Shown: piece by piece, positions 1 to 64,000 of the stretch
Position numbering within the stretch: the first letter of the stretch is position 1
Layout of the letters: the number at the start of each line of letters is the position of its first letter
Assembly: GCF_055900595.2 (NCBI RefSeq)
Contig: NZ_CM148325.1
Direction: 5' to 3' (one strand)
Length of the DNA: 64,000 nt
The notes under the pieces: generated by a model
Databases searched by the model: none
What the model was told of the DNA's origin: nothing
Seen by the model: the letters and a program-made list of their open reading frames with translations, nothing else
Made by a program: the position numbers and the translations under genes

Positions 1-122
1 ACATTCCGGTTGCCACCAACGTGGCAACGGCAGACTTCATTATCCAGTCACCGCATTTCAACGACGCGGTCGATATTCTGATCCCCGATTATCAGCGTTA
101 TCTCGCGGACCGTCTGAAGTAA
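1..122 (+). CDS. mgsA: Methylglyoxal synthase, C-terminal fragment (5' end lies outside window)
   Basis: Frame-3 translation ends ...[32 protein letters not shown] followed by TAA at 120-122; matches recalled MgsA C-terminus and expected position convergent with helD. Confidence 0.8.
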
Positions 123-153
123 TATTACACAGGTGGCAAACGCCACCTGTTTC

Positions 154-2208
154 CTACGGTTTTCTCGCCACCGGCACATCCAGATTTTTCAGTATTTCGA
201 CAAAGGGAGAGGGATTCTCTTTGTTAAACAATGCCCATACCCGATGACGTGCCCGGGTCAGCGCCACGTACATTAACCGCCGTTCTTCAGCGTCCGGAAA
301 ATCCTCAACCGGGGGTAGTAGCGCCTCTTCCATAATCGACTCCCGCGCCGCAGCCGGAAAACCATCACTCCCCTCCTGCAAGCCAACGATGATGACGTAA
401 TCCGCCTGTTGCCCTTTGCTGGCATGAATGGTCATAAAGTCGATTTGCAACTTCGGCCAGCGTGTTGCCGCTTTTTCCAGGCTGGCAGGCCTCATGTGAT
501 GGTAACGCGCCAGGATCAGAATGCGCTCTTCCGGTTTGGCATAACCAGAGAGCTTATCCAGCAAAGCGTCAAGATGGCTCTCATCCAATAACGTGACGGC
601 TTTTTTGTCTCCATTGGTTAAGCTGTTTAGCGGCTTTTTCAGCTGGCCTGGGTTCTGCTGAATAAACCGGTTTGCCACCTCACCGATACGACTGTTAAAA
701 CGGTAAGTCGTGTCTAAATCACAGCGATCGCCTTCTCCAAAGTTTTCATGGAAAGCGGTGGTGAGCGACATTTGCGCACCGCTGAAACGGTAAATCGCCT
801 GCCAGTCATCACCAACAGCGAACAACGTCGTTTGACTGTTTTGCTTGCGCAATGCCGCTAACAACGCTGCACGCTGCGGCGAGATATCCTGAAATTCATC
901 AACCAGAATATGCTTCCACGGGCTGATAAAGCGACCTTTCTCCAGAATCACAATCGCCTGGTGAATAAGGCCCGAAAAATCGACAGCGTTTTCTGCCTTC
1001 AGCGCACCTTTCCAGGCTTTTAATAACGGAGCCATCAACTTGATACGTTTACTGAACAGATCGCGAATCTCTTCGGGCGCACTGGCAATCATTTCTGCCT
1101 GTACACCACCGTGCATCCGCATCAGACTTACCCAGCGATCGAGGCGTGAGGCAAGACGACGCTGTAATTTTTCATCATCCCAGAAGTTGCCTTCTGGCAC
1201 TGACCACTGCATTTCTTCCGTCAGCCATTGCCGCCAGCCCTTCGCCTGCGCTTTCTTTTCGCTGCATTGCTTGCGCCACTCAGCAATAAAAAGTTCATGA
1301 CGGGCAGCGGTATCATTTTCCAGTCTGCTGACTATCGGAACTTTTTTGCTGCCCTGCTGAATAATATGCAGCGCCAGCGCATGAAATGTGCGTGCGGTAA
1401 TGTCTTCGGTATGTAGCCGTTCTCGGATACGCTCGTCCATCTCTTCAGCGGCTTTGCGACCAAACGCCAGCAATAAAATTTGCTCAGGGAACGCTTCACC
1501 ACGCGCCAGCAACCAGCCTGCACGGGCCACCAGCACCGACGTTTTTCCGCTTCCTGCACCTGCCAGCACTAACAGAGAATGCTCGCCATTAACGACTGCC
1601 CGGGCCTGCGCCGGATTCAGCGGTGAAGATTCGACCTGGCGGAAAAAATCCACATACTCGGTAAGCATGGCTTCTGTATACGCCTGATTATGCTGCAACC
1701 GTGCGCCTTCAATATCTTTCAACCAGGCCTGACATTTACGCCACGCCTCACGGCAGTTATCGAATTCTTCCAGTCGGTTAACCGGCAACGGCAACGCCGA
1801 CAAAGCCTGGCGGATTTGTTGCTGCACGCCAGAAGTTTGCTCACGCGTCAGCCATTTATTTTCTCCGGTACGCGTGGCAATCAAATCCAGTTGCTGGCGT
1901 AAAACACCAGCCGCAATTTCGCTCATCTCCCCACTCCACCGCCGCCAGTGAGCATCAAGATGATGGTAAAAACGCTGCGTCTCGCCCCATTCGGTGCCGT
2001 GCAGACGCACCACTTTTTCGTCCGGCAGTACAAATTCCAGCTCGCCCCATACCAGACCGCGCTTACAGTGAATTGCCAGTAATTGATTGAAAGGAATAAG
2101 GTATTCGTGGCGATCGCCGGAGACTTTAATCCCGGCATTGAGGATCATCGCCCGATCGTAAGGGTGCTGTGCCAGACGTTTTCCAAGCGTTGTCGCTTTC
2201 AGTTCCAT
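154..2208 (-). CDS. helD: DNA helicase IV (UvrD/Rep superfamily)
   Basis: ORF 154..2301; canonical ATG at 2208 (MELKATTLGKRLAQHPYDRA...) gives 684 aa; Walker A motif GAGSGKTSVL present. Confidence 0.93.
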   Translation of the reverse strand: MELKATTLGKRLAQHPYDRAMILNAGIKVSGDRHEYLIPFNQLLAIHCKRGLVWGELEFVLPDEKVVRLHGTEWGETQRFYHHLDAHWRRWSGEMSEIAAGVLRQQLDLIATRTGENKWLTREQTSGVQQQIRQALSALPLPVNRLEEFDNCREAWRKCQAWLKDIEGARLQHNQAYTEAMLTEYVDFFRQVESSPLNPAQARAVVNGEHSLLVLAGAGSGKTSVLVARAGWLLARGEAFPEQILLLAFGRKAAEEMDERIRERLHTEDITARTFHALALHIIQQGSKKVPIVSRLENDTAARHELFIAEWRKQCSEKKAQAKGWRQWLTEEMQWSVPEGNFWDDEKLQRRLASRLDRWVSLMRMHGGVQAEMIASAPEEIRDLFSKRIKLMAPLLKAWKGALKAENAVDFSGLIHQAIVILEKGRFISPWKHILVDEFQDISPQRAALLAALRKQNSQTTLFAVGDDWQAIYRFSGAQMSLTTAFHENFGEGDRCDLDTTYRFNSRIGEVANRFIQQNPGQLKKPLNSLTNGDKKAVTLLDESHLDALLDKLSGYAKPEERILILARYHHMRPASLEKAATRWPKLQIDFMTIHASKGQQADYVIIVGLQEGSDGFPAAARESIMEEALLPPVEDFPDAEERRLMYVALTRARHRVWALFNKENPSPFVEILKNLDVPVARKP

Positions 2209-2330
2209 GACTCTGTAGATCCACACGAAATGATTTCTTATCAGTGTAACCGTCAGAGAAAACGTGCTCCAGCCCAAAAAAACGTTACAATTGCCGCCCA
2301 TTACTGAAAACCACAGTAAAGCGAGGTTTT

Positions 2331-2777
2331 ATGCGTACCGTTTTGAACATTCTGAACTTTGTGCTTGGCGGATTTGCCACCACTCTGGGCTGGCTGTTGG
2401 CGACTCTGGTCAGTATTGTGCTAATTTTTACCTTACCGCTGACACGATCCTGCTGGGAGATCACTAAACTGTCTCTGGTGCCTTATGGCAATGAAGCTAT
2501 TCATGTCGATGAACTGAACCCGGCTGGCAAAAATGTGCTGCTGAATACTGGCGGTACGGTATTGAATATTTTCTGGCTGATTTTCTTTGGCTGGTGGTTA
2601 TGCCTGATGCACATTGCAACGGGCATCGCACAATGTATTTCCATCATTGGCATTCCTGTCGGCATTGCGAACTTTAAAATTGCCGCTATTGCACTATGGC
2701 CGGTCGGTCGTCGCGTGGTATCGGTAGAAACAGCGCAAGCTGCGCGTGAAGCCAATGCACGTCGTCGTTTTGAATAA
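2331..2777 (+). CDS. yccF: Inner membrane protein YccF
   Basis: 148-aa hydrophobic ORF MRTVLNILNFVLGGFATTLGW..., divergent from helD as in K-12. Confidence 0.9.
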   Translation: MRTVLNILNFVLGGFATTLGWLLATLVSIVLIFTLPLTRSCWEITKLSLVPYGNEAIHVDELNPAGKNVLLNTGGTVLNIFWLIFFGWWLCLMHIATGIAQCISIIGIPVGIANFKIAAIALWPVGRRVVSVETAQAAREANARRRFE

Positions 2778-2795
2778 TCCACTAATATGGCCTTT

Positions 2796-4949
2796 ATGCT
2801 AAGTCCTTTGCTCAAACGCTATACCTGGAACAGCGCCTGGCTGTATTACGCGCGTATTTTTATTGCGCTTTGTGGAACCACAGCGTTTCCGTGGTGGCTG
2901 GGTGATGTAAAACTGACGATTCCGCTGACGCTGGGGATGGTGGCAGCGGCGCTGACCGATCTCGATGACCGGCTGGCGGGACGTTTGCGTAACCTCATCA
3001 TTACGCTGTTCTGCTTTTTTATCGCCTCGGCCTCAGTAGAATTGCTGTTTCCCTGGCCCTGGCTATTTGCAATTGGTTTAACGCTCTCTACCAGCGGCTT
3101 CATTTTGCTCGGCGGTCTGGGTCAACGCTATGCAACAATTGCCTTCGGTGCGTTACTGATCGCCATTTACACTATGTTGGGGACGTCACTGTATGAGCAC
3201 TGGTATCAGCAGCCGATGTATCTGCTGGCCGGTGCCGTCTGGTACAACGTCCTGACACTTATTGGTCATCTACTGTTCCCGGTCCGCCCGTTACAGGACA
3301 ACCTGGCGCGTTGCTATGAACAACTGGCGCGTTATCTTGAGCTAAAGTCGCGCATGTTTGATCCTGATATTGAAGATGAAAGCCAAGCACCGCTGTACGA
3401 TTTGGCTCTCGCCAACGGACAGCTGATGGCGACATTGAATCAGACGAAACTCTCGCTGCTGACCCGTTTACGTGGCGATCGTGGTCAACGGGGAACGCGT
3501 CGCACGCTGCATTATTACTTTGTCGCGCAGGATATTCACGAGCGTGCCAGCTCTTCTCATATTCAGTATCAAACATTGCGTGAACATTTTCGCCACAGCG
3601 ACGTGCTGTTCCGTTTTCAGCGACTGATGTCGATGCAGGGCCAGGCGTGCCAGCAACTGTCACGCTGTATTTTGCTGCGTCAGCCTTATCAACATGATCC
3701 GCATTTTGAGCGCGCTTTTACGCATATTGATGCTGCGCTGGAGCGGATGCGCGATAACGGCGCGCCTGCCGATTTACTCAAAACACTGGGATTTTTGCTG
3801 AACAATTTACGCGCTATTGATGCCCAACTGGCAACAATTGAATCAGAACAGGCCCAGGCACTGCCCCATAATAATGACGAAAATGAGCTCGCTGATGACA
3901 GCCCGCACGGATTGAGTGATATCTGGCTGCGTCTTAGCCGTCACTTCACACCGGAATCCGCCCTCTTCCGTCATGCGGTAAGAATGTCGCTGGTGTTGTG
4001 CTTCGGCTACGCCATCATTCAGATAACCGGAATGCATCACGGGTATTGGATCTTGCTGACAAGTTTGTTTGTCTGCCAGCCAAACTATAACGCCACGCGC
4101 CACCGCCTGAAGTTAAGGATTATTGGTACGCTGGTAGGTATCGCCATTGGCATTCCTGTGCTGTGGTTTGTGCCGTCACTGGAAGGGCAGCTGGTGCTGC
4201 TGGTTATTACCGGCGTGCTCTTTTTTGCCTTCCGTAACGTGCAATATGCCCATGCAACGATGTTCATCACACTTTTGGTGCTACTTTGTTTTAACTTGCT
4301 GGGTGAAGGTTTTGAAGTGGCGTTACCTCGCGTAATCGATACGCTGATTGGTTGTGCCATTGCGTGGGCGGCGGTGAGCTACATCTGGCCTGACTGGAAG
4401 TTTCGCAATCTGCCGCGCATGCTCGAACGTGCCACCGAGGCCAACTGTCGCTATCTCGATGCCATACTGGAGCAATACCATCAGGGGCGTGATAACCGTC
4501 TGGCGTATCGTATTGCCCGCCGCGATGCACACAACCGTGATGCTGAACTGGCGTCGGTGGTATCAAATATGTCCAGCGAGCCGAACGTTACCCCGCAAAT
4601 TCGCGAGGCCGCGTTTCGGTTGCTGTGCCTTAACCATACGTTTACCAGCTATATCTCAGCCCTCGGTGCTCACCGGGAGCAGTTAACTAATCCTGAAATT
4701 CTGGCGTTTCTTGATGACGCAGTTTGCTATGTTGATGACGCGCTACATCATCAACCTGCTGATGAAGAACGCGTCAATCAGGCATTAGCTGACCTGAAAC
4801 AGCGGATGCAGCAACTTGAACCACGGGCAGACAGCAAAGAACCTCTGGTCGTACAACAAGTCGGGTTATTGATTGCATTACTGCCAGAGATTGGTCGTCT
4901 GCAACGCCAGATTACTCAAGTTCCGCAGGAAACTCCTGTTTCGGCGTAA
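2796..4949 (+). CDS. yccS: Putative inner-membrane efflux/transport protein YccS
   Basis: ORF 2787..4949; start set at ATG 2796 (MLSPLLKRYTWNSAWLYYARIF...) for 717 aa; multi-TM hydrophobic segments. Confidence 0.9.
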   Translation: MLSPLLKRYTWNSAWLYYARIFIALCGTTAFPWWLGDVKLTIPLTLGMVAAALTDLDDRLAGRLRNLIITLFCFFIASASVELLFPWPWLFAIGLTLSTSGFILLGGLGQRYATIAFGALLIAIYTMLGTSLYEHWYQQPMYLLAGAVWYNVLTLIGHLLFPVRPLQDNLARCYEQLARYLELKSRMFDPDIEDESQAPLYDLALANGQLMATLNQTKLSLLTRLRGDRGQRGTRRTLHYYFVAQDIHERASSSHIQYQTLREHFRHSDVLFRFQRLMSMQGQACQQLSRCILLRQPYQHDPHFERAFTHIDAALERMRDNGAPADLLKTLGFLLNNLRAIDAQLATIESEQAQALPHNNDENELADDSPHGLSDIWLRLSRHFTPESALFRHAVRMSLVLCFGYAIIQITGMHHGYWILLTSLFVCQPNYNATRHRLKLRIIGTLVGIAIGIPVLWFVPSLEGQLVLLVITGVLFFAFRNVQYAHATMFITLLVLLCFNLLGEGFEVALPRVIDTLIGCAIAWAAVSYIWPDWKFRNLPRMLERATEANCRYLDAILEQYHQGRDNRLAYRIARRDAHNRDAELASVVSNMSSEPNVTPQIREAAFRLLCLNHTFTSYISALGAHREQLTNPEILAFLDDAVCYVDDALHHQPADEERVNQALADLKQRMQQLEPRADSKEPLVVQQVGLLIALLPEIGRLQRQITQVPQETPVSA

Positions 4950-5541
4950 GAGAGTCAGCCCATTCTGCAAGCTCCTGGCGGCGTGCCACCGGGAGCGCAG
5001 CTTCATGAATGCCGATAATGGCCCCTTCAAGCATAAACAGAATCTTTTCTGTCACCAGACTGTTTTGCTGCCGCAGTCGCAACCAACACATTTTTGCCCC
5101 AAGTATACGTAACGCCCGTACATCCTTAATCCCCACCTCCCCGAGTATCGCTTCCAGATGAAAAGACATATTGGGCAAATCTTTCAGTCTTTCCCGGGTA
5201 TTGCGCGTGCTTTTCTCTTTCAGCGCTGCATCGAGAGAATATTTCGACAGACGCACCAGCTTCAGTTGATTTCGCCATAGACTTTCATCAACCCGATAGT
5301 AATTGAGGGTAACGGATCGGCCACACTTTTTATATGTCAGCCAGACAGGCGGATGTTTTACACAGTACTGTGCACTTTGCTCACAAGCCCGAAGATACAA
5401 CTCACCATCAGAAACCATCGCAAACACCGTGTCGTCAACGGTCAGGCTGTAACTACCAAACAATGATCGGTATTCAATTGTGCCCAACGTTGCCAGGTAT
5501 TCTTGTGATTTATAGATCCGCTTATAGGAGAGGCTTTTCAT
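4912..5541 (-). CDS. sxy: Competence regulator Sxy/TfoX
   Basis: 209-aa ORF MKSLSYKRIYKSQEYLATLGTIEYRSLFGSYSLTVDD...; ATG at 5541; 3' end overlaps yccS 3' end by 38 bp. Confidence 0.9.
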   Translation of the reverse strand: MKSLSYKRIYKSQEYLATLGTIEYRSLFGSYSLTVDDTVFAMVSDGELYLRACEQSAQYCVKHPPVWLTYKKCGRSVTLNYYRVDESLWRNQLKLVRLSKYSLDAALKEKSTRNTRERLKDLPNMSFHLEAILGEVGIKDVRALRILGAKMCWLRLRQQNSLVTEKILFMLEGAIIGIHEAALPVARRQELAEWADSLTPKQEFPAELE

Positions 5542-5717
5542 AAAATTCCTTTTAAAATCATAACATAAAAGAATGATTCACATTAACGGATCCGTTAACT
5601 ACGAAAATAGGCAACTTATTCTTAAGGGGCAAGATTAATTTATGTTTTCCCGTCACTAACGACAAAATTTGCGAGGCTCTTTCCGAAAATAGGGTTGATC
5701 TTTGTCGTCACTGGATG

Positions 5718-5737
5718 TACTGTACATCCATACAGTA
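5718..5737. promoter_or_regulatory. LexA operator (SOS box) of sulA
   Basis: TACTGTACATCCATACAGTA, a CTGT-N8-ACAG SOS box 23 bp upstream of the sulA ATG. Confidence 0.85.
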
Positions 5738-5759
5738 ACTCACAGGGGCTGGATTGATT

Positions 5760-6269
5760 ATGTACACTTCAGGCTATGCACATCGTTCTTCGTCGTTCTC
5801 ATCCGCAGCAAGTAAAATTGCGCGTGTCTCTACGGAAAACACTACAGCCGGGCTTATCAGTGAAGTTGTCTATCGCGAAGATCAGCCCATGATGACGCAA
5901 CTTCTACTGTTGCCATTGTTACAGCAACTCGGTCAGCAATCGCGCTGGCAACTCTGGTTAACACCGCAACAAAAACTGAGTCGGGAATGGGTTCAGGCAT
6001 CTGGGCTACCCTTAACGAAAGTGATGCAGATTAGCCAGCTCTCCCCTTGCCACACTGTGGAGTCAATGGTTCGCGCTTTACGCACGGGCAATTACAGTGT
6101 GGTGATCGGTTGGTTGGCAGATGATTTGACTGAAGAAGAGCATGCTGAACTTGTTGATGCGGCAAATGAAGGTAACGCTATGGGGTTTATTATGCGTCCG
6201 GTAAGCGCATCCTCTCACGCAACGAGACAACTTTCCGGGCTAAAAATTCACTCTAATTTGTATCATTAA
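5760..6269 (+). CDS. sulA: SOS-induced cell division inhibitor SulA
   Basis: ATG at 5760 gives [58 protein letters not shown]..., 169 aa (ORF track starts at upstream TTG 5754). Confidence 0.93.
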
Positions 6270-6492
6270 GTAAATTTAGGATTAATCCTGGAACTTTTTT
6301 TGTCGCCCAGCCAATGCTTTCAGTCGTGACTAATTTTCCTTGCAGAGGCTTGTCTGAAGCGGTTTCCGCGGTTTTCTTCTGTAAATTGTCGCTGACAAAA
6401 AAGATTAAACGTACCTTATACAAGACTTTTTTTTCATATGCCTGACGGAGTTCACACTTGTAAGTTTTCAACTACGTTGTAGACTTTACATC

Positions 6493-6625
6493 GCCAGGGG
6501 TGCTCGGCATAAGCCGAAGATATCGGTAGAGTTAATATTGAGCAGATCCCCCGGTGAAGGATTTAACCGTGTTATCTCGTTGGAGATATTCATGGCGTAT
6601 TTTGGATGATAACGAGGCGCAAAAA
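6493..6625 (+). promoter_or_regulatory. ompA long 5' UTR (stabilising leader; Hfq/MicA/RNase E target)
   Basis: GCCAGGGGTGCTCGGCATAAGCCGAAGATATCGGTAGAGTTAATATTGAGCAGATCCCCCGGTGAAGG...GCGCAAAAAATG matches the recalled ~133-nt ompA leader; boundary is from memory of the P2 start. Confidence 0.6.
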
Positions 6626-7678
6626 ATGAAAAAGACAGCTATCGCGATTGCAGTGGCACTGGCTGGTTTCGCTACCGTAGCGCAGGCCGCTCCGAAAGAT
6701 AACACCTGGTACACTGGTGCTAAACTGGGCTGGTCCCAGTACCATGACACTGGTTTCATCAACAACAATGGTCCGACCCACGAAAACCAACTGGGTGCAG
6801 GTGCTTTTGGTGGTTACCAGGTTAACCCGTATGTTGGCTTTGAAATGGGTTACGACTGGTTAGGTCGTATGCCGTACAAAGGCGACAACATCAATGGCGC
6901 ATATAAAGCTCAGGGCGTTCAACTGACCGCCAAACTGGGTTACCCAATCACTGACGATCTGGACATCTACACTCGTCTGGGTGGTATGGTATGGCGTGCA
7001 GACACCAAGGCTAACGTACCTGGTGGCGCATCCTTTAAAGACCACGATACCGGTGTTTCTCCGGTCTTCGCTGGCGGTGTTGAGTACGCGATCACTCCTG
7101 AAATCGCTACCCGTCTGGAATACCAGTGGACCAACAACATCGGTGACGCACACACCATCGGTACTCGTCCGGACAACGGCCTGCTGAGCCTGGGTGTTTC
7201 CTACCGTTTCGGTCAGGGCGAAGCAGCTCCAGTAGTTGCTCCGGCACCAGCTCCGGCACCGGAAGTACAGACCAAGCACTTCACTCTGAAGTCTGACGTT
7301 CTGTTCAACTTCAACAAAGCAACCCTGAAACCGGAAGGTCAGGCTGCTCTGGATCAGCTGTACAGCCAGCTGAGCAACCTGGATCCGAAAGACGGTTCCG
7401 TAGTTGTTCTGGGTTACACTGACCGCATCGGTTCTGACGCTTACAACCAGGGTCTGTCCGAGCGTCGTGCTCAGTCCGTTGTTGATTACCTGATCTCTAA
7501 AGGTATCCCGGCAGACAAAATCTCTGCACGTGGTATGGGTGAATCCAACCCGGTTACTGGCAACACCTGTGACAACGTGAAACAGCGTGCTGCGCTGATC
7601 GACTGCCTGGCTCCGGATCGTCGCGTAGAGATCGAAGTTAAAGGCATCAAAGACGTTGTAACTCAGCCGCAGGCTTAA
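6626..7678 (+). CDS. ompA: Outer membrane protein A (non-K-12 loop allele)
   Basis: ATG 6626 [21 protein letters not shown] signal peptide, beta-barrel domain, APAPAPAP hinge, C-terminal OmpA-like peptidoglycan-binding domain; ORF track start 6554 is an in-frame upstream extension. Confidence 0.95.
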
Positions 7679-7693
7679 GTTATCGTCTGATAG

Positions 7694-7721
7694 AAAAACC
7701 CCGCAGCTGCGGGGTTTTTTT
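7694..7721 (+). terminator. Rho-independent terminator of ompA
   Basis: AAAAACCCCGCAGCTGCGGGGTTTTTTT: GC stem CCCCGCAG/CTGCGGGG followed by T7 run. Confidence 0.7.
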
Positions 7722-7753
7722 CGCCTTGCGTAAATTGAACTGACTCTCGACAG

Positions 7754-8206
7754 TTATTCCTTACCCAGCAATGCCTGCAGATCCTGCTTTAAAGAAGACA
7801 TTTTATTCGCGTATTTCTCTTTGTTTTCCGCATCTTCAATCAGCTGAACAATCGTTTCGGAAAGTGTTTTACCGCGACGCTGCGCAAGACCAGCCAGACG
7901 TTGCCAGACAATAAATTCCAGATCGATCGATTTTTTGCGCGTATGCTGGTGTTCCGCATTAAAATGGCGCTTTCGTCTGGCCCGAATGGTCTGCTTCATG
8001 CGATTGACCAGCTCTGGATTCATATGCTTGTCAATCCAGCCATTTACCAGCACGGGTTCATTTTCCAGCGAGAGCAACACATCGACGGCTTCCTGGGCGG
8101 CACTGGCTTCTATGTAACGGGTGATTAACTCCCCTTCGCGGTGCTTCTTCACCAGATACTTCCATTTCCAACCGCTTTCAAGATTTTCAAGTTGTTGATA
8201 TTTCAT
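7754..8206 (-). CDS. matP: Macrodomain Ter organiser MatP
   Basis: 150-aa [85 protein letters not shown]...; ATG at 8206. Confidence 0.93.
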
Positions 8207-8391
8207 AGCGATCTCAATGTTACCGTGTAACTCTTTACAGAATATCAGCTTTTTAGGCCAGTGAAGAAAAGAATCTCCATCCTGTGAGCTTTAACGCCCA
8301 TGCCAGGAGTATTGTCGGTGCTTTCTACGTGTGCTGCAGTGCCGGTTACGGTATAATCGCGGCTTTGACAACAGACTAAAAAACATCAACT

Positions 8392-10152
8392 TTGACCATT
8401 ACGAAACTTGCATGGCGTGACCTGCTTCCTGATACCGATAGCTATCAGGAAATATTTGCTCAGCCACATTTGATTGACGAAAACGATCCTTTATTCAGTG
8501 ATACTCAACCGCGACTGCAATTTGCGCTGGAGCAGTTGCTGCATACGCGAGCATCCTCCTCTTTCATGCTGGCGAAGGCCCCGGAAGAGTCTGAGTATCT
8601 GAATCTTATTGCCGATGCCGCGCGTGCGCTACAAAGCGATGCAGGCCAACTGGTGGGCGGTCACTATGAGGTTTCCGGCCACACCATCCGCTTACGTAAC
8701 GCAGTGAGTGCAGATGATAATTTTGCGACTTTAACGCAAGTTGTCGCTGCCGACTGGGTAGAAGCGGAACAACTCTTTGGCTGCCTGCGCCAGTTTAATG
8801 GTGACATTACCCTGCAGCCAGGTCTGGTGCATCAGGCAAATGGCGGTATTCTCATCGTCTCTTTGCGTACACTGCTGGCGCAACCTCTGCTGTGGATGCG
8901 GCTGAAAAATATCGTTAACCGCGAGCGTTTTGACTGGGTTGCGTTTGATGAGTCGCGCCCTCTCCCCGTCTCTGTGCCTTCGATGCCATTGAAGCTGAAA
9001 GTCATTCTGGTAGGCGAACGCGAATCATTAGCTGATTTCCAGGAGATGGAGCCAGAGCTTGCTGAGCAGGCTATTTATAGCGAATTTGAAGATACTCTGC
9101 AGATTGTCGATGCGGAGTCAGTAAACCAGTGGTGTCGTTGGGTGACATTTACCGCCAGACATAACCACTTACCTGCACCGGGAGCGGATGCCTGGCCGGT
9201 ACTTATTCGCGAAGCCGCACGCTACACCGGTGAACAAGAAACACTGCCGCTTAGCCCGCAGTGGATCCTCCGCCAGTGTAAAGAGGTCGCCTCACTGTGT
9301 GATGGCGACACCTTCTCCGGCGAGCAGCTAAACTTAATGTTACAGCAGCGTGAATGGCGCGAAGGTTTCCTCGCTGAACGCATGCAGGATGAGATCCTTC
9401 AGGAGCAAATCCTGATTGAAACCGAAGGCGAACGCATCGGGCAAATTAACGCCCTTTCGGTCATTGAATTTCCGGGTCATCCGCGCGCTTTTGGCGAACC
9501 TTCTCGCATTAGCTGCGTTGTACATATTGGCGATGGTGAATTCACTGACATCGAACGCAAAGCGGAGCTTGGCGGCAATATCCATGCGAAAGGGATGATG
9601 ATCATGCAGGCGTTCCTGATGTCGGAACTTCAGCTTGAGCAACAGATCCCCTTCTCAGCATCGCTGACATTTGAGCAGTCATATAGCGAAGTGGATGGCG
9701 ATAGTGCCTCAATGGCTGAACTCTGCGCCCTGATAAGCGCCCTCGCCGATGTGCCGGTGAATCAGAGTATTGCTATCACAGGTTCAGTCGATCAATTCGG
9801 TCGCGCCCAGCCAGTCGGTGGTTTAAATGAGAAAATCGAAGGCTTCTTTGCTATTTGCCAGCAACGTGAGTTAACGGGGAAACAAGGTGTCATTATCCCC
9901 ACTGCTAACGTTCGCCATTTAAGTCTTCACAGTGAACTGGTGAAAGCAGTAGAGGAAGGCAAATTCACCATCTGGGCAGTAGACGATGTGACTGAAGCAC
10001 TGCCGTTATTATTAAATCTGGTGTGGGATGGCGAGGGCCAAACGACGCTGATGCAAACCATCCAGGAACGTATCGCGCAAGCATCGCAACAGGAAGGACG
10101 TCATCGTTTTCCATGGCCATTACGTTGGCTGAACTGGTTTATTCCGAACTGA
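8392..10152 (+). CDS. ycbZ: Lon-like protease YcbZ
   Basis: 586-aa [25 protein letters not shown]... with C-terminal Lon proteolytic-domain-like region (...[17 protein letters not shown]...); annotated start codon is TTG at 8392. Confidence 0.88.
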
Positions 10153-10163
10153 TCGGACTTGTT
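10147..10163. promoter_or_regulatory. FadR activator site of the fabA promoter
   Basis: AACTGATCGGACTTGTT matches FadR consensus AACTGGTCNGACCTGTT; lies ~60 bp upstream of the fabA ATG. Confidence 0.5.
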
Positions 10164-10164
10164 C

Positions 10165-10182
10165 AGCGTACACGTGTTAGCT
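10165..10182. promoter_or_regulatory. Putative FabR repressor site
   Basis: AGCGTACACGTGTTAGCT with central palindrome ACACGTGT immediately downstream of the FadR site; assignment from recalled fabA promoter architecture. Confidence 0.4.
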
Positions 10183-10220
10183 ATCCTGCGTGCTTCAATA
10201 AAATAAGGCTTACAGAGAAC

Positions 10221-10739
10221 ATGGTAGATAAACGCGAATCCTATACAAAAGAAGACCTTCTTGCCTCTGGTCGCGGTGAACTGTTTGGCGCTAAAGGCCC
10301 GCAATTGCCAGCACCGAACATGCTGATGATGGACCGTGTGGTCAAAATGACCGAAACGGGTGGTAACTTCGACAAAGGGTATGTTGAAGCAGAACTGGAT
10401 ATCAATCCGGATCTGTGGTTCTTCGGATGCCACTTCATTGGCGATCCGGTTATGCCGGGATGCCTGGGCCTGGACGCAATGTGGCAGCTGGTAGGGTTCT
10501 ACCTCGGCTGGCTGGGCGGCGAAGGTAAAGGCCGCGCACTGGGTGTTGGCGAAGTGAAATTCACTGGTCAGGTTCTGCCGACAGCAAAAAAAGTGACCTA
10601 CCGTATTCACTTTAAACGCATTGTTAATCGTCGTCTGATTATGGGTCTGGCAGATGGCGAAGTGCTGGTTGATGGTCGTCTGATCTATACCGCCAGCGAC
10701 CTGAAAGTCGGTCTGTTCCAGGATACGTCTGCCTTCTGA
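10221..10739 (+). CDS. fabA: 3-hydroxydecanoyl-ACP dehydratase/isomerase
   Basis: ATG 10221 [48 protein letters not shown]...[21 protein letters not shown]..., 172 aa; ORF track 10023.. is an upstream extension. Confidence 0.95.
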
Positions 10740-10766
10740 TTGAAATCAGACAGAGTATAAATAGGC

Positions 10767-10796
10767 GAAACCTCCGCAATGCGGAGGTTTCTTTTT
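10767..10796. terminator. Bidirectional intrinsic terminator between convergent fabA and rmf
   Basis: GAAACCTCCGCAATGCGGAGGTTTCTTTTT: stem CCTCCGC/GCGGAGG with A-run on one side and T-run on the other. Confidence 0.65.
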
Positions 10797-10808
10797 AAAG
10801 AGACAGAA

Positions 10809-10976
10809 TCAGGCCATTACTACCCTGTCCGCCATGGCTTCTCGCCAGCCTCCCAGCCATTGTGACCTTTGATTCAGCGTCTGATAGGGACACATTTCTT
10901 TTGAGCGTCCGGCGATGCCGGCCTGATAACCACGTTGATGTGCCCGTTCCAGGCGATCTCGTTTTTGTCTCTTCAT
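10809..10976 (-). CDS. rmf: Ribosome modulation factor
   Basis: Reverse-strand translation MKRQKRDRLERAHQRGYQAGIAGRSKEMCPYQTLNQRSQWLGGWREAMADRVVMA (55 aa); missing from the ORF track, which reports a spurious overlapping ORF in another frame. Confidence 0.93.
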   Translation of the reverse strand: MKRQKRDRLERAHQRGYQAGIAGRSKEMCPYQTLNQRSQWLGGWREAMADRVVMA

Positions 10977-11231
10977 GCCTCGTTTCCCTCATACTGGTTT
11001 CTGGTGGAAAAGAAAACAGTGATTACTAAATGTGCAATCACAGTTAAGCAATACCGCGAATCATAACTGCCGTCAATGCGCAAAATTCACGCCACTGTCA
11101 TATTTGTGAGCTACACGGGCATGTCGGTTGTACAAAAAATGTGAAGAGGAACAACTTTTTCCGCACGTTAGAAACAAAAAAACCGCCTCAGGCTACATAC
11201 CGGAGACGGTCATATTTACAAATCTTTATAA

Positions 11232-11795
11232 TTAAGGTAGACGCTTTATCTCTTGCGCAATAGAAGCGGCTTCCTGACTCCAGACACTGGCCAGCACCTT
11301 AACCATCTCATCGTAACCATCCTGAGTTTGCACTCCTTCCAGACGGAACGGACGTTTGATCAGTTGTCCCTGGTGGTTCAACAGCCACTCACCACTGACA
11401 ATGACCTTGCCATCATAGCGACCGTTAAACTCCGTTACGGTAACATTGAGCGTGTCCTGGGCGCTTCCCAGAGGCTGGGAGGCAACCACCCAGCCGGGCA
11501 GTTGCCTGGTCAGGTTGGCAACCAGTGTATTGCGCAACTGTTGATCCAGCGGGCTGGCCCACAAGTTGTTGTTGGCAATCACATACTTCACATCACTGGT
11601 TTGATAAACCACACCATTCCCCGCCAGATAATCGGGAACAGCGACCTGCTCGACCCATAACAGGTGATTACCCTGGCTGGCGGTACTTTGTGTACCGCTC
11701 TGCACCACAGGTAGCTGGTAATAGTTTTTATTGATCTCGCCGGAGCTGCATCCGGCCAGCCACAGTGCCGCAATCGTTACTAGCCACTTTTTCAT
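11232..11795 (-). CDS. pqiC: Paraquat-inducible lipoprotein PqiC (YmbA)
   Basis: 187-aa ORF MKKWLVTIAALWLAGCSSGE... with lipobox LAGC; start overlaps pqiB stop (ATGA). Confidence 0.9.
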   Translation of the reverse strand: MKKWLVTIAALWLAGCSSGEINKNYYQLPVVQSGTQSTASQGNHLLWVEQVAVPDYLAGNGVVYQTSDVKYVIANNNLWASPLDQQLRNTLVANLTRQLPGWVVASQPLGSAQDTLNVTVTEFNGRYDGKVIVSGEWLLNHQGQLIKRPFRLEGVQTQDGYDEMVKVLASVWSQEAASIAQEIKRLP

Positions 11796-13432
11796 TGTTT
11801 CGCCCTCTTCGGCTCTGGATCTTTTTTGTCCTTCGCTTCAAATACCAGCGCGTTACTCTTCTCGTTGAGCGTTTTCAGCACCGGCTGCAGTTCACGCAAC
11901 ACCTGATCAAGGCGCTGCATATCCGCCACCATCTTGTTGTAGGCTGCGGAGCCAGGCTGGAAGCCCTGCATACTGCGATTCAACTCACGTAATGTGGACT
12001 GCATATCGGTCGGCAACTGCTGCATCGACTGGCTGGCGAGGATCTTGTTCATGCTATCCAGCGTCGTTTGCAGGTTTTTCATGGTGCGCTGACTTTCAGA
12101 AAGCGTACTGGTCGCCTGCTCAATCATCGGATTCAATGGCAGTTTGTTGATCTTATCCAACGCTTCCATCAGACGCTGCTGGATTTGCGCCAGGCCACCG
12201 CTAACGGTCGGGATAATCTGATAACCATTAAACTCACGAATACCGGTAATAGCAGGGCTATTTGGATAGAAATCGAGATCAACATACAGTGCGCCAGTGA
12301 CCAGATTTCCGGTCTTCAGCGATCCGCGTAAACCACGTTTCAACAATTCGCCAAGGTGCTCAACAACATCCGCATTTTCACCAAGCTGCATTTTCAGCCG
12401 CTCTGGTTCGATACGAATCAGTACCGGAATTCGGTAATCATCGTTAAATGTCTGCCGCATATTCGGCGCAAAGAACGGTACTTTGCTTACGGTACCCAGG
12501 CGAATACCCCGGAATTCTACCGGAGCTCCCGGTTGCAGACCGCGTACCGAATCTTTAAAGAACATCAGATAATCAATGTGATCGGTGTACAACGAATCCT
12601 GAATGCTCTTCTGATCATCATACAAAACGAAAGCTGTTTTCGGTGCCACCGGCTGCCCTAAATCCAGACCTTCCGGCACATCAAAGCTGACACCGCCACT
12701 AAGCAGCGTTGTCAATGAGCCCATCTCCACACGCATTCCCGCTGACGTCAAATCAACCGCAATGCCACTATCTTTCCAGAAGCGAACATTGCTGGTCACC
12801 AGTCGGTCATAAGGTGCATTGATGAACAGTTGATAGCTGATATTGCGTTTTTGCGTATCAAAAGTGCTGGTTTCAACCGAACCTACCCGATAGCCACGGA
12901 ACAGCACCGGATCTCCTGGCGAGAGCTGCCCGGCTTTTTTACTATCGAGAATCACACGGATACCTTTTGCATCAGGCGGGGCCAACGGTGGAGAATCCAG
13001 CAAATCGTATTTATCCATTTTGCTGCCTTTCGCACCTGGTTGCAGTTCGATATATACCCCAGACAGCAGCGTACCCAGACCGCTAATCCCTTCTCGACCA
13101 ATCTGCGGTTTTACCACCCAAAAGACGGTATCTTTATGCAGCAATTTTTCCATACCGGAATTCAGCCGCGCTTTGATTTCAACGTGCGTCAAATCATCAG
13201 CCAGTGTGGCGCTTTCAACCACGCCGACGTCAACGCTACGGCTTTTAATGGTGGTTTTACCACCTTCTATTCCTTCCGCATTCGCGGTGATCAGGGTCAC
13301 TTCCGGCCCCTGATGGCTGTAATGATAAAAAAGAACCCAGGCCCCAATGAGCGCCGTGACGATAGGAAATATCCACACGGGAGACCAGTTCTTCACTTTC
13401 TGGATTTTGGCTTCCCCATTATTAGATTCCAT
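11792..13432 (-). CDS. pqiB: MCE-domain intermembrane transport protein PqiB
   Basis: ORF 11792..13492; canonical ATG at 13432 (MESNNGEAKIQKVKNWSPVWIFPIVTALIG...) gives 546 aa. Confidence 0.9.
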   Translation of the reverse strand: MESNNGEAKIQKVKNWSPVWIFPIVTALIGAWVLFYHYSHQGPEVTLITANAEGIEGGKTTIKSRSVDVGVVESATLADDLTHVEIKARLNSGMEKLLHKDTVFWVVKPQIGREGISGLGTLLSGVYIELQPGAKGSKMDKYDLLDSPPLAPPDAKGIRVILDSKKAGQLSPGDPVLFRGYRVGSVETSTFDTQKRNISYQLFINAPYDRLVTSNVRFWKDSGIAVDLTSAGMRVEMGSLTTLLSGGVSFDVPEGLDLGQPVAPKTAFVLYDDQKSIQDSLYTDHIDYLMFFKDSVRGLQPGAPVEFRGIRLGTVSKVPFFAPNMRQTFNDDYRIPVLIRIEPERLKMQLGENADVVEHLGELLKRGLRGSLKTGNLVTGALYVDLDFYPNSPAITGIREFNGYQIIPTVSGGLAQIQQRLMEALDKINKLPLNPMIEQATSTLSESQRTMKNLQTTLDSMNKILASQSMQQLPTDMQSTLRELNRSMQGFQPGSAAYNKMVADMQRLDQVLRELQPVLKTLNEKSNALVFEAKDKKDPEPKRAKQ

Positions 13433-13436
13433 ACTG

Positions 13437-14690
13437 TCAGGACTCCTCATGCTCTGATTCAGGTTGACGATCCCACGACAAACGCGGGTCAAACGTCATA
13501 GCAGAAAACATTGTCATTATGACGACTAAAGCAAACATTAATGCACCCATTGCCGGATAAATACTCATTAAACCTCCCATACGCACCAGCGCCGAGAGCA
13601 CCGCGATGACGAAAACGTCAATCATCGACCAGCGGCCTACAAACTCAACAACTTCATAAATCAAATGCATTCTTTCACTGTCGCGCTTGCCATGCCCTTT
13701 GGCATCCCAACACAACCACGCGATGGCGATCATCTTTAACGTTGGCACCATAATACTGGCCAGAAAGATAACCGCAGCGACGGGATAAGAGCCTTCGCTC
13801 CATAACAGAATAACCCCGGCGAGAATCGTCGACGGCATCTTCGAGCCTAATAAATCCGTCACCATGATGGGCAAAATATTAGCCGGCAGATACAACATGA
13901 TGGACGTAACAAGCAGTGCGAGTGTCCACTGCAGGCTGTTTCTACGACGAACATACCCTTTGGTACTACAGCGCGGACACACAGGTTCATCAGCAGGAAG
14001 GATTGCCGTGCAACAGGAGCACGAACGCAGCCCCTGGCGTATCCCCGTGACGCCCGGTTTTAGCGGCTGGCGCAGTTCTGGCATTGGGGCGATATCGTCC
14101 CATAACCAGCGACGATCAACGCACTGAAAGGCGCGCAGTTGCAGGATACAAAATAAACACCAGGGGAGAAAGCTGCTGCCTACACCAATGCTGCCGTAGG
14201 CCATCAGTTTAACGAAACTCACCAGCACACCCGCGAGGAAAATCTCCGCCATTCCCCATGTTTTGAGTTGAAAAAGCACCCGTGCCAGTTGCTCTTTTAA
14301 ACGGACCGGTAATTGTGCGCGATTAACCAGTAACAGAATAGTTATCAGGCAAAACGCGGGAACCAGTTGCACAAACAACAGGAAAAAGGTGCCGAGGCTG
14401 GCGTAGTCCTCAGAAAAAAGCACGCCGGGAATTTCCAGTAATGTAATTTCACTGGTGACTCCCGCAACGTTCATATTCACAAAAGGAAACAAGTTGGACA
14501 GCAACAGCATGAACAATGCAGCCAACGCATAGGCGGTAGGACGCTGCCGAGGGGCATCCCACGCCACGGTTAACGTTGTGCCACACCGGGGACATGCCGC
14601 TTTCTGACCATGCTCAAGGCGCGGTAACGCCACCAGCATGTCACACTGCGAGCACAGGATGTGCTTCGCGGCATGATGATGTTCGCACAT
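13437..14690 (-). CDS. pqiA: Paraquat-inducible inner membrane protein PqiA
   Basis: 417-aa ORF MCEHHHAAKHILCSQCDMLVALPRLEHGQKAACPRCGTTLT... with Cys-rich motifs and multiple TM segments. Confidence 0.9.
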   Translation of the reverse strand: MCEHHHAAKHILCSQCDMLVALPRLEHGQKAACPRCGTTLTVAWDAPRQRPTAYALAALFMLLLSNLFPFVNMNVAGVTSEITLLEIPGVLFSEDYASLGTFFLLFVQLVPAFCLITILLLVNRAQLPVRLKEQLARVLFQLKTWGMAEIFLAGVLVSFVKLMAYGSIGVGSSFLPWCLFCILQLRAFQCVDRRWLWDDIAPMPELRQPLKPGVTGIRQGLRSCSCCTAILPADEPVCPRCSTKGYVRRRNSLQWTLALLVTSIMLYLPANILPIMVTDLLGSKMPSTILAGVILLWSEGSYPVAAVIFLASIMVPTLKMIAIAWLCWDAKGHGKRDSERMHLIYEVVEFVGRWSMIDVFVIAVLSALVRMGGLMSIYPAMGALMFALVVIMTMFSAMTFDPRLSWDRQPESEHEES

Positions 14691-14819
14691 TGGTACTCCT
14701 TAATGATGCGCTATTTTACAGATGACTAACAAAGTGTTGGTTTTCATGCCTGATAAACCCAGTGCATCAGGCAATTTTACCGTTGTCAGCTGTCTCTGTT
14801 TAAATCGACTATTTTGCGA

Positions 14820-16727
14820 TCAGCCACCATTTTTTAACGCTTCAAGATACTCCCAGCGTTCAAAGGCTTGCTCCAGCTCCTGCTCTGCAGCAGCCATATC
14901 GGCGAGCACTTTTTGTGTCTGCTCATGCGGCTGACTGAAGAAGGAAGCATCCGCCACCTGCGTCTGTAGGGCTTCCAGCTTCGCCTCCAGATCTTCGAGC
15001 AATTGCGGTAGCTGCTCCAGTTCGCGCTGCAATTTATAGCTTAGTTTGCTACTGCTGCGTTTTACAGTTTCTGCTTTTGGCACGGCGGTTTCTTCGGTTT
15101 TTTTCACCGCAGGCTGTTTGAGCGCCACATACTGTTCTTGCTGACCACGGGCATCATGATAACCGCCGACATAACGACCAATTTTACCGCCACCTTCGAA
15201 GATCCAGCATTCTGTAACCGTGTTATCGACAAACTGACGATCGTGGCTCACCAGCAATACCGTGCCCTGGTAGCTGTCGATCAGTTCTTCCAGCAATTCC
15301 AGCGTTTCGACATCAAGGTCGTTGGTCGGTTCGTCAAGAATCAATAAGTTGCTTGGTTTGAGGAACAAACGCGCCAGCAGCAAGCGGTTACGCTCACCGC
15401 CAGATAGCGCACGTACCGGCGTCATCGCCCGTTTCGGATGGAACAGGAAGTCCTGCAAATAACCCAGTACATGGCGTGGTTTGCCGTTAACCATCACTTC
15501 TTGTTTGCCTTCGGCCAGGTTATCCATCACCGTTTTATCGGGATCCAGTTCCGCGCGGTGCTGATCGAAATAAGCCACTTCCAGTTTGGTGCCAACGTGA
15601 ATACGCCCGCTGTCCGCCTGAAGCTGACCGAGCATCAGTTTCAGCAGCGTGGTTTTGCCGCATCCATTCGGACCAATCAGGGCAATTTTGTCGCCACGTA
15701 GAACCTGGGCAGAAAAATCTTTCACCAGTTGCTTACCGTCAACCTGGTAGCAAACGTCTTCCATTTCGAAAACGATCTTACCGGAGCGGCTGGCCTCTTC
15801 CACCTGCATCTTTGCGGTACCCATCACTTCGCGACGTTCGCCACGCTCGCGACGCATTGCTTTCAGGGCGCGTACGCGGCCTTCATTACGGGTACGGCGT
15901 GCTTTGATCCCCTGGCGGATCCACACCTCTTCCTGCGCCAGTTTGCGATCGAACTCGGCATTTTGTAGTTCTTCCACGCGCAGGGCTTCTTCTTTTTCCA
16001 GCAGGTACTGGTCGTAATTCCCAGGATAGGTCACCAACTTGCCGCGATCGAGATCAACAATGCGCGTCGCCATGTTGCGAATAAATGAACGGTCGTGGGA
16101 GATGAAAATAATCGTCCCATTGAAAGTTTTGAGGAATCCTTCCAGCCAGTCGATGGTTTCGATATCAAGGTGGTTCGTCGGTTCGTCGAGCAACAACACG
16201 CGCGGATTGCTCACCAGTGCGCGTCCTAATGCCGCTTTACGCAACCAGCCGCCGGAAAGCGACGACAGCGCAACGTTAGGATCTAACCCCAGCTGTGCCA
16301 GCACTTCGTTGATGCGGTTTTCCAGCTGCCACAGGTTGTGGTGATCCAACTGTTCCTGAACCTTCGCCAGTTCGTTGAGATTTTTCTCGCTCGGGTCGTT
16401 CATCACCAGGCGCGAAATATCGTGATAGCGTTTCAGGTATTCCGCTTGTTCTTCAATGCCTTCGGCAACGAAATCATAAACGCTACCCTCAACGTTACGC
16501 GGCGGATCCTGTTGCAGACGAGCGACAATCAAATCTTGCTCGTAAATAATGCGACCGTCATCCAGCCCTTGTTCACGGTTGAGGATTTTCATTAACGTCG
16601 ATTTGCCTGCGCCGTTACGCCCCACCAGACAAACACGTTCGTTATCTTCGATATGCAGTTCTGCGTTATCGAGAAGCGGCGCGTCGCTGAACGACAGCCA
16701 TGCGCCATGCATACTGATTAATGACAT
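14820..16727 (-). CDS. uup: ABC-F family ATPase Uup
   Basis: 635-aa ORF MSLISMHGAWLSFSDAPLLDNAELHIEDNERVCLVGRNGAGKSTLMKIL...; two ABC cassettes (Walker A GRNGAGKST and GPNGCGKTT, signature LSGG). Confidence 0.93.
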   Translation of the reverse strand: MSLISMHGAWLSFSDAPLLDNAELHIEDNERVCLVGRNGAGKSTLMKILNREQGLDDGRIIYEQDLIVARLQQDPPRNVEGSVYDFVAEGIEEQAEYLKRYHDISRLVMNDPSEKNLNELAKVQEQLDHHNLWQLENRINEVLAQLGLDPNVALSSLSGGWLRKAALGRALVSNPRVLLLDEPTNHLDIETIDWLEGFLKTFNGTIIFISHDRSFIRNMATRIVDLDRGKLVTYPGNYDQYLLEKEEALRVEELQNAEFDRKLAQEEVWIRQGIKARRTRNEGRVRALKAMRRERGERREVMGTAKMQVEEASRSGKIVFEMEDVCYQVDGKQLVKDFSAQVLRGDKIALIGPNGCGKTTLLKLMLGQLQADSGRIHVGTKLEVAYFDQHRAELDPDKTVMDNLAEGKQEVMVNGKPRHVLGYLQDFLFHPKRAMTPVRALSGGERNRLLLARLFLKPSNLLILDEPTNDLDVETLELLEELIDSYQGTVLLVSHDRQFVDNTVTECWIFEGGGKIGRYVGGYHDARGQQEQYVALKQPAVKKTEETAVPKAETVKRSSSKLSYKLQRELEQLPQLLEDLEAKLEALQTQVADASFFSQPHEQTQKVLADMAAAEQELEQAFERWEYLEALKNGG

Positions 16728-16738
16728 TACTATTCCTT

Positions 16739-18847
16739 TCAGGCTGCGGTAATCAGCCAGCAGTTGTGGATCTGGCGGTTACGGGCGAAATCCTGGGAGA
16801 GCGTTTTTTGCGTAATTTCTTGTGCTTTCAGCCCCAGTTTTGCCAGTCCGTCAAGATCCATACGGAAGCCACGTTTGTTGTTCGAGAACATGATCGTCCC
16901 ACCAGCACGCAGCAGACGTTTCAAATCTTTCATCAGCGCCAGATGATCGCGCTGAACATCAAACGCATCTTCCATTCGTTTTGAGTTAGAGAAGGTTGGC
17001 GGATCAATAAAGATCAGATCGAACTGTTCATTTGCCTCACGCAGCCATGCCAGGCAATCGGCCTGAATCAGGCGATGCGCACGCCCGGTTAGGCCATTCA
17101 GACGCAGGTTGCGTTCTGCCCACTCCAGATAAGTACGCGACATATCCACGGTGGTAGTGCTGCGTGCACCGCCTAATCCCGCATGCACGGTGGCGCTGCC
17201 GGTATATGAGAACAGGTTGAGGAAATCTTTGCCTTTGCTCATCTGACCGAGCATACGACGGGCGATACGGTGATCGAGGAACAGACCGGTATCGAGGTAA
17301 TCCGTCAGGTTCACCCACAAGTGAGCGTTATATTCGGTGACTTCGAGAAACTCGCCCTTCTCGCCCAGTTTCTGGTACTGATTTTTGCCCTTCTGGCGTT
17401 CACGGGTTTTCAGCACCAGTTTGTTTGGCGCAATCCCCAGTACAGAAATGGTTGCAGCGATAATATCGAACAGACGCTGACGCGCTTTGTGCGCATCAAT
17501 AGTTTTTGGCGGCGCATACTCCTGCACTACCACCCAGTCGGCATAACGGTCAACGGCAACGTTATACTCCGGCAGATCGGCATCATACAGGCGATAACAT
17601 TCAATCCCTTCCTGACGTGCCCACTTCTCGAATTTTTTGAGGTTCTTACGCAGGCGGTTGGCGTAGTCTTCCGCTACCATTGCCGGTTTGCTGTCTGGTG
17701 TGCTTTCGGCAACGTGATAATTTTTCTGTACGCAGTCCAGCGGGCCGTTTTTCGCCTTGTACTGTTTGTCTGCACGCAGCTGCAGGCAGCTTAGCAGATC
17801 CGGCGAGGCACTAAACAAAGAGAGATTCCAGCCACCGAACTGGTTTTTCATGATTCGGCCCAGCAGGCTATGCAGTGCAATCAGCGCCGGTTCGCTGTCC
17901 AGACGTTCACCGTATGGCGGGTTGCTCAACACTGTACCGTACGGCCCTTTCGGCAGCGGATTGGTCAGTTGCGCAACATCTTTCACCTCAAAGGTAATCA
18001 GTTCACCAATCCCCGCAAGACGTGCGTTAGTGCGCGCACGTTGAATCACCCGGGCGTCGCTGTCCGAACCGTAAAAATGAGAGCTATACTCAGCCAGGCC
18101 TTTACGGGCGCGAGTTTGCGCTTCCGCTTTCACTTCCTGCCAGATAGCTTCATCATGCTGCGCCCAGCCGCTAAAGCCCCAACGCCCACGGTGCAAACCT
18201 GGTGCGCGATCGGTCGCCAGCATCGCAGCTTCAATCAGCAACGTACCAGAACCACACATTGGATCAAGCAGCGGTGTTCCCGGCTGCCAGCCGGATCGCA
18301 TCACAATCGCGGCTGCCAGGGTTTCTTTGATCGGCGCAATACCAGCACGATCGCGATAGCCACGCAGATGTAAACCATCACCACTGAGATCAAGGGCGAT
18401 ACTGGCAGTTTCTTTATGCAGCCAGACGTTAACGCGGATATCCGGCGCATCGCGATCAACATTTGGACGCGGCAAATTTTTCCGCGTGAAAGCATCGACG
18501 ATCGCGTCTTTCACTTTCATCGCGCCGTACTGGCTGTTGCGAATGGTGTCATTTAAACCACTGAAATGGACAGCGAAGGTCGCGCCAGGATTAAACATCT
18601 CTGTCCAGTTGATCGCCTGAACGCCGAGATAGAGGTCTAAATCACTATAAACCTTACACTCGCCCAGCGGCAACATAATACGCGAGGCCAGGCGGCTCCA
18701 CATCAGGCTCTGGTAAACAAGCCGTGTGTCGCCCTTAAAATGGACCCCACCCTGAACCACCTGGCATTCAACGGCCCCCAGGTTTTCCAGTTCAGTTTTT
18801 AACAGCTCTTCCAGCCCACGGGCCGTACTGGCAAACAGAGAATTCAT
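16739..18847 (-). CDS. rlmL: 23S rRNA m2G2445/m7G2069 methyltransferase RlmKL
   Basis: 702-aa [28 protein letters not shown]...; 11 bp upstream of uup in the same orientation (operon). Confidence 0.93.
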
Positions 18848-18944
18848 ATCGTCACTTTTACTCTAAGAAAATTGTTGCGCATTATAGCTAATAAGCGCGT
18901 CATGTCATAAAGTTGAGGGCTTATTTTCATTTGAGGACCGCACC

Positions 18945-20054
18945 GTGGCGACATTAACCCGGCTTTTTATTCATCCTGTTAAATCGATGCGCGGCATTGG
19001 TCTTACACATGCTCTGGCAGATGTCAGTGGTCTGGCCTTCGATCGCATCTTTATGATCACGGAACCTGACGGTACGTTTATTACCGCTCGCCAGTTTCCC
19101 CAGATGGTACGGTTTACTCCTTCACCTGTGCATGATGGCTTGCATCTCACCGCACCAGATGGCAGTAGCGCATATGTTCGTTTTGCTGATTTCGCCACAC
19201 AAGACGCACCAACCGAAGTTTGGGGCACACATTTTACCGCGCGAATTGCGCCAGACGCGATCAACAAATGGTTAAGTGGATTTTTCTCCCGCGAAGTGCA
19301 ATTGCGCTGGGTGGGGCCACAAATGACCCGGCGCGTGAAACGCCACAACACTGTACCTCTGTCATTTGCTGATGGCTATCCTTACCTTCTTGCTAACGAA
19401 GCCTCGTTACGTGATCTCCAACAACGTTGTCCGGCCAGTGTAAAAATGGAGCAATTCCGCCCCAATCTGGTGGTTTCCGGCGCGTCAGCCTGGGAAGAAG
19501 ATAGCTGGAAAGTGATTCGTATTGGTGATGTGGTGTTTGATGTGGTTAAGCCTTGCAGCCGCTGTATTTTCACCACCGTCAGTCCGGAAAAAGGACAAAA
19601 GCATCCGGCAGGTGAACCATTAAAAACATTGCAATCTTTCCGAACAGCCCAGGATAACGGCGATGTCGATTTTGGTCAGAATTTAATTGCCCGTAATAGT
19701 GGCGTGATTCGCGTTGGCGACGAGGTGGAAATTCTTGCAACGGCTCCGGCGAAAGTTTACGGCGCAGCTGCCGTGGACGATACCGTCGACGCCGCGCAGC
19801 AACCGGACGCAAATGTAGATATTGACTGGCAAGGGCAGGCATTTCGTGGAAATAACCAACAGGTGCTGCTGGAGCAATTAGAAAATCAGGGAATTCGTAT
19901 CCCTTATTCTTGCCGCGCGGGCATTTGTGGAAGCTGCCGTGTTCAGCTTTTAGAAGGCGAAGTCACACCCCTCAAAAAATCAGCAATCAGCAATGATGGC
20001 ACCATTCTTTGCTGTAGTTGTGTGCCGAAGACTGCGCTTAAACTAGCGCGTTAA
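18945..20054 (+). CDS. ycbX: MOSC-domain protein with C-terminal 2Fe-2S ferredoxin domain, YcbX
   Basis: 369-aa [23 protein letters not shown]... starting at GTG 18945; C-terminal [11 protein letters not shown] ferredoxin motif. Confidence 0.9.
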
Positions 20055-20593
20055 ACTGCCTGTTCGAGGCTGAAACTGTCAACATTAACCTGCGGTTTCA
20101 GCCTGTCATTCATGATTTTGATGGCGTCCCCCAACTGCATCGCGCGACCCGCAATAACAACGCAGGGTTGTGCCAGCAGGCACAGTGCGGCATTTTCGCC
20201 AGATTCAACGACCAGCAAATTGACCTGCTCGTAAGTGTCGCTCAACCAAACGCAGGCCGCATCGCCCGGCATGGGCACCCACATTTCACCATGGGAAACA
20301 AAATGCCAGCTTTTCGGCATTTGTGGTTTGAGATAACGAATTGCTACCAGTGCATTGAGCACCAGTTCGGCTTTTTGTTCTTTGGATAAATTAAAATCGC
20401 GGCACTTTTCTTCAAACGAGAAATAGAGCGCGGCGTCGTCAACGCAAAAGCCTGCGGGAGAAAAGGCATCTGGAGTCAACATTTTGCGCGCAAAACGTGA
20501 GCGAAATAGCATACCATTGGCTAAATCGAGCATCATTCGATCGTGCTCTTCATCGTAATACCAACGCCAGTTATCGTCTGGTTTAATTCGCAT
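20051..20593 (-). CDS. zapC: FtsZ-associated cell division protein ZapC
   Basis: ORF 20051..20629; canonical ATG at 20593 ([27 protein letters not shown]...) gives 180 aa; 4-bp 3' overlap with ycbX. Confidence 0.9.
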
Positions 20594-20697
20594 TTGCCTC
20601 TCCCCTACCCTATAAAACCGCAGCAACACAATCCATTGTCGCTTCGCTTAATAACCTCAACAATAAAAGTACAAAATGTCTAAATAAGCAACAGCGA

Positions 20698-20734
20698 TGA
20701 ATATAAAACAACCAGGGCTTAAAATAAAGCCCTG
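20698..20734 (-). terminator. Probable intrinsic terminator of pyrD
   Basis: Stem CAGGGCTT/AAGCCCTG (20713-20734) followed on the minus strand by a T-rich tract. Confidence 0.5.
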
Positions 20735-20766
20735 ATTATCTTATAAAGAGAAATTCAAAGAAATAA

Positions 20767-21777
20767 TTAGATATGGTTAACGATTTCTTTAATCAGCGGC
20801 GGTCCTTTAAAAATAAAACCAGAATAAATTTGCACCAGTGAGGCCCCCGCAGCAATCTTTTCACGCGCAGCAATAACCGAGTCAATGCCGCCAACACCGA
20901 TGATCGGTAAGCGACCGTTTAATTCCTGTGACAAGCGGCGAATAATTTCTGTGCTTTTTAACTGAAGCGGACGACCACTTAAGCCACCGGTTTGATCACA
21001 ATTTTTCATTCCCTGAACCAGAGAACGATCGAGCGTGGTATTGGTTGCAATAACGCCATCAATATTATGGCGAACTAAACTATCGGCAACCTGGATCAAT
21101 TCTTTTTCAGAAAGATCCGGCGCGATCTTCACTGCGATCGGCACATATTTATGGTGCATCGCTTGCAAATCATTTTGCTTATTTTTAATCGCGGTTAAGA
21201 GATCATCCAGCGCTTCGCCATATTGCAGTGTGCGTAGTCCTGGGGTATTCGGCGATGAAATATTGATGGCGATATATCCCGCATAAGCATAGATTTTTTC
21301 CATACAAATCAGATAGTCATCTTTACCCTGCTCCACCGGCGTATCTTTATTTTTGCCGATGTTAATACCCAGGACGCCATCATAATGGGCTTTTTTTACG
21401 TTCTCTACGAGGTTATCAACGCCAAGATTATTAAAGCCCATACGGTTGATCAAACCTTCGGCATCTACCAGACGAAAGAGACGCGGCTTGTCATTACCTG
21501 GCTGTGGACGTGGCGTGACGGTACCGATCTCGATAGATCCAAACCCCATCGCGCCTAACGCGTCAATGCACTCCCCGTCTTTATCAAGACCGGCTGCCAG
21601 ACCAAGCGGATTTTTAAACGTCAGGCCCATGCAGTTAACAGGTTTCGCAGGCACTTTCTGCCGCACCAGTGCTTCAAACGGCGTTCCGGTAATGCGGCGT
21701 AATTGCTGAAAAGTAAACTCATGAGCGCGCTCTGGATCGAGCTGGAAAAGGGCTTTACGAACGAAGGGGTAGTACAT
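20767..21777 (-). CDS. pyrD: Dihydroorotate dehydrogenase (quinone)
   Basis: ATG at 21777 [38 protein letters not shown]..., 336 aa; ORF track extends 9 codons upstream. Confidence 0.95.
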
Positions 21778-21863
21778 GAACTCTCCTGGATTCCCGGTGT
21801 GCAAACCGGGGGCGTATTATGTGCGAGTTCGGACTAAAAGGGAATTGACCTGTGGCAAAAAAT

Positions 21864-21877
21864 AGCAAACGTTTTCT
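21864..21877. promoter_or_regulatory. PurR box upstream of pyrD
   Basis: AGCAAACGTTTTCT(T) matches the PurR operator core (ACGCAAACGTTTTCTT); 87-100 bp upstream of the pyrD ATG. Confidence 0.6.
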
Positions 21878-22013
21878 TATTGCGCTTTTTTTATGCTTTT
21901 TTTGGCTTTTCTTCCTCAGATAAATCATTTCGACTCGCGGGCCACCTCTGTCAGACTGACCGAATTGTTATCAATGTTAACAAAACAAGAACAATTGGTT
22001 ATAAGGAGAGAGT

Positions 22014-22589
22014 ATGCGTGTCATCACCCTGGCGGGTAGTCCTCGCTTTCCTTCTCGCTCCAGCTCCTTGCTGGAATATGCGCGGGAAAAACTGAATGGC
22101 CTGGATGTAGAGGTTTATCACTGGAATCTGCAAAACTTCGCCCCGGAAGATCTGCTCTATGCCCGTTTCGATAGTCCGGCGCTAAAAACCTTCACCGAAC
22201 AATTGCAACAGGCCGATGGGTTGATTGTCGCCACGCCAGTGTATAAAGCCGCCTATTCCGGAACGCTGAAAACCCTGCTCGACCTGCTGCCTGAACGCGC
22301 TTTGCAAGGCAAAGTGGTGCTGCCGCTGGCAACGGGCGGCACGGTGGCCCATCTGCTGGCAGTCGATTACGCACTTAAACCGGTTTTAAGCGCACTGAAA
22401 GCCCAGGAGATCCTGCACGGCGTATTTGCCGATGACTCGCAGGTGATTGATTACCACCACAAACCCCAGTTCACGCCAAATCTGCAAACCCGTCTTGATA
22501 CCGCGCTAGAAACTTTCTGGCAGGCACTTCACCGCCGTGATGTTCAGGTTCCTGACCTTCTTTCTCTGCGAGGTAATGCCCATGCGTAA
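22014..22589 (+). CDS. ssuE: NADPH-dependent FMN reductase SsuE
   Basis: 191-aa ORF MRVITLAGSPRFPSRSSSLLEYAREKLNGLDVEVYHWNLQNF...; first gene of ssuEADCB. Confidence 0.93.
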   Translation: MRVITLAGSPRFPSRSSSLLEYAREKLNGLDVEVYHWNLQNFAPEDLLYARFDSPALKTFTEQLQQADGLIVATPVYKAAYSGTLKTLLDLLPERALQGKVVLPLATGGTVAHLLAVDYALKPVLSALKAQEILHGVFADDSQVIDYHHKPQFTPNLQTRLDTALETFWQALHRRDVQVPDLLSLRGNAHA

Positions 22590-23541
22590 CATCATTAAAC
22601 TGGCGCTTGCGGGATTGCTTAGCGTCTCTACACTCGCAGTTGCCGCGGAATCTTCGCCAGAAGCGTTAAGGATTGGCTATCAGAAAAGCAATATCAGTTC
22701 GGTACTGGCGAAAAATTACCAAATGCTGGAAAAACGCTATCCGCAAACAAAAATCTCGTGGGTGGAGTTCCCGGCTGGCCCACAGATGCTGGAGGCGTTA
22801 AACGTTGGCAGTATCGATCTCGGCAGTACCGGGGATATTCCGCCAATCTTTGCCCAGGCTGCCGGGGCTGATTTGGTATACGTGGGCGTCGAGCCACCGA
22901 AGCCCAAAGCCGAAGTGATTCTGGTGGCAGAAAACAGCCCGATCAAAACCGTAGCCGATCTTAAAGGTCACAAAGTTGCCTTTCAGAAAGGTTCCAGTTC
23001 GCACAATCTTTTACTGCGAGCCCTTCGCCAGGCCGGGCTTAAATTCACGGATATTCAGCCCACTTACCTGACGCCTGCCGATGCCCGCGCCGCGTTCCAG
23101 CAAGGTAACGTTGACGCCTGGGCTATCTGGGATCCCTACTACTCCGCTGCATTATTACAGGGCGGCGTGCGGGTGCTGAAAGATGGCACCGGTCTCAATC
23201 AAACAGGATCGTTTTATCTGGCTGCCCGTCCGTATGCAGAAAAAAACGGCGCTTTTATTCAGGGCGTGCTGGCAACCTTTAGTGAGGCCGATGCGTTAAC
23301 CCGCAGTCAGCGTAAGCAAAGCATCGCTTTACTGGCAAAAACAATGGGTTTACCGGCACCGGTGATTGCCTCTTACTTAGATCATCGCCCTCCTACCACC
23401 ATCAAACCAGTTAACGCCGACGTTGCCGCCTTACAGCAGCAAACGGCAGATCTGTTTTATGAAAACCGTCTGGTACCGAAAAAAGTCGATATCCGCCAGC
23501 GCATCTGGCAGCCCACTCAACTGGAAGGAAAACAATTATGA
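22582..23541 (+). CDS. ssuA: Aliphatic sulfonate ABC transporter periplasmic binding protein SsuA
   Basis: ATG 22582 [37 protein letters not shown]... (319 aa) with signal peptide; overlaps ssuE end by 8 bp. Confidence 0.93.
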
Positions 23542-24683
23542 GTCTGAATATGTTCTGGTTTTTACCGACCCACGGTGACGGACATTACCTGGGAACGGAA
23601 GAAGGTTCACGCCTGGTTGATCATGATTATCTGCAACAAATTGCGCAAGCGGCGGATCGTCTGGGCTATACCGGTGTGCTAATTCCAACGGGGCGCTCCT
23701 GCGAAGATGCGTGGCTGGTGGCAGCGTCAATGATCCCGGTGACGCAGCGGCTGAAGTTTCTTGTCGCCCTGCGCCCCAGTGTGACATCGCCTACCGTTGC
23801 CGCCCGCCAGGCCGCCACGCTTGACCGTCTCTCTAACGGACGCGCGTTGTTTAACCTGGTCACAGGCAGCGATCCACAAGAGCTGGCAGGCGACGGCGTG
23901 TTCCTTGATCATAGCGAGCGTTACGAAGCCTCGGCAGAATTTACCCAGGTCTGGCGGCGGTTGTTGCTTGGCGAGACAGTGGATTTCAACGGCAAACATA
24001 TTCATGTGCGCGGAGCCAAACTGCTCTTCCCGCCGATTCAACAGCCCTATCCTCCGCTTTACTTTGGCGGCTCGTCAGACGTCGCCCAGGAGCTGGCGGC
24101 AGAACAAGTTGATCTCTACCTCACCTGGGGCGAACCGCCGGAACTGGTTAAAGAGAAAATCGAACACGTGCGGGCGAAAGCTGCCGCGCATGGACGCAAA
24201 ATTCGTTTCGGTATTCGTCTGCATGTGATTGTTCGTGAAACCAACGACGAAGCGTGGCAGGCCGCCGAGCGGTTAATCTCGCATCTTGATGATGAGACCA
24301 TCGCCAAAGCACAAGCCGCGTTTGCCCGCACCGATTCCGTGGGGCAGCAGCGAATGGCGGCGCTACATAACGGCAAGCGCGACAATCTGGAGATCAGCCC
24401 CAATTTATGGGCGGGCGTTGGCTTAGTGCGCGGCGGTGCCGGGACGGCGTTGGTGGGCGATGGTCCGACGGTCGCCGCGCGAATCAACGAATACGCTGCG
24501 CTTGGCATCGACAGCTTTGTGCTTTCTGGTTATCCGCATCTGGAAGAAGCGTATCGGGTCGGCGAGTTGTTGTTCCCACATCTGGATATTGCCATTCCGG
24601 AAATTCCCCAGCCACAACCGCTGAATCCGCAAGGCGAAGCGGTGGCGAATGATTTTATCCCCCGTAAAGTCGCGCAAAGCTAA
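23538..24683 (+). CDS. ssuD: FMNH2-dependent alkanesulfonate monooxygenase SsuD
   Basis: 381-aa [55 protein letters not shown]... Confidence 0.95.
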
Positions 24684-24694
24684 GGAACAAAATG

Positions 24695-25486
24695 ATGGCA
24701 ACGCCAGTGAAAAAGTGGTTATTGCGCGTTGCCCCCTGGTTTTTACCGGTGGGCATCGTGGCGGTGTGGCAACTGGCCTCCTCGGTTGGCTGGTTGTCGA
24801 CGCGTATTTTGCCCTCACCGGAAGGGGTGGTGACGGCGTTCTGGTCGCTCTCAGCCAGCGGCGAATTGTGGCAACATCTGGCGATCAGCTCCTGGCGGGC
24901 GCTGATTGGTTTTTCAGTTGGCGGATCGCTGGGCTTGATTCTGGGACTGATTAGCGGGCTGTCGCGCTGGGGAGAACGGCTGCTGGATACCTCAATTCAA
25001 ATGTTGCGCAACGTGCCGCATCTGGCGCTGATCCCACTGGTGATTTTGTGGTTTGGCATTGATGAATCCGCGAAAATCTTTCTGGTGGCGCTCGGCACAC
25101 TATTCCCCATTTATATCAACACCTGGCACGGCATCCGTAATATCGATCGCGGTCTGGTGGAGATGGCGCGTAGCTATGGATTATCCGGCATTCCGCTGTT
25201 TATCCATGTGATCCTGCCTGGTGCCCTGCCCTCAATTATGGTCGGCGTACGTTTTGCGTTGGGCCTGATGTGGCTGACGCTGATTGTTGCCGAAACTATT
25301 TCTGCCAATTCCGGCATTGGTTATCTGGCGATGAATGCACGGGAGTTTTTGCAAACGGATGTGGTGGTAGTCGCCATTATTCTCTACGCCCTGCTCGGCA
25401 AACTTGCTGACGTCAGCGCGCAGCTGTTAGAGCGCCTCTGGCTGCGCTGGAATCCGGCTTATCATTTGAAGGAGGCCACGGTATGA
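24695..25486 (+). CDS. ssuC: Aliphatic sulfonate ABC transporter permease SsuC
   Basis: [27 protein letters not shown]... (263 aa from second ATG; ORF track starts one codon earlier at 24692). Confidence 0.9.
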
Positions 25487-26250
25487 ATACTGCTCGTCTG
25501 AACCAGGGCACACCCTTGTTACTCAATGCAGTAAGCAAACATTACGCGGAAAATATCGTCCTGAACCAACTGGATTTACATATTCCCGCAGGTCAGTTTG
25601 TGGCGGTGGTGGGCCGCAGCGGTGGTGGCAAAAGTACCCTGCTGCGCCTGCTGGCAGGTCTGGAAACGCCAACCGCAGGCGATGTGTTAGCGGGGACCAC
25701 ACCGCTAGCTGAGATTCAGGAAGACACGCGAATGATGTTTCAGGATGCGCGTCTGCTACCGTGGAAATCGGTGATTGATAACGTTGGGCTGGGCCTTAAA
25801 GGCCAGTGGCGCGATGCCGCGCGTCGGGCGCTGGCTGCGGTAGGGCTGGAGAATCGCGCGCGGGAATGGCCTGCTGCACTTTCTGGCGGGCAGAAACAGC
25901 GTGTGGCGCTGGCAAGAGCGTTGATTCATCGACCGGGTTTATTATTGCTTGATGAACCGCTCGGGGCGCTGGACGCCCTGACTCGGCTCGAGATGCAGGA
26001 TTTGATTGTGTCACTTTGGCAGGAGCACGGCTTTACCGTACTGTTGGTGACGCATGATGTGAGCGAAGCGGTAGCAATGGCGGACCGGGTGTTGTTAATT
26101 GAAGAGGGAAAAATTGGTCTGGATTTGACGGTGGATATCCCCCGTCCGCGCCGGTTAGGGTCGGTGAGATTAGCGGAGCTGGAAGCGGAAGTGTTGCAAC
26201 GGGTGATGCAGCGTGGGCACTCTGAACAACCGATTCGGCGTCATGGTTAA
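25483..26250 (+). CDS. ssuB: Aliphatic sulfonate ABC transporter ATP-binding protein SsuB
   Basis: 255-aa ORF with Walker [10 protein letters not shown] and signature LSGGQKQR; start overlaps ssuC stop. Confidence 0.93.
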
Positions 26251-26252
26251 TA

Positions 26253-26452
26253 TGCCGGATGTGGCGCACAAAACCAGCGGTTTCAACGGATTGTAGGCCT
26301 GATAAGACGCGTCAAGCGTCGCATCAGGCATTTGGGCACGGCTGCCGGATGCGGCGTGAACGCCTTATCCAGCCTACAAAACCAGCATTTTCAACGGACT
26401 TGTAGGCCTGATAAGACGCGTCAAGCGTCGCATCCGGCATTTGGGCTCAAAA
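26253..26452. repeat. REP/BIME cluster (several REP units) between ssuB and pepN
   Basis: Near-identical 50-bp units GGA(T/C)TTGTAGGCCTGATAAGACGCGTCAAGCGTCGCATC(A/C)GGCATTTGGGC at 26299-26348 and 26395-26445 plus GCCGGATGCGGCGTGAACGCCTTATCCAGCCTAC; classic REP palindromes. Confidence 0.75.
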
Positions 26453-26455
26453 GTA

Positions 26456-29068
26456 TCAAGCCAGTGCTTTAGTTATCTTCTCGTACAGATCGCCAGAGAG
26501 ATTTTCCAGCCCTTTCAACTGCTCCAGCGCCGCGCGCATTTTCTCCTGACGTTTGGCATCGTAACGCTTCAGGCGAATCAGCGGTTCAATCAGACGTGAA
26601 GCCACCTGCGGGTTACGGCTGTTGAGGTCGGTAAGCATTTCCACCAGGAACTGGTAACCGCTACCATCTTCGGCATGGAACGCTGCCGGGTTGCTGCCCG
26701 CAAACGCGCCAATCAACGAACGAATGCGGTTCGGGTTGCTCATGGTAAATGAGCGATGCTGCAACAGACCACGCACCGTCTCCAGCACATTCGCCGCCGG
26801 GCTGGTGGCTTGCAGGATAAACCATTTATCCATCACCAGACCATCCTGATGCCACTTGTCGTCGTACTCCTGCATCAGCGCGTCACGGCATGGCAGCTGT
26901 GCAGCAACCGCCGCAGAAAGCGCGGCCAGCGCATCGGTCATATTGTTTGCTGCATGGTACTGCTTGCTCACCAGCACGTCAGCCAGATGCGTTTCACCAA
27001 AAGCGAGGAAGCGCAGGCAGGCATTACGCAGAGTGCGTTTTGCAATATCTTCATGCTCAACGCGGTACTCGCTCTGATAATTTGCGTTATAAATAGCCAG
27101 CAGCTCATCCGCCAGTTCAGTCGCCAGAGTACGGGTAAGTGCTTCGCGTACTTCGGCAATAGCAATCGGATCGATGATATCGAACAGCTCCGCCATTTCA
27201 TTGACGGATGGCAGCGTCAGAATTTCTGCCGCCAGTGCCGGGTCAATCTTCTCATCCAGCAGCACCGCGCGGAAAGCATCGGCAACGTGTGCGGGTAAAG
27301 ACAATGGTTGACCTTGCTGATGACGGGCGACGTTCAGTTTGATGTAGGTTGCCAGCAAACTTTGTGCCGCATCCCAGCGGGAGAAATCATTACGCGCATG
27401 GCGCATCAGGAAGGTCAGTTGCTGATCGCTCCACTTATATTCCAGTTTCACTGGCGCAGAGAATTCGCACAGCAGTGCGGGCACCGGCTGGAAGTAGACA
27501 TTATCAAAGACAAAGGTCTGTTCCGCCTGGGTGACGTTCAGCACCGAATTGACCGGATGACCGCCTTTCTGCAACGGGATCACTTTGCCTTCGTTATCAT
27601 ACAGTTCGATGGCAAACGGAATATGCAGCGGCTGTTTTTCTGCCTGATCCGGCGTAGCTGGCGTGCGCTGGCTGATGGTCAGGGTGTACTGCTCAGTTTC
27701 TGGATTGTAGTCGTCTTTGACGGTCACAATCGGCGTACCGGACTGGCTGTACCAACGGCGGAAATGGGAGAGATCGACATTTGACGCATCTTCCATCGCC
27801 TGAACAAAGTCGTCGCAGGTTGCCGCACTGCCATCATGGCGCTCGAAATAGAGCTGCATCCCTTTCTGGAAGTTTTCTTCGCCCAGCAGAGTGTGGATCA
27901 TGCGAATCACTTCCGCGCCCTTCTCATAAACGGTCAGGGTGTAGAAGTTGTTCATTTCAATAACCATATCCGGGCGGATCGGGTGCGCCATCGGGCTGGC
28001 GTCTTCCGCAAACTGCAATCCGCGCATGGTGCGCACGTTGTTGATACGGTTTACCGCGCGGGAACCAAGGTCAGAGCTGAATTCCTGATCGCGGAAGACG
28101 GTTAAACCTTCTTTCAGGCTGAGCTGGAACCAGTCGCGACAGGTCACACGGTTACCGGTCCAGTTGTGGAAATATTCGTGACCAATAACGCGCTCAATAT
28201 CGAGATAATCTTTATCGGTCGCGGTATCGGTGCGCGCCAGTACATACTTAGAGTTAAAGATGTTAAGACCTTTATTCTCCATTGCGCCCATATTGAAGAA
28301 ATCCACCGCGACTATCATATAGATGTCGAGGTCATACTCCAGACCGAAGCGTTCTTCATCCCACTTCATGGAATTTTTCAGCGAGGTCATCGCCCACGGT
28401 GCACGGTCGAGATTACCACGATCAACATACAGCTCCAGCGCCACTTCGCGACCAGAACGCGTGGTGAAGGTGTCGCGCAGTACATCAAAGTCACCTGCCA
28501 CCAGCGCAAACAGGTAGCACGGTTTCGGGAACGGGTCCTGCCATTGTACCCAGTGGCGTCCATTTTCCAGTTCGCCTTGCGCAACGCGGTTACCGTTGGA
28601 AAGCAGGAACGGGTATTTGGTTTTATCGGCAATAATTTTGGTGGTAAAACGCGCCAGCACGTCCGGGCGGTCGAGATAATACGTAATATGGCGGAAACCT
28701 TCGGCTTCACACTGGGTGCAAAGCGCATCGCCTGACTGATAAAGCCCTTCCAGCGCAGTATTCGCCGCTGGGCTAATTTCATTAACGATCTTGAGCGTAA
28801 AACGCTCCGGCAAATTACTGATGACCAGTGCGCCCTCTTCTTCTTTCCAGGCGGTCCACGGCTCATCATTAATATGAACAGAAACCAGTTTAAGATCTTC
28901 GCCATCAAGACGAAGCGGAGCATCTGATGCACCATGACGGACAGCCTGGCTGACCGCGGTAACGACCGTCTTTTGCGCGTCCAGGTCAAAGGTCAAGTCA
29001 ATATCAGTAATCTGGTAATCCGGCGCACGATAATCGTGACGGTATTTGGCTTGTGGCTGTTGAGTCAT
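26456..29068 (-). CDS. pepN: Aminopeptidase N
   Basis: 870-aa ORF MTQQPQAKYRHDYRAPDYQITDIDLTFDLDAQKT...; M1 zinc motif HEYFHNWTG and GAMEN motif present. Confidence 0.95.
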   Translation of the reverse strand: MTQQPQAKYRHDYRAPDYQITDIDLTFDLDAQKTVVTAVSQAVRHGASDAPLRLDGEDLKLVSVHINDEPWTAWKEEEGALVISNLPERFTLKIVNEISPAANTALEGLYQSGDALCTQCEAEGFRHITYYLDRPDVLARFTTKIIADKTKYPFLLSNGNRVAQGELENGRHWVQWQDPFPKPCYLFALVAGDFDVLRDTFTTRSGREVALELYVDRGNLDRAPWAMTSLKNSMKWDEERFGLEYDLDIYMIVAVDFFNMGAMENKGLNIFNSKYVLARTDTATDKDYLDIERVIGHEYFHNWTGNRVTCRDWFQLSLKEGLTVFRDQEFSSDLGSRAVNRINNVRTMRGLQFAEDASPMAHPIRPDMVIEMNNFYTLTVYEKGAEVIRMIHTLLGEENFQKGMQLYFERHDGSAATCDDFVQAMEDASNVDLSHFRRWYSQSGTPIVTVKDDYNPETEQYTLTISQRTPATPDQAEKQPLHIPFAIELYDNEGKVIPLQKGGHPVNSVLNVTQAEQTFVFDNVYFQPVPALLCEFSAPVKLEYKWSDQQLTFLMRHARNDFSRWDAAQSLLATYIKLNVARHQQGQPLSLPAHVADAFRAVLLDEKIDPALAAEILTLPSVNEMAELFDIIDPIAIAEVREALTRTLATELADELLAIYNANYQSEYRVEHEDIAKRTLRNACLRFLAFGETHLADVLVSKQYHAANNMTDALAALSAAVAAQLPCRDALMQEYDDKWHQDGLVMDKWFILQATSPAANVLETVRGLLQHRSFTMSNPNRIRSLIGAFAGSNPAAFHAEDGSGYQFLVEMLTDLNSRNPQVASRLIEPLIRLKRYDAKRQEKMRAALEQLKGLENLSGDLYEKITKALA

Positions 29069-29286
29069 AAATAACCTTTAGCATCTTTTATAGAGTCTGG
29101 TGTTCAGTCTATTCCTGTTGCGTAAATCGCGCTATGCAGAATCTTCATCTTTTCAGGTACAAACGCCTTTATTGCTACATTTTTATAACATACGCAGCGC
29201 AATACCATCGACCAGAAAGGTGACATATGGTGTGATCGGGGTTCAATAAATTACGAAACAAGGTATACTCCAGCAGTTCCTGAAGA

Positions 29287-29304
29287 TGTTTATTGTACTA
29301 AACG
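29287..29304. promoter_or_regulatory. Putative NadR operator upstream of pncB
   Basis: TGTTTA-ttgtac-TAAACg matches the NadR box consensus TGTTTA-N6-TAAACA; 30 bp upstream of the pncB ATG. Confidence 0.5.
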
Positions 29305-29333
29305 CTCCTGTACGAGGACGCTACTGCGCACCT

Positions 29334-30536
29334 ATGACACAATTCGCTTCTCCTGTTCTGCACTCGTTGCTGGATACAGATGCTTATAAGTTGCATATGC
29401 AGCAAGCCGTGTTTCATCACTATTACGATGTGCATGTCGCGGCGGAGTTTCGTTGCCGAGGTGACGATCTGCTGGGTATTTATGCCGATGCTATTCGTGA
29501 ACAGGTTCAGGCGATGCAGCACCTGCGCCTGCAGGATGATGAATATCAGTGGCTCTCTGCCCTGCCTTTCTTTAAGGCCGACTATCTTAACTGGCTACGC
29601 GAATTCCGCTTTAACCCGGAACAAGTCACCGTGTCCAATGATAATGGCAAGCTGGATATTCGTTTAAGCGGCCCGTGGCGCGAAGTTATCCTCTGGGAAG
29701 TTCCTTTGCTGGCGGTTATCAGTGAAATGGTGCATCGCTATCGCTCACCGCAGGCTGACGTCGCGCAAGCCCTCGACACGCTGGAAAGCAAATTAGTCGA
29801 CTTCTCGGCATTAACCGCCGATCTTGATATGTCGCGCTTCCATCTGATGGATTTTGGCACCCGCCGACGTTTTTCTCGCGAAGTACAAGAAACCATCGTG
29901 AAACGTCTGCAACAGGAATCCTGGTTCGTAGGCACCAGCAACTACGATCTGGCGCGTCGGCTTTCCCTCACGCCAATGGGAACACAAGCACACGAATGGT
30001 TCCAGGCGCATCAGCAAATCAGTCCGGATCTTGCCAACAGCCAGCGAGCTGCACTTGCTGCCTGGCTGGAAGAGTATCCTGACCAACTTGGCATTGCGTT
30101 AACCGACTGTATTACCATGGATGCTTTCCTGCGAGATTTCGGCGTAGAATTTGCCAGCCGCTATCAGGGCTTGCGTCATGACTCCGGCGACCCGGTTGAA
30201 TGGGGTGAAAAAGCCATTGCACATTATGAGAAGCTGGGAATTGATCCACAGAGTAAAACGCTGGTTTTCTCTGACAATCTGGATTTACGCAAAGCGGTTG
30301 AGCTATACCGCCATTTCTCTTCCCGCGTGCAATTAAGTTTTGGTATTGGGACTCGCCTGACCTGCGATATCCCCCAGGTAAAACCCCTGAATATTGTCAT
30401 TAAGTTGGTTGAGTGTAACGGTAAACCGGTGGCGAAACTTTCTGACAGCCCTGGCAAAACTATCTGCCACGATAAAGCGTTTGTTCGGGCGCTGCGCAAA
30501 GCGTTCGACCTTCCGCATATTAAAAAAGCCAGTTAA
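29334..30536 (+). CDS. pncB: Nicotinate phosphoribosyltransferase
   Basis: ATG 29334 [48 protein letters not shown]... (400 aa); ORF track starts 16 codons upstream. Confidence 0.93.
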
Positions 30537-30544
30537 TATCATCA

Positions 30545-30569
30545 GGGAGCTAATCGGCTCCCTTTTTTT
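30545..30569 (+). terminator. Intrinsic terminator of pncB
   Basis: GGGAGCTAATCGGCTCCC stem-loop followed by T7 run. Confidence 0.65.
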
Positions 30570-30704
30570 ACCTTTAATTCCGAAATCTTTCGCTGCATTT
30601 GCGAATTCTGCTTGTCTGATTGCAGATGCCAGGTAACATAGGTATCCCCCCATTTACGGGTGGACAAGTGTTTATTTTTTCCGACTATTAACAGAGAGAA
30701 TATT

Positions 30705-32105
30705 ATGAGCGTTGTGCCTGTAGCCGACGTACTCCAGGGCCGCGTAGCCGTTGACAGCGAAGTCACCGTGCGCGGATGGGTACGTACCCGCCGAGATTCA
30801 AAAGCTGGCATCTCCTTCCTCGCCGTTTATGACGGTTCCTGCTTTGATCCTGTACAGGCTGTCATCAATAATTCTCTGCCCAATTACAATGAAGACGTCT
30901 TGCGTCTGACCACCGGCTGCTCGGTCATTGTGACGGGTAAAGTCGTGGCGTCGCCGGGCCAGGGGCAACAATTTGAAATTCAGGCCAGCAAGGTTGAAGT
31001 TGCTGGTTGGGTTGAAGATCCAGACACTTACCCGATGGCGGCAAAACGCCACAGCATTGAGTATCTGCGTGAAGTCGCTCACCTGCGTCCGCGCACAAAC
31101 CTGATTGGTGCCGTCGCGCGCGTTCGCCATACGCTGGCGCAGGCGCTGCATCGCTTCTTTAACGAGCAGGGATTCTTCTGGGTTTCAACGCCACTGATTA
31201 CTGCGTCTGATACCGAAGGGGCTGGCGAAATGTTCCGCGTTTCTACGCTGGATCTGGAAAACCTGCCGCGTAACGATCAGGGCAAAGTGGATTTCGACAA
31301 AGACTTCTTTGGTAAAGAGTCTTTCCTGACCGTATCTGGCCAGTTGAACGGCGAAACCTACGCTTGCGCATTGTCCAAAATTTATACCTTCGGCCCGACT
31401 TTCCGTGCTGAAAACTCCAACACCAGCCGTCACCTGGCGGAATTCTGGATGCTGGAGCCGGAAGTGGCGTTTGCTAACCTGAACGATATCGCGGGTCTGG
31501 CTGAAGCCATGCTGAAATATGTCTTCAAAGCGGTTCTCGAAGAACGCGCTGACGACATGAAATTCTTCGCTGAACGCGTAGATAAAGATGCCGTTTCACG
31601 TCTGGAACGTTTTATTGAGGCCGACTTCGCTCAGGTGGATTACACCGACGCAGTGACCATTCTCGAAAACTGCGGCAAGAAGTTTGAAAACCCGGTTTAC
31701 TGGGGCGTTGATCTCTCTTCTGAGCATGAACGTTATCTGGCGGAAGAACACTTTAAAGCACCGGTGGTGGTTAAAAACTATCCGAAAGACATTAAAGCGT
31801 TCTATATGCGCCTTAACGAAGACGGTAAAACTGTTGCGGCTATGGATGTTCTGGCTCCGGGCATCGGTGAAATCATTGGTGGTTCTCAGCGTGAAGAGCG
31901 TCTGGACGTGCTGGACGAGCGTATGTTGGAAATGGGCCTGAATAAAGAAGATTACTGGTGGTATCGCGATCTGCGTCGCTACGGTACTGTTCCGCATTCC
32001 GGTTTCGGTCTTGGTTTTGAACGCCTGATTGCTTACGTAACTGGCGTGCAAAACGTGCGTGATGTGATTCCGTTCCCACGTACTCCGCGTAACGCCAGCT
32101 TCTAA
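30705..32105 (+). CDS. asnS: Asparaginyl-tRNA synthetase
   Basis: ATG 30705 [53 protein letters not shown]... (466 aa), class II aaRS. Confidence 0.95.
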
Positions 32106-32120
32106 TTTAGCGTCTTCAAG

Positions 32121-32147
32121 AGCCAGCGCCCGCTGGCTCTTTTTTTA
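32121..32147 (+). terminator. Intrinsic terminator of asnS
   Basis: AGCCAGCGCCCGCTGGCT stem followed by CTTTTTTTAT. Confidence 0.7.
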
Positions 32148-32496
32148 TCCTTTCTGTCAAGTTATCTGTTTGTTAAGTCAAGCAATCTATTTGCAACCCC
32201 GCCATAACGATCATCCTGTTACGGAATATTACACTGCAACATTTGCGCACAAAAAATAATCCGCATTCTTATTGCGGATTAGTTTTTTCTTAGCTGATAG
32301 CACAATTTTCATACTATTTTTTGGCGTTCTGGATGTCTGAACGAGGATTTATTGCCAGGTCGATAAAGTTTCCATCAGAAACAAAATTTCCTTTTAGTTA
32401 ATTTAAATATAAGGAAATCATATAAATAGATAAAAATTGCTGTAAATATCATCATGATTCAATGGAAATATGACGGCGTTCACAAAGTTCCTTAAA

Positions 32497-32560
32497 TTTT
32501 ACTTTTAGTTACATATTTTTTCTTTTTGAAACTAAATCTTTATCTTTGTAGCACTTTCAC
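32497..32560. promoter_or_regulatory. OmpR-binding region (F1-F3 boxes) of the ompF promoter
   Basis: TTTTACTTTTAGTTACATATTTTTTCTTTTTGAAACTAAATCTTTATCTTTGTAGCACTTTCAC, tandem TTTAC/GAAAC-type repeats matching the recalled ompF upstream activator sites; ~150-210 bp upstream of the ompF ATG. Confidence 0.55.
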
Positions 32561-32741
32561 GGTAGCGAAACGTTAGTTTGAATGGAAAGATGCCTGCAGA
32601 CACATAAAGACACCAAACTCTCATCAATAGTTCCGTAAATTTTTATTGACAGAACTTATTGACGGCAGTGGCAGGTGTCATAAAAAAACCATGAGGGTAA
32701 TAAATAATGATGAAGCGCAATATTCTGGCAGTGATCGTCCC

Positions 32742-32750
32742 TGCTCTGTT
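32742..32750. repeat. IS10 target-site duplication, left copy (TGCTCTGTT)
   Basis: 9-bp direct repeat identical to 34080-34088 and immediately flanking the IS10 termini; 9 bp is the IS10/Tn10 TSD length. Confidence 0.85.
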
Positions 32751-32796
32751 CTGATGAATCCCCTAATGATTTTGGTAAAAATCATTAAGTTAAGGT

Positions 32797-32865
32797 GGAT
32801 ACACATCTTGTCATATGATCAAATGGTTTCGCCAAAAATCAATAATCAGACAACAAAATGTGCGA
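32797..32865 (-). ncRNA. IS10 antisense RNA-OUT (pOUT transcript), predicted position
   Basis: Position inferred from established IS10 organisation (RNA-OUT ~69 nt, from about bp 115 outward to bp 47, overlapping the transposase start at bp 108, which here is 32858); not independently verified by folding. Confidence 0.45.
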
Positions 32866-34066
32866 ACTCGATATTTTACACGACTCTCTTTACCAATTCT
32901 GCCCCGAATTACACTTAAAACGACTCAACAGCTTAACGTTGGCTTGCCACGCCTTACTTGACTGTAAAACTCTCACTCTTACCGAACTTGGCCGTAACCT
33001 GCCAACCAAAGCGAGAACAAAACATAACATCAAACGAATCGACCGATTGTTAGGTAATCGTCACCTCCACAAAGAGCGACTCGCTGTATACCGTTGGCAT
33101 GCTAGCTTTATCTGTTCGGGCAATACGATGCCCATTGTACTTGTTGACTGGTCTGATATCCGTGAGCAAAAACGGCTTATGGTATTGCGAGCTTCAGTCG
33201 CACTACACGGTCGTTCTGTTACTCTTTATGAGAAAGCGTTCCCGCTTTCAGAGCAATGTTCAAAGAAAGCTCATGACCAATTTCTAGCCGACCTTGCGAG
33301 CATTCTACCGAGTAACACCACACCGCTCATTGTCAGTGATGCTGGCTTTAAAGTGCCATGGTATAAATCCGTTGAGAAGCTGGGTTGGTACTGGTTAAGT
33401 CGAGTAAGAGGAAAAGTACAATATGCAGACCTAGGAGCGGAAAACTGGAAACCTATCAGCAACTTACATGATATGTCATCTAGTCACTCAAAGACTTTAG
33501 GCTATAAGAGGCTGACTAAAAGCAATCCAATCTCATGCCAAATTCTATTGTATAAATCTCGCTCTAAAGGCCGAAAAAATCAGCGCTCGACACGGACTCA
33601 TTGTCACCACCCGTCACCTAAAATCTACTCAGCGTCGGCAAAGGAGCCATGGATTCTAGCAACTAACTTACCTGTTGAAATTCGAACACCCAAACAACTT
33701 GTTAATATCTATTCGAAGCGAATGCAGATTGAAGAAACCTTCCGAGACTTGAAAAGTCCTGCCTACGGACTAGGCCTACGCCATAGCCGAACGAGCAGCT
33801 CAGAGCGTTTTGATATCATGCTGCTAATCGCCCTGATGCTTCAACTAACATGTTGGCTTGCGGGCGTTCATGCTCAGAAACAAGGTTGGGACAAGCACTT
33901 CCAGGCTAACACAGTCAGAAATCGAAACGTACTCTCAACAGTTCGCTTAGGCATGGAAGTTTTGCGGCATTCTGGCTACACAATAACAAGGGAAGACTCA
34001 CTCGTGGCTGCAACCCTGCTTACTCAAAATCTATTCACACATGGTTACGTTTTGGGGAAATTATGA
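32858..34066 (+). CDS. IS10 transposase
   Basis: 402-aa [84 protein letters not shown]...; ATG at IS10 bp 108 as in canonical IS10. Confidence 0.95.
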
Positions 34067-34079
34067 GGGGATCTCTCAG

Positions 34080-34088
34080 TGCTCTGTT
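34080..34088. repeat. IS10 target-site duplication, right copy (TGCTCTGTT)
   Basis: Identical to 32742-32750; continues in frame into ompF codons [10 protein letters not shown]. Confidence 0.85.
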
Positions 34089-35160
34089 AGTAGCAGGTAC
34101 TGCAAACGCTGCAGAAATTTATAACAAAGATGGCAACAAAGTAGATCTGTACGGTAAAGCTGTCGGTCTGCATTATTTCTCCAAGGGTAACGGTGAAAAC
34201 AGTTACGGTGGCAATGGCGACATGACCTATGCCCGTCTTGGTTTTAAAGGGGAAACTCAAATCAATTCCGATCTGACCGGTTATGGTCAGTGGGAATATA
34301 ACTTCCAGGGTAACAACTCTGAAGGCGCTGACGCTCAAACTGGTAACAAAACCCGTCTGGCATTCGCGGGTCTTAAATACGCTGACGTTGGTTCTTTCGA
34401 TTACGGCCGTAACTACGGTGTGGTTTATGATGCACTGGGTTACACCGATATGCTGCCAGAATTTGGTGGTGACACGGCATACAGCGATGACTTCTTCGTT
34501 GGTCGTGTTGGCGGCGTTGCTACCTATCGTAACTCCAACTTCTTTGGTCTGGTTGATGGCCTGAACTTCGCTGTTCAGTACCTGGGTAAAAACGAGCGTG
34601 ACACTGCACGCCGCTCTAACGGCGACGGTGTTGGCGGTTCTATCAGCTACGAATACGAAGGCTTTGGTATCGTTGGTGCTTATGGCGCCGCTGACCGTAC
34701 CAACCTGCAAGAAGCTCAACCTCTTGGCAACGGTAAAAAAGCTGAACAGTGGGCTACTGGTCTGAAGTATGACGCGAACAACATCTACCTGGCAGCGAAC
34801 TACGGTGAAACCCGTAACGCTACGCCGATCACTAATAAATTTACAAACATCAGCGGCTTCGCCAACAAAACGCAAGATGTTCTGTTAGTTGCGCAATACC
34901 AGTTCGATTTCGGTCTGCGTCCGTCCATCGCTTACACCAAATCTAAAGCGAAAGACGTAGAAGGTATCGGTGATGTTGATCTGGTGAACTACTTTGAAGT
35001 GGGCGCAACCTACTACTTCAACAAAAACATGTCCACCTATGTTGACTACATCATCAACCAGATCGATTCTGACAACAAACTGGGCGTAGGTTCAGACGAC
35101 ACCGTTGCTGTGGGTATCGTTTACCAGTTCTAATAGCACACCTCTTTGTTAAATGCCGAA

Positions 35161-35188
35161 AAAACAGGACTTTGGTCCTGTTTTTTTT
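35161..35188 (+). terminator. Intrinsic terminator of ompF
   Basis: AAAACAGGACTTTGGTCCTGTTTTTTTT: stem CAGGAC/GTCCTG with T8 run. Confidence 0.7.
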
Positions 35189-35317
35189 ATGCCTTCCAGA
35201 GCAATCTCACGTCTTGCAAAAACAGCCTGCGTTTTCATCAGTAATAGTTGGAATTTTGTAAATCTCCCGTTACCCTGATAGCGGACTTCCCTTCTGTAAC
35301 CATAATGGAACCTCGTC

Positions 35318-36508
35318 ATGTTTGAGAACATTACCGCCGCTCCTGCCGACCCGATTCTGGGCCTGGCCGATCTGTTTCGTGCCGATGAACGTCCCGGCAA
35401 AATTAACCTCGGGATTGGTGTCTATAAAGATGAGACGGGCAAAACCCCGGTACTGACCAGCGTGAAAAAGGCTGAACAGTATCTGCTCGAAAATGAAACC
35501 ACCAAAAATTACCTCGGCATTGACGGCATCCCTGAATTTGGTCGCTGCACTCAGGAACTGCTGTTTGGTAAAGGTAGCGCCCTGATCAATGACAAACGTG
35601 CTCGCACGGCACAGACTCCGGGTGGCACTGGCGCACTACGCGTGGCTGCCGATTTCCTGGCAAAAAATACCAGCGTTAAGCGTGTGTGGGTGAGCAACCC
35701 AAGCTGGCCGAACCATAAGAGCGTCTTTAACTCTGCAGGTCTGGAAGTTCGTGAATACGCTTATTATGATGCGGAAAATCACACCCTTGACTTCGATGCA
35801 CTGATTAACAGCCTGAACGAAGCTCAGGCTGGCGACGTAGTGCTGTTCCATGGCTGCTGCCATAACCCAACCGGTATCGACCCTACGCTGGAACAATGGC
35901 AGACACTGGCACAACTTTCCGTTGAGAAAGGCTGGTTACCGCTGTTTGACTTCGCGTACCAGGGGTTTGCCCGTGGTCTGGAAGAAGATGCTGAAGGACT
36001 GCGCGCTTTCGCGGCTATGCATAAAGAGCTGATTGTTGCCAGTTCCTACTCTAAAAACTTTGGCCTGTACAACGAGCGTGTTGGCGCTTGTACTCTGGTT
36101 GCTGCTGACAGTGAGACCGTTGATCGCGCATTCAGCCAAATGAAAGCGGCGATTCGCGCTAACTACTCTAACCCACCAGCACACGGCGCTTCTGTTGTTG
36201 CCACCATCCTGAGCAACGATGCGTTACGTGCGATTTGGGAACAAGAGCTGACTGATATGCGCCAGCGTATTCAGCGTATGCGTCAGTTGTTCGTCAATAC
36301 GCTGCAGGAAAAAGGCGCAAACCGCGACTTCAGCTTTATCATCAAACAGAACGGCATGTTCTCCTTCAGTGGCCTGACAAAAGAACAAGTGCTGCGTCTG
36401 CGCGAAGAGTTTGGCGTGTATGCTGTTGCTTCTGGTCGCGTAAACGTGGCCGGGATGACACCAGATAATATGGCTCCGCTGTGCGAAGCGATTGTGGCAG
36501 TGCTGTAA
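35318..36508 (+). CDS. aspC: Aspartate aminotransferase
   Basis: 396-aa [57 protein letters not shown]...; PLP-lysine context [14 protein letters not shown]. Confidence 0.95.
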
Positions 36509-36523
36509 GCGTTAAAAACAATG

Positions 36524-36550
36524 AAGCCCGCTGAAAAGCGGGCTTTTTTA
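36524..36550. terminator. Bidirectional intrinsic terminator between aspC and ycbL
   Basis: AAGCCCGCTGAAAAGCGGGCTTTTTTA: stem GCCCGC/GCGGGC flanked by A and T runs. Confidence 0.7.
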
Positions 36551-36557
36551 TGCGCCT

Positions 36558-37205
36558 TTACCAGACGGGCATTTCGTCTTGCAGGAAGGGATTATGCAGG
36601 CGCTCATAACCAAGTGTGGATAATGGTCCGTGACCCGGAATAAATGTCACATCATCCCCCAGTGGCAGCAATTTATCTTTGATTGAAGAAATCAGTTGAT
36701 TATGATCGCCACGCGGGAAGTCACTGCGCCCTACTCCACCTTTGAAAATAACGTCGCCAGAAATCAGCAGCCTTGCCCGCTCATCAAAAAACACGACATG
36801 ACCCGGCGTATGCCCAGGGCAATGTAACACCTGTAAAGTCACATTCCCTATGCTGATGGTATCGCCTTCGTTCAGCCAACGATCTGGCGTCAGCGGCTGA
36901 CACTCTTCCAGACCAAACATACGACTTTGCGCAGGCAAGCCTTGCAGCCAGAACTCATCTTCTTTTTCCGGGCCAAAAACCGGCACGCCGTAATGTTGCG
37001 CCAGTTCCGCCGCTGCGCCAACGTGGTCCAGATGACCATGAGTCAGCAGGATCTGCATCAGTGTCAGGCCGCTGGCATCAACTTCCTGTTTGATTTTTTC
37101 CGCATCGCCGCCAGGATCGACCAGTGCGGCCAGACGGGTTTGTTCACACCAGATCAATGAACAGTTCTGGGAGAATGCGGTGACCGGAATAATACGATAG
37201 TTCAT
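36558..37205 (-). CDS. ycbL: Metallo-beta-lactamase-fold hydrolase YcbL (glyoxalase II-like)
   Basis: 215-aa [68 protein letters not shown]...; THxHxDH zinc motif. Confidence 0.9.
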
Positions 37206-37231
37206 ACTGCCCCTGTTTCGTTAAGCGATTA

Positions 37232-37780
37232 CTACCAGTGCCGTGCTGGCCCGGTATCAATATGCACAAAGTTACTACGTGGGTAATATCCTACACCACC
37301 TGCGCGCATAGATAACGCGGCTTTGCGAATATTGCTTAACGCGATACCTTCAATGTGGAAATCCATCGCCTGGCCTTTAGTGTGATAGCTTTTCTTCGCT
37401 ACTCCACGGCTGCGGGCGCGTAGTTCATTGTTGGTATCAATGGAACGATAACCGGAAATGAGTTGCACCGGTTTGCGGGTGCCTAACAACCCTTGCAGGC
37501 GATACAACTGGTCGAATAATCCTGGGTCGATGGACTTTATTTTGTTCGCGCGGTAATCGCGGAAAAAATGGTTAAGTTTTGCCAATTCTTCCTGAATATA
37601 GCCTCTGCCATCGAAAAACTCCGCTTTGATTGACTCTCCGGTATGAAGATTATTGAGTGTCAAAATGCGCGGGCGTGGGGTAGAGAGTGTTGCAAATGCC
37701 GGGGTCGGCAGGATGGCGGCACCGAGTGCAACGCCACCAAGCGCCAGCAGTTTGCGGCGATTAGCGTCGAATTTGTCCAT
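37232..37780 (-). CDS. mepK: Peptidoglycan L,D-endopeptidase MepK (YcbK), Tat-exported
   Basis: ATG 37780 MDKFDANRRKLLALGGVALGAAILPTPAFA... (Tat-like RRKLL signal), 182 aa. Confidence 0.9.
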   Translation of the reverse strand: MDKFDANRRKLLALGGVALGAAILPTPAFATLSTPRPRILTLNNLHTGESIKAEFFDGRGYIQEELAKLNHFFRDYRANKIKSIDPGLFDQLYRLQGLLGTRKPVQLISGYRSIDTNNELRARSRGVAKKSYHTKGQAMDFHIEGIALSNIRKAALSMRAGGVGYYPRSNFVHIDTGPARHW

Positions 37781-37960
37781 GATAATCAAGTCTACAGGTC
37801 AATGTTATCGTTTATATGCACTTCTGGCGCACAAGAGGCACCTTAACCGCCCGTAAAGCAGACGTCAAGATGACTCAACCCCAGCAGTGACGGGGGCTGC
37901 AGAGAAGCGCCCCCGATCATGCTAATTATTACGACAACTGATTTCCCCGAACTGCTTCAT

Positions 37961-39808
37961 TTACCTGATTAATTGTTCCGCTTTCGATACAATTTGCGAG
38001 CTGGATCGCGCAGGCAGATCATAATTGTAAATATCTGTACGATACTGGGTACGACCATCTGCACCAACAAAGGCCGTCAGATAGTAGAGATTCACCGGAA
38101 TCGACTGCCGAATATTGACGTAACGCGTATCGCCCTGCTTCAGCGCATCAGAAATACGTTTGTCATTCCAGCCTGCATCCTGCAACAGCATATTCGCCAG
38201 ATCGGAAGCTTTATTCACTCGTACACAGCCTGAGCTCAATGCGCGTGTATCACGCTTGAACAGATTGTGGTTCGGCGTGTCATGCAAATAAATGGCCTCT
38301 GAACTCGGCATATTGAATTTATAGCGCCCCAGCGAGTTCCGTGGGCCTGGAGCCTGCTGGAAGCGAAACGGTAAATTCGAGGCCGTGATTGTAGACCAGT
38401 CAACCTGCCATGGGTCAATCGCTTCTCTGCTGTTCCAGCCGCGCATCACCGTATAGCCATGGCTTTCGAGATATCCCGGATCGTTGCGCACTTTCGGCAG
38501 AATATCTTTGCGTGCCAGAGTTGGTGGTACGTTCCACGGCGGGTTTACCACTACGTTGTTAAGTGCACTGCTCATCATCGGCGTTTTGCGATCGGGGCGA
38601 CCGACAATGACTCGCGAATCCAGCACCTGATTGCCGTTCTGATAGTAGACCAGCGAATAGGCCGGAATGTTAACCATGATCCCGGTAGAAAGCTCTGTTG
38701 GCAGCAAGCGCAATCGCTGGATGTTGAGTGCCAACACGCCAGCACGCTGGGCGGGCGTTACGTTTAACCAGTCACGCGTTGCCGGGCCAATAGCGCCATC
38801 TGCTCCCAATCCTTGCCATGCCTGAAAACGTTTAACGGCTTCCACCAGTTCATTATCGTAGGCGGCACGAACGACAGGCGCAGGTTTACTACGAGACGTA
38901 GTTTGCTTGTCCATCGGCTTAGTTTCTGCTGTTTCAACAGTAACAGCGGATGGGCTGACTACCGCGTCAGTTGGCGTGTCATCGCCAGGTAGCGTAATTT
39001 TCGGCCCCCCATCCAACATGCCTGTGCGTTGCAATATTTCGCGCAACGCCGGTACGTCGTTACTCCACTGTCCTGGGCGCAACGTTGCTTTGCCGGTCAG
39101 TTGGGGCCACGGTTTGGTGTCACTGAGTAAGGCCAGTAAAGATTCATGCATCGCCGCATATTGCGGATGCTGCGGTGCCAGTCCTGCAACAAACGTCGGC
39201 AATTGACCTTTATCCAGCGCCAGCTGCCATTGGTTAATCACCGAGAGCGGCGGCGTGGAAAGCGCATAAGGTTTACTGCTGTATAGCCAGCGAGTGCCTT
39301 TGACTGGAATATTTGCGATGAAATGGAGATAGCCCATCATCGCATCAGAGAGCACCACATCGCGTGCCATCCCGTTAATACCAGGATCGGTCAGCAACTC
39401 TACCCATTTATTAAACTGCGGCTGGAAACCGGCAATCGCCACCTCTGCCAGCTGTTGCTGGAAGGCTTTAACAGCATCACGGTTTTCCCACATGGGTTGC
39501 ATATCGCGTGCGGCATACAACAATTGAAGCTGGTTAAGATAAACCGGCTTATAACCTGCGGGTAATTGAGATTCGATTTGCGTGCGGGCTTTTTCAGCCG
39601 CACCTTCAGGCAATGGCTGGATCCCCGCCATTATTGCCGTGGCTTGCGCCTGCGGCAGTGCCTCGCCCTGTTCACTGACAGCCACCGGGCTGTCGCCAGG
39701 GATTACTTCAGGCTCATCGGCCTGCGCATTGAACAGTGGAGCGAATGTTACGGCCAGGCACAAACTGATTGCCGACAGCCGACGACCACACATCATATTA
39801 AGCAACAT
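37961..39808 (-). CDS. ldtD: L,D-transpeptidase LdtD (YcbB)
   Basis: 615-aa [33 protein letters not shown]...; C-terminal YkuD domain with catalytic ...SSGCVRV... motif. Confidence 0.92.
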
Positions 39809-40019
39809 CCCTTGCCCCCTGTTTTTATCATACTTTGAATAGCCAGGCTGTTATTTTACGACTTGCCTGTACAACGCCAATACTCACGAAAGTATGACGA
39901 GCAAGCCTGTTACTCATCAGGCTTATCTTCAGTATATAAACGCCGATACGTTTTTACATAACCTAATGTAAAGAAGTTTAAAGAAAAGCGCGCCAGAATG
40001 TGGCACTTTTTTAGTGCAG

Positions 40020-40062
40020 AAACGGAGTTTTCAGAAACAGGAAAGGCGGCATCGCTGCCGCC
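40020..40062 (-). terminator. Probable intrinsic terminator of mukB / smtA-mukFEB operon
   Basis: Stem GGCGGC-atcgct-GCCGCC (40045-40062) followed on the minus strand by a T-rich tract. Confidence 0.5.
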
Positions 40063-40068
40063 TCAATC

Positions 40069-43000
40069 TTAACTCGCCTGGGAAGGCGCTTCGTCAGTTC
40101 CTGGAAGCGTTTCAGGGAGTTGCGGTGCAAAACCACGCAGACCGACTACGTGAACGTGTTCGGTATTCTGGAAGACTTTACGCACCAGTTTATAGGTGGT
40201 GCCTTTTTCCGGGCTGATATTTTCCGGCGCTGCGATGATGAGCTGCATTTGCAAACGCTCACACAATTCAAACAGCGTGGCGATGGAACGGGCGTCCAGT
40301 CGCGCTGCTTCATCGAGGAACAGCAGGCGGCAAGGAGAGATATCTTTACCGCGCAGGCGGCGAGATTCATCTTCCCAGCTTTGTACCACCATCACCAGAA
40401 TCGACATACCGGTACCAATCGCCTCACCGGTCGACAGTGCGCCAGACTCCGCGCGCAACCAACCATCGGAACCACGGTTAACCTCAACTTCCATTTCCAG
40501 ATAGTTGCGGTAATCCAGCAGTTCTTCACCGATAGTCTGCGGCGTGCGCTGCCCCATATCAATCTGCGGGTTAAGACGTTGATACAGTTTCGCCAGCGCT
40601 TCCGAGAAGGTCAGACGGTTGCTGTTAAACAGATCCTGATGTTGTTCGTGCTGTTCAGAGAGCACATCCAGCAGCATGGCGTGCGTTTCACGCACGTTCA
40701 CGTTGAGGCGCACGCTGTTCACCTGACCGAACGATACGTTCTGCAAGCCCTGGTTGAGCATACGGATACGGTTCTGCTCGCGCTGAATGGTTTTACGGAT
40801 GATGTTCGCCACGCTGCGGGAACTGATCGCCAGTTTCTGTTCGCGGGACGTTAACTCTTCAGTCAGACGGCTAAGTTCGATCTCCATCTGCTCGATAGCT
40901 TCAACCGGATCATCGGTACGAATAATATCCTGACGAATACGCTCGCGCAGATGCTGATAAACCGCCACGAAGAACTGAATTTTACGTTCCGGACGTTTTG
41001 GATCTTCCGACATACGCAGCACGTCGCGCAGATGTTCGTTATCCGCTACCGCGAGACGCAACGCACCCAACGCCTTATCCGACATGGAACGCAAATCATC
41101 AGCGGAGAGATAAGCCAGCTCACGACGGTGTAAGCGGCGCTCAACACCGTTATCTTTCACCATGCGCATCACTGCACACCAGCCCGCTTTCGCGGTCACT
41201 ACCTGCTCGCGCATCTCAAAGTAATCACGCTCCAGCTTGCGCAGTTTGCGGGTCAGGTTGTCCATCTCCGCTTCGCAGAAGGTAAGCGCTTTTTCCAGTT
41301 GGTTGCGGCGTGAACGGTTATTGCTCAGTTGCGCGTGCAACTCGTCACGGCGAATACGCGCCCGCTCTTCTGCCCCGCTATCAGCACGCACGCCGATATC
41401 CTGCAATTCACGTTGCAGATCGTTGAGTAGCTCTTTTTTGGTGTCGTAAGAACTTTTCAGCGAAGCCAGCACCTGGTTGTACTGACTCAACTGCGCTGCG
41501 TGTCCGCGCAACGCTTCACGAGCGCGGGTACGCTCCGCTTCCGCCTGTTCCAGACGTTCACGCAGTTTTTCGTTGAGATCGCTGTTACCGCTAAGCATTT
41601 CTGCCGAGTCAGAGTAGCTAAAGTGCGCACGACGCTGCACCACTTCCGTCAGGGCAAACGCCTGCTGACGGGCATCGCGCTGCATCTGCTGAGAGTACGC
41701 GTAATCTTCTTTTAACTGTTCGAACTGTTCCGGGTCGCTCTGCAATACCGAAACGATCGGTTCCAGTTTCGCCAGTTGATTGCCAAACTGCTGAACAAAA
41801 CGCGCGGCTTCCTGGGCTTCATCCAGACGTTCGCGGATTTCATCGACGCGATCCGCCAGGCTGTCATCAGCCAACAGGTTGAGACGCGGCAGAATGCGGT
41901 TCAGCGCCGTAACGCCCTCTTTCGCCTGCTCAAACTGAATACGCTGCTGCTGGTTATCATTTTCATGATTACTCAACGCCCGCTCCAGTTCGACGCGACG
42001 GCTGTTCAGTTGACGGATTTCTGCTTCCGGATCAGACTCAAACGCTACCGCCAGATGGCTACCAATAAAGCGGCTGAACGCCTGATGCAGACGCTGGGTT
42101 TTCTGTACATCAAAGGAGAGCGTGGCGAAGCGTTCGGAAAGCACTTCACGTTCCGCATGGAGGCTTTCAATACGGCTTTCACGCGCAGCACGACCAAACA
42201 GCGGCACTTCCGGGAAACGTGAATAACGCCACTGACGATCGGCGATTTTCACCACTACCGCTTTTTCCAGCTCATCAACGCTGAACACGCTATCATCGAA
42301 TGACTGCGGATCCCCTTCGATCAGATAGAGATCTTCCGGGCAATCGGTCAAGCCTTCCAGATGCTCGGTTACCTGTGACAGGTCCGGCACCACGATAGCG
42401 TGGCGTGACGGGCCGTACAACGCCGAGAAGTACGGCGCATCTTCCAGGCTAACGTCGTCATAAATTTCTGACAGCAGCACGCCGCCAAAACGCTCCGCCA
42501 GCGCATTCAGACGCTGATCTTCAGAGCCGCCAGGCTGGCTTAAACGTTCGATCTCTTCATCGACGGCGTTTTTGCGTGCGCCAACTTCGTCACGTTCAAC
42601 AATCGCTTCGCGCTCACGCTCAAGCAACTGTTGCAGATATTCGGTGACATCCTGGCTGGAGGTGAACTCTTCGCCGCACTGTTCGCTCAACTGGTTGAGA
42701 CTGTTTTGCGCTGCCAGCCAAACCGGCGCACGCTGCATCAAACTCTGAATGCGAGACTGCAGCTGTTCCTGCTCCTGGCGCAGTGCCATCCGCTCTTCTC
42801 GGGCGTTAGAGACGCTATCGGAAAGAGAGGCAATGCGTGCTTCCAGCTCCTGATGCAGAGCTTCCAGTTCATCAATATCAAAATTCTTGCCCTGACGTTT
42901 GCAGAAATCTGCCAGCAGACGCTCAGCTTCTTGCTGTTCACGCAGACGCTGTTCCAGTTCGCTTAAGCGCATCCGCAACGGCTGAACCTGCTCTGCCAGG

Positions 43001-44529
43001 TGACGCTGATCGACCCCTTCGCGCAATAGTTCGCGAGCGACATCCCACGCCTCGTTACGCGCCAGCGGGCCGTTGATTGCCACCACCAGCTGATAAGCCT
43101 GCTCAAACTGGCTGTGCGCGGTTTGCGCCATGCTCATTTTCTGCTCAAGAGAGAGCATTTTTTCGGTCGCTTCCAGCTCTTTCGCCTGGAAGGTTTCCAG
43201 CCATTCGGCAGCGCTGTCGGCGGTTAAGTCCGGCAGATGGCACAGTTCTTTGGCACGATTAAGCGCAGCAATCGCCTGGTTATACTGGATCGCGCGCGTT
43301 TGCTGGACGTCCAGCGCCTGCTGGTAGTCAGCAAGCTGGCTTTTCAGCTCGTCCACTTCCAGTTCGGCAGCTTCCGCACGAGCCTCGTTCTCTTCCTGGC
43401 GTTCGATGGCTTCTGCCACCACTTCGTTTTGCTCTTCCAGACGGATCTGCAGCTCATCGAGATCCGCTTCGTAGCGTTCGATCTTCTCCTGCTGACGTAG
43501 TGCGGTTTGCACCAGGTTCAGGTGATCGCTGGCCGCCTGATAATCCGCTTCCAGATCGCCTTCGGCACCGTTGTGCTCAGCCAGCTCTCGCGCCATGTCG
43601 ACGTGTTTGTACTGCTCAGCCGCCAGTTGCTGACGCGAAGTATGTAGCTCGCGACGAAACTCCAGGGCCTTATCGAGATGAACACGGCGCTCGTTGGCGT
43701 GACGCATGTAGTCCGCCGCCACGTAGTTAGTCGCTTCGCTGATCAGATGCTTGAACAAGTCACGGTCAGACTGGGTAACACGAATCGCTTCCAGCGTCAT
43801 ACGGTTTTCACGCAGCGCCGCTTCCATGTCCTGAAACGCTTTACGCACGCCGCTATTTTCTGGCAACAGGTAGTCGCGCAGAGAACGGGTGATGGCGCTG
43901 GAAATCCCGCCGTACAGCGAAGCTTCAATCAGACGATAGAATTTACTACGATCAGACGCTGAGCGCAGACGACGTGCGATGATGCCCAGATCGAACATCA
44001 GCGAGTGGTAATCGGTAATAGAGTTGAACTGCTTAAACTGCACGCCTTCCATCGCTTCGAGCTTGTCTTTCAGCTCGTTAAGCGGCAGTACACGCGCCTG
44101 ACGTTCATTCAGAGTTTCGGTCACCAGTTGTGTCGGCTGCACCGACATCGGCAAGCCCTGAATGGCAAATGGTTTGATATCAACTTTACGATCGCGCCCG
44201 GCAACCTGTTGCAGACGCACGCCGACCACCACGCGCTGATGGCGCGAGTTAATGGTGTCGAGCATCGAATAGCAGACACCCGCTTTCAGCTTACCGTGCA
44301 GACCTTTATCGCGCGAACCGCTGGTGGCCCCGGCTTCCGTGGTGTTACGGAAATGCAGCAGGGTCAGGTCGGGGATCAGCGCCGTAACGAACGCCGCCAT
44401 GGTAGTAGATTTACCCGCACCGTTACCACCGGAGAGCGTCGTAACCAGCTCATCGAGGTCAAAAGTTCGTGCAAAAAAGCCGTTCCAGTTAATCAGCGTC
44501 AGTGAGCGAAATTTACCGCGTTCAATCAT
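40069..44529 (-). CDS. mukB: Chromosome partition SMC-like protein MukB
   Basis: 1486-aa [50 protein letters not shown]...; long coiled coils; C-terminal ABC-type head. Confidence 0.95.
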
Positions 44530-45233
44530 TATTCTTCCTCTCCGCTATCTGGCTGATTCTCTTCGGTTTCATCGTTGAGTTGCAGATGATTTTCAATCGG
44601 CATTGCTTCGCCATCACGAATCAGGCGACGCTGTGCTTCACGGGGATCGTCGCCAGCACGCACATCGGCCCCGAAGCGGAACACCGATTCGGTAATGCGG
44701 AACTTACTGCTGTCATGGCCCATAAACCACACCATGCCTAAGCGACGCAGACGGTTGAGCGAAGAGCGTACTTTTTCCTGCAACTTCTGCCGGTCAACGT
44801 CTGAACCAGTAGAACGATTGTTCACCAGTTTCAGCAATTTTGCTTCATCGGCCAGGGTGAGCAGTTCGTCGTACAATTCCTGCTGGGTGAAAATCCCCTC
44901 ATTCGCCAGCCGTTCCGGACTGAGATAGAGATAACAGAGGATTTTCCCGACCATCATATCCAGTTCTGACAAGACGGAACGTGGGATCAGCGTGGTGGAA
45001 CGTGGGCGTAAATAGAAGAACCCCTCCGGTGCGCGAATAAGCTCAACGTTATAACGCGCGTAAAACTCTTCCAGATATTCCTGAAAATCCATCAGGAATG
45101 CATGATTATCCAGTTCGTCAAGGCCAATATGACGGCCTGAACGTAAGGCGCTATCCAGCGCCGGAAATAACGGATTCGCCAGTGCCTGCGCCAGCTTAAC
45201 CGGCATCACTTGTTCAATATTTGTCGATGACAT
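44529..45233 (-). CDS. mukE: Chromosome partition protein MukE
   Basis: ATG 45233 [37 protein letters not shown]... (234 aa; ORF track starts 9 codons upstream at 45260); stop overlaps mukB start. Confidence 0.9.
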
Positions 45234-46536
45234 GCGCCTGTACCTTGGCTCCGTAATCATTAATCGGCTGCCATTTCGCTGGCAGTCCGGTGAAATCTGC
45301 TTGCGCTACGCCGAGGCGTACCGCCTGATCAATAACAATACGCGCAACGTCAAAGTGACGCGCACGCGGATACTGCGCCAGATATTCGCGTACCACCAGA
45401 CCAAGATCCAGCGGCACTTGTCTGGTTTTGTACACGGCAAGTTGTTCTTCGATGATCGCCGCCAGCTGTTCGCGGATCTCATTAAACTCTTCGTACTCCA
45501 GATCCTCAGGAAGTTCCCCAGTCACTTCTTCATCGCGCAATGCCATCTCTTCGTCACGCATATCCAGCAGACGATCGGCATTGGCATAAGTTAGCGCCCA
45601 CGGCTCATCAAAATAGGTTTGAACCGACTGACGTAACCGCTGAGCAAAGACGCGATTTTTATCCATATCGATAGCGGTACGAATAAATTTGTGTACGTGG
45701 CGGTCGTAGCCAATCCATAAGTCGATGGATTGCTGGCCCCAGCTGATAATACGGTCGAGCTTGCTTTGCAGATCGAACACCAGACGATCGACGAAATGCA
45801 GATCATCATGAGTCATCGTCGCATCCTGAATGCGTAACAGATTAGCCTGCAATTTATCACCTGCCGCTTCCAGCGTATCCTGCAATTCACGCAGCGTTCC
45901 GGAAGTTTCTGAAAGCAACAATTCGCAGCTGGAAATCGCCGCCCGCCAGTCTTTGTTCAACAACTGGGCGATATCATCCTTCACCTGCTGCTGCTGTTCA
46001 TCCATCAGACGTTGCGTCAGGTCGATACTGTCGAAAATTTCTGCTACCGAATATTTCAGTGGCGCATAAACATTACGGTGCCAGTGAAATTCATCACCGC
46101 CCTCTTCGGCGGCATCTGCTGCGCGTTTGAGCTCACCCGCCACAATCGACAACTGCATTGAAAGGCGCAGCGTAGAAAACTCGCGCTGACGAATGTAATA
46201 GTCAGTGATGCCGATGCCGAGCGGCGTCAGACGGTAAATTGCGTTCCCTTCCGCCTGCTCGCTGGTAAAGCGGTTCAGCAGACGTTGACGCACCATGTCG
46301 TTGATCGCGTTGTTGGCGCGCACGCCGATGGTTTCGCTGGTTTGCTCAAACGCATCACTCACATGGCGGAATGCATCCACCAGCTCGCCTTCACTCATCT
46401 CACCATCCAGACGCTCGCCGTTCAGCGTGGCAACCGCCAGCAGAAAAGAGAGTCGGTCTACCGGCAGCGAGATGGAGAAGTCATTTTTTCTGGCCCAGGC
46501 AACCAGTTCGGGGACTGTCTGGGAAAATTCACTCAT
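45214..46536 (-). CDS. mukF: Chromosome partition kleisin MukF
   Basis: 440-aa [59 protein letters not shown]...; 20-bp overlap with mukE. Confidence 0.93.
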
Positions 46537-47318
46537 ACTTTATCCTTGCTCTGCGGTTTGCGCGCGGTGACATGAATATAACGCCCCAGGGTAATATACG
46601 GTTCCTGACGGCAATAACGCGTTTCTAATTCAAGTAATGCTTCATAGCAGTCGCGCTGCTGGTGCTTCTCGCGCAGATAATCATGAAACACGCGAACGCC
46701 TGTCTTACCCAGAATTTGCCAACCAGCTTCTTCCAGCCACAGATAAACCTGCGCCGGGTCGCGTGGATAATCTGGCGAAAGCGTCCGTTTTTTCTTTTTC
46801 GGCATTCCCGCCTGCACGTAATCAAAATTCCCGGCGACCATGTTATGCATCAACAAACCGTGCGCATTGTAGAACATTAACGACAACACACCGCCTGGAC
46901 ATAACACTGACCACAGGGTCTGCAATACGCTGCGGGGATCGGCCACCCACTCGAGCACCGCATGGAACAATATCAGATCAACGGGCGTTTCCAAATGCGA
47001 AGCAACATCCTGAGCGGCGCAATGTATAAATTGCATGTTGTCGCTCACACCTTTTGCTTCTGCCGCCTGTTTTGCGCGGTCGATCATCTGCGCTGAAAGA
47101 TCGCATAAAATGACCTGATGCCCACGCTCGGCCATTTTGATTGCGGTCTGCCCTTCTCCACCGCCAGCATCCAGCACACGCAGTTTTTGCGAGCCCATTT
47201 CCGCCAGCACGCGATCGAGATCCTGCCACAGAATAGCCTGTCGAAGCTGCCCTTTGGTGGTGCCGTAAATGTTACGGGAAAACTTTTCCGCAATATCATC
47301 AAAATTGCGATCCTGCAT
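46533..47318 (-). CDS. smtA: SAM-dependent methyltransferase SmtA (CmoM)
   Basis: ATG 47318 [42 protein letters not shown]...LDAGGGEG... (261 aa); first gene of the smtA-mukFEB operon. Confidence 0.9.
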
Positions 47319-47453
47319 TGCTTTCTCCACCGGTTGGCTAAGACGTTTTCTGATAAAGACGCTATTTTGTCACAGCCACGGCGAGAATGAACCCGTCTGG
47401 TGTAATATCGCTGGCGATCCCTTGCTATATGGTCAAAAAAGGAACCAGAAAGG

Positions 47454-48233
47454 ATGCTTTTTACACTGAAAAAAGTGATTGGCAATATGTTGCTGCCACT
47501 TCCGCTGATGTTGCTGATTATTGGCGCTGGCCTGGCGCTGCTGTGGTTTAGCCGTTTTCAAAAAACCGGGAAGATTTTTATTAGCATTGGGTGGCTGGCG
47601 CTCTTGTTATTGAGTTTGCAACCGATAGCCGACCGCCTGCTGCGTCCCATCGAAAGCACCTATCCGACATGGAATAATTCGCAAAAAGTGGACTATATCG
47701 TGGTGCTCGGAGGTGGTTATACCTGGAACCCGCAGTGGGCACCGAGCTCTAATTTAATCAATAACAGTCTGCCACGCCTGAATGAAGGTATCCGCTTATG
47801 GCGCGAAAATCCGGGATCAAAACTGATCTTCACGGGAGGCGTAGCAAAAACCAATACGGTGAGTACAGCCGAAGTAGGTGCCCGAGTTGCGCAATCGCTG
47901 GGCGTGCCGCGCGAGCAAATTATCACTCTGGATTTGCCAAAAGATACCGAAGAAGAAGCTGCGGCAGTGAAACAGGCAATTGGTGACGCACCTTTCCTGC
48001 TGGTGACCTCCGCATCACATCTGCCGCGGGCGATGATCTTTTTTCAGCAGGAAGGGTTAAATCCGCTACCAGCCCCGGCGAATCAGTTGGCCATCGACTC
48101 GCCGCTTAATCCGTGGGAACGGGCAATCCCTTCTCCGGTTTGGTTGATGCATAGCGACCGCGTTGGCTATGAAACGCTTGGCCGGATCTGGCAGTGGCTG
48201 AAAGGTTCGTCAGGCGAGCCACGGCAAGAGTGA
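47454..48233 (+). CDS. elyC: Envelope biogenesis factor ElyC (YcbC, DUF218)
   Basis: 259-aa ORF MLFTLKKVIGNMLLPLPLMLLIIGAGLALLWFSRFQKTGKIF... Confidence 0.9.
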   Translation: MLFTLKKVIGNMLLPLPLMLLIIGAGLALLWFSRFQKTGKIFISIGWLALLLLSLQPIADRLLRPIESTYPTWNNSQKVDYIVVLGGGYTWNPQWAPSSNLINNSLPRLNEGIRLWRENPGSKLIFTGGVAKTNTVSTAEVGARVAQSLGVPREQIITLDLPKDTEEEAAAVKQAIGDAPFLLVTSASHLPRAMIFFQQEGLNPLPAPANQLAIDSPLNPWERAIPSPVWLMHSDRVGYETLGRIWQWLKGSSGEPRQE

Positions 48234-49103
48234 TTTTGATGCCAGATCGAAGTTACGCCGACTAAATCGTCCGGTGTTGACCAGTTGCGCAACTTCATCC
48301 CATAACACATACAACCAACGCCGCCAGATGAACGACTCCGCCACTGGCGCGCGTTGCAGATAACTCCAGAGCAAATCTTCCGCCAGAGAATTATCCATTA
48401 GTCGGAACAGTTCGTATTCTCGCGGTGCCCAAAGCATTAGTCCCGGTCCGACCATCGCCAGTAACTGATCGCTGCGCGAATCTTTCAGCATGCTGCGTAA
48501 ACAGAAGTTACCGTGAATCAGCACACAATTGTCGTTAAAGCCTTCGAATAATGCCGGGAGACATTCGCGAGTGCGAAACAGGATCCGCTTATCCTGCATC
48601 GTTAGACCGGTGTTATTGAACTGATTGAGCGTAGTCCATAGCACTTCAACATGTTGCCGGTACCATGAGGGCCAGAAATTTTCCTGAGTATTGTCGACCG
48701 CGCCGACGCAACCACGACTGTCCTGACGGTGCCAGGCCAGTAAGGCTTCAACGATTTGGTCTTTGAGTTGTTCCCAGCGTTCTGGTGTTCGGGCTGGAGC
48801 CTCCACCGAAACACCACGCATCCGCTCCAGTAGCAGGACATCGGGGCCGGGGTGTTCTTCATGCGTCATCACACCATAAATAGTCGGCATACGGACAGTC
48901 CCACTTCTTGCCAGCATGGTGGTTTTCCATGCCAGCTGTCGGGCTTTTCCGGGCGTACTAAAGCTTCTTGCCATTAACGGCATTGGGTTTCCCTGGCTGT
49001 CATACAAAGCCCACAACGCCGTATCCGCTTTTTCATTGACGCACTCAATACGACTGAGTTTTTCGCCCAGTAAATGGCTTAATTCGGCACGCAGCTGTTC
49101 CAT
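48210..49103 (-). CDS. ycbJ: Putative phosphotransferase/kinase-like protein YcbJ
   Basis: 297-aa ORF MEQLRAELSHLLGEKLSRIECVNEKADTALWALYDSQGNPMPLMARSF...; 24-bp convergent overlap with elyC. Confidence 0.88.
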   Translation of the reverse strand: MEQLRAELSHLLGEKLSRIECVNEKADTALWALYDSQGNPMPLMARSFSTPGKARQLAWKTTMLARSGTVRMPTIYGVMTHEEHPGPDVLLLERMRGVSVEAPARTPERWEQLKDQIVEALLAWHRQDSRGCVGAVDNTQENFWPSWYRQHVEVLWTTLNQFNNTGLTMQDKRILFRTRECLPALFEGFNDNCVLIHGNFCLRSMLKDSRSDQLLAMVGPGLMLWAPREYELFRLMDNSLAEDLLWSYLQRAPVAESFIWRRWLYVLWDEVAQLVNTGRFSRRNFDLASKSLLPWLA

Positions 49104-49256
49104 TCAGATTACCCTCATAAAAGCTACTGCTTTCATAATGAGCGCCAATATAAAAGATGTCACCTGAATGAGATCAATTGTTGAAAAGAAAAATTGAGGA
49201 AAATCGTAACGGTACGACACTCCTCCCAAAATTGGCTGGAGTGTCGTGAAGTGAAA

Positions 49257-50182
<926 letters not shown>

Positions 50183-50233
50183 AGTTCCTCCAGATGGATC
50201 GGGTTATGAATGCATAAATCTTATCATAATCAT

Positions 50234-51466
50234 TTATGCGACGGGGTCTATTTCCCAGCCGGCGCGGCAATCAGTAAAGAGGCCTTGCGGGCAGCGTCCT
50301 AATGTCACCCGCGTTGCCTGCTGCCAGTTAGCGAAATCAGTAATCGCCTGACGTAACCCTTTTTGCAGCGTTGTCGTTGGTTTAATGCCTTCCTGTAACC
50401 ACAGAGAGATAACTTCAAGGATGCCTGTCTGGCGATGCATTTTGGCATCCATTCGCCCAACTAATTGCCCACGATGTAATAACGGCAGAACAAAATAGCC
50501 ATACTGGCGTTTCGGCGCTGGGGTATAGCACTCCAGCCGGTAGCTAAAATCAAAAAGCTGCTCCGCGCGTTTGCGATCCCAGACAACAGGATCAAAAGGC
50601 GAAAGTACCGCGCTGTGCGTTGCAGTGAGCTTTCCGGCGAGCGCGCGTTCGAGTAGCGGCAGCAAATCAGCATGCAGCCAAAGATTGCCCAATTTTTCAA
50701 CATGCACAGCAATGATTTGCTGCTGTTCAGCCCTCGCTTCGCGCCAAGCCGCCAGTGCCGGACGTTTCAGCCGATAGTAATCTGCCAGCCACTGTTCGCG
50801 GAATATGCCCAGTCTACGCGCACTGTTATCCAGCATGATGATTTCTGCTTCTGTTTGCGAAACGAGATCGCGCTCATCATCCCAGTCAGGCATGACACGG
50901 TGGGTTAAATCATAAACGCGCTGGAAGTTGCGCCGTTCAATCACCATCACCTTTCCGGCAGTAAATAAACCTTCCAGATGCCGTTTATGCGGCTTCCATT
51001 CCCACCAGCCGCTTGCACCTTTACGAGAATGCTCGAAATCGGCTGAACGTACCGGCCCCTTATCATGAATATGTTGAATTAACTGTGCAATTTCTGCCGC
51101 ATGTTCCTGCATCCAGGCGTCTTTGTATTTCCAGCCCATTTTTTCAGGTGCCAGCATGCGGTGGCGAATAAGACGAAAATCGCTACGTGGCATAAAGCAG
51201 GCTTCATGCGCCCAGTATTCCATTAATTCGCCACGCGCCAGAGACTCATCCAACCAATGCGCAGGATAATTTCCCAGACGACTGAAAAGCACTAGATATG
51301 GGCTACGGGCAACAATATTGATGGTATCAATTTGCAGCAAGGACATGCGGGAAATCGTTGCCAGAATATCTTCCAACGACGCTCGACGGCGGGGTTTGTT
51401 TAACAGGCCTTGCGCAGCAAGGTGAAGATTACGCGCATCAGCAAGGGAGAGGTGCGGCAGCGACAT
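50234..51466 (-). CDS. ycaQ: Winged-helix DNA glycosylase-like protein YcaQ
   Basis: 410-aa ORF MSLPHLSLADARNLHLAAQGLLNKPRRRASLEDILATISRMSLLQIDTINIVARSPYLVLFSRLG... Confidence 0.9.
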   Translation of the reverse strand: MSLPHLSLADARNLHLAAQGLLNKPRRRASLEDILATISRMSLLQIDTINIVARSPYLVLFSRLGNYPAHWLDESLARGELMEYWAHEACFMPRSDFRLIRHRMLAPEKMGWKYKDAWMQEHAAEIAQLIQHIHDKGPVRSADFEHSRKGASGWWEWKPHKRHLEGLFTAGKVMVIERRNFQRVYDLTHRVMPDWDDERDLVSQTEAEIIMLDNSARRLGIFREQWLADYYRLKRPALAAWREARAEQQQIIAVHVEKLGNLWLHADLLPLLERALAGKLTATHSAVLSPFDPVVWDRKRAEQLFDFSYRLECYTPAPKRQYGYFVLPLLHRGQLVGRMDAKMHRQTGILEVISLWLQEGIKPTTTLQKGLRQAITDFANWQQATRVTLGRCPQGLFTDCRAGWEIDPVA

Positions 51467-51502
51467 TCATGACTCCATCAATCGAACGCTGCCGCGGCGT
51501 AA

Positions 51503-52489
51503 CTAGTTGCCAGAAGCCAGCGAGGTTAGTTGCGCAAGCAGTTTCGCTGGTTCATCGCCTGAAAGCTGTGCGTCAACAGGCAAATACCACCAATTTTCAT
51601 CTGCAAAGGCCCGGCATTTCACCGCATCTTTTTCAGTCATTACTAGCGTTTGCCCGTCGCTTACCAACGCGCTGACATCCTTATAATTCAAAGACTGATG
51701 ATCGGCCAGTGGTACACATTTTTCCGGTTGTACGCCCCACATCTTCAGCGTGGCAAAAAAGCGCGGCGGATGCCCAATCCCCGCCATCGCCACCACATGT
51801 TCAAGTTGAGCAACGTCACAACGCGTACCGGTACGTAAATTCACCGCCTGCCCCGGCAGCAGATGCATGGGGATTTCACCGCTGCGGGGGACACCGCCGT
51901 TGACGATTACCGCATCAACCGACTTTAAGCGCCCCGCTCGCTCACGCATTGGCCCCGCCGGCAACCACCAGCCATTGCCAAAGCGACGCACGCCATCAAT
52001 AACGACGATTTCCACATCACGCGCCAGATGATAATGCTGTAAACCGTCGTCGGTTACGATGATCTGCACATCAGGGTGTTGCGCCAGAATGGCTTTTACC
52101 GCATCAGAACGCACGGGAGAAACCGCAACAGGCGCGCCAGTGCGTTGATAAATCAACACAGGTTCATCACCCGCCTGTGCTGTGGTGGTATCTACCGACA
52201 ATAGCAGCGGATAAGATTCAGCCTTACCGCCATATCCCCGGGACACGACTCCCACGCGAATACCGCGCTGTTGCAACTGTTCCACCAGCCAGACAACGAC
52301 CGGAGTTTTTCCGTTGCCGCCAGCGGTGAGATTACCAACCACGACAACCGGTACGGGGGCACGCCAGGCGCGCTTCAGTTTTAGTTTATAGCAAAGACGG
52401 ATCGCGCCACTCACCAGACCATACAACCAGGAGAGTGGCAGCAATAGCCGCCACAAAGGGGATTCACCAGACCAGATTTTTTCGATCAT
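51503..52489 (-). CDS. lpxK: Tetraacyldisaccharide 4'-kinase
   Basis: 328-aa [71 protein letters not shown]...; start overlaps msbA stop. Confidence 0.93.
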
Positions 52490-54234
52490 TGGCCAAACTG
52501 CATTTTGTGAAGTTGCGCGTAAACGCCACGGTGCTCAAGCAAATCGTTATGCGTACCGCGTTCCACAATGACACCATCCTCGACGACCACGATTTCGTCT
52601 GCCTTTTCAATGGTAGACAAGCGGTGGGCAATCACCAGAGAGGTACGGTTTTTCTGCAACTCATCAAGTGCCGCCTGAATCGCACGTTCAGATTCGGTAT
52701 CCAGCGCCGAGGTAGCTTCGTCCAGAATCAGAATCGGGCTATCACGCAACAAGGCTCGAGCGATGGCAATACGCTGACGCTGACCGCCAGAGAGCAGCAC
52801 GCCGTTTTCACCAATCACTGTATCGAGACCGTTATCCATCTTATTGATGAAGTCCATGGCGTAGGCCATACGCGCCGCTTCTTCAATTTGCTCACGGCTG
52901 TACTGTTCTGTCCGTGCGTAAGCAATGTTGTTGGCAACCGTATCGTTAAACAGATGGACATTCTGCGACACCAGAGCAACCTGGTTACGTAAAGACGCCA
53001 GGGTATACTCGCGCAGATCGTGACCATCCATCAGGATTTCGCCTTCATCAATATCGTAAAAACGTGTGATTAGGCTGGCGATGGTTGATTTACCTGAACC
53101 AGAGCGTCCAACCAGAGCGACCGTTTTTCCTGCCGGAATTTTCAGGTTGATGTTACGCAATGCGGGCACGTCACGTCCTGGATAAGTAAAGGTGACATTG
53201 CGGAATTCCACGTCGCCAGTCGCACGCTCGATCACGCGCTTACCTTCGTCTTTCTCCTGCTCACTGTCCAGAATGGTAAACAGCGTCTGACAAGCCGCCA
53301 TACCGCGCTGGAACTGGGCGTTAACGTTGGTCAGCGATTTCAGCGGACGCATCAGTGCAATCATTGAAGAGAAAACAACGGTAATCGTACCGGCAGTCAG
53401 GTTATCCATAACACTTGGGAAGCTCGCCGCATACAGAACAAACGCCAGCGCCAAAGAGGCGATCAGCTGAATGATCGGATCAGAGATAGAAGAGGCTGAA
53501 ACCATTTTCATCCCCTGAAGACGCATTCGGTTACTGACTTTATCGAAGCGTTTCGTTTCCACTTCCTGACCACCGAAAATCAATACTTCTTTGTGGCCCT
53601 TCAGCATTTGTTCTGCGCTGGTGGTCACCTGACCCATGGTGTTCTGCATGTTTTTACTGATGTTGCGAAAACGCTTCGATACGACACGAATCGCAATCGA
53701 AACAATCGGTGCCAGCACAATTAAAATGATCGACAGTTGCCAGCTGTAATAGAACATCATGATGAACAGGCCGATGATCGACGCACCTTCACGCACAACA
53801 GTAATCAATGCGCCGGAAGAAGAAGAAGCAACCTGTTCGGAATCGTAGGTGATACGCGACAACAGCGTACCCGTTGACTGTTTGTCAAAAAATGAAACGG
53901 GCATTCCCATCATGTGACCAAACAGGCGGCGACGCATAGTCATTACCACCTTTCCTGATACCCAGGAGATACAGTAGCTGGAAACATAGCTGGTGATACC
54001 ACGTAAAATCATCAGCCCGATCACCACCAGCGGCATCCACACCAGCACGGAGCGATCTGTTTTACCAAAGCCATCATCAAGAAGTGGCTTAAGGAGCGAT
54101 AACATGAAGGTATCGCTGGCTGCGTTGAGGATTAACGCTACGCCCGCCACGATCAGACCCGCTTTAAAAGGCGCAATGGTTGGCCACAGTCGGCGGAACG
54201 TCTGCCACGTAGAGAGATCTTTGTCGTTATGCAT
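52486..54234 (-). CDS. msbA: Lipid A/LPS flippase ABC transporter MsbA
   Basis: 582-aa [60 protein letters not shown]...; Walker [10 protein letters not shown], signature LSGGQRQR. Confidence 0.95.
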
Positions 54235-54270
54235 TCAAAAAACCAGCATTTGTTGAAATAGCCGCATATT

Positions 54271-56535
54271 CTACCCGTTATCCACTGGCACGCCAAACCA
54301 CTGATGATACCAACGAGGTAAAATTTGCTCTCTGAGGCTGCTAATCCGCCAGCCTTGCGCTGAAAAATTGACCGTTATTTGACCCTGATGTGGAGTATCG
54401 AGCCACTTATAACCCTGTTGTTGATAGCGATGTTTAACTTTGCTTGAGGGCAGTCGCCATGCGTTATAGCGCGATGCCGATGCGAGTGCCACTTTTCCAT
54501 TCACTCGCTGAATTAATGGCAACGATGATGAGGTATTACTGCCATGGTGAGGTACCTGAAGTAATGTTGCTTGTACTTGCTGCCAGTAACGGCTTAGCAT
54601 CTTTTGTTCAGCGGGGGCTTCAATATCACCGGTTAGGAGAATGCTATTCGTCCCGTCATCAACCTTAACCACACAGGAATGGTTATTTCCTTTATCGTTG
54701 CTACCTTGTAAAGGCCAGTGCACGCTGAAACGCAATCCTTGCCATTGCCACGCTTCGCCACGCACACAGGGCTGATGATGTTCCCAGCTTAAAGGGCTTC
54801 TGACCCATAACGTCGGCCAGGCTCGTAATATCGAGTCCAGCCCTCCCCGATGATCCAGATGTTCATGACTCAAAATGACGCCTTCTGGTTCAAGATTATG
54901 CCAGCGTAGCCAGGGGATAATCAGTTGTTGCCCACTATCCCCCTCCGGCCAGGCCAGTCCGGTGTCATAGAGAATCGCTTTACCGTTTCTGGCTATCACC
55001 ATTGCCAGCCCTTGCCCGACATCAAGCATGTACACCTGCCACGCGTCAGGTCGAGTTTTTTGCCACAGCGGCCAGCACATCAGCAAGCCTCCAGCCACAC
55101 ACATTGCCGGCAACGCTCGCCAGGCGTTTAATCGCCATACCACCAGTAAGAACCATGGGGAAAATGATAGCCATTGCCAACGTTCAGCAATGTTGATCCA
55201 CCCTTCCGGCAAACTCTTTAACCCCCAGAAAAGTAAAGCCAAAGACCGGTCGGCAAGAAACCATACTCCTTGCTCCACGATTAACGGCCCGCTTAAATGC
55301 ATAACCATCGCTGCGAGGATCAACGGAACCGTGATAAATGTCACCAGGGGAATTGCAAATAGGTTTGCAATAAACGAGGTCAGACTAATGCCATGAAATA
55401 TGACGATTTGCACAGGCATTAGCAGGAGCGTGATTCCCAGTTGTAGATGGATGAGGGCAACAACCGCGCGCAATACTGGCGGCAGTTGCCACTCCGGACA
55501 GGGAAACCACTGATACCAAAAAATCAGCGCCGCTACCGCAGCGGCAGAGAGCCATAAACTTTGCGAAAGAATGGCAACAGGATCCATCAGCAAAATTGCC
55601 GCCAGACAACATATCCATACATCCCAGCCACTCCATTGTCGTCCACTTAACTTAAGCATTCCCCAAATGGCAAGCGCCACCACGGTACGCAATGCAGGAG
55701 GTTGCATTCCCGTTAGCCAGGCATAAAAAGCAGCACAGCAGATTCCGCCAATTAATGGCATTTGCCAGTGGATCCAGCACCCAGGCAGAAAAACTTGCCC
55801 ACCGCGAATGAGTCCTGCAGCCAGCAACGCCGCAAAAGCGATGTGCAATCCTGATATCGCCATTAAATGCGCCGTTCCAGTATCACGCATGATATTTTTG
55901 ATTTCTTTGGGGACGGATAACCGTTCCCCCATACCTAATCCAAGAATAACCGCGTTCCACATATAGGGTTGCAGCGTTGTTTGTAGTGACGCCAGATACT
56001 GTGCACGCAGGCTACAATTCGGTTCAATGACACTTGCCTGCAGAAAACGGCCGGTGAGCGGTTGATGCTGGGCAATGGCATAACGCTGGCTATCAAAGCC
56101 GCCATCATTAAGTTGACCATGAACTGCACGAACTTTGAGTTTCATTGACCATACTTGTCCGGCACAAACCGCTTGCGGAAGATATTCGCCATACAGTACG
56201 AGGCCTGGCGCAGGGAATATACGTCGACCTTGTAGATGAGTAATTTGACCGTAATGAGTGGTCATGCCGTCAGTAGCAATGATCTCAACAATTGCATCCT
56301 GCGTCGAGCCAGTTAAGGTTTCTCCTGCCCACAAAATTTGCTTTGCTGCTAATATGCCCCAAACGAAAAACAGCAACGTCAGCGCGATATAACGGACGGT
56401 TTTAACAGGGATAAATGCCAGTACACAGGCGAAGATAGTCAGAAGCGCAAGGGTTACTGTCCCTGGCAATTGGGGCAAAATCAGCAACGGAAAAATTCCG
56501 CAAATTATGCATACTCCGACTGTCGTTATTTTCAT
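54271..56535 (-). CDS. ycaI: ComEC/Rec2-family inner membrane protein YcaI
   Basis: ATG 56535 MKITTVGVCIICGIFPLLILPQLPG... (754 aa); polytopic membrane domain plus C-terminal metallo-beta-lactamase-like region (...LSHEHLDHRGG...). Confidence 0.88.
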   Translation of the reverse strand: MKITTVGVCIICGIFPLLILPQLPGTVTLALLTIFACVLAFIPVKTVRYIALTLLFFVWGILAAKQILWAGETLTGSTQDAIVEIIATDGMTTHYGQITHLQGRRIFPAPGLVLYGEYLPQAVCAGQVWSMKLKVRAVHGQLNDGGFDSQRYAIAQHQPLTGRFLQASVIEPNCSLRAQYLASLQTTLQPYMWNAVILGLGMGERLSVPKEIKNIMRDTGTAHLMAISGLHIAFAALLAAGLIRGGQVFLPGCWIHWQMPLIGGICCAAFYAWLTGMQPPALRTVVALAIWGMLKLSGRQWSGWDVWICCLAAILLMDPVAILSQSLWLSAAAVAALIFWYQWFPCPEWQLPPVLRAVVALIHLQLGITLLLMPVQIVIFHGISLTSFIANLFAIPLVTFITVPLILAAMVMHLSGPLIVEQGVWFLADRSLALLFWGLKSLPEGWINIAERWQWLSFSPWFLLVVWRLNAWRALPAMCVAGGLLMCWPLWQKTRPDAWQVYMLDVGQGLAMVIARNGKAILYDTGLAWPEGDSGQQLIIPWLRWHNLEPEGVILSHEHLDHRGGLDSILRAWPTLWVRSPLSWEHHQPCVRGEAWQWQGLRFSVHWPLQGSNDKGNNHSCVVKVDDGTNSILLTGDIEAPAEQKMLSRYWQQVQATLLQVPHHGSNTSSSLPLIQRVNGKVALASASRYNAWRLPSSKVKHRYQQQGYKWLDTPHQGQITVNFSAQGWRISSLREQILPRWYHQWFGVPVDNG

Positions 56536-56684
56536 GCACCCTCCCTGTTTATAGAAAGTGTGCAACTTTGTTGAATGGTTGTCTGGTGGGAGTTTTGCGT
56601 TCCCCGAGGCACGTTCAGAAGAATTTAACGACAGGGTGAAAACTGCTCAAAACTCTGCGAGGCAGCTTCCAGTTCCAGATTAGA

Positions 56685-56713
56685 GAAATGAAAAAAGCAC
56701 CCGACAGGTGCTT
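56685..56713 (-). terminator. Probable intrinsic terminator of ihfB
   Basis: Stem AGCACC-cgac-GGTGCT with A-run upstream on the plus strand (T-run on the minus strand). Confidence 0.5.
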
Positions 56714-56740
56714 TTCTCGCGTTCAAGTTTGAGTAAAAAC

Positions 56741-57025
56741 TTAACCGTAAATATTGGCGCGATCGCGCAGTTCTTTACCTGGTTTAAAGTGAGGAACGTA
56801 TTTTCCTTCCAGTTCTACTTTATCGCCAGTCTTCGGATTACGTCCGGTACGTGGTGCGCGGTAGTGCAAAGAGAAACTGCCGAAACCGCGGATTTCAATA
56901 CGCTCGCCCTGCGCAAGAGTCGAGGCCATATGCTCCAGCATCTCTTTTACTGCATCTTCAACCGTCTTGGCGGGAATGTGCGATTGCTGGGTGGCAAGTC
57001 TTTCTATCAATTCTGACTTGGTCAT
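56741..57025 (-). CDS. ihfB: Integration host factor beta subunit
   Basis: 94-aa [97 protein letters not shown]. Confidence 0.95.
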
Positions 57026-57184
57026 GATTCCTCCGGTTCCTTAAAGGCAAATTTAGCGGCTGCTGTTGCTGCATTGATTAAGGGCGGCCGTAGCCGCCCT
57101 TAGTGCTTGATTACAGGACGAAACCTGCAATCTGTCAAGTAAACTCAACAAACTTCGGAATAAAAATCCCGAAGAGTCAGAGAA

Positions 57185-58858
57185 TTACTCGCCTTTAGCT
57201 GCTTTGAAAGCTTCAGCCATTGCGTTGTTGGAGAAGTTTGCATCTTCCTGTTTGTTAACAGTTGCGATTGCATCTTTCTCATCAGCTTCGTCTTTCGCAC
57301 GAACAGACAGGCTGATTGCGCGGTTCTTACGATCAACGCCGGTGAATTTAGCTTCAACTTCGTCGCCAACGCTCAGAACCAGGGTAGCGTCTTCAACGCG
57401 GTCACGGGATGCTTCAGAAGCACGCAGGTAACCTTCAACGCCGTCAGCCAGTTCTACGGTTGCGCCTTTAGCGTCAACTGCAGTTACTTTACCGGTTACG
57501 ATAGCGCCTTTCTTGTTCAGAGCAACCCAGTTGTTGAACGGATCTTCTGCGAGCTGTTTAACGCCCAGGGAGATACGTTCACGTTCTGCGTCAACCTGCA
57601 GAACAACTGCAGCGATTTCGTCGCCTTTTTTGTATTCACGAACTGCTTCTTCGCCTGCAACGTTCCAGGAGATGTCAGACAGGTGAACCAGGCCGTCGAT
57701 GCCGCCGTCCAGGCCGATGAAGATACCGAAGTCAGTGATAGACTTGATTTTACCTTCAACACGGTCACCCTTGTTGTGGGTTTCCGCGAACTGCTGCCAC
57801 GGGTTAGCTTTACACTGTTTCAGACCCAGGGAGATACGACGACGTTCTTCGTCGATATCCAGAACCATAACTTCCACTACATCGCCAACGTTAACAACTT
57901 TGGACGGGTGGATGTTTTTGTTGGTCCAATCCATTTCGGAAACGTGTACCAGGCCTTCAACGCCTTCTTCGATTTCAACGAAGCAGCCGTAGTCGGTCAG
58001 GTTGGTCACGCGACCAGTCAGTTTGGTACCTTCCGGATAACGTTTAGCAATAGCTACCCACGGATCTTCGCCCAGCTGTTTCAGGCCCAGGGATACACGG
58101 GTACGTTCGCGGTCGAACTTCAGCACTTTAACAGTGATTTCGTCGCCCACGTTGACGATTTCGCTCGGATGCTTAACGCGTTTCCAGGCCATATCAGTGA
58201 TGTGCAGCAGGCCGTCAACGCCGCCCAGATCAACGAATGCACCGTAGTCAGTGAGGTTCTTAACGATACCTTTAACTTCCATGCCTTCCTGCAGGTTTTC
58301 CAGCAGCTGATCGCGCTCTGCGCTGTTTTCGGATTCGATAACGGCACGACGAGAAACAACAACGTTGTTGCGCTTCTGATCCAGCTTGATTACTTTGAAT
58401 TCAAGCTCTTTGCCTTCCAGGTGCAGAGTGTCACGCACCGGACGAACGTCTACCAGAGAACCTGGCAGGAACGCACGAATACCGTTCAGCTCAACAGTGA
58501 AGCCGCCCTTAACTTTGCCGTTGATAACACCGGTAACAGTTTCAGCATCTTCGTAAGCTTTTTCCAGCGTGATCCAGGCTTCGTGACGTTTAGCTTTCTC
58601 ACGGGACAGCAGAGTTTCACCGAAGCCGTCTTCTACTGCGTCCAGAGCAACGTCAACTTCGTCACCTACCTGGATTTCCAGCTCGCCCTGGGCGTTTTTG
58701 AACTGCTCAGCCGGGATGGCGGACTCAGATTTCAGACCAGCGTCAACCAGTACTACGTCTTTGTCGATAGCAACAACAACGCCACGAACGATAGAACCCG
58801 GGCGGGTTTCGATTTCTTTTAAGGACTCTTCAAAGAGTTGAGCAAAAGATTCAGTCAT
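57185..58858 (-). CDS. rpsA: 30S ribosomal protein S1
   Basis: 557-aa [56 protein letters not shown]...; six S1 repeats. Confidence 0.96.
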
Positions 58859-58968
58859 GTTTAATCTTCAGGTTTATATTTAACGTCCACCTGGCTCCAT
58901 GCCGGATGGGGTTGTTTAACATACCCGCTGTCATTCCATTGCAACGGGGGTACTGCAAATTCGGTCGC

Positions 58969-59652
58969 TTATGCGAGAGCCAATTTCTGGCGCGCGTATT
59001 GTAGCGCTTTTTCAATCACTTGCTCAATGCTTAAGGTGGTGGAATCCAACACTAAAGCATCGGCTGCCGGAACCAGTGGCGCTACCGCTCGGTTACGATC
59101 GCGGTCGTCGCGTTCTTTGATCTCGGCCAAAAGGCGCTCAAAGTTAACACTAAAGCCCTTCTCCTGCAACTGTAGCATGCGGCGATGCGCACGTTCTTCC
59201 GAGGAGGCGTCAAGGAAAATTTTCACTGGCGCATCAGGGAATACCACCGTTCCCATATCGCGGCCATCGGCAATCAAGCCTGGTAATTCGCGAAACGCGC
59301 GTTGGCGACGCAATAATGCTTCACGAACGCGTGGGAATGCCGCGACTTGTGAAGCAGCATTCGCCACTTCCTGAGTACGAATTTCGCCGCTGACATCTTC
59401 CCCTTCGAGGATCACTTCCAGATTGCCATTGGTCGACACAAAACGTACATCCAGATGGGATGCCAGCGGCACGAGCGCATCTTCCGATGCAACATCAACA
59501 TGGTGATGTAATGCCGCCAGTGCCAGTACGCGATAAATTGCACCCGAGTCCAGCAGATGCCATTGCAACGCTTCCGCCATAGCCTTACACAAGGTGCCTT
59601 TCCCTGCACCGCTTGGGCCATCAATGGTAATAACCGGGGCAATTGCCGTCAT
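58969..59652 (-). CDS. cmk: Cytidylate kinase
   Basis: 227-aa [54 protein letters not shown]... Confidence 0.95.
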
Positions 59653-59824
59653 CTTTATCTCCTTAAAACAGGCGTACCGTTAACATAACCGCGCGCATTA
59701 TACGCGCCGACGCCACAAATCGTTAACGTTGTGTGCAAAAACCAGTTTTGTCTGTATTCAGATGGGGATTTATTGCGCAATTATAGCGGGCTGGCAGAAG
59801 ACCAGCCCGAAAGATGACAATGAT

Positions 59825-60589
59825 TTACTTACCAGAGGCGATACGATCACGGATGTGTTGCGCACGCTCTGTTGATGGTGGGTGAGAGTCAAACATGGAC
59901 TGGGTCCGGCCGCCATCCAGGCTGGCCAATTTTTCAAAGCTGCCAACCAGCCCCTGGGTGCTGATGCCACGTTTCTTCAACAGATCAAAGGAGAAATCAT
60001 CTGCTTCGGACTCTTTATCGCGGGAGTATTTAGCATTGATCGCGCCTTCTGCGATATCACCTAATTGTGAGCGAGAAAGCTGGGAAGCCACACCGCTGGT
60101 AGCGGAAATCGCATCACGTGCGGCAACGATCGCATAAGAAGCTTTCATTTCAGCCAGCGAGTGACCCAACGCGACGTGGCCCAGTTCATGACCCAGAACG
60201 CCTTCAATTTCGTTGTCGTTCATCATGTCCATCAGGCCACTGTAGACACGAACACAGCCGTTCGCCATCGCCCATGCGTTGACGTCGCTGGTCATATAAA
60301 CCTTATAGTTGACCGGCGTGCCATTAATATTGTTACCCAATGCTTTGGCGATTTTTGCCAGACGTTTACCGTACTTGCTGGATTTACTTGCGACTTGATT
60401 GCCGCTGTCCATTTCGGCACAGCCCTGATTGGCAATCGCTTTTGCATCAGCATCGCTTAACGTTGCTGCTTTATAGGCATTTAAACCTGAGCTGATAGCC
60501 ATATTGGTATCAATACCGTGGGTATTCTGACACCCTGTCAGTAAAGCTGCAGAGGCCGCAATCGCCAGCAGTAATTTAGTATTCTTCAT
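59825..60589 (-). CDS. ycaL: Periplasmic M48-family metalloprotease lipoprotein YcaL (LoiP)
   Basis: ATG 60589 MKNTKLLLAIAASAALLTGCQN... (lipobox LTGC), HELGH zinc motif; ORF track starts 8 codons upstream. Confidence 0.9.
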   Translation of the reverse strand: MKNTKLLLAIAASAALLTGCQNTHGIDTNMAISSGLNAYKAATLSDADAKAIANQGCAEMDSGNQVASKSSKYGKRLAKIAKALGNNINGTPVNYKVYMTSDVNAWAMANGCVRVYSGLMDMMNDNEIEGVLGHELGHVALGHSLAEMKASYAIVAARDAISATSGVASQLSRSQLGDIAEGAINAKYSRDKESEADDFSFDLLKKRGISTQGLVGSFEKLASLDGGRTQSMFDSHPPSTERAQHIRDRIASGK

Positions 60590-60757
60590 GTGAATCATCC
60601 GTTGATTAATCATATATAAATATTATGTATCAATAACTTACATCGACAAACGACGCTATCATTAATCAAAATGACTCACAAGGTCCGAAAAAAAACGCCG
60701 GCAATGTGCCGACGTTTTGATAAAGAAAGATTTGGCTATTTATTGCACGTTGTTCAT

Positions 60758-62041
60758 TCAGGCTGCCTGGCTAATCCGCGCCAGTTGCTCGAAATAATCC
60801 GGAAATGTTTTGGCCGTGCATTTGGGATCAAGAATCGTCACTGGTGTATCTGACAACGCCACCAGCGAGAAACACATCGCCATCCGGTGATCATTGTATG
60901 TTGCGATCTCGGCAAAGTTCAGTTTTTCCGGTGGAGTGATACGAATGTAATCGTGCCCCTCTTCTACTTCCGCACCAACTTTACGCAGTTCTGTTGCCAT
61001 CGCAAACAGGCGATCGGTCTCTTTAACACGCCAGTTATAGATATTGCGCAGCGTGGTGGTGCCTTTTGCAAATAACGCCGCCGTGGCAATGGTCATCGCC
61101 GCATCAGGAATATGGTTCATATCCATATCAATAGCGTTCAGTTCACCCCGCGTGCAGGAAATATAATCATCGCCCCAGCAAATGGTCGCGCCCATTTTTT
61201 CCAGCACATCAGCAAAGCGAATATCACCCTGCATACTGTTGCGTCCAATGCCGGTCACTTTTACAGTGCCGCCTTTGATTGCTGCTGCTGCCAGGAAGTA
61301 AGAAGCCGAAGATGCATCGCCTTCGACCAAATAAGTACCCGGAGACTGATAAGACTGCCCGCCTTTTACGACAAATTGTTGATAGTGCTGATTTTCAATT
61401 TCAACACCAAACGTCTTCATCAGATTGAGTGTGATGTCGATATAAGGTTTAGAGACCAGATCGCCTTTAATACGAATCACCGTATCTTCCGGTGCAAGAG
61501 GCGCAGTCATTAACAGTGCGGTGAGAAACTGACTGGAAACGGAGCCATCAACGTCAACGTTGCCGCCAGTAAAGCCGCCCTGTAAACGCAATGGTGGATA
61601 ATTTTCTTGTTCCAGGTAAGTGATCTTCGCCCCACCCAGGCGCAGCGCATCCACCAGATGACCAATGGGGCGTTCTTTCATACGCGGTTCACCGGTCAGC
61701 ACAATATCATTGCTACCCAGACAAAGAGCTGCCGCCAGCGGACGCATTGCCGTTCCGGCGTTACCGAGGAACAACTCCAGGGCACTTTTTGCGTGTAATG
61801 GACCGCCGTTACCGATGATTTCGCAACGCGTACGATCGGCTGAAAGCGTGTAACTTACCCCTAACGCGGTTAATGCATTCAGCATATGGCGCACGTCATC
61901 GCTATCCAGCAGATTGGTTAATACTGTTTTGCCATGTGCTAATGCCGCCAGCAATAAAGCGCGGTTAGAAACGCTCTTGGAACCGGGCAGATTAATGGTG
62001 CCATCGACACGAGCGATGGGTTGTAACGTCAGGGATTCCAT
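60758..62041 (-). CDS. aroA: 3-phosphoshikimate 1-carboxyvinyltransferase (EPSP synthase)
   Basis: 427-aa [60 protein letters not shown]... Confidence 0.95.
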
Positions 62042-62111
62042 GAACTCAACTCTCTACAACAGAAATAAAAACCCCACAGGCTGGCTGTGGGGATTAAGCA
62101 AAATTTCGGCA

Positions 62112-63200
62112 TTAGCCGTGACGGCGTTCGAACTCAATCATGAAGTCTGTCAGCGCTTTAACGCCTTCCAGAGGCATTGCGTTATAAATTGACGCACGCA
62201 TACCGCCGACCACACGATGCCCTTTCAGGGCATGCAGCCCCGCAGCAAAAGACTCTTCAAGGAACAATTTGTCAAGCGCACTGTCCGCCAACTGGAACGG
62301 CACGTTCATCCGCGAACGGTTAGCTTTCGCCACGTCATTGCGGTAGAAATCGCTGTTATCAATCACCCCATACAGCAGTTCTGCTTTTTGCTGATTGATT
62401 TTATCCATTGCAGCCACGCCGCCGTTCGCTTTCAGCCATTTGAATACCAGACCGGACAGGTACCAGGCAAATGTCGGCGGCGTGTTAAACATTGAGTCGT
62501 TATCGTTAAGGATGGAATAATCCAGAATCGACGGACAAGCGATATTCGCTTTACCCAGTAAGTCTTCACGAACGATGACGATTGTCAGGCCCGCCGGGCC
62601 GATATTTTTCTGTGCGCCAGCATAAATCACACCGTAACGACTGACGTCAATTGGACGGGAAAGAATCGTTGAAGAGAAGTCGGCTGCAACCACCACTTCT
62701 TTACCAAAGTCTGGCGTTTCGTCGATGGCGATACCATCGATGGTCTCATTTGGGCAGTAATGCATATAAGCGGCATTATCAGAGAGCTGCCATTCACGCA
62801 TTGGCTTAACCGCACGAAGACCATCAACAGTCACTTTGGCGTCAAAGACATTTGGCTTGCAGTATTTTTTCGCTTCTTTAATGGCACTTGCCGCCCAGTA
62901 ACCGGCATCAACATAATCTGCAGTGGTTTTATCACCAAGAATATTCAACGGTACTGCAGCAAATTGACCGCGACCACCGCCGTGGCAGAACAATACTTTA
63001 TAGTTGGAGGGGATATTAAGAAGATCGCGAAAATCCTTCTCGGCTTCCTCTGCAACCTGAATGAACTCTTTACCACGGTGGCTCACTTCCATCACCGACG
63101 TACCAAGACCGTTCCAGTCGCGCAGTTCCTGTTGAGCCTGTTTAAGCACCTCTGCCGGTAGCATTGCCGGACCAGAACTAAAATTGAAGATTTGAGCCAT
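62112..63200 (-). CDS. serC: Phosphoserine aminotransferase
   Basis: 362-aa [64 protein letters not shown]... Confidence 0.95.
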
Positions 63201-63398
63201 TTCCCCTCACCACGTTGCGTTGCTATTAACCCGCGGTCAATCGATTGCGACCACAGGTAATACATTATTCCTGTGGCTATCGGTTTTATCATTCAGTGAC
63301 ACACATCGCAATGAGTAAAACCGTTGAGGGCAAAAATGTGGCTTGCATCACACAAAAGAATCTCTCGGATTATTAGCAAAAAGCCGATGTTTTTACTG

Positions 63399-64000
63399 TC
63401 AGGTCACCCGTTTTGCCCGACTTGCCTTCGTCCATTCTGGATTTGCACAGCGCGGACATAATTGTTTTTCCCCCGCGTTCATATGAATGATTTCACTGCA
63501 ACGGATGCAGGCATAGTCCGCCGACTCGGGTACCACTTTGTAACGCTGAGTACAGTCACTGGGTAAAATAAGTAAACCCGGTTTAACCTTGTCATCTTCA
63601 AAGAAATAGACACTGATTTGCCCGTTGGTTTCGAGTATCGCCAGACGTACCTGCCCCAGCTGCTCTACACCGCGCAATCGTAGCTCCATAAAGAACTCAA
63701 ATTCCGTCATGTTGGAGTTATTGAGTTTCGACCAGGCCAGCTCACCATCCTCAATAATGACAACCGGCTTGCCTTCCAGAAGATCCTCCAGTTTTTCACT
63801 GTGCGCCATCAACCACATTACCAGACGGTATAACAACGCCAGAGTAATAAAGACGATAAGCACCGGAACCATCGGCACATCATCATAAAACGCCACATCT
63901 CCCGCCGCTGACCCCAGCGTCAGAATGATTAACACTTCAAACAGCGACATCTGCCGCACACCGCGTCTGCCGGTCATTTTGAGGAACAAAAAAACCAGTA
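63399..64000 (-). CDS. ycaP: DUF421-family inner membrane protein YcaP, N-terminally truncated by the window edge
   Basis: ORF ...FLKMTGRRGVRQMSLFEVLIILTLGSAAGDVAFYDDVPMVPVLIVFITLALLYRLV...CPRCANPEWTKASRAKRVT; stop at 63399; true start lies beyond 64000. Confidence 0.8.
   Translation of the reverse strand, partial: LVFLFLKMTGRRGVRQMSLFEVLIILTLGSAAGDVAFYDDVPMVPVLIVFITLALLYRLVMWLMAHSEKLEDLLEGKPVVIIEDGELAWSKLNNSNMTEFEFFMELRLRGVEQLGQVRLAILETNGQISVYFFEDDKVKPGLLILPSDCTQRYKVVPESADYACIRCSEIIHMNAGEKQLCPRCANPEWTKASRAKRVT

Follow-up and report, generated by a model that had tools for sequence, protein, structure and literature searches.

The window analysed here is a stretch of 64,000 nucleotides from contig NZ_CM148325.1 (RefSeq assembly GCF_055900595.2). 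Between positions 32100 and 34500, it carries the end of asnS with its terminator, an asnS-ompF intergenic region of ~600 bp, the ompF ATG (32707), 44 nt of ompF coding sequence, and then IS10 (Table 1). The element is complete (1,329 bp; IS10R/ISVsa5 type; outside end on the left) and is the one IS10 copy within the 64 kb. Its imperfect terminal inverted repeats are in place (outside end, CTGATGAATCCCC...; inside end, ...GGGGATCTCTCAG), and the 9-bp target duplication that flanks it, TGCTCTGTT, is exact. The transposase open reading frame (ORF) is intact, lies on the same strand as ompF, and scores 402 bits against the NCBIfam IS4-family model NF033591 (cut-off, 152 bits); its DNA is identical to that of the copy in isolate L002 annotated as WP_001352368.1. 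The initial annotation had noted Dam sites in the pIN region and at the inside end, and both are present, at IS10 nt 67 to 70 and nt 1320 to 1323. The roles of the two sites, the first of which overlaps the pIN −10, are set out in PMC5006887.

IS10 is inserted after ompF nt 44, and its target is ompF nt 36 to 44 (codons 12 to 15), in the signal-peptide coding region. The native ompF frame halts after 15 codons, at a TGA that consists of IS10 nt 2 to 4. Mature OmpF is cut off from its promoter, its ribosome-binding site (RBS), and most of its signal peptide.

Table 1. Features in and around the ompF insertion, in window coordinates.
Feature	Coordinates	Strand	Basis or remark
Terminator-like hairpin, asnS-ompF intergenic region, T-runs on both strands	32257..32281	.	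9 pairs, loop of 7
OmpR-binding boxes F1-F2-F3 (−100 to −41)	32498..32557	+	Presumed from K-12 collinearity
ompF core promoter, start near 32598	32563..32598	+	K-12 identity
ompF 5′ untranslated leader, 109 nt, one A less than K-12	32598..32706	+	Alignment
Truncated ompF frame, MMKRNILAVIVPALF*	32707..32754	+	Sequence versus intact OmpF
Target duplication, left copy, TGCTCTGTT	32742..32750	.	Repeat comparison
IS10	32751..34079	+	Sequence; nt 48-1248 identical to ET12567 copy; excision gives the empty site of the sister genome
IHF-site-like AATCATTAAGTTA	32780..32792	.	IS10 nt 30-42; location presumably as in the IS10 literature
RNA-OUT antisense RNA	32796..32865	−	RF00240; hairpin of −21.3 kcal/mol
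Predicted fold-back hairpin, read-in transcripts only	32802..32862	+	32802-32819 pairs with 32845-32862 over transposase RBS and AUG
pIN −10 region, Dam GATC (32817-32820), and inferred RNA-IN 5′ end	32817..32831	+	
Transposase gene, 402 aa	32858..34066	+	ORF; NF033591, 402 bits
pOUT −10-like TAAAAT	32873..32878	−	6 nt upstream of RNA-OUT 5′ end; placed by spacing
Hybrid ORF, 356 aa	34063..35133	+	ATG in IS10 inside end, overlaps transposase stop (ATGA), in ompF frame
Inside-end Dam site, GATC	34070..34073	.	IS10 nt 1320-1323
Target duplication, right copy, TGCTCTGTT	34080..34088	.	Repeat comparison

Eight complete genomes belong to the same rare lineage, with ~100% identity across the upstream 10.7 kb, and ompF is intact in all eight. 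In silico excision of IS10 and one copy of the repeat leaves a sequence that matches the sister genome E200086 exactly over 13,751 nt, apart from single-nucleotide polymorphisms (SNPs) at 32533 and 35668. Over the full window, the two are collinear and 99.97% identical (15 mismatches and 2 single-base indels), and IS10 is the sole structural difference. Judged by these comparisons, the insertion is a bona fide mobile element, far beyond chance, whose excision gives a known empty site. The sisters carry that empty site, and IS10 would therefore have moved into ompF recently. A 451-nt query that included the first 150 nt of IS10 gave a single match in seven of the eight sisters (two in E500002), so IS10 also appears to be a recent arrival in the strain. 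The alignments thus describe an insertion that is recent and strain specific.

Upstream of the insertion, positions 32497 to 32706 are collinear with K-12 MG1655, with G>A at 32507, C>T at 32533, and one A fewer in the A-run of the leader. The −35 (TAGCGA, 32563 to 32568), the 17-nt spacer, and the −10 (AAAGAT, 32586 to 32591) are the same as in K-12. We take the −35/−10 assignment and the start near 32598 to be transferable from K-12, where the published leader is 110 nt, and the positions of F1 to F3 are likewise assumed to carry over from the established K-12 ompF literature. The A at 32507 (F1) is an allele of the lineage, and the T at 32533 (F2) is private within it. An identical 61-mer with this T is found in 1,973 of 5,283 complete E. 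coli genomes (37%), and the T reads as a common natural variant, not a lesion; given that frequency, the SNP was rejected as evidence of a compensatory or selected change. The mismatch density against the sister (15 in ~62.7 kb) predicts ~0.05 mismatches in 210 nt, which makes 32533 suggestive at most. By alignment, then, the OmpR-regulated ompF promoter is intact, and its three differences from K-12 are all natural alleles. An intact promoter and OmpR region was what the initial annotation had described, and the K-12 collinearity and the identity to the sister (except at 32533) bear it out; the same is true of the spacing of ~45 bp to the IS10 outside end (44 nt of coding sequence after 32706) and of the shared direction of the ompF promoter and the transposase gene (both on the plus strand).

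Predicted transcription across IS10

RNA-OUT is intact on the minus strand, where it matches Rfam RF00240 with 97.3 bits (gathering score, 41; E = 3e-20), and its hairpin is strong (z = −3.96). Beyond RNA-OUT, an Rfam search of 31500 to 35500 at E ≤ 1 returned only a chance lncRNA match. The published RNA-OUT 3′ end at IS10 nt 47 (PMC5006887) is position 32797 in the window. The RNA-IN 5′ end probably lies near 32831 (IS10 nt 81), a placement that uses the 35-nt overlap between RNA-IN and RNA-OUT. The pOUT −10-like region is identical to that of the ET12567 copy discussed below; spacing gave no convincing candidate for a pOUT −35, and none is claimed. A generic sigma-70 scan left pIN, pOUT, and the ompF promoter all unflagged and is uninformative here, because these promoters are weak in consensus or activator dependent.

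The element was compared with the ompF::IS10 copy of ET12567, which we take to be a dam-negative, Tn10-bearing K-12 laboratory strain, and in which IS10 is present at at least 40 places. The two copies are identical over nt 48 to 1248, a span that takes in RNA-OUT, both promoters (pIN and pOUT), and the greater part of the transposase gene. They differ at 10 positions, namely nt 24, 25, 27, and 47 at the outside end and six between nt 1249 and 1300; those six are also present in the copies of clinical isolates L002 and L003. Inactivating mutations in pIN and pOUT, both of which the initial annotation had assumed to work, were sought and none was found, as nt 48 to 1248 match the ET12567 copy. 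Damage to the ompF promoter or to pIN/pOUT was rejected as an explanation: the differences are natural alleles only, and the sequence over nt 48 to 1248 is that of an active copy.

A scan for intrinsic terminators came up empty for the stretch from the ompF start to the transposase gene. The OmpR-dependent ompF promoter would transcribe in the sense direction across the IS10 outside end, and the read-in RNA, unlike RNA-IN, would carry IS10 nt ~52 to 69, able to pair with the transposase RBS and AUG. RNA-IN (from ~32831) and the read-in transcript (from ~32598) were folded, and the cost of opening positions −15 to +6 was calculated for each. Upstream of the transposase AUG, RNA-IN is predicted to be open (3.8 to 4.2 kcal/mol); in the read-in transcript, opening the RBS would cost 8.8 to 9.0 kcal/mol. 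In the latter, within the region around 32840 to 32870, positions 32845 to 32853 pair with 32808 to 32819 (probability, ~0.6 to 0.9), a partner that is absent from RNA-IN. Folded alone, the fold-back hairpin pairs the AUG too, yet it is modest (−12.3 kcal/mol, z = −1.04), and the AUG-proximal pairing partner shifts in long folding contexts; how strong the inhibition is must therefore be judged chiefly from published experiments. The folding agrees in direction with published fold-back inhibition and would be insufficient alone to establish the effect.

Sequestration of the IS10 translation signals in read-through transcripts was described by Davis, Simons & Kleckner (1985), as cited in PMC13181058, and the fold-back biology that the initial annotation invoked is in line with both that description and the predicted sequestration of the transposase RBS region. 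The window resembles the system of Davis, Simons & Kleckner (Cell 43:379) in having an outside promoter that reads in the sense direction across the outside end and, as predicted here by folding, IS10 sequence upstream of RNA-IN that can pair with the transposase RBS/AUG. Their promoter was engineered, whereas that of the window is the natural, regulated chromosomal ompF promoter. Read-in transcripts should add little or no transposase.

The initial annotation went further and placed IS10 under osmolarity-responsive input. OmpR-dependent read-in would then make transposition of this copy osmolarity responsive, with high ompF transcription at low osmolarity suppressing transposition and repression at high osmolarity relieving it, by way of fold-back-sequestered transcripts, interference at the outside end, or collision with pOUT. 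We consider this unlikely. The layout is compatible with it, in that the transcription starts of ompF (~32598) and RNA-OUT (~32865) are convergent, ~270 nt apart, and free of terminators between them, and that read-in transcripts would carry the RNA-OUT target sequence. Davis et al. in 1985 are also said to have found that transcription across an IS10 end reduces the activity of that end; PMC13181058 confirms the translational level only. Against this, fold-back protects the element by cancelling input from outside instead of passing it on, and the sequence is indistinguishable in kind from any other sense-orientation insertion. Single-copy IS10, moreover, is not under antisense control (PMC5006887), so titration should be minor. 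Since fold-back blocks activation from outside and is not an input channel, any osmolarity response of IS10 would probably be small. The read-in property is common to all IS10 insertions that lie in the sense orientation within transcribed genes.

On the opposite strand, no intrinsic terminator was found from the 3′ end of RNA-OUT to the flanking DNA; the first minus-strand terminator-like site beyond that end is the intergenic hairpin (32281 to 32257), ~150 nt before the asnS stop. Some pOUT transcripts are known to run into flanking DNA (~10% of PlacUV5; Simons 1983, as summarised in PMC9330008). The minor share of pOUT RNA that passes IS10 nt 47 would run antisense to the leader and the 15-codon remnant of the truncated ompF. 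The initial annotation had pOUT transcribing antisense to the ompF leader toward asnS; the direction holds, and such read-out would probably stop at the hairpin ahead of asnS. A regulatory consequence is hard to see, because the sense target is already disrupted. In the known cases of pOUT-driven flank transcription (Simons et al. 1983; acrEF in Salmonella, Olliver et al. 2005; as cited in PMC9330008 and PMC4574204), pOUT/RNA-OUT is likewise intact at the outside end and faces the flanking DNA. In contrast to acrEF-type activation, pOUT in the window points away from the body of ompF and has no gene to activate, and it also differs from pOUT of the inverted ompF insertions (strain 3985 and others), which faces ompF.

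Consequences for OmpF

The primary consequence of the insertion, disruption of ompF at a recurrent target, was not emphasised by the initial annotation. The explanation that we favour, and hold as a whole to be likely, is that the main effect is loss, or at least severe reduction, of the OmpF porin and that the cross-talk between the promoter and IS10 is a generic, largely self-neutralised by-product, not an evolved circuit.

An in-frame hybrid ORF lies downstream (34063 to 35133), so the phenotype may fall short of a complete null. The predicted product of this ORF has an IS10-derived N-terminus and an intact signal-peptidase site, followed by AEIYNK... and the rest of an intact mature OmpF; the counterpart ORF in ET12567 is annotated “porin OmpF” by PGAP. 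The insertion could on this ground be a hypomorph in which read-through from the ompF promoter or pIN yields a hybrid pre-OmpF from the ATG at 34063, with a GGGG SD-like motif upstream, a reading to which we attach very little probability. Its further part, that the shortened signal peptide still exports and that low-level OmpF stays OmpR dependent, we hold to be every bit as improbable. The preserved frame, mature part, and signal-peptidase site are what this reading would need, and the anti-SD duplex of the hybrid (−5.5 kcal/mol) is close to that of native ompF (−6.1 kcal/mol). The hybrid also retains a single positive charge and an uncharged run of 10 residues, and inverted insertions at the same site yield an in-frame hybrid as well. 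Folding, however, predicts strong structure at the start: opening it would cost 13.3 kcal/mol, against 4.0 kcal/mol for native ompF, and the SD-like motif and the AUG both pair with upstream IS sequence. Translational coupling should be negligible, as the transposase is barely translated, and ~1.2 kb of untranslated RNA would invite Rho termination. The frame in both orientations counts as a single 1-in-3 coincidence, because both IS ends (17 and 35 nt) leave a remainder of 2 when divided by 3 and so share a reading phase, and the inverted hybrid is without an SD (+0.9 kcal/mol). Despite an acceptable SD-like motif, efficient translation of the hybrid was rejected, since folding predicts a buried start. 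Residual functional OmpF is considered unlikely.

Loss or severe reduction of OmpF is of a kind already known: this is an ordinary IS10 insertion, and an identical junction is public in ET12567. IS10/IS10R in major porin genes of resistant isolates has been documented, e.g., in Klebsiella ompK36 (Lev et al. 2017; PMC6340961). In the ompK36 cases, too, IS10 interrupts the coding part of a major general porin gene; here it does so in E. coli ompF, within signal-peptide codons. The locus would mark the strain as OmpF deficient or strongly reduced in OmpF relative to its close relatives, which bears on beta-lactam/carbapenem permeability and on phage and colicin sensitivity, and it presents IS10 as a recent arrival in this lineage. 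With a very strong, regulated host promoter reading into the element, it is also a natural example of the situation against which IS10 fold-back would guard, and the strain may offer a natural and convenient test of it; none of this implies a new mechanism. Annotation pipelines label the hybrid ORF “porin OmpF”, so the disruption may be hidden in automated porin screens.

Recurrence of the target

ET12567 (NZ_CP045457.1) carries IS10 at the same ompF insertion point, in the same orientation and with the same 9-bp duplication. Its host background differs from that of the window (26 SNPs in the 2.4 kb downstream), as do the IS copies at the 10 positions given above, and the two events are therefore independent. 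In strain 3985, alignment places an inverted IS10 at the identical insertion point, and strains 613, 571, 774, and EC11 show an inverted IS10 by the same partial-match pattern. Further assemblies were found by exact-sequence look-up of the hybrid proteins. SNPs in the flanks separate five backgrounds with IS10 in the same orientation (the window, L006, L007/L009, L010, and ET12567) and two with IS10 inverted (3985 and L012). The flanks thus identify TGCTCTGTT in ompF as a recurrent IS10 target, used across unrelated E. coli backgrounds (at least seven) and in both orientations; as the look-ups were directed at this one site, they give a biased estimate of how dominant a target it is. Among complete genomes, the only other IS10-ompF junction seen was at ompF nt 470 (L002). 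Metagenomes scanned for the left junction, with IS10 in one orientation or the other, gave no match, probably because assemblies break at IS copies, and none of the papers searched describes IS10 at this ompF site.

Recurrent use of the target might reflect, beyond a preference for the site itself, selection for the ATG and N-terminus supplied by the IS10 end, which would rebuild the signal peptide and create a low-level, newly regulated ompF allele in place of a null. In that case, the orientation in the window would be expressed through OmpR-dependent read-through coupled at the ATGA, and the inverted orientation would be driven by pOUT; we regard such selection as highly improbable. An assembly artefact, in which a repeated element was mis-joined into ompF, has practically no chance of being the explanation: IS copies are a classic cause of mis-joins, but the 9-bp duplication is perfect, the IS ends are exact, excision gives the sister sequence exactly, and the same junctions recur in independent assemblies, including the complete ET12567 genome.

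Compared with the IS10 target consensus sequences from PMC4574204, the site matches four of six positions of the strict form (NGCTNAGCN) and all four of the relaxed form (NPuCNNNGPyN). Six other sites in the region score five of six against the strict form, and 23 sites fit the relaxed form.

The 9-bp ompF sequence TGCTCTGTT (window 32742-32750) was the target of IS10 in the window's orientation in at least five distinguishable backgrounds, and of IS10 in the opposite orientation in two (loci counted: the window plus L001, L003, and L006 to L012). This recurrence occurs despite a match to the strict IS10 target consensus at only 4 of 6 positions; repeated use of the site reflects either a context-dependent hot spot or selection of the site. 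At L007, one of the counted loci, fimbrial usher and subunit genes lie to the left of the IS10 outside end, in place of asnS and the ompF promoter, which suggests an IS10-mediated inversion or deletion. Feature locations are listed in the table.

Features of the disrupted ompF region and of a possibly rearranged locus
Feature	Location	Strand	Description
Hybrid ORF	34063-35133	+	ATG within IS10 inside end, in frame with ompF
Sigma-70-like match	32417-32446	-	TTTACA, 18-nt spacer, TATGAT; 10/12
Hairpin	32257-32281		T-runs on both strands; ~130 nt downstream of the sigma-70-like match on the minus strand
L007	GCA_025049455.1, DAJAZU010000020.1, 1-3004		ompF-side IS10 junction same as window

At the inside end of IS10, the start codon of the hybrid ORF and the stop codon of the transposase gene share bases (ATGA); the predicted product would be a hybrid pre-OmpF of 356 amino acids, running into AEIYNK. 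The hybrid start was predicted to be structured (opening cost, 13.3 kcal/mol, versus 4.0 kcal/mol for native ompF). In E. coli K-12 strain ET12567 (NZ_CP045457.1), the equivalent ORF was labelled “porin OmpF” by PGAP, a label that could mask ompF disruption in automated porin screens.

Compared with the ET12567 copy, the window IS10 differed at nucleotides 24, 25, and 27 (within window 32774-32777), at nucleotide 47 (32797), and at six further positions in the transposase C-terminus (nucleotides 1249-1300; window 33999-34050). Nucleotide 47 is the published 3′ end of the antisense RNA-OUT (PMC5006887). Judged by spacing, it also falls within the putative −35 hexamer of the transposase promoter, pIN.

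Upstream of the insertion, a C-to-T change at 32533 in the ompF promoter (OmpR box F2) was private to the window relative to all eight sister genomes (complete, same lineage, intact ompF) and was one of just 15 mismatches to sister genome E200086 in ~62.7 kb. Across the species, T is frequent at this position (37% of genomes); strain 3985, whose ompF is interrupted by IS10 at the insertion site seen in the window, has it too. In the asnS-ompF intergenic region, the sigma-70-like match and the hairpin could together bound a small divergent transcript; this candidate had no Rfam match.

To the right of IS10 (34080-64000), BLAST against sister genome E200086 gave 6 mismatches and 2 single-base gaps. 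Ungapped comparison of the same block first shifted at ~49188, placed between ycbJ and kdsB by coordinate arithmetic.

Follow-up and report, generated by a model that had tools for sequence, protein, structure and literature searches.

The ompF gene of this Escherichia coli genome is broken within its signal-peptide coding region, which raises the questions of what interrupts it, how the interrupting DNA arrived there and whether the gene can still give rise to OmpF. We addressed these questions computationally in a stretch of 64,000 nucleotides that includes the gene (the window). The explanation that best accounts for the observations as a whole, and in which we place high confidence, is that an IS10 element transposed into a preferred site in ompF and in all likelihood left the strain strongly depleted of OmpF.

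A complete IS10 in the signal-peptide region of ompF

The ompF start codon lies at 32707, and the gene reads ATG ATG AAG CGC AAT ATT CTG GCA GTG ATC GTC CCT GCT CTG TT before it runs into CTGATGAATCCCCTAATGATTTTGG at 32751. It is no longer one intact gene with its native start and signal peptide, as the break falls after codon 14 and translation would stop after 15 residues; the 5′ stub (32707–32754, + strand) consists of 15 codons encoding MMKRNILAVIVPALF and a TGA stop codon built from IS10 nt 2–4. The 3′ remainder (34080–35133, + strand) extends from the last base of codon 12 to the stop codon and encodes the remaining part of the signal peptide together with the entire mature OmpF; the insertion parts it from the native promoter, ribosome-binding site and start codon. 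The locus order asnS-ompF-aspC is kept, as judged from the neighbouring ORFs and the annotation of collinear relatives. The ompF promoter region and 5′ untranslated leader (32497–32706, + strand) are collinear with the asnS-ompF intergenic region of these relatives; the OmpR boxes are placed approximately, at positions that we assume from the K-12 ompF promoter.

A 9-bp direct repeat, TGCTCTGTT, borders the interrupting DNA at 32742–32750 on the left and at 34080–34088 on the right. The two copies match perfectly (9/9), with a chance probability of 3.8e-6, and the target corresponds to ompF nt 36–44, in codons 12–15.

Between the repeats lies a complete and solitary element of exactly 1,329 bp (32751–34079, + strand), an IS10 of the ISVsa5 type, whose outside end faces the ompF promoter and whose transposase gene is co-directional with ompF. 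It starts with CTGATGAATCCCCTAATGATTTTGG at 32751 and ends with GGGGATCTCTCAG at 34079. Its termini are the outside-end repeat CTGATGAATCCCCTAATGATTTT (32751–32773, + strand) and the inside-end repeat CTGAGAGATCCCCTCATAATTTCC (34056–34079, − strand). The corresponding 23-nt and 24-nt patterns matched exactly and in inverted orientation, each once in the 64 kb, where shuffled sequence gave an expectation of 0. The transposase gene (32858–34066, + strand) is intact and encodes 402 aa identical to WP_001352368.1; the protein scores as an IS4-family transposase (NCBIfam NF033591, 402 bits against a cutoff of 152) and carries D, D and E at positions 97, 161 and 292, which we take, following the numbering of the Tn10 literature, to be the DDE triad. 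The antisense RNA gene for RNA-OUT (IS10 nt 46–115; 32796–32865, − strand), overlapping the 5′ start of the transposase mRNA, matches Rfam RF00240 over positions 1–70 of 70 with 97.3 bits against a gathering score of 41. GATC occurs in this copy at IS nt 67, in the pIN region, and at IS nt 1320, within the inside end, and nowhere else in the element; the regulatory role of the Dam sites of IS10 is established. Over its full length, the copy is 99.2–99.9% identical to the Tn10 (R100) and plasmid copies with which we compared it, and its 1,329 bp match thousands of plasmid copies labelled "IS4-like element ISVsa5 family transposase" at 99.7–99.9%. Thus, the element is IS10 on every feature tested.

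A search for IS10 termini found no second IS10 end in the 64-kb window, and no tet genes were found there either. The element is therefore not part of a composite Tn10 here, and membership of a Tn10 within the window is ruled out. A preliminary description of this DNA had proposed a complete IS10 with an intact transposase, and the termini, length, ORF, RNA-OUT and Dam sites are indeed all present; the coordinates, the 1,329 bp, the 402-aa ORF and the direct repeat that it gave were likewise all recovered as described.

We then compared the locus with its uninterrupted counterparts. Eight complete genomes (E400634, E500002, E600003, 100117, 100248, E200086, AST85 and Z0117EC0005) are essentially identical to the window over 20 kb on the right side of the insertion, and in these closest genomes ompF is uninterrupted and the 9-mer is present in a single copy. 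In the two relatives whose records we opened, one isolated from human stool in Kenya and the other from a dog in Korea, asnS and aspC flank an uninterrupted ompF of 362 aa. BLAST of the window against E400634 returned two collinear blocks at ~99.97% identity: positions 1–32750 with 10 mismatches, and positions 34080–64000 with 5 mismatches and a single 1-bp indel. On the reference, these blocks share exactly 9 bp, the hallmark of a genuine target duplication. When the IS and one repeat were deleted in silico, the result matched exactly across the junction and encoded an OmpF of 362 aa whose sequence equals that of WP_000977917.1, the annotated OmpF of the relatives. The reference overlap and the single-copy 9-mer in the relatives confirm the earlier proposal that the flanking 9-mers duplicate one original site, and with it an insertion in the signal-peptide region that leaves a 15-residue stub.

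In the 5.4 kb around ompF, the sole difference from the relatives apart from the insertion is an SNP at 32533, which falls within the second OmpR box. We considered it as a second hit on ompF and rejected it as such, since the exact 31-mer occurs in 2,197 of 5,426 genomes and the SNP is thus a common polymorphism.

The same comparison bears on whether the junctions are real. Insertion sequences are a frequent cause of misjoins, and many E. coli genomes hold several IS10 copies, so that a copy from elsewhere in the genome might have been misplaced into ompF during assembly. A misjoin, however, would not leave perfect 9-bp repeats on either side where the empty site has just one copy; moreover, the relatives are collinear with the window on both sides of the element across 64 kb, and identical junctions are present in independently assembled genomes of other lineages. 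We consider an assembly artefact extremely improbable. The findings instead fit cut-and-paste transposition, in which a 9-bp staggered cut in the target would have been filled in to give the TGCTCTGTT duplication. An intact, solitary IS10 would thus have moved into ompF of a natural E. coli lineage. All parts of the copy are intact, and it is a recent insertion, because it is missing from near-identical relatives.

The preliminary description had also taken IS10 as a clue to strain history, marking laboratory or Tn10-mutagenised ancestry. There is some ground for this suggestion: the laboratory strain ET12567 has the same insertion in the same orientation, and IS10 copies are known in DH10B, JM109 and XL1-Blue (PMC11148124). 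The window, however, is not K-12: its junction flanks are ~98–99% identical to those of ET12567, as against ~99.97% to E400634, a human stool isolate, and over the 20-kb right flank, seven further field isolates, including one from a dog, are just as close as E400634. The IS10 alleles of the window and of ET12567 are 10 positions apart, and the window has neither the tet genes nor the second IS10 of a Tn10. Nor is IS10 itself informative in this respect, as 1,812 of 5,426 complete E. coli genomes contain its interior sequence, at up to 45 places per genome. With one third of complete E. coli genomes carrying IS10 and field isolates as the nearest relatives, the clue does not hold, and laboratory ancestry is very improbable.

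Expected loss of OmpF and a hybrid reading frame

Given an IS10 at this position, the native OmpR-controlled promoter and leader would now drive only the 15-codon stub, and the 351-codon remainder would be without promoter, ribosome-binding site, start codon and the initial half of the signal sequence. Because ompF is split from its promoter, ribosome-binding site and start codon, normal OmpF synthesis would be expected to be abolished, and the strain is likely to be strongly OmpF-depleted. Reduced uptake of OmpF-dependent antibiotics, colicins and phages should follow, and an envelope phenotype is predicted. The insertion predicts a strong drop in a major diffusion channel that is also a phage and colicin receptor, and this drop bears on how the antibiotic susceptibility of the strain is to be read.

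Whether the allele is a complete null is another matter. An ORF of 356 aa (34063–35133, + strand) has its start codon within the IS10 inside end; from ompF codon 12 onwards it follows the ompF frame and continues into the mature N-terminus AEIYNK…. Its ATG overlaps the transposase stop codon (ATGA), and GGGG lies 6–9 nt upstream. The encoded protein scores as OmpF (NCBIfam NF007446, 763.9 bits against a cutoff of 583, over profile positions 12–362). It keeps a signal-peptide-like N-terminus and the entire mature OmpF: the N-terminus has one positive charge, the native cleavage site and a 7-residue hydrophobic core with a mean KD of 2.63, compared with 3.06 for the native one.

IS10 carries outward promoters at both ends, according to PMC4574204. 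PMC11481808 places two promoters, pIII and OUTIIp, in the segment IS10 nt 1000–1230 (33750–33980, + strand), reports them to be active in E. coli and directed outwards across the inside end, and describes an IS10L insertion after which downstream genes were still expressed. In the present copy this segment is identical to that of both R100 IS10 copies, and the two promoters may be active here as well. A consensus scan of 32400–34400 found no sigma-70-like + strand site near the inside end, with counts equal to the shuffle expectation, and on the + strand of the IS no convincing intrinsic terminator was seen, the one weak match again equalling the shuffle expectation. These scans neither support nor exclude pIII and OUTIIp.

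With the hybrid ORF and the outward promoters that have been reported close to the inside end, the allele may be less than a complete null. Transcripts that read through from pIN or from the ompF promoter, or that start at pIII/OUTIIp, could reach the hybrid ORF, and initiation at the inside-end ATG would give a pre-OmpF with a substitute signal peptide, cleaved at the native site between ANA and AE. Such a leaky, re-wired allele would yield a low level of authentic mature OmpF, released from control exerted via the native 5′ leader. The in-frame ORF that scores as OmpF, the ATGA overlap with its GGGG, the single positive charge with a short hydrophobic core and retained cleavage site, and the apparent lack of a + strand intrinsic terminator in the IS are all consistent with it. 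So is the activity of pIII/OUTIIp, together with the continued downstream expression, as reported in PMC11481808, since the segment is unchanged here.

Several observations point the other way. The substitute hydrophobic core is short, the consensus scan found no promoter, and the predicted RNA fold around the hybrid start has the GGGG paired, although with a z of only −1.5. The expression of the IS10 transposase is extremely low and pIN is weak, which argues against more than slight expression. A long and poorly translated message of 1.2 kb also invites Rho-dependent polarity. We also folded the IS10 5′ region (+ strand) to see whether read-through transcripts might mask the transposase start by folding back on it; the predicted structure did not exceed shuffled sequence (z = −1.2), the minimum-energy structure was not the expected hairpin, and the fold thus carried no information on this point. 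On balance, we regard the leaky allele as unlikely, and it is doubtful that detectable OmpF is made. The preliminary description had gone from truncation to porin deficiency. Its 15-residue stub stands and a strong loss of OmpF is likely, but a clean null does not follow, given the in-frame hybrid ORF and the reported outward promoters.

A recurrent IS10 target at ompF codons 12–15

Strong depletion of OmpF by IS10 transposition, our preferred reading, includes the claim that the site is a preferred one. To survey its use, both junctions were searched against complete genomes and the matches were opened. The K-12 laboratory strain ET12567 has IS10 at the same 9 bp in the same orientation, with an IS10 allele that differs at 10 nt. 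The same 9 bp is occupied in the opposite orientation in clinical isolates, namely 3985, from blood (Houston), and the Taiwan strains 613, 571 and 774, of which 613 and 774 were opened. Elsewhere at the locus, OW968124 (opened) and OW967975 carry a same-orientation insertion in mid-gene ompF with the target duplication GGCGTTGCT, and same-orientation insertions lie 97 bp upstream of the ompF ATG in EC11 and 143 bp upstream of it in 201609, the IS10 copy of the latter being 1,328 bp long and frameshifted.

The flanks of 3985 and 613 are 4 SNPs apart and their IS copies differ at 15 positions. Because the copies differ so much more than the flanks, the comparison argues for two separate insertion events. 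The same-orientation junction is also present in four draft assemblies found by exact-protein look-ups (GCA_002468335.1, GCA_025049455.1, GCA_018344755.1 and GCA_012847095.2); in the first of these, the flank is 98.9% identical to the window and the IS inside end is of the IS10-Right type. As these look-ups were aimed at this site, the four assemblies were left out of the site statistics, which use only the window and the unbiased junction survey. On this basis, 4 of 7 independent events fall at one site among the 18 sites in ompF that fit the relaxed consensus (corrected P ~0.005). Thus, ompF nt 36–44 is a natural hotspot for IS10: insertions have arisen there independently in unrelated strains of laboratory and clinical lineages, in either orientation.

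The core sequence of the target does not account for this use. TGCTCTGTT fits fully the relaxed target consensus NRCNNNGYN, as quoted in PMC4574204. Against the strict consensus NGCTNAGCN, it matches at 4 of the 6 specified bases, in keeping with the earlier remark that the agreement is confined to the first half, and five other sites in ompF match better. Since better strict-consensus matches exist elsewhere in the gene, the preference must be due to flanking context or selection, not to the core consensus. We found no description of this ompF site in the literature searched for IS10/ISVsa5 in ompF, the coverage of which was incomplete; the same search returned IS10 in other porin genes and in mcr-1.

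The annotation of these alleles gives no sign of the insertion. NCBI labels the hybrid ORFs of ET12567, 3985, 613 and 774 as an intact "porin OmpF". With the IS inverted, the hybrid ORF is 362 aa long, starting with MILIKIIRGFISALLVAG… in 3985 and with MIFTKIIRGF… in those from Taiwan. Four hybrid proteins were looked up and are found on 1, 6, 2 and 21 public contigs (30 in total), the Taiwan type accounting for the 21. A disrupted gene is labelled as a porin because an ATG in either IS10 end reopens the frame, so that screens for porin loss based on annotated proteins will overlook ompF::IS10 alleles.

The recurrence also invites an adaptive reading, in which insertion at codons 12–15 creates a porin down-tuning allele. 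Either IS10 end could supply an in-frame ATG, a signal N-terminus and an outward promoter (pIII/OUTIIp at the inside end, pOUT at the outside end). If this were true, low-level authentic mature OmpF would be uncoupled from OmpR and MicF control, antibiotic pressure would favour alleles of this kind, and annotation that calls the gene intact would hide them. We consider this reading decidedly unlikely.

Comparison with known IS10 copies and porin insertions

The obvious references for the element are the two IS10 copies of Tn10 on R100 (NC_002134.1). We assume from the Tn10 map that the copy on the gltS side is IS10-Left and the copy on the tetD side IS10-Right. Both have the length, termini, 402-aa transposase, RNA-OUT, Dam sites and 9-bp duplication of the copy in the window; by contrast, the latter is solitary and lies outside any Tn10. 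The copy beside gltS/jemA differs from it by 4 nt (nt 24, 25, 27 and 47) and 0 aa (99.7% identity), and the copy beside tetD by 11 nt and 4 aa (I266V, S381L, T389A and V398A; 99.2%). The bases at nt 24–47 agree with the tetD-side copy (IS10-Right) and those at nt 83–1300 with the gltS-side copy (IS10-Left). The element in the window is thus a natural mosaic, with a whole transposase of the IS10-Left/ISVsa5 type. An ISVsa5 copy on pAPEC-O2-211A-ColV is closer still, with 1 nt difference in 1,329 bp and an identical transposase protein, WP_001352368.1; nothing of substance differs between ISVsa5 and the present copy, which is the same element in a chromosomal setting. IS10-Right, which the preliminary description had chosen as the reference for alignment, is accordingly not the best match, being 11 nt and 4 aa off where the gltS-side copy is 4 nt and 0 aa and the pAPEC-O2-211A copy 1 nt off. 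ISVsa5, the name under which NCBI and ISfinder list natural IS10 copies, has been handled as a synonym of IS10R (PMC10885879). An old report that the IS10-Left transposase is inactive is repeated in PMC11148124, and repeated transposition of an IS10L copy has been seen (PMC11481808). The copy in the window encodes a transposase of this protein type and was inserted recently.

At the level of the allele, the closest counterpart is ompF::IS10 of ET12567 (NZ_CP045457.1), which shares the 9-bp target, the orientation, the hybrid ORF and the flanking genes asnS and aspC. It differs in host lineage and in IS10 allele (10 nt) and is therefore an independent event. The alleles of 3985 and of 613, 571 and 774 share the target and its duplication; there the IS is inverted, such that the outside end with pOUT adjoins the ompF remainder.

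At the level of the event, resistant clinical isolates with IS10 in a porin gene such as ompK36 are on record (PMC6340961), and IS10 in ompK36 also appears in a reference cited in PMC7771540. These IS10/IS10R insertions in ompK36 of Klebsiella pneumoniae belong to the same class of event, in which a general porin is inactivated, in another gene and species. The element and the kind of event are thus already known, and the same ompF allele is already in public genomes. What is mildly new is that the 9-bp site in ompF is a repeated hotspot, used in both orientations, and that annotation masks the disruption.

A natural IS10 target within ompF

The 9-bp target carrying the window's IS10 (nt 36-44 of ompF, seen at window 32742-32750) is also the one used in other ompF::IS10 loci (L001, L002, L010 and L013-L018). 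Several lineages acquired IS10 here in independent events, some in one orientation and some in the other, and we conclude that ompF nt 36-44 is a natural IS10 hotspot. Under the strict IS10 target consensus, five other sites in ompF match better than nt 36-44; the preference for this site may stem from its flanking context or from selection. One of these loci, L015, comes from a draft assembly (GCA_025049455.1, DAJAZU010000020.1) and shares the right IS10-ompF junction of the window. To the left of its IS10, fimbrial protein genes (L015 1-1300) replace asnS and the 5′ end of ompF. This arrangement suggests an IS10-mediated inversion or deletion in this genome.

Hybrid reading frames and their annotation

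The IS10-disrupted ompF is labelled as an intact "porin OmpF" in the NCBI annotation, because an ATG in either end of IS10 reopens the frame. The resulting hybrid ORF, which joins the IS10-end ATG to the remainder of ompF, lies at 34063-35133 in the window, and ORFs of the same kind lie at 4514-5584 in L001 and at 4496-5584 in both L002 and L013. The hybrid frame encodes 356 amino acids when IS10 is oriented as in the window and 362 in the opposite orientation; the four hybrid proteins are found in 1, 6, 2 and 21 public contigs.

The ompF promoter and other local differences

Over the 5.4 kb around ompF, the window departs from its closest relatives at a single base: position 32533 is T where they have C. 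This base lies in the ompF promoter, in what we take to be its second OmpR-binding box, as positioned in K-12. This T is a common polymorphism, since the 31-mer surrounding it is found in 2,197 of 5,426 genomes. In strain 201609, the ompF promoter region holds a decayed IS10 copy (L012 1373-2700), inserted 143 bp upstream of the gene; this copy is 1,328 bp long and its transposase is annotated as frameshifted.

Elsewhere in the window, the ComEC-family ycaI ORF (54271-56565, minus strand) is open, whereas in E400634, a near-identical relative, a SNP (window 56359) gives an internal stop at codon 69 and the gene is annotated as a pseudogene. A homopolymer between ycaL and aroA (60688-60696) reads A8 versus A9 in E400634, which may be genuine or may reflect an error in sequencing. 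The ssuB-pepN intergenic region (26268-26446) contains two copies of a repeat of about 71 bp, 94% identical and cross-matching in BLAST, which are probably REP/BIME-type intergenic repeats.

Composition of the window's IS10

We compared the window's IS10 with the two copies of plasmid R100, presumably IS10-Right on the tetD side and IS10-Left on the gltS side. The four variable bases close to the outside end, at window 32774-32797 (IS10 nt 24-47), match the tetD-side copy, and the remaining variable positions (nt 83-1300), together with the protein, match the gltS-side copy. Judged by its sequence, the element is a mosaic of the IS10-Right-side and IS10-Left-side types. The IS10-Left type was reported to be inactive in older literature, a statement repeated in PMC11148124; despite that report, an IS10 with a protein of this type has clearly moved in the window's lineage.

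Follow-up and report, generated by a model that had tools for sequence, protein, structure and literature searches.

IS10 insertion at a recurrent site among the ompF signal-sequence codons: probably an insertional knockout with an incidental in-frame porin ORF

The ompF gene in the window (the whole 64,000-nt stretch of contig NZ_CM148325.1, RefSeq assembly GCF_055900595.2, that was analyzed) is interrupted by a copy of IS10 within its signal-sequence codons. Our verdict is that the allele is an ordinary insertional knockout at an insertion hotspot. It is probably a functional null or a severe hypomorph, in which the ORF that joins the tip of IS10 to the distal part of ompF is incidental. The features of the locus are listed in Table 1.

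Table 1. Features of the interrupted ompF locus (positions refer to the window)
Feature	Position	Strand	Details
ompF 5' stub, 15 codons (MMKRNILAVIVPALF), including the native start	32707-32754	+	read from sequence
9-bp target-site duplication TGCTCTGTT, left copy	32742-32750		direct repeat
IS10 (RefSeq label: ISVsa5 family), 1329 bp	32751-34079	+	exact terminal matches; outside end left, inside end right
RNA-OUT, IS10 antisense RNA	32796-32865	-	Rfam RF00240, 97.3 bits, E = 4.9e-19; near outside end
IS10 transposase ORF, 402 aa	32858-34066	+	direction same as ompF
GGGG, weak Shine-Dalgarno-like motif in IS10 inside end	34054-34057	+	16S rRNA 3'-end duplex -5.5 kcal/mol
Fusion ORF, 356 aa	34063-35133	+	6 IS10 codons (MRGSLS), then ompF codon 13 (A-L-L...) to stop
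Putative 16-codon leader	34063-34110	+	native signal-peptidase site ANA-AE between 34110 and 34111
9-bp target-site duplication TGCTCTGTT, right copy	34080-34088		direct repeat

We take the window to be ordinary E. coli chromosome carrying pepN, pncB, asnS, ompF, aspC, gloC, mepK, ldtD, and mukBEF, names that come partly from the ORF map. The interrupted gene was identified as ompF by sequence identity to intact loci that carry an ompF/aspC annotation (100% over 4,921 bp) and by the gene order asnS-ompF-aspC. Pfam Porin_1 matched the product of the fusion ORF. In silico deletion of IS10 and one copy of the repeat gave a sequence that differs from the intact ompF locus in strain Z0117EC0005 by 2 mismatches over 7,580 bp. 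At the insertion site, the intact relative L006 reads ATGATGAAGCGC...CCTGCTCTGTTAGTAGCAGG.

The outside-end 25-mer CTGATGAATCCCCTAATGATTTTGG had a single match in the window (32751-32775, + strand), and so did the inside-end 26-mer of IS10 (34054-34079, - strand). The sequence TGCTCTGTT is single-copy in the intact relative, and two copies of it flank IS10 in the window. It matches the IS10 target consensus NGCTNAGCN (core GCTNAGC) at four of the six core positions. Of the features of the IS10 family, the 1329-bp length, both termini, the 9-bp duplication, the 402-aa transposase, and RNA-OUT were present. The transposase is labeled as IS4-like ISVsa5 family in the RefSeq annotation of matching genomes, and Pfam DDE_Tnp_1 matched the equivalent gene in L010/L011. 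The window copy was compared with the 1329-bp copies in six other genomes, and the differences amounted to 4-13 nt. The earlier note had named the element as IS10 and the gene as ompF; the terminal matches, the duplication, and the ompF identity uphold both names. Read from the sequence, the insertion is a recent, simple IS10 transposition, and close relatives of the lineage keep ompF intact.

The insertion leaves two remnants of ompF. The 5' stub is closed by a TGA that IS10 nt 2-4 provide (32752-32754). The distal remnant is open from an ATG in the inside end of IS10, and the earlier note had proposed that this frame runs through the IS10 tip and the repeat into mature OmpF (AEIYNK...). Translation confirmed the proposal, and the 356-aa product is identical to NCBI WP_096965701.1, "porin OmpF". 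The ATG at 34063 is a by-product of the final transposase codons (...GGG AAA TTA TGA). It overlaps the transposase stop codon as ATGA (TGA at 34064-34066), a point absent from the earlier note. Both the ATG and GGGG were constant in all IS10 copies examined, and the chance part of the arrangement is the frame match only, 1 in 3. The ATG is in frame with ompF because of the position at which IS10 landed.

Rho-dependent polarity and the shielding of IS10 from outside promoters are expected to limit incoming transcripts. We infer that little read-through from the strong ompF promoter reaches the fusion ORF past 1.2 kb of transposase gene. No + strand sigma-70-like promoter was found near the inside end, either in a consensus scan of 32500-35300 or in a relaxed scan of 33650-34070 that admitted 8/12 matches and took in the last 430 nt of IS10. 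The consensus scan of 32500-35300 also found no convincing terminator within IS10. Since the scans gave no promoter, the case for transcription over the junction comes from the literature. Passages of PMC11481808 and PMC4574204 place two promoters, pIII and OUTIIp, in IS10 nt ~1000-1230 (~33750-33980 in the window), reading outward past the inside end. The same passages credit pIII to Simons 1983 and OUTIIp to Martinez-Garcia 2003, and describe the inside-end promoters as weak, yet able to express neighboring genes. With outward promoters reported there, some RNA from weak promoters likely crosses the junction, and trace expression is possible. The transcripts past the inside end that the earlier note had envisaged are plausible, given these passages. 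Translation of the IS10 transposase is repressed by RNA-OUT, Hfq, and Dam (PMC5006887), so reinitiation or coupling at the ATGA overlap would contribute little.

Initiation at the ATG was scored with a simplified, home-made thermodynamic model with terms for pairing to 16S rRNA, spacing (as a penalty), start codon, and mRNA unfolding (-35 to +35). In this crude model, ATG 34063 had a total score of 4.9, with a pairing term of -5.5 kcal/mol and an unfolding cost of 10.1. The median score was 8.2 for 600 random ATGs of the window, 25% of which were equal or better in total, and 3.6 for the first ATGs of the 41 ORFs of at least 200 aa. The native ompF start scored -0.3. For the Shine-Dalgarno-plus-spacing term, 8.5% of the 600 random ATGs were equal or better. 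The AUG was placed in a hairpin of the IS10 tip (UGAGGG-GAU-CUCUCA) in both predicted folds, of 70 nt and 101 nt. GGGG was predicted to be paired in both, its partner being either the target-repeat CUCU or an upstream CUCAAAA. The z-score of the start-region fold was just -1.5, and the structure is not strong. The earlier note had drawn attention to a Shine-Dalgarno-like motif. GGGG does lie 5 nt before the ATG, but it is unremarkable by the total score and is predicted to be paired. Nothing marks the modeled region as a designed ribosome-binding site.

The predicted leader has 16 residues, Arg at position 2, and a net charge of +1. Its core, GSLSALLVA, is uncharged and consists of nine residues, four of them strongly hydrophobic, with a Kyte-Doolittle sum of 17.2. 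As a rough guide to hydropathy, it was compared with a panel of 14 familiar signal peptides from E. coli and phages. The panel peptides have 19-26 residues. Their core sums, computed for 13, span 18.7-33.3, and that of the native OmpF leader is 33.3. By this rough guide, the IS10-ompF leader is shorter than all 14 peptides, and its core hydrophobicity is below all 13 computed values. On the best-8 and best-10 windows it comes near the weakest natural peptides, MalE and M13 g8p. Judged from these best-window values, the leader may be capable of Sec export.

The native leader loses KRNILAVIVP, of which NILAVIVP belongs to the native core. The hydrophobic core goes from 13 to about 9 residues; about half of the native core is lost. 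The native ANA-AE is kept in the fusion ORF, with small residues at positions -3 and -1 (AXA). With Arg 2, the net charge of +1, and ANA-AE, the leader has the positive n-region and the native cleavage site that the earlier note described. The further idea, of a signal peptide rebuilt by the target duplication through restoration of the h-region and the ANA-AE site, was rejected. The repeat adds three codons, A-L-L, and leaves the core about halved; the cleavage site, downstream of the insertion, had stayed intact throughout.

We propose the following course of events. IS10 transposed into the 9-bp sequence TGCTCTGTT, a favored target, among the codons for the OmpF signal sequence. The native promoter and ribosome-binding site are left driving the 15-codon stub, which stops within the outside end of IS10, and the rest of ompF is separated from both by 1.3 kb of IS10. 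Few transcripts would reach ATG 34063, as the poorly translated transposase gene would invite Rho-dependent polarity and the inside-end promoters would be weak. The modeled fold of the start region would lower initiation, and the leader, lacking about half of its core, would presumably be exported less well. Weak transcription, a folded start, and a sub-par leader together suggest little or no exported OmpF, at most a trace. The leak, if any, is probably negligible in effect.

The same site is occupied in other genomes. In the K-12 derivative ET12567, IS10 lies at the same 9-bp ompF site in the same orientation, and RefSeq gives a 356-aa "porin OmpF" from the equivalent ATG. The same-orientation allele is also present in the draft assemblies L005, L010/L012, and L013, whose flanks differ. 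Strains 613/571/774 carry IS10 at this site in the opposite orientation, and so does strain 3985, with a different IS10 variant. In AVS0747, the homologous ompC site (AGCTCTGCT) carries IS10, and the product begins with MRGSLRALLVAGAANA..., a leader with Arg in its middle and about five core residues left. Between the IS10 copy of the window and those at the other sites there are 4-14 nt differences, which supports independent insertions. The related alleles were found mostly in human clinical isolates (urine, blood, and sputum).

A junction survey of ompF nt 1-790 in 5,426 complete genomes gave five insertion lineages. Three of the five were at the TGCTCTGTT site (ompF nt 36-44), and the others were at nt 91 and nt 469. 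Five other sites in ompF match five of the six core consensus positions, versus four of six at the used site. A left-junction pattern covering both orientations (CCNGCTCTGNT + CTGAKRRATCCCCTMATRA) was found in 0 of 100,044 species-representative genomes and in no metagenome contigs, and thus added no insertion events. Beyond the core consensus, target choice by IS10 depends strongly on context (Bender & Kleckner 1992, cited in a passage of PMC2744996). From these sequences, we read the TGCTCTGTT site as a context-dependent IS10 hotspot in ompF.

Each tip of IS10 bears an ATG, 17 nt from the end at one tip and 35 nt at the other, and the two share a phase, so that insertions of the opposite orientation are likewise in frame with ompF. 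The outside-end ATG is without a Shine-Dalgarno motif and is predicted to lie within a strong hairpin. As both orientations occur, the fusion at the inside end shows no mark of having been selected, and orientation bias was rejected as evidence of selection. Where expression was selected, IS10 was found with its pOUT (outside) end facing the gene in 19 of 19 mutants and in ten evolved lines (PMC2744996). Unlike in those insertions, the inside end faces ompF in the window.

Against this background, it is unlikely that the allele is leaky to any useful degree, the leak having been proposed in the earlier note. A leaky allele would require transcripts that cross the inside end, whether from pIII/OUTIIp, from residual read-through, or from both, to be translated from ATG 34063 via GGGG, and the leader to be exported and cleaved, giving mature OmpF in a small quantity that still matters physiologically. 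The ORF is indeed open, in frame, and equipped with ANA-AE. The Shine-Dalgarno-plus-spacing term falls in the top 8.5% of random ATGs, but start codon and motif alike are paired in the predicted folds, and opening them would cost about 10 kcal/mol. The passages cited above report promoters that read outward past the inside end, and the ATGA overlap allows termination-reinitiation, whereas the scans found no + strand sigma-70-like promoter in the final 430 nt of IS10 even at 8/12 matches. The leader retains a positive N-terminus, an uncharged nine-residue stretch, and a perfect AXA site. Its best-window hydrophobicity overlaps that of the weakest natural peptides in the panel, yet its total h-region hydrophobicity is under that of every computed one. 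The ompC counterpart is used despite the central Arg and the roughly five core residues of its leader, and an orientation bias is absent; both observations argue against a leaky allele.

A selective explanation is much less probable still. In its broader form, which we regard as very improbable, IS10 would act as a "re-heading" element at codons 12-15 of ompF and ompC: either orientation would yield a shortened, partly working signal peptide expressed from IS promoters, and antibiotic selection might prefer this outcome over a null. If true, it would explain why three of the five ompF::IS10 lineages are at a 4/6-consensus site. Slightly less credible again is the claim that codons 12-15 recur since either orientation leaves an in-frame IS ATG and a partial signal peptide, with low, OmpR-independent porin favored over none. 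The same-phase ATGs 17 and 35 nt from the two tips fit this claim, as does the use of a 4/6 site by three of five lineages although five ompF sites reach 5/6. However, five lineages are a small sample, and the outside-end ATG lacks a Shine-Dalgarno motif and sits in a strong hairpin. ET12567, a laboratory strain that we take to lack dam function and to be free of evident selection on its porins, has the same allele. The reliance of IS10 targeting on context outside the core (Bender & Kleckner 1992, via the passage of PMC2744996) also argues against selection. As for the assembly, we give almost no credence to the idea that the assembler misplaced an IS10 copy into ompF. IS10 is multicopy, and repeats are often misassembled, but both junctions are exact, a perfect 9-bp duplication accompanies them, and the same junction occurs in independent assemblies, complete genomes among them. 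An insertional knockout at a hotspot is the explanation that we prefer.

RefSeq lists the IS10-disrupted genes as complete porins: the inside-end ompF fusions with 356 aa, the ompC fusion with 368 aa, and the outside-end fusions with 362 aa, which is the native length of OmpF. The in-frame ATG supplied by the IS10 tip at this phase leads to the label "porin OmpF" rather than to a pseudogene. The annotation marks the ompF genes with insertions at nt 91 and nt 469 as incomplete. Resistance-gene surveys that go by annotation or protein length would call strains with the fusions porin-positive. The recurrent 9-bp site in the ompF signal codons, with its ompC counterpart, would be a useful screening marker. 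The biology is ordinary, as porin loss through IS insertion is a standard path to lower antibiotic uptake. If small amounts of OmpF did come from the ORF, the allele would be an example from nature of an IS making a hypomorph instead of a null. The fusion proteins are already public as "porin OmpF" or "porin OmpC", and the allele falls in the known class of porin inactivation. In the literature on IS10/ISVsa5 with ompF and on ET12567 with IS10, we found no published description of the ompF::IS10 allele or of its OmpF phenotype.

The closest setting is that of the IS-inactivated enterobacterial porin genes (ompF, ompC, and ompK35/36), in which an IS likewise splits the coding region from its promoter and start. 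The allele in the window differs from the usual cases in that the insertion phase leaves a near-full-length ORF. Activation of neighboring genes by IS10 from pOUT, pIII, or OUTIIp offers another likeness, as transcription leaving IS10 could reach distal ompF. With IS10 upstream of cat or in a synthetic promoter, the downstream genes stay expressed (PMC4574204 and PMC11481808). Genes activated in this way keep their own ribosome-binding site and start codon, whereas the ompF remnant must take its start from the IS. The overlap of the transposase TGA with the ATG (34063-34065) resembles ATGA translational coupling. Coupling depends on ribosomes reaching the end of the upstream ORF, and with the IS10 transposase strongly repressed (PMC5006887) its share is expected to be very small. 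A further parallel is ISAba1 in adeS of Acinetobacter baumannii, where a truncated AdeS is made from the IS promoter Pout, and the transcript, the protein, and the phenotype were shown experimentally (PMC3498117). The ompF allele may share outward transcription from the IS (given the cited reports) and would share an N-terminally truncated host protein; it has an in-frame start upstream of the remainder. They differ in that the AdeS product is cytoplasmic, whereas the ompF fusion, known from its sequence, has the weak inside end facing it and would also need an export signal.

Both ends of IS10 carried an ATG, 17 nt from the tip at the inside end and 35 nt at the outside end. Counted from the tip, the two ATGs shared one phase, and both reading frames were free of stop codons to the end. 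Thus, IS10 inserted in either orientation can supply an in-frame start codon at one third of insertion positions.

Strains 613 and 3985 had IS10 at the same ompF site as the window, in reversed orientation. In both strains, the in-frame ATG came from the outside end, and the fusions began with MIFTKIIRGFIS… and MILIKIIRGFIS…, respectively. RefSeq labeled them 'porin OmpF' with 362 aa, which is the native protein length. The 613-type fusion protein was encoded by 21 contigs in public data.

IS10 was also found in the porin gene ompC. In strain AVS0747 (target AGCTCTGCT), the ompC fusion began with MRGSLRALLVAGAANA… and was annotated as 'porin OmpC' of 368 aa. In strain HBUT-L (target GGCGCAGCA), RefSeq still called a 'porin OmpC' CDS; its translation began with IHQGAANA…, and its start was a non-ATG codon within the IS10 tip. 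For ompF, RefSeq marked the insertions outside the hotspot (the 9-bp target in the signal-sequence codons) in OW968124 and TUM14759 as incomplete pseudogenes but gave hotspot insertions no such flag. The annotation outcome depends on the insertion phase.

Locations of IS10 insertions and other features (L numbers, loci from other genomes or assemblies; coordinates after a colon are within the locus)
Feature	Location	Strand	Remarks
IS10 tip ATGs	window 34063-34079; reverse complement of window 32751-32785		
ompF::IS10, opposite orientation	L007:1867-2955 (strain 613); L008:1867-2955 (strain 3985)		site homologous to window 34080-34088
ompC::IS10, orientation as in window	L004:2584-3690 (strain AVS0747)		ompC site homologous to ompF hotspot
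ompC::IS10	L009:1893-2957 (strain HBUT-L)		12 nt downstream of ompC hotspot
ompF::IS10 outside hotspot	L014 (OW968124), nt 469; L015 (TUM14759), nt 91		
ompF::IS10, altered left flank	L010:1-190		GCA_025049455.1, DAJAZU010000020.1
IS10 in ompF promoter/leader region	L002 (strain 201609); L003 (strain EC11)		human urine isolates
GATC (Dam) site	window 34070-34073		in IS10 inside end; codons 3-4 of fusion ORF
PyrD leader	window 21772-21845	-	Rfam, 98 bits
naRNA4	window 26296-26374	-	Rfam, 82 bits

At codon 34847-34849 (in …KFTNISGF…), the window's OmpF carries Ile in place of the Thr of K-12 (TNISGF vs TNTSGF). Intact relatives had this Ile too, indicating that it is a lineage polymorphism unlinked to the IS10 insertion. 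The PyrD leader and naRNA4 matches look like ordinary chromosomal features. The activity of the inside end is regulated by methylation at its GATC; as far as can be told, this site has no relevance to the fusion ORF.

At L010, the right junction was that of the window's ompF::IS10 allele. A fimbrial gene, not the ompF 5' end, lay left of the IS10 outside end, which points to a rearrangement mediated by IS10 or to misassembly. In strains 201609 and EC11, the ompF start was intact, and IS10 lay upstream with its inside end towards ompF. With IS10 in this position, ompF is probably no longer coupled to its native promoter.
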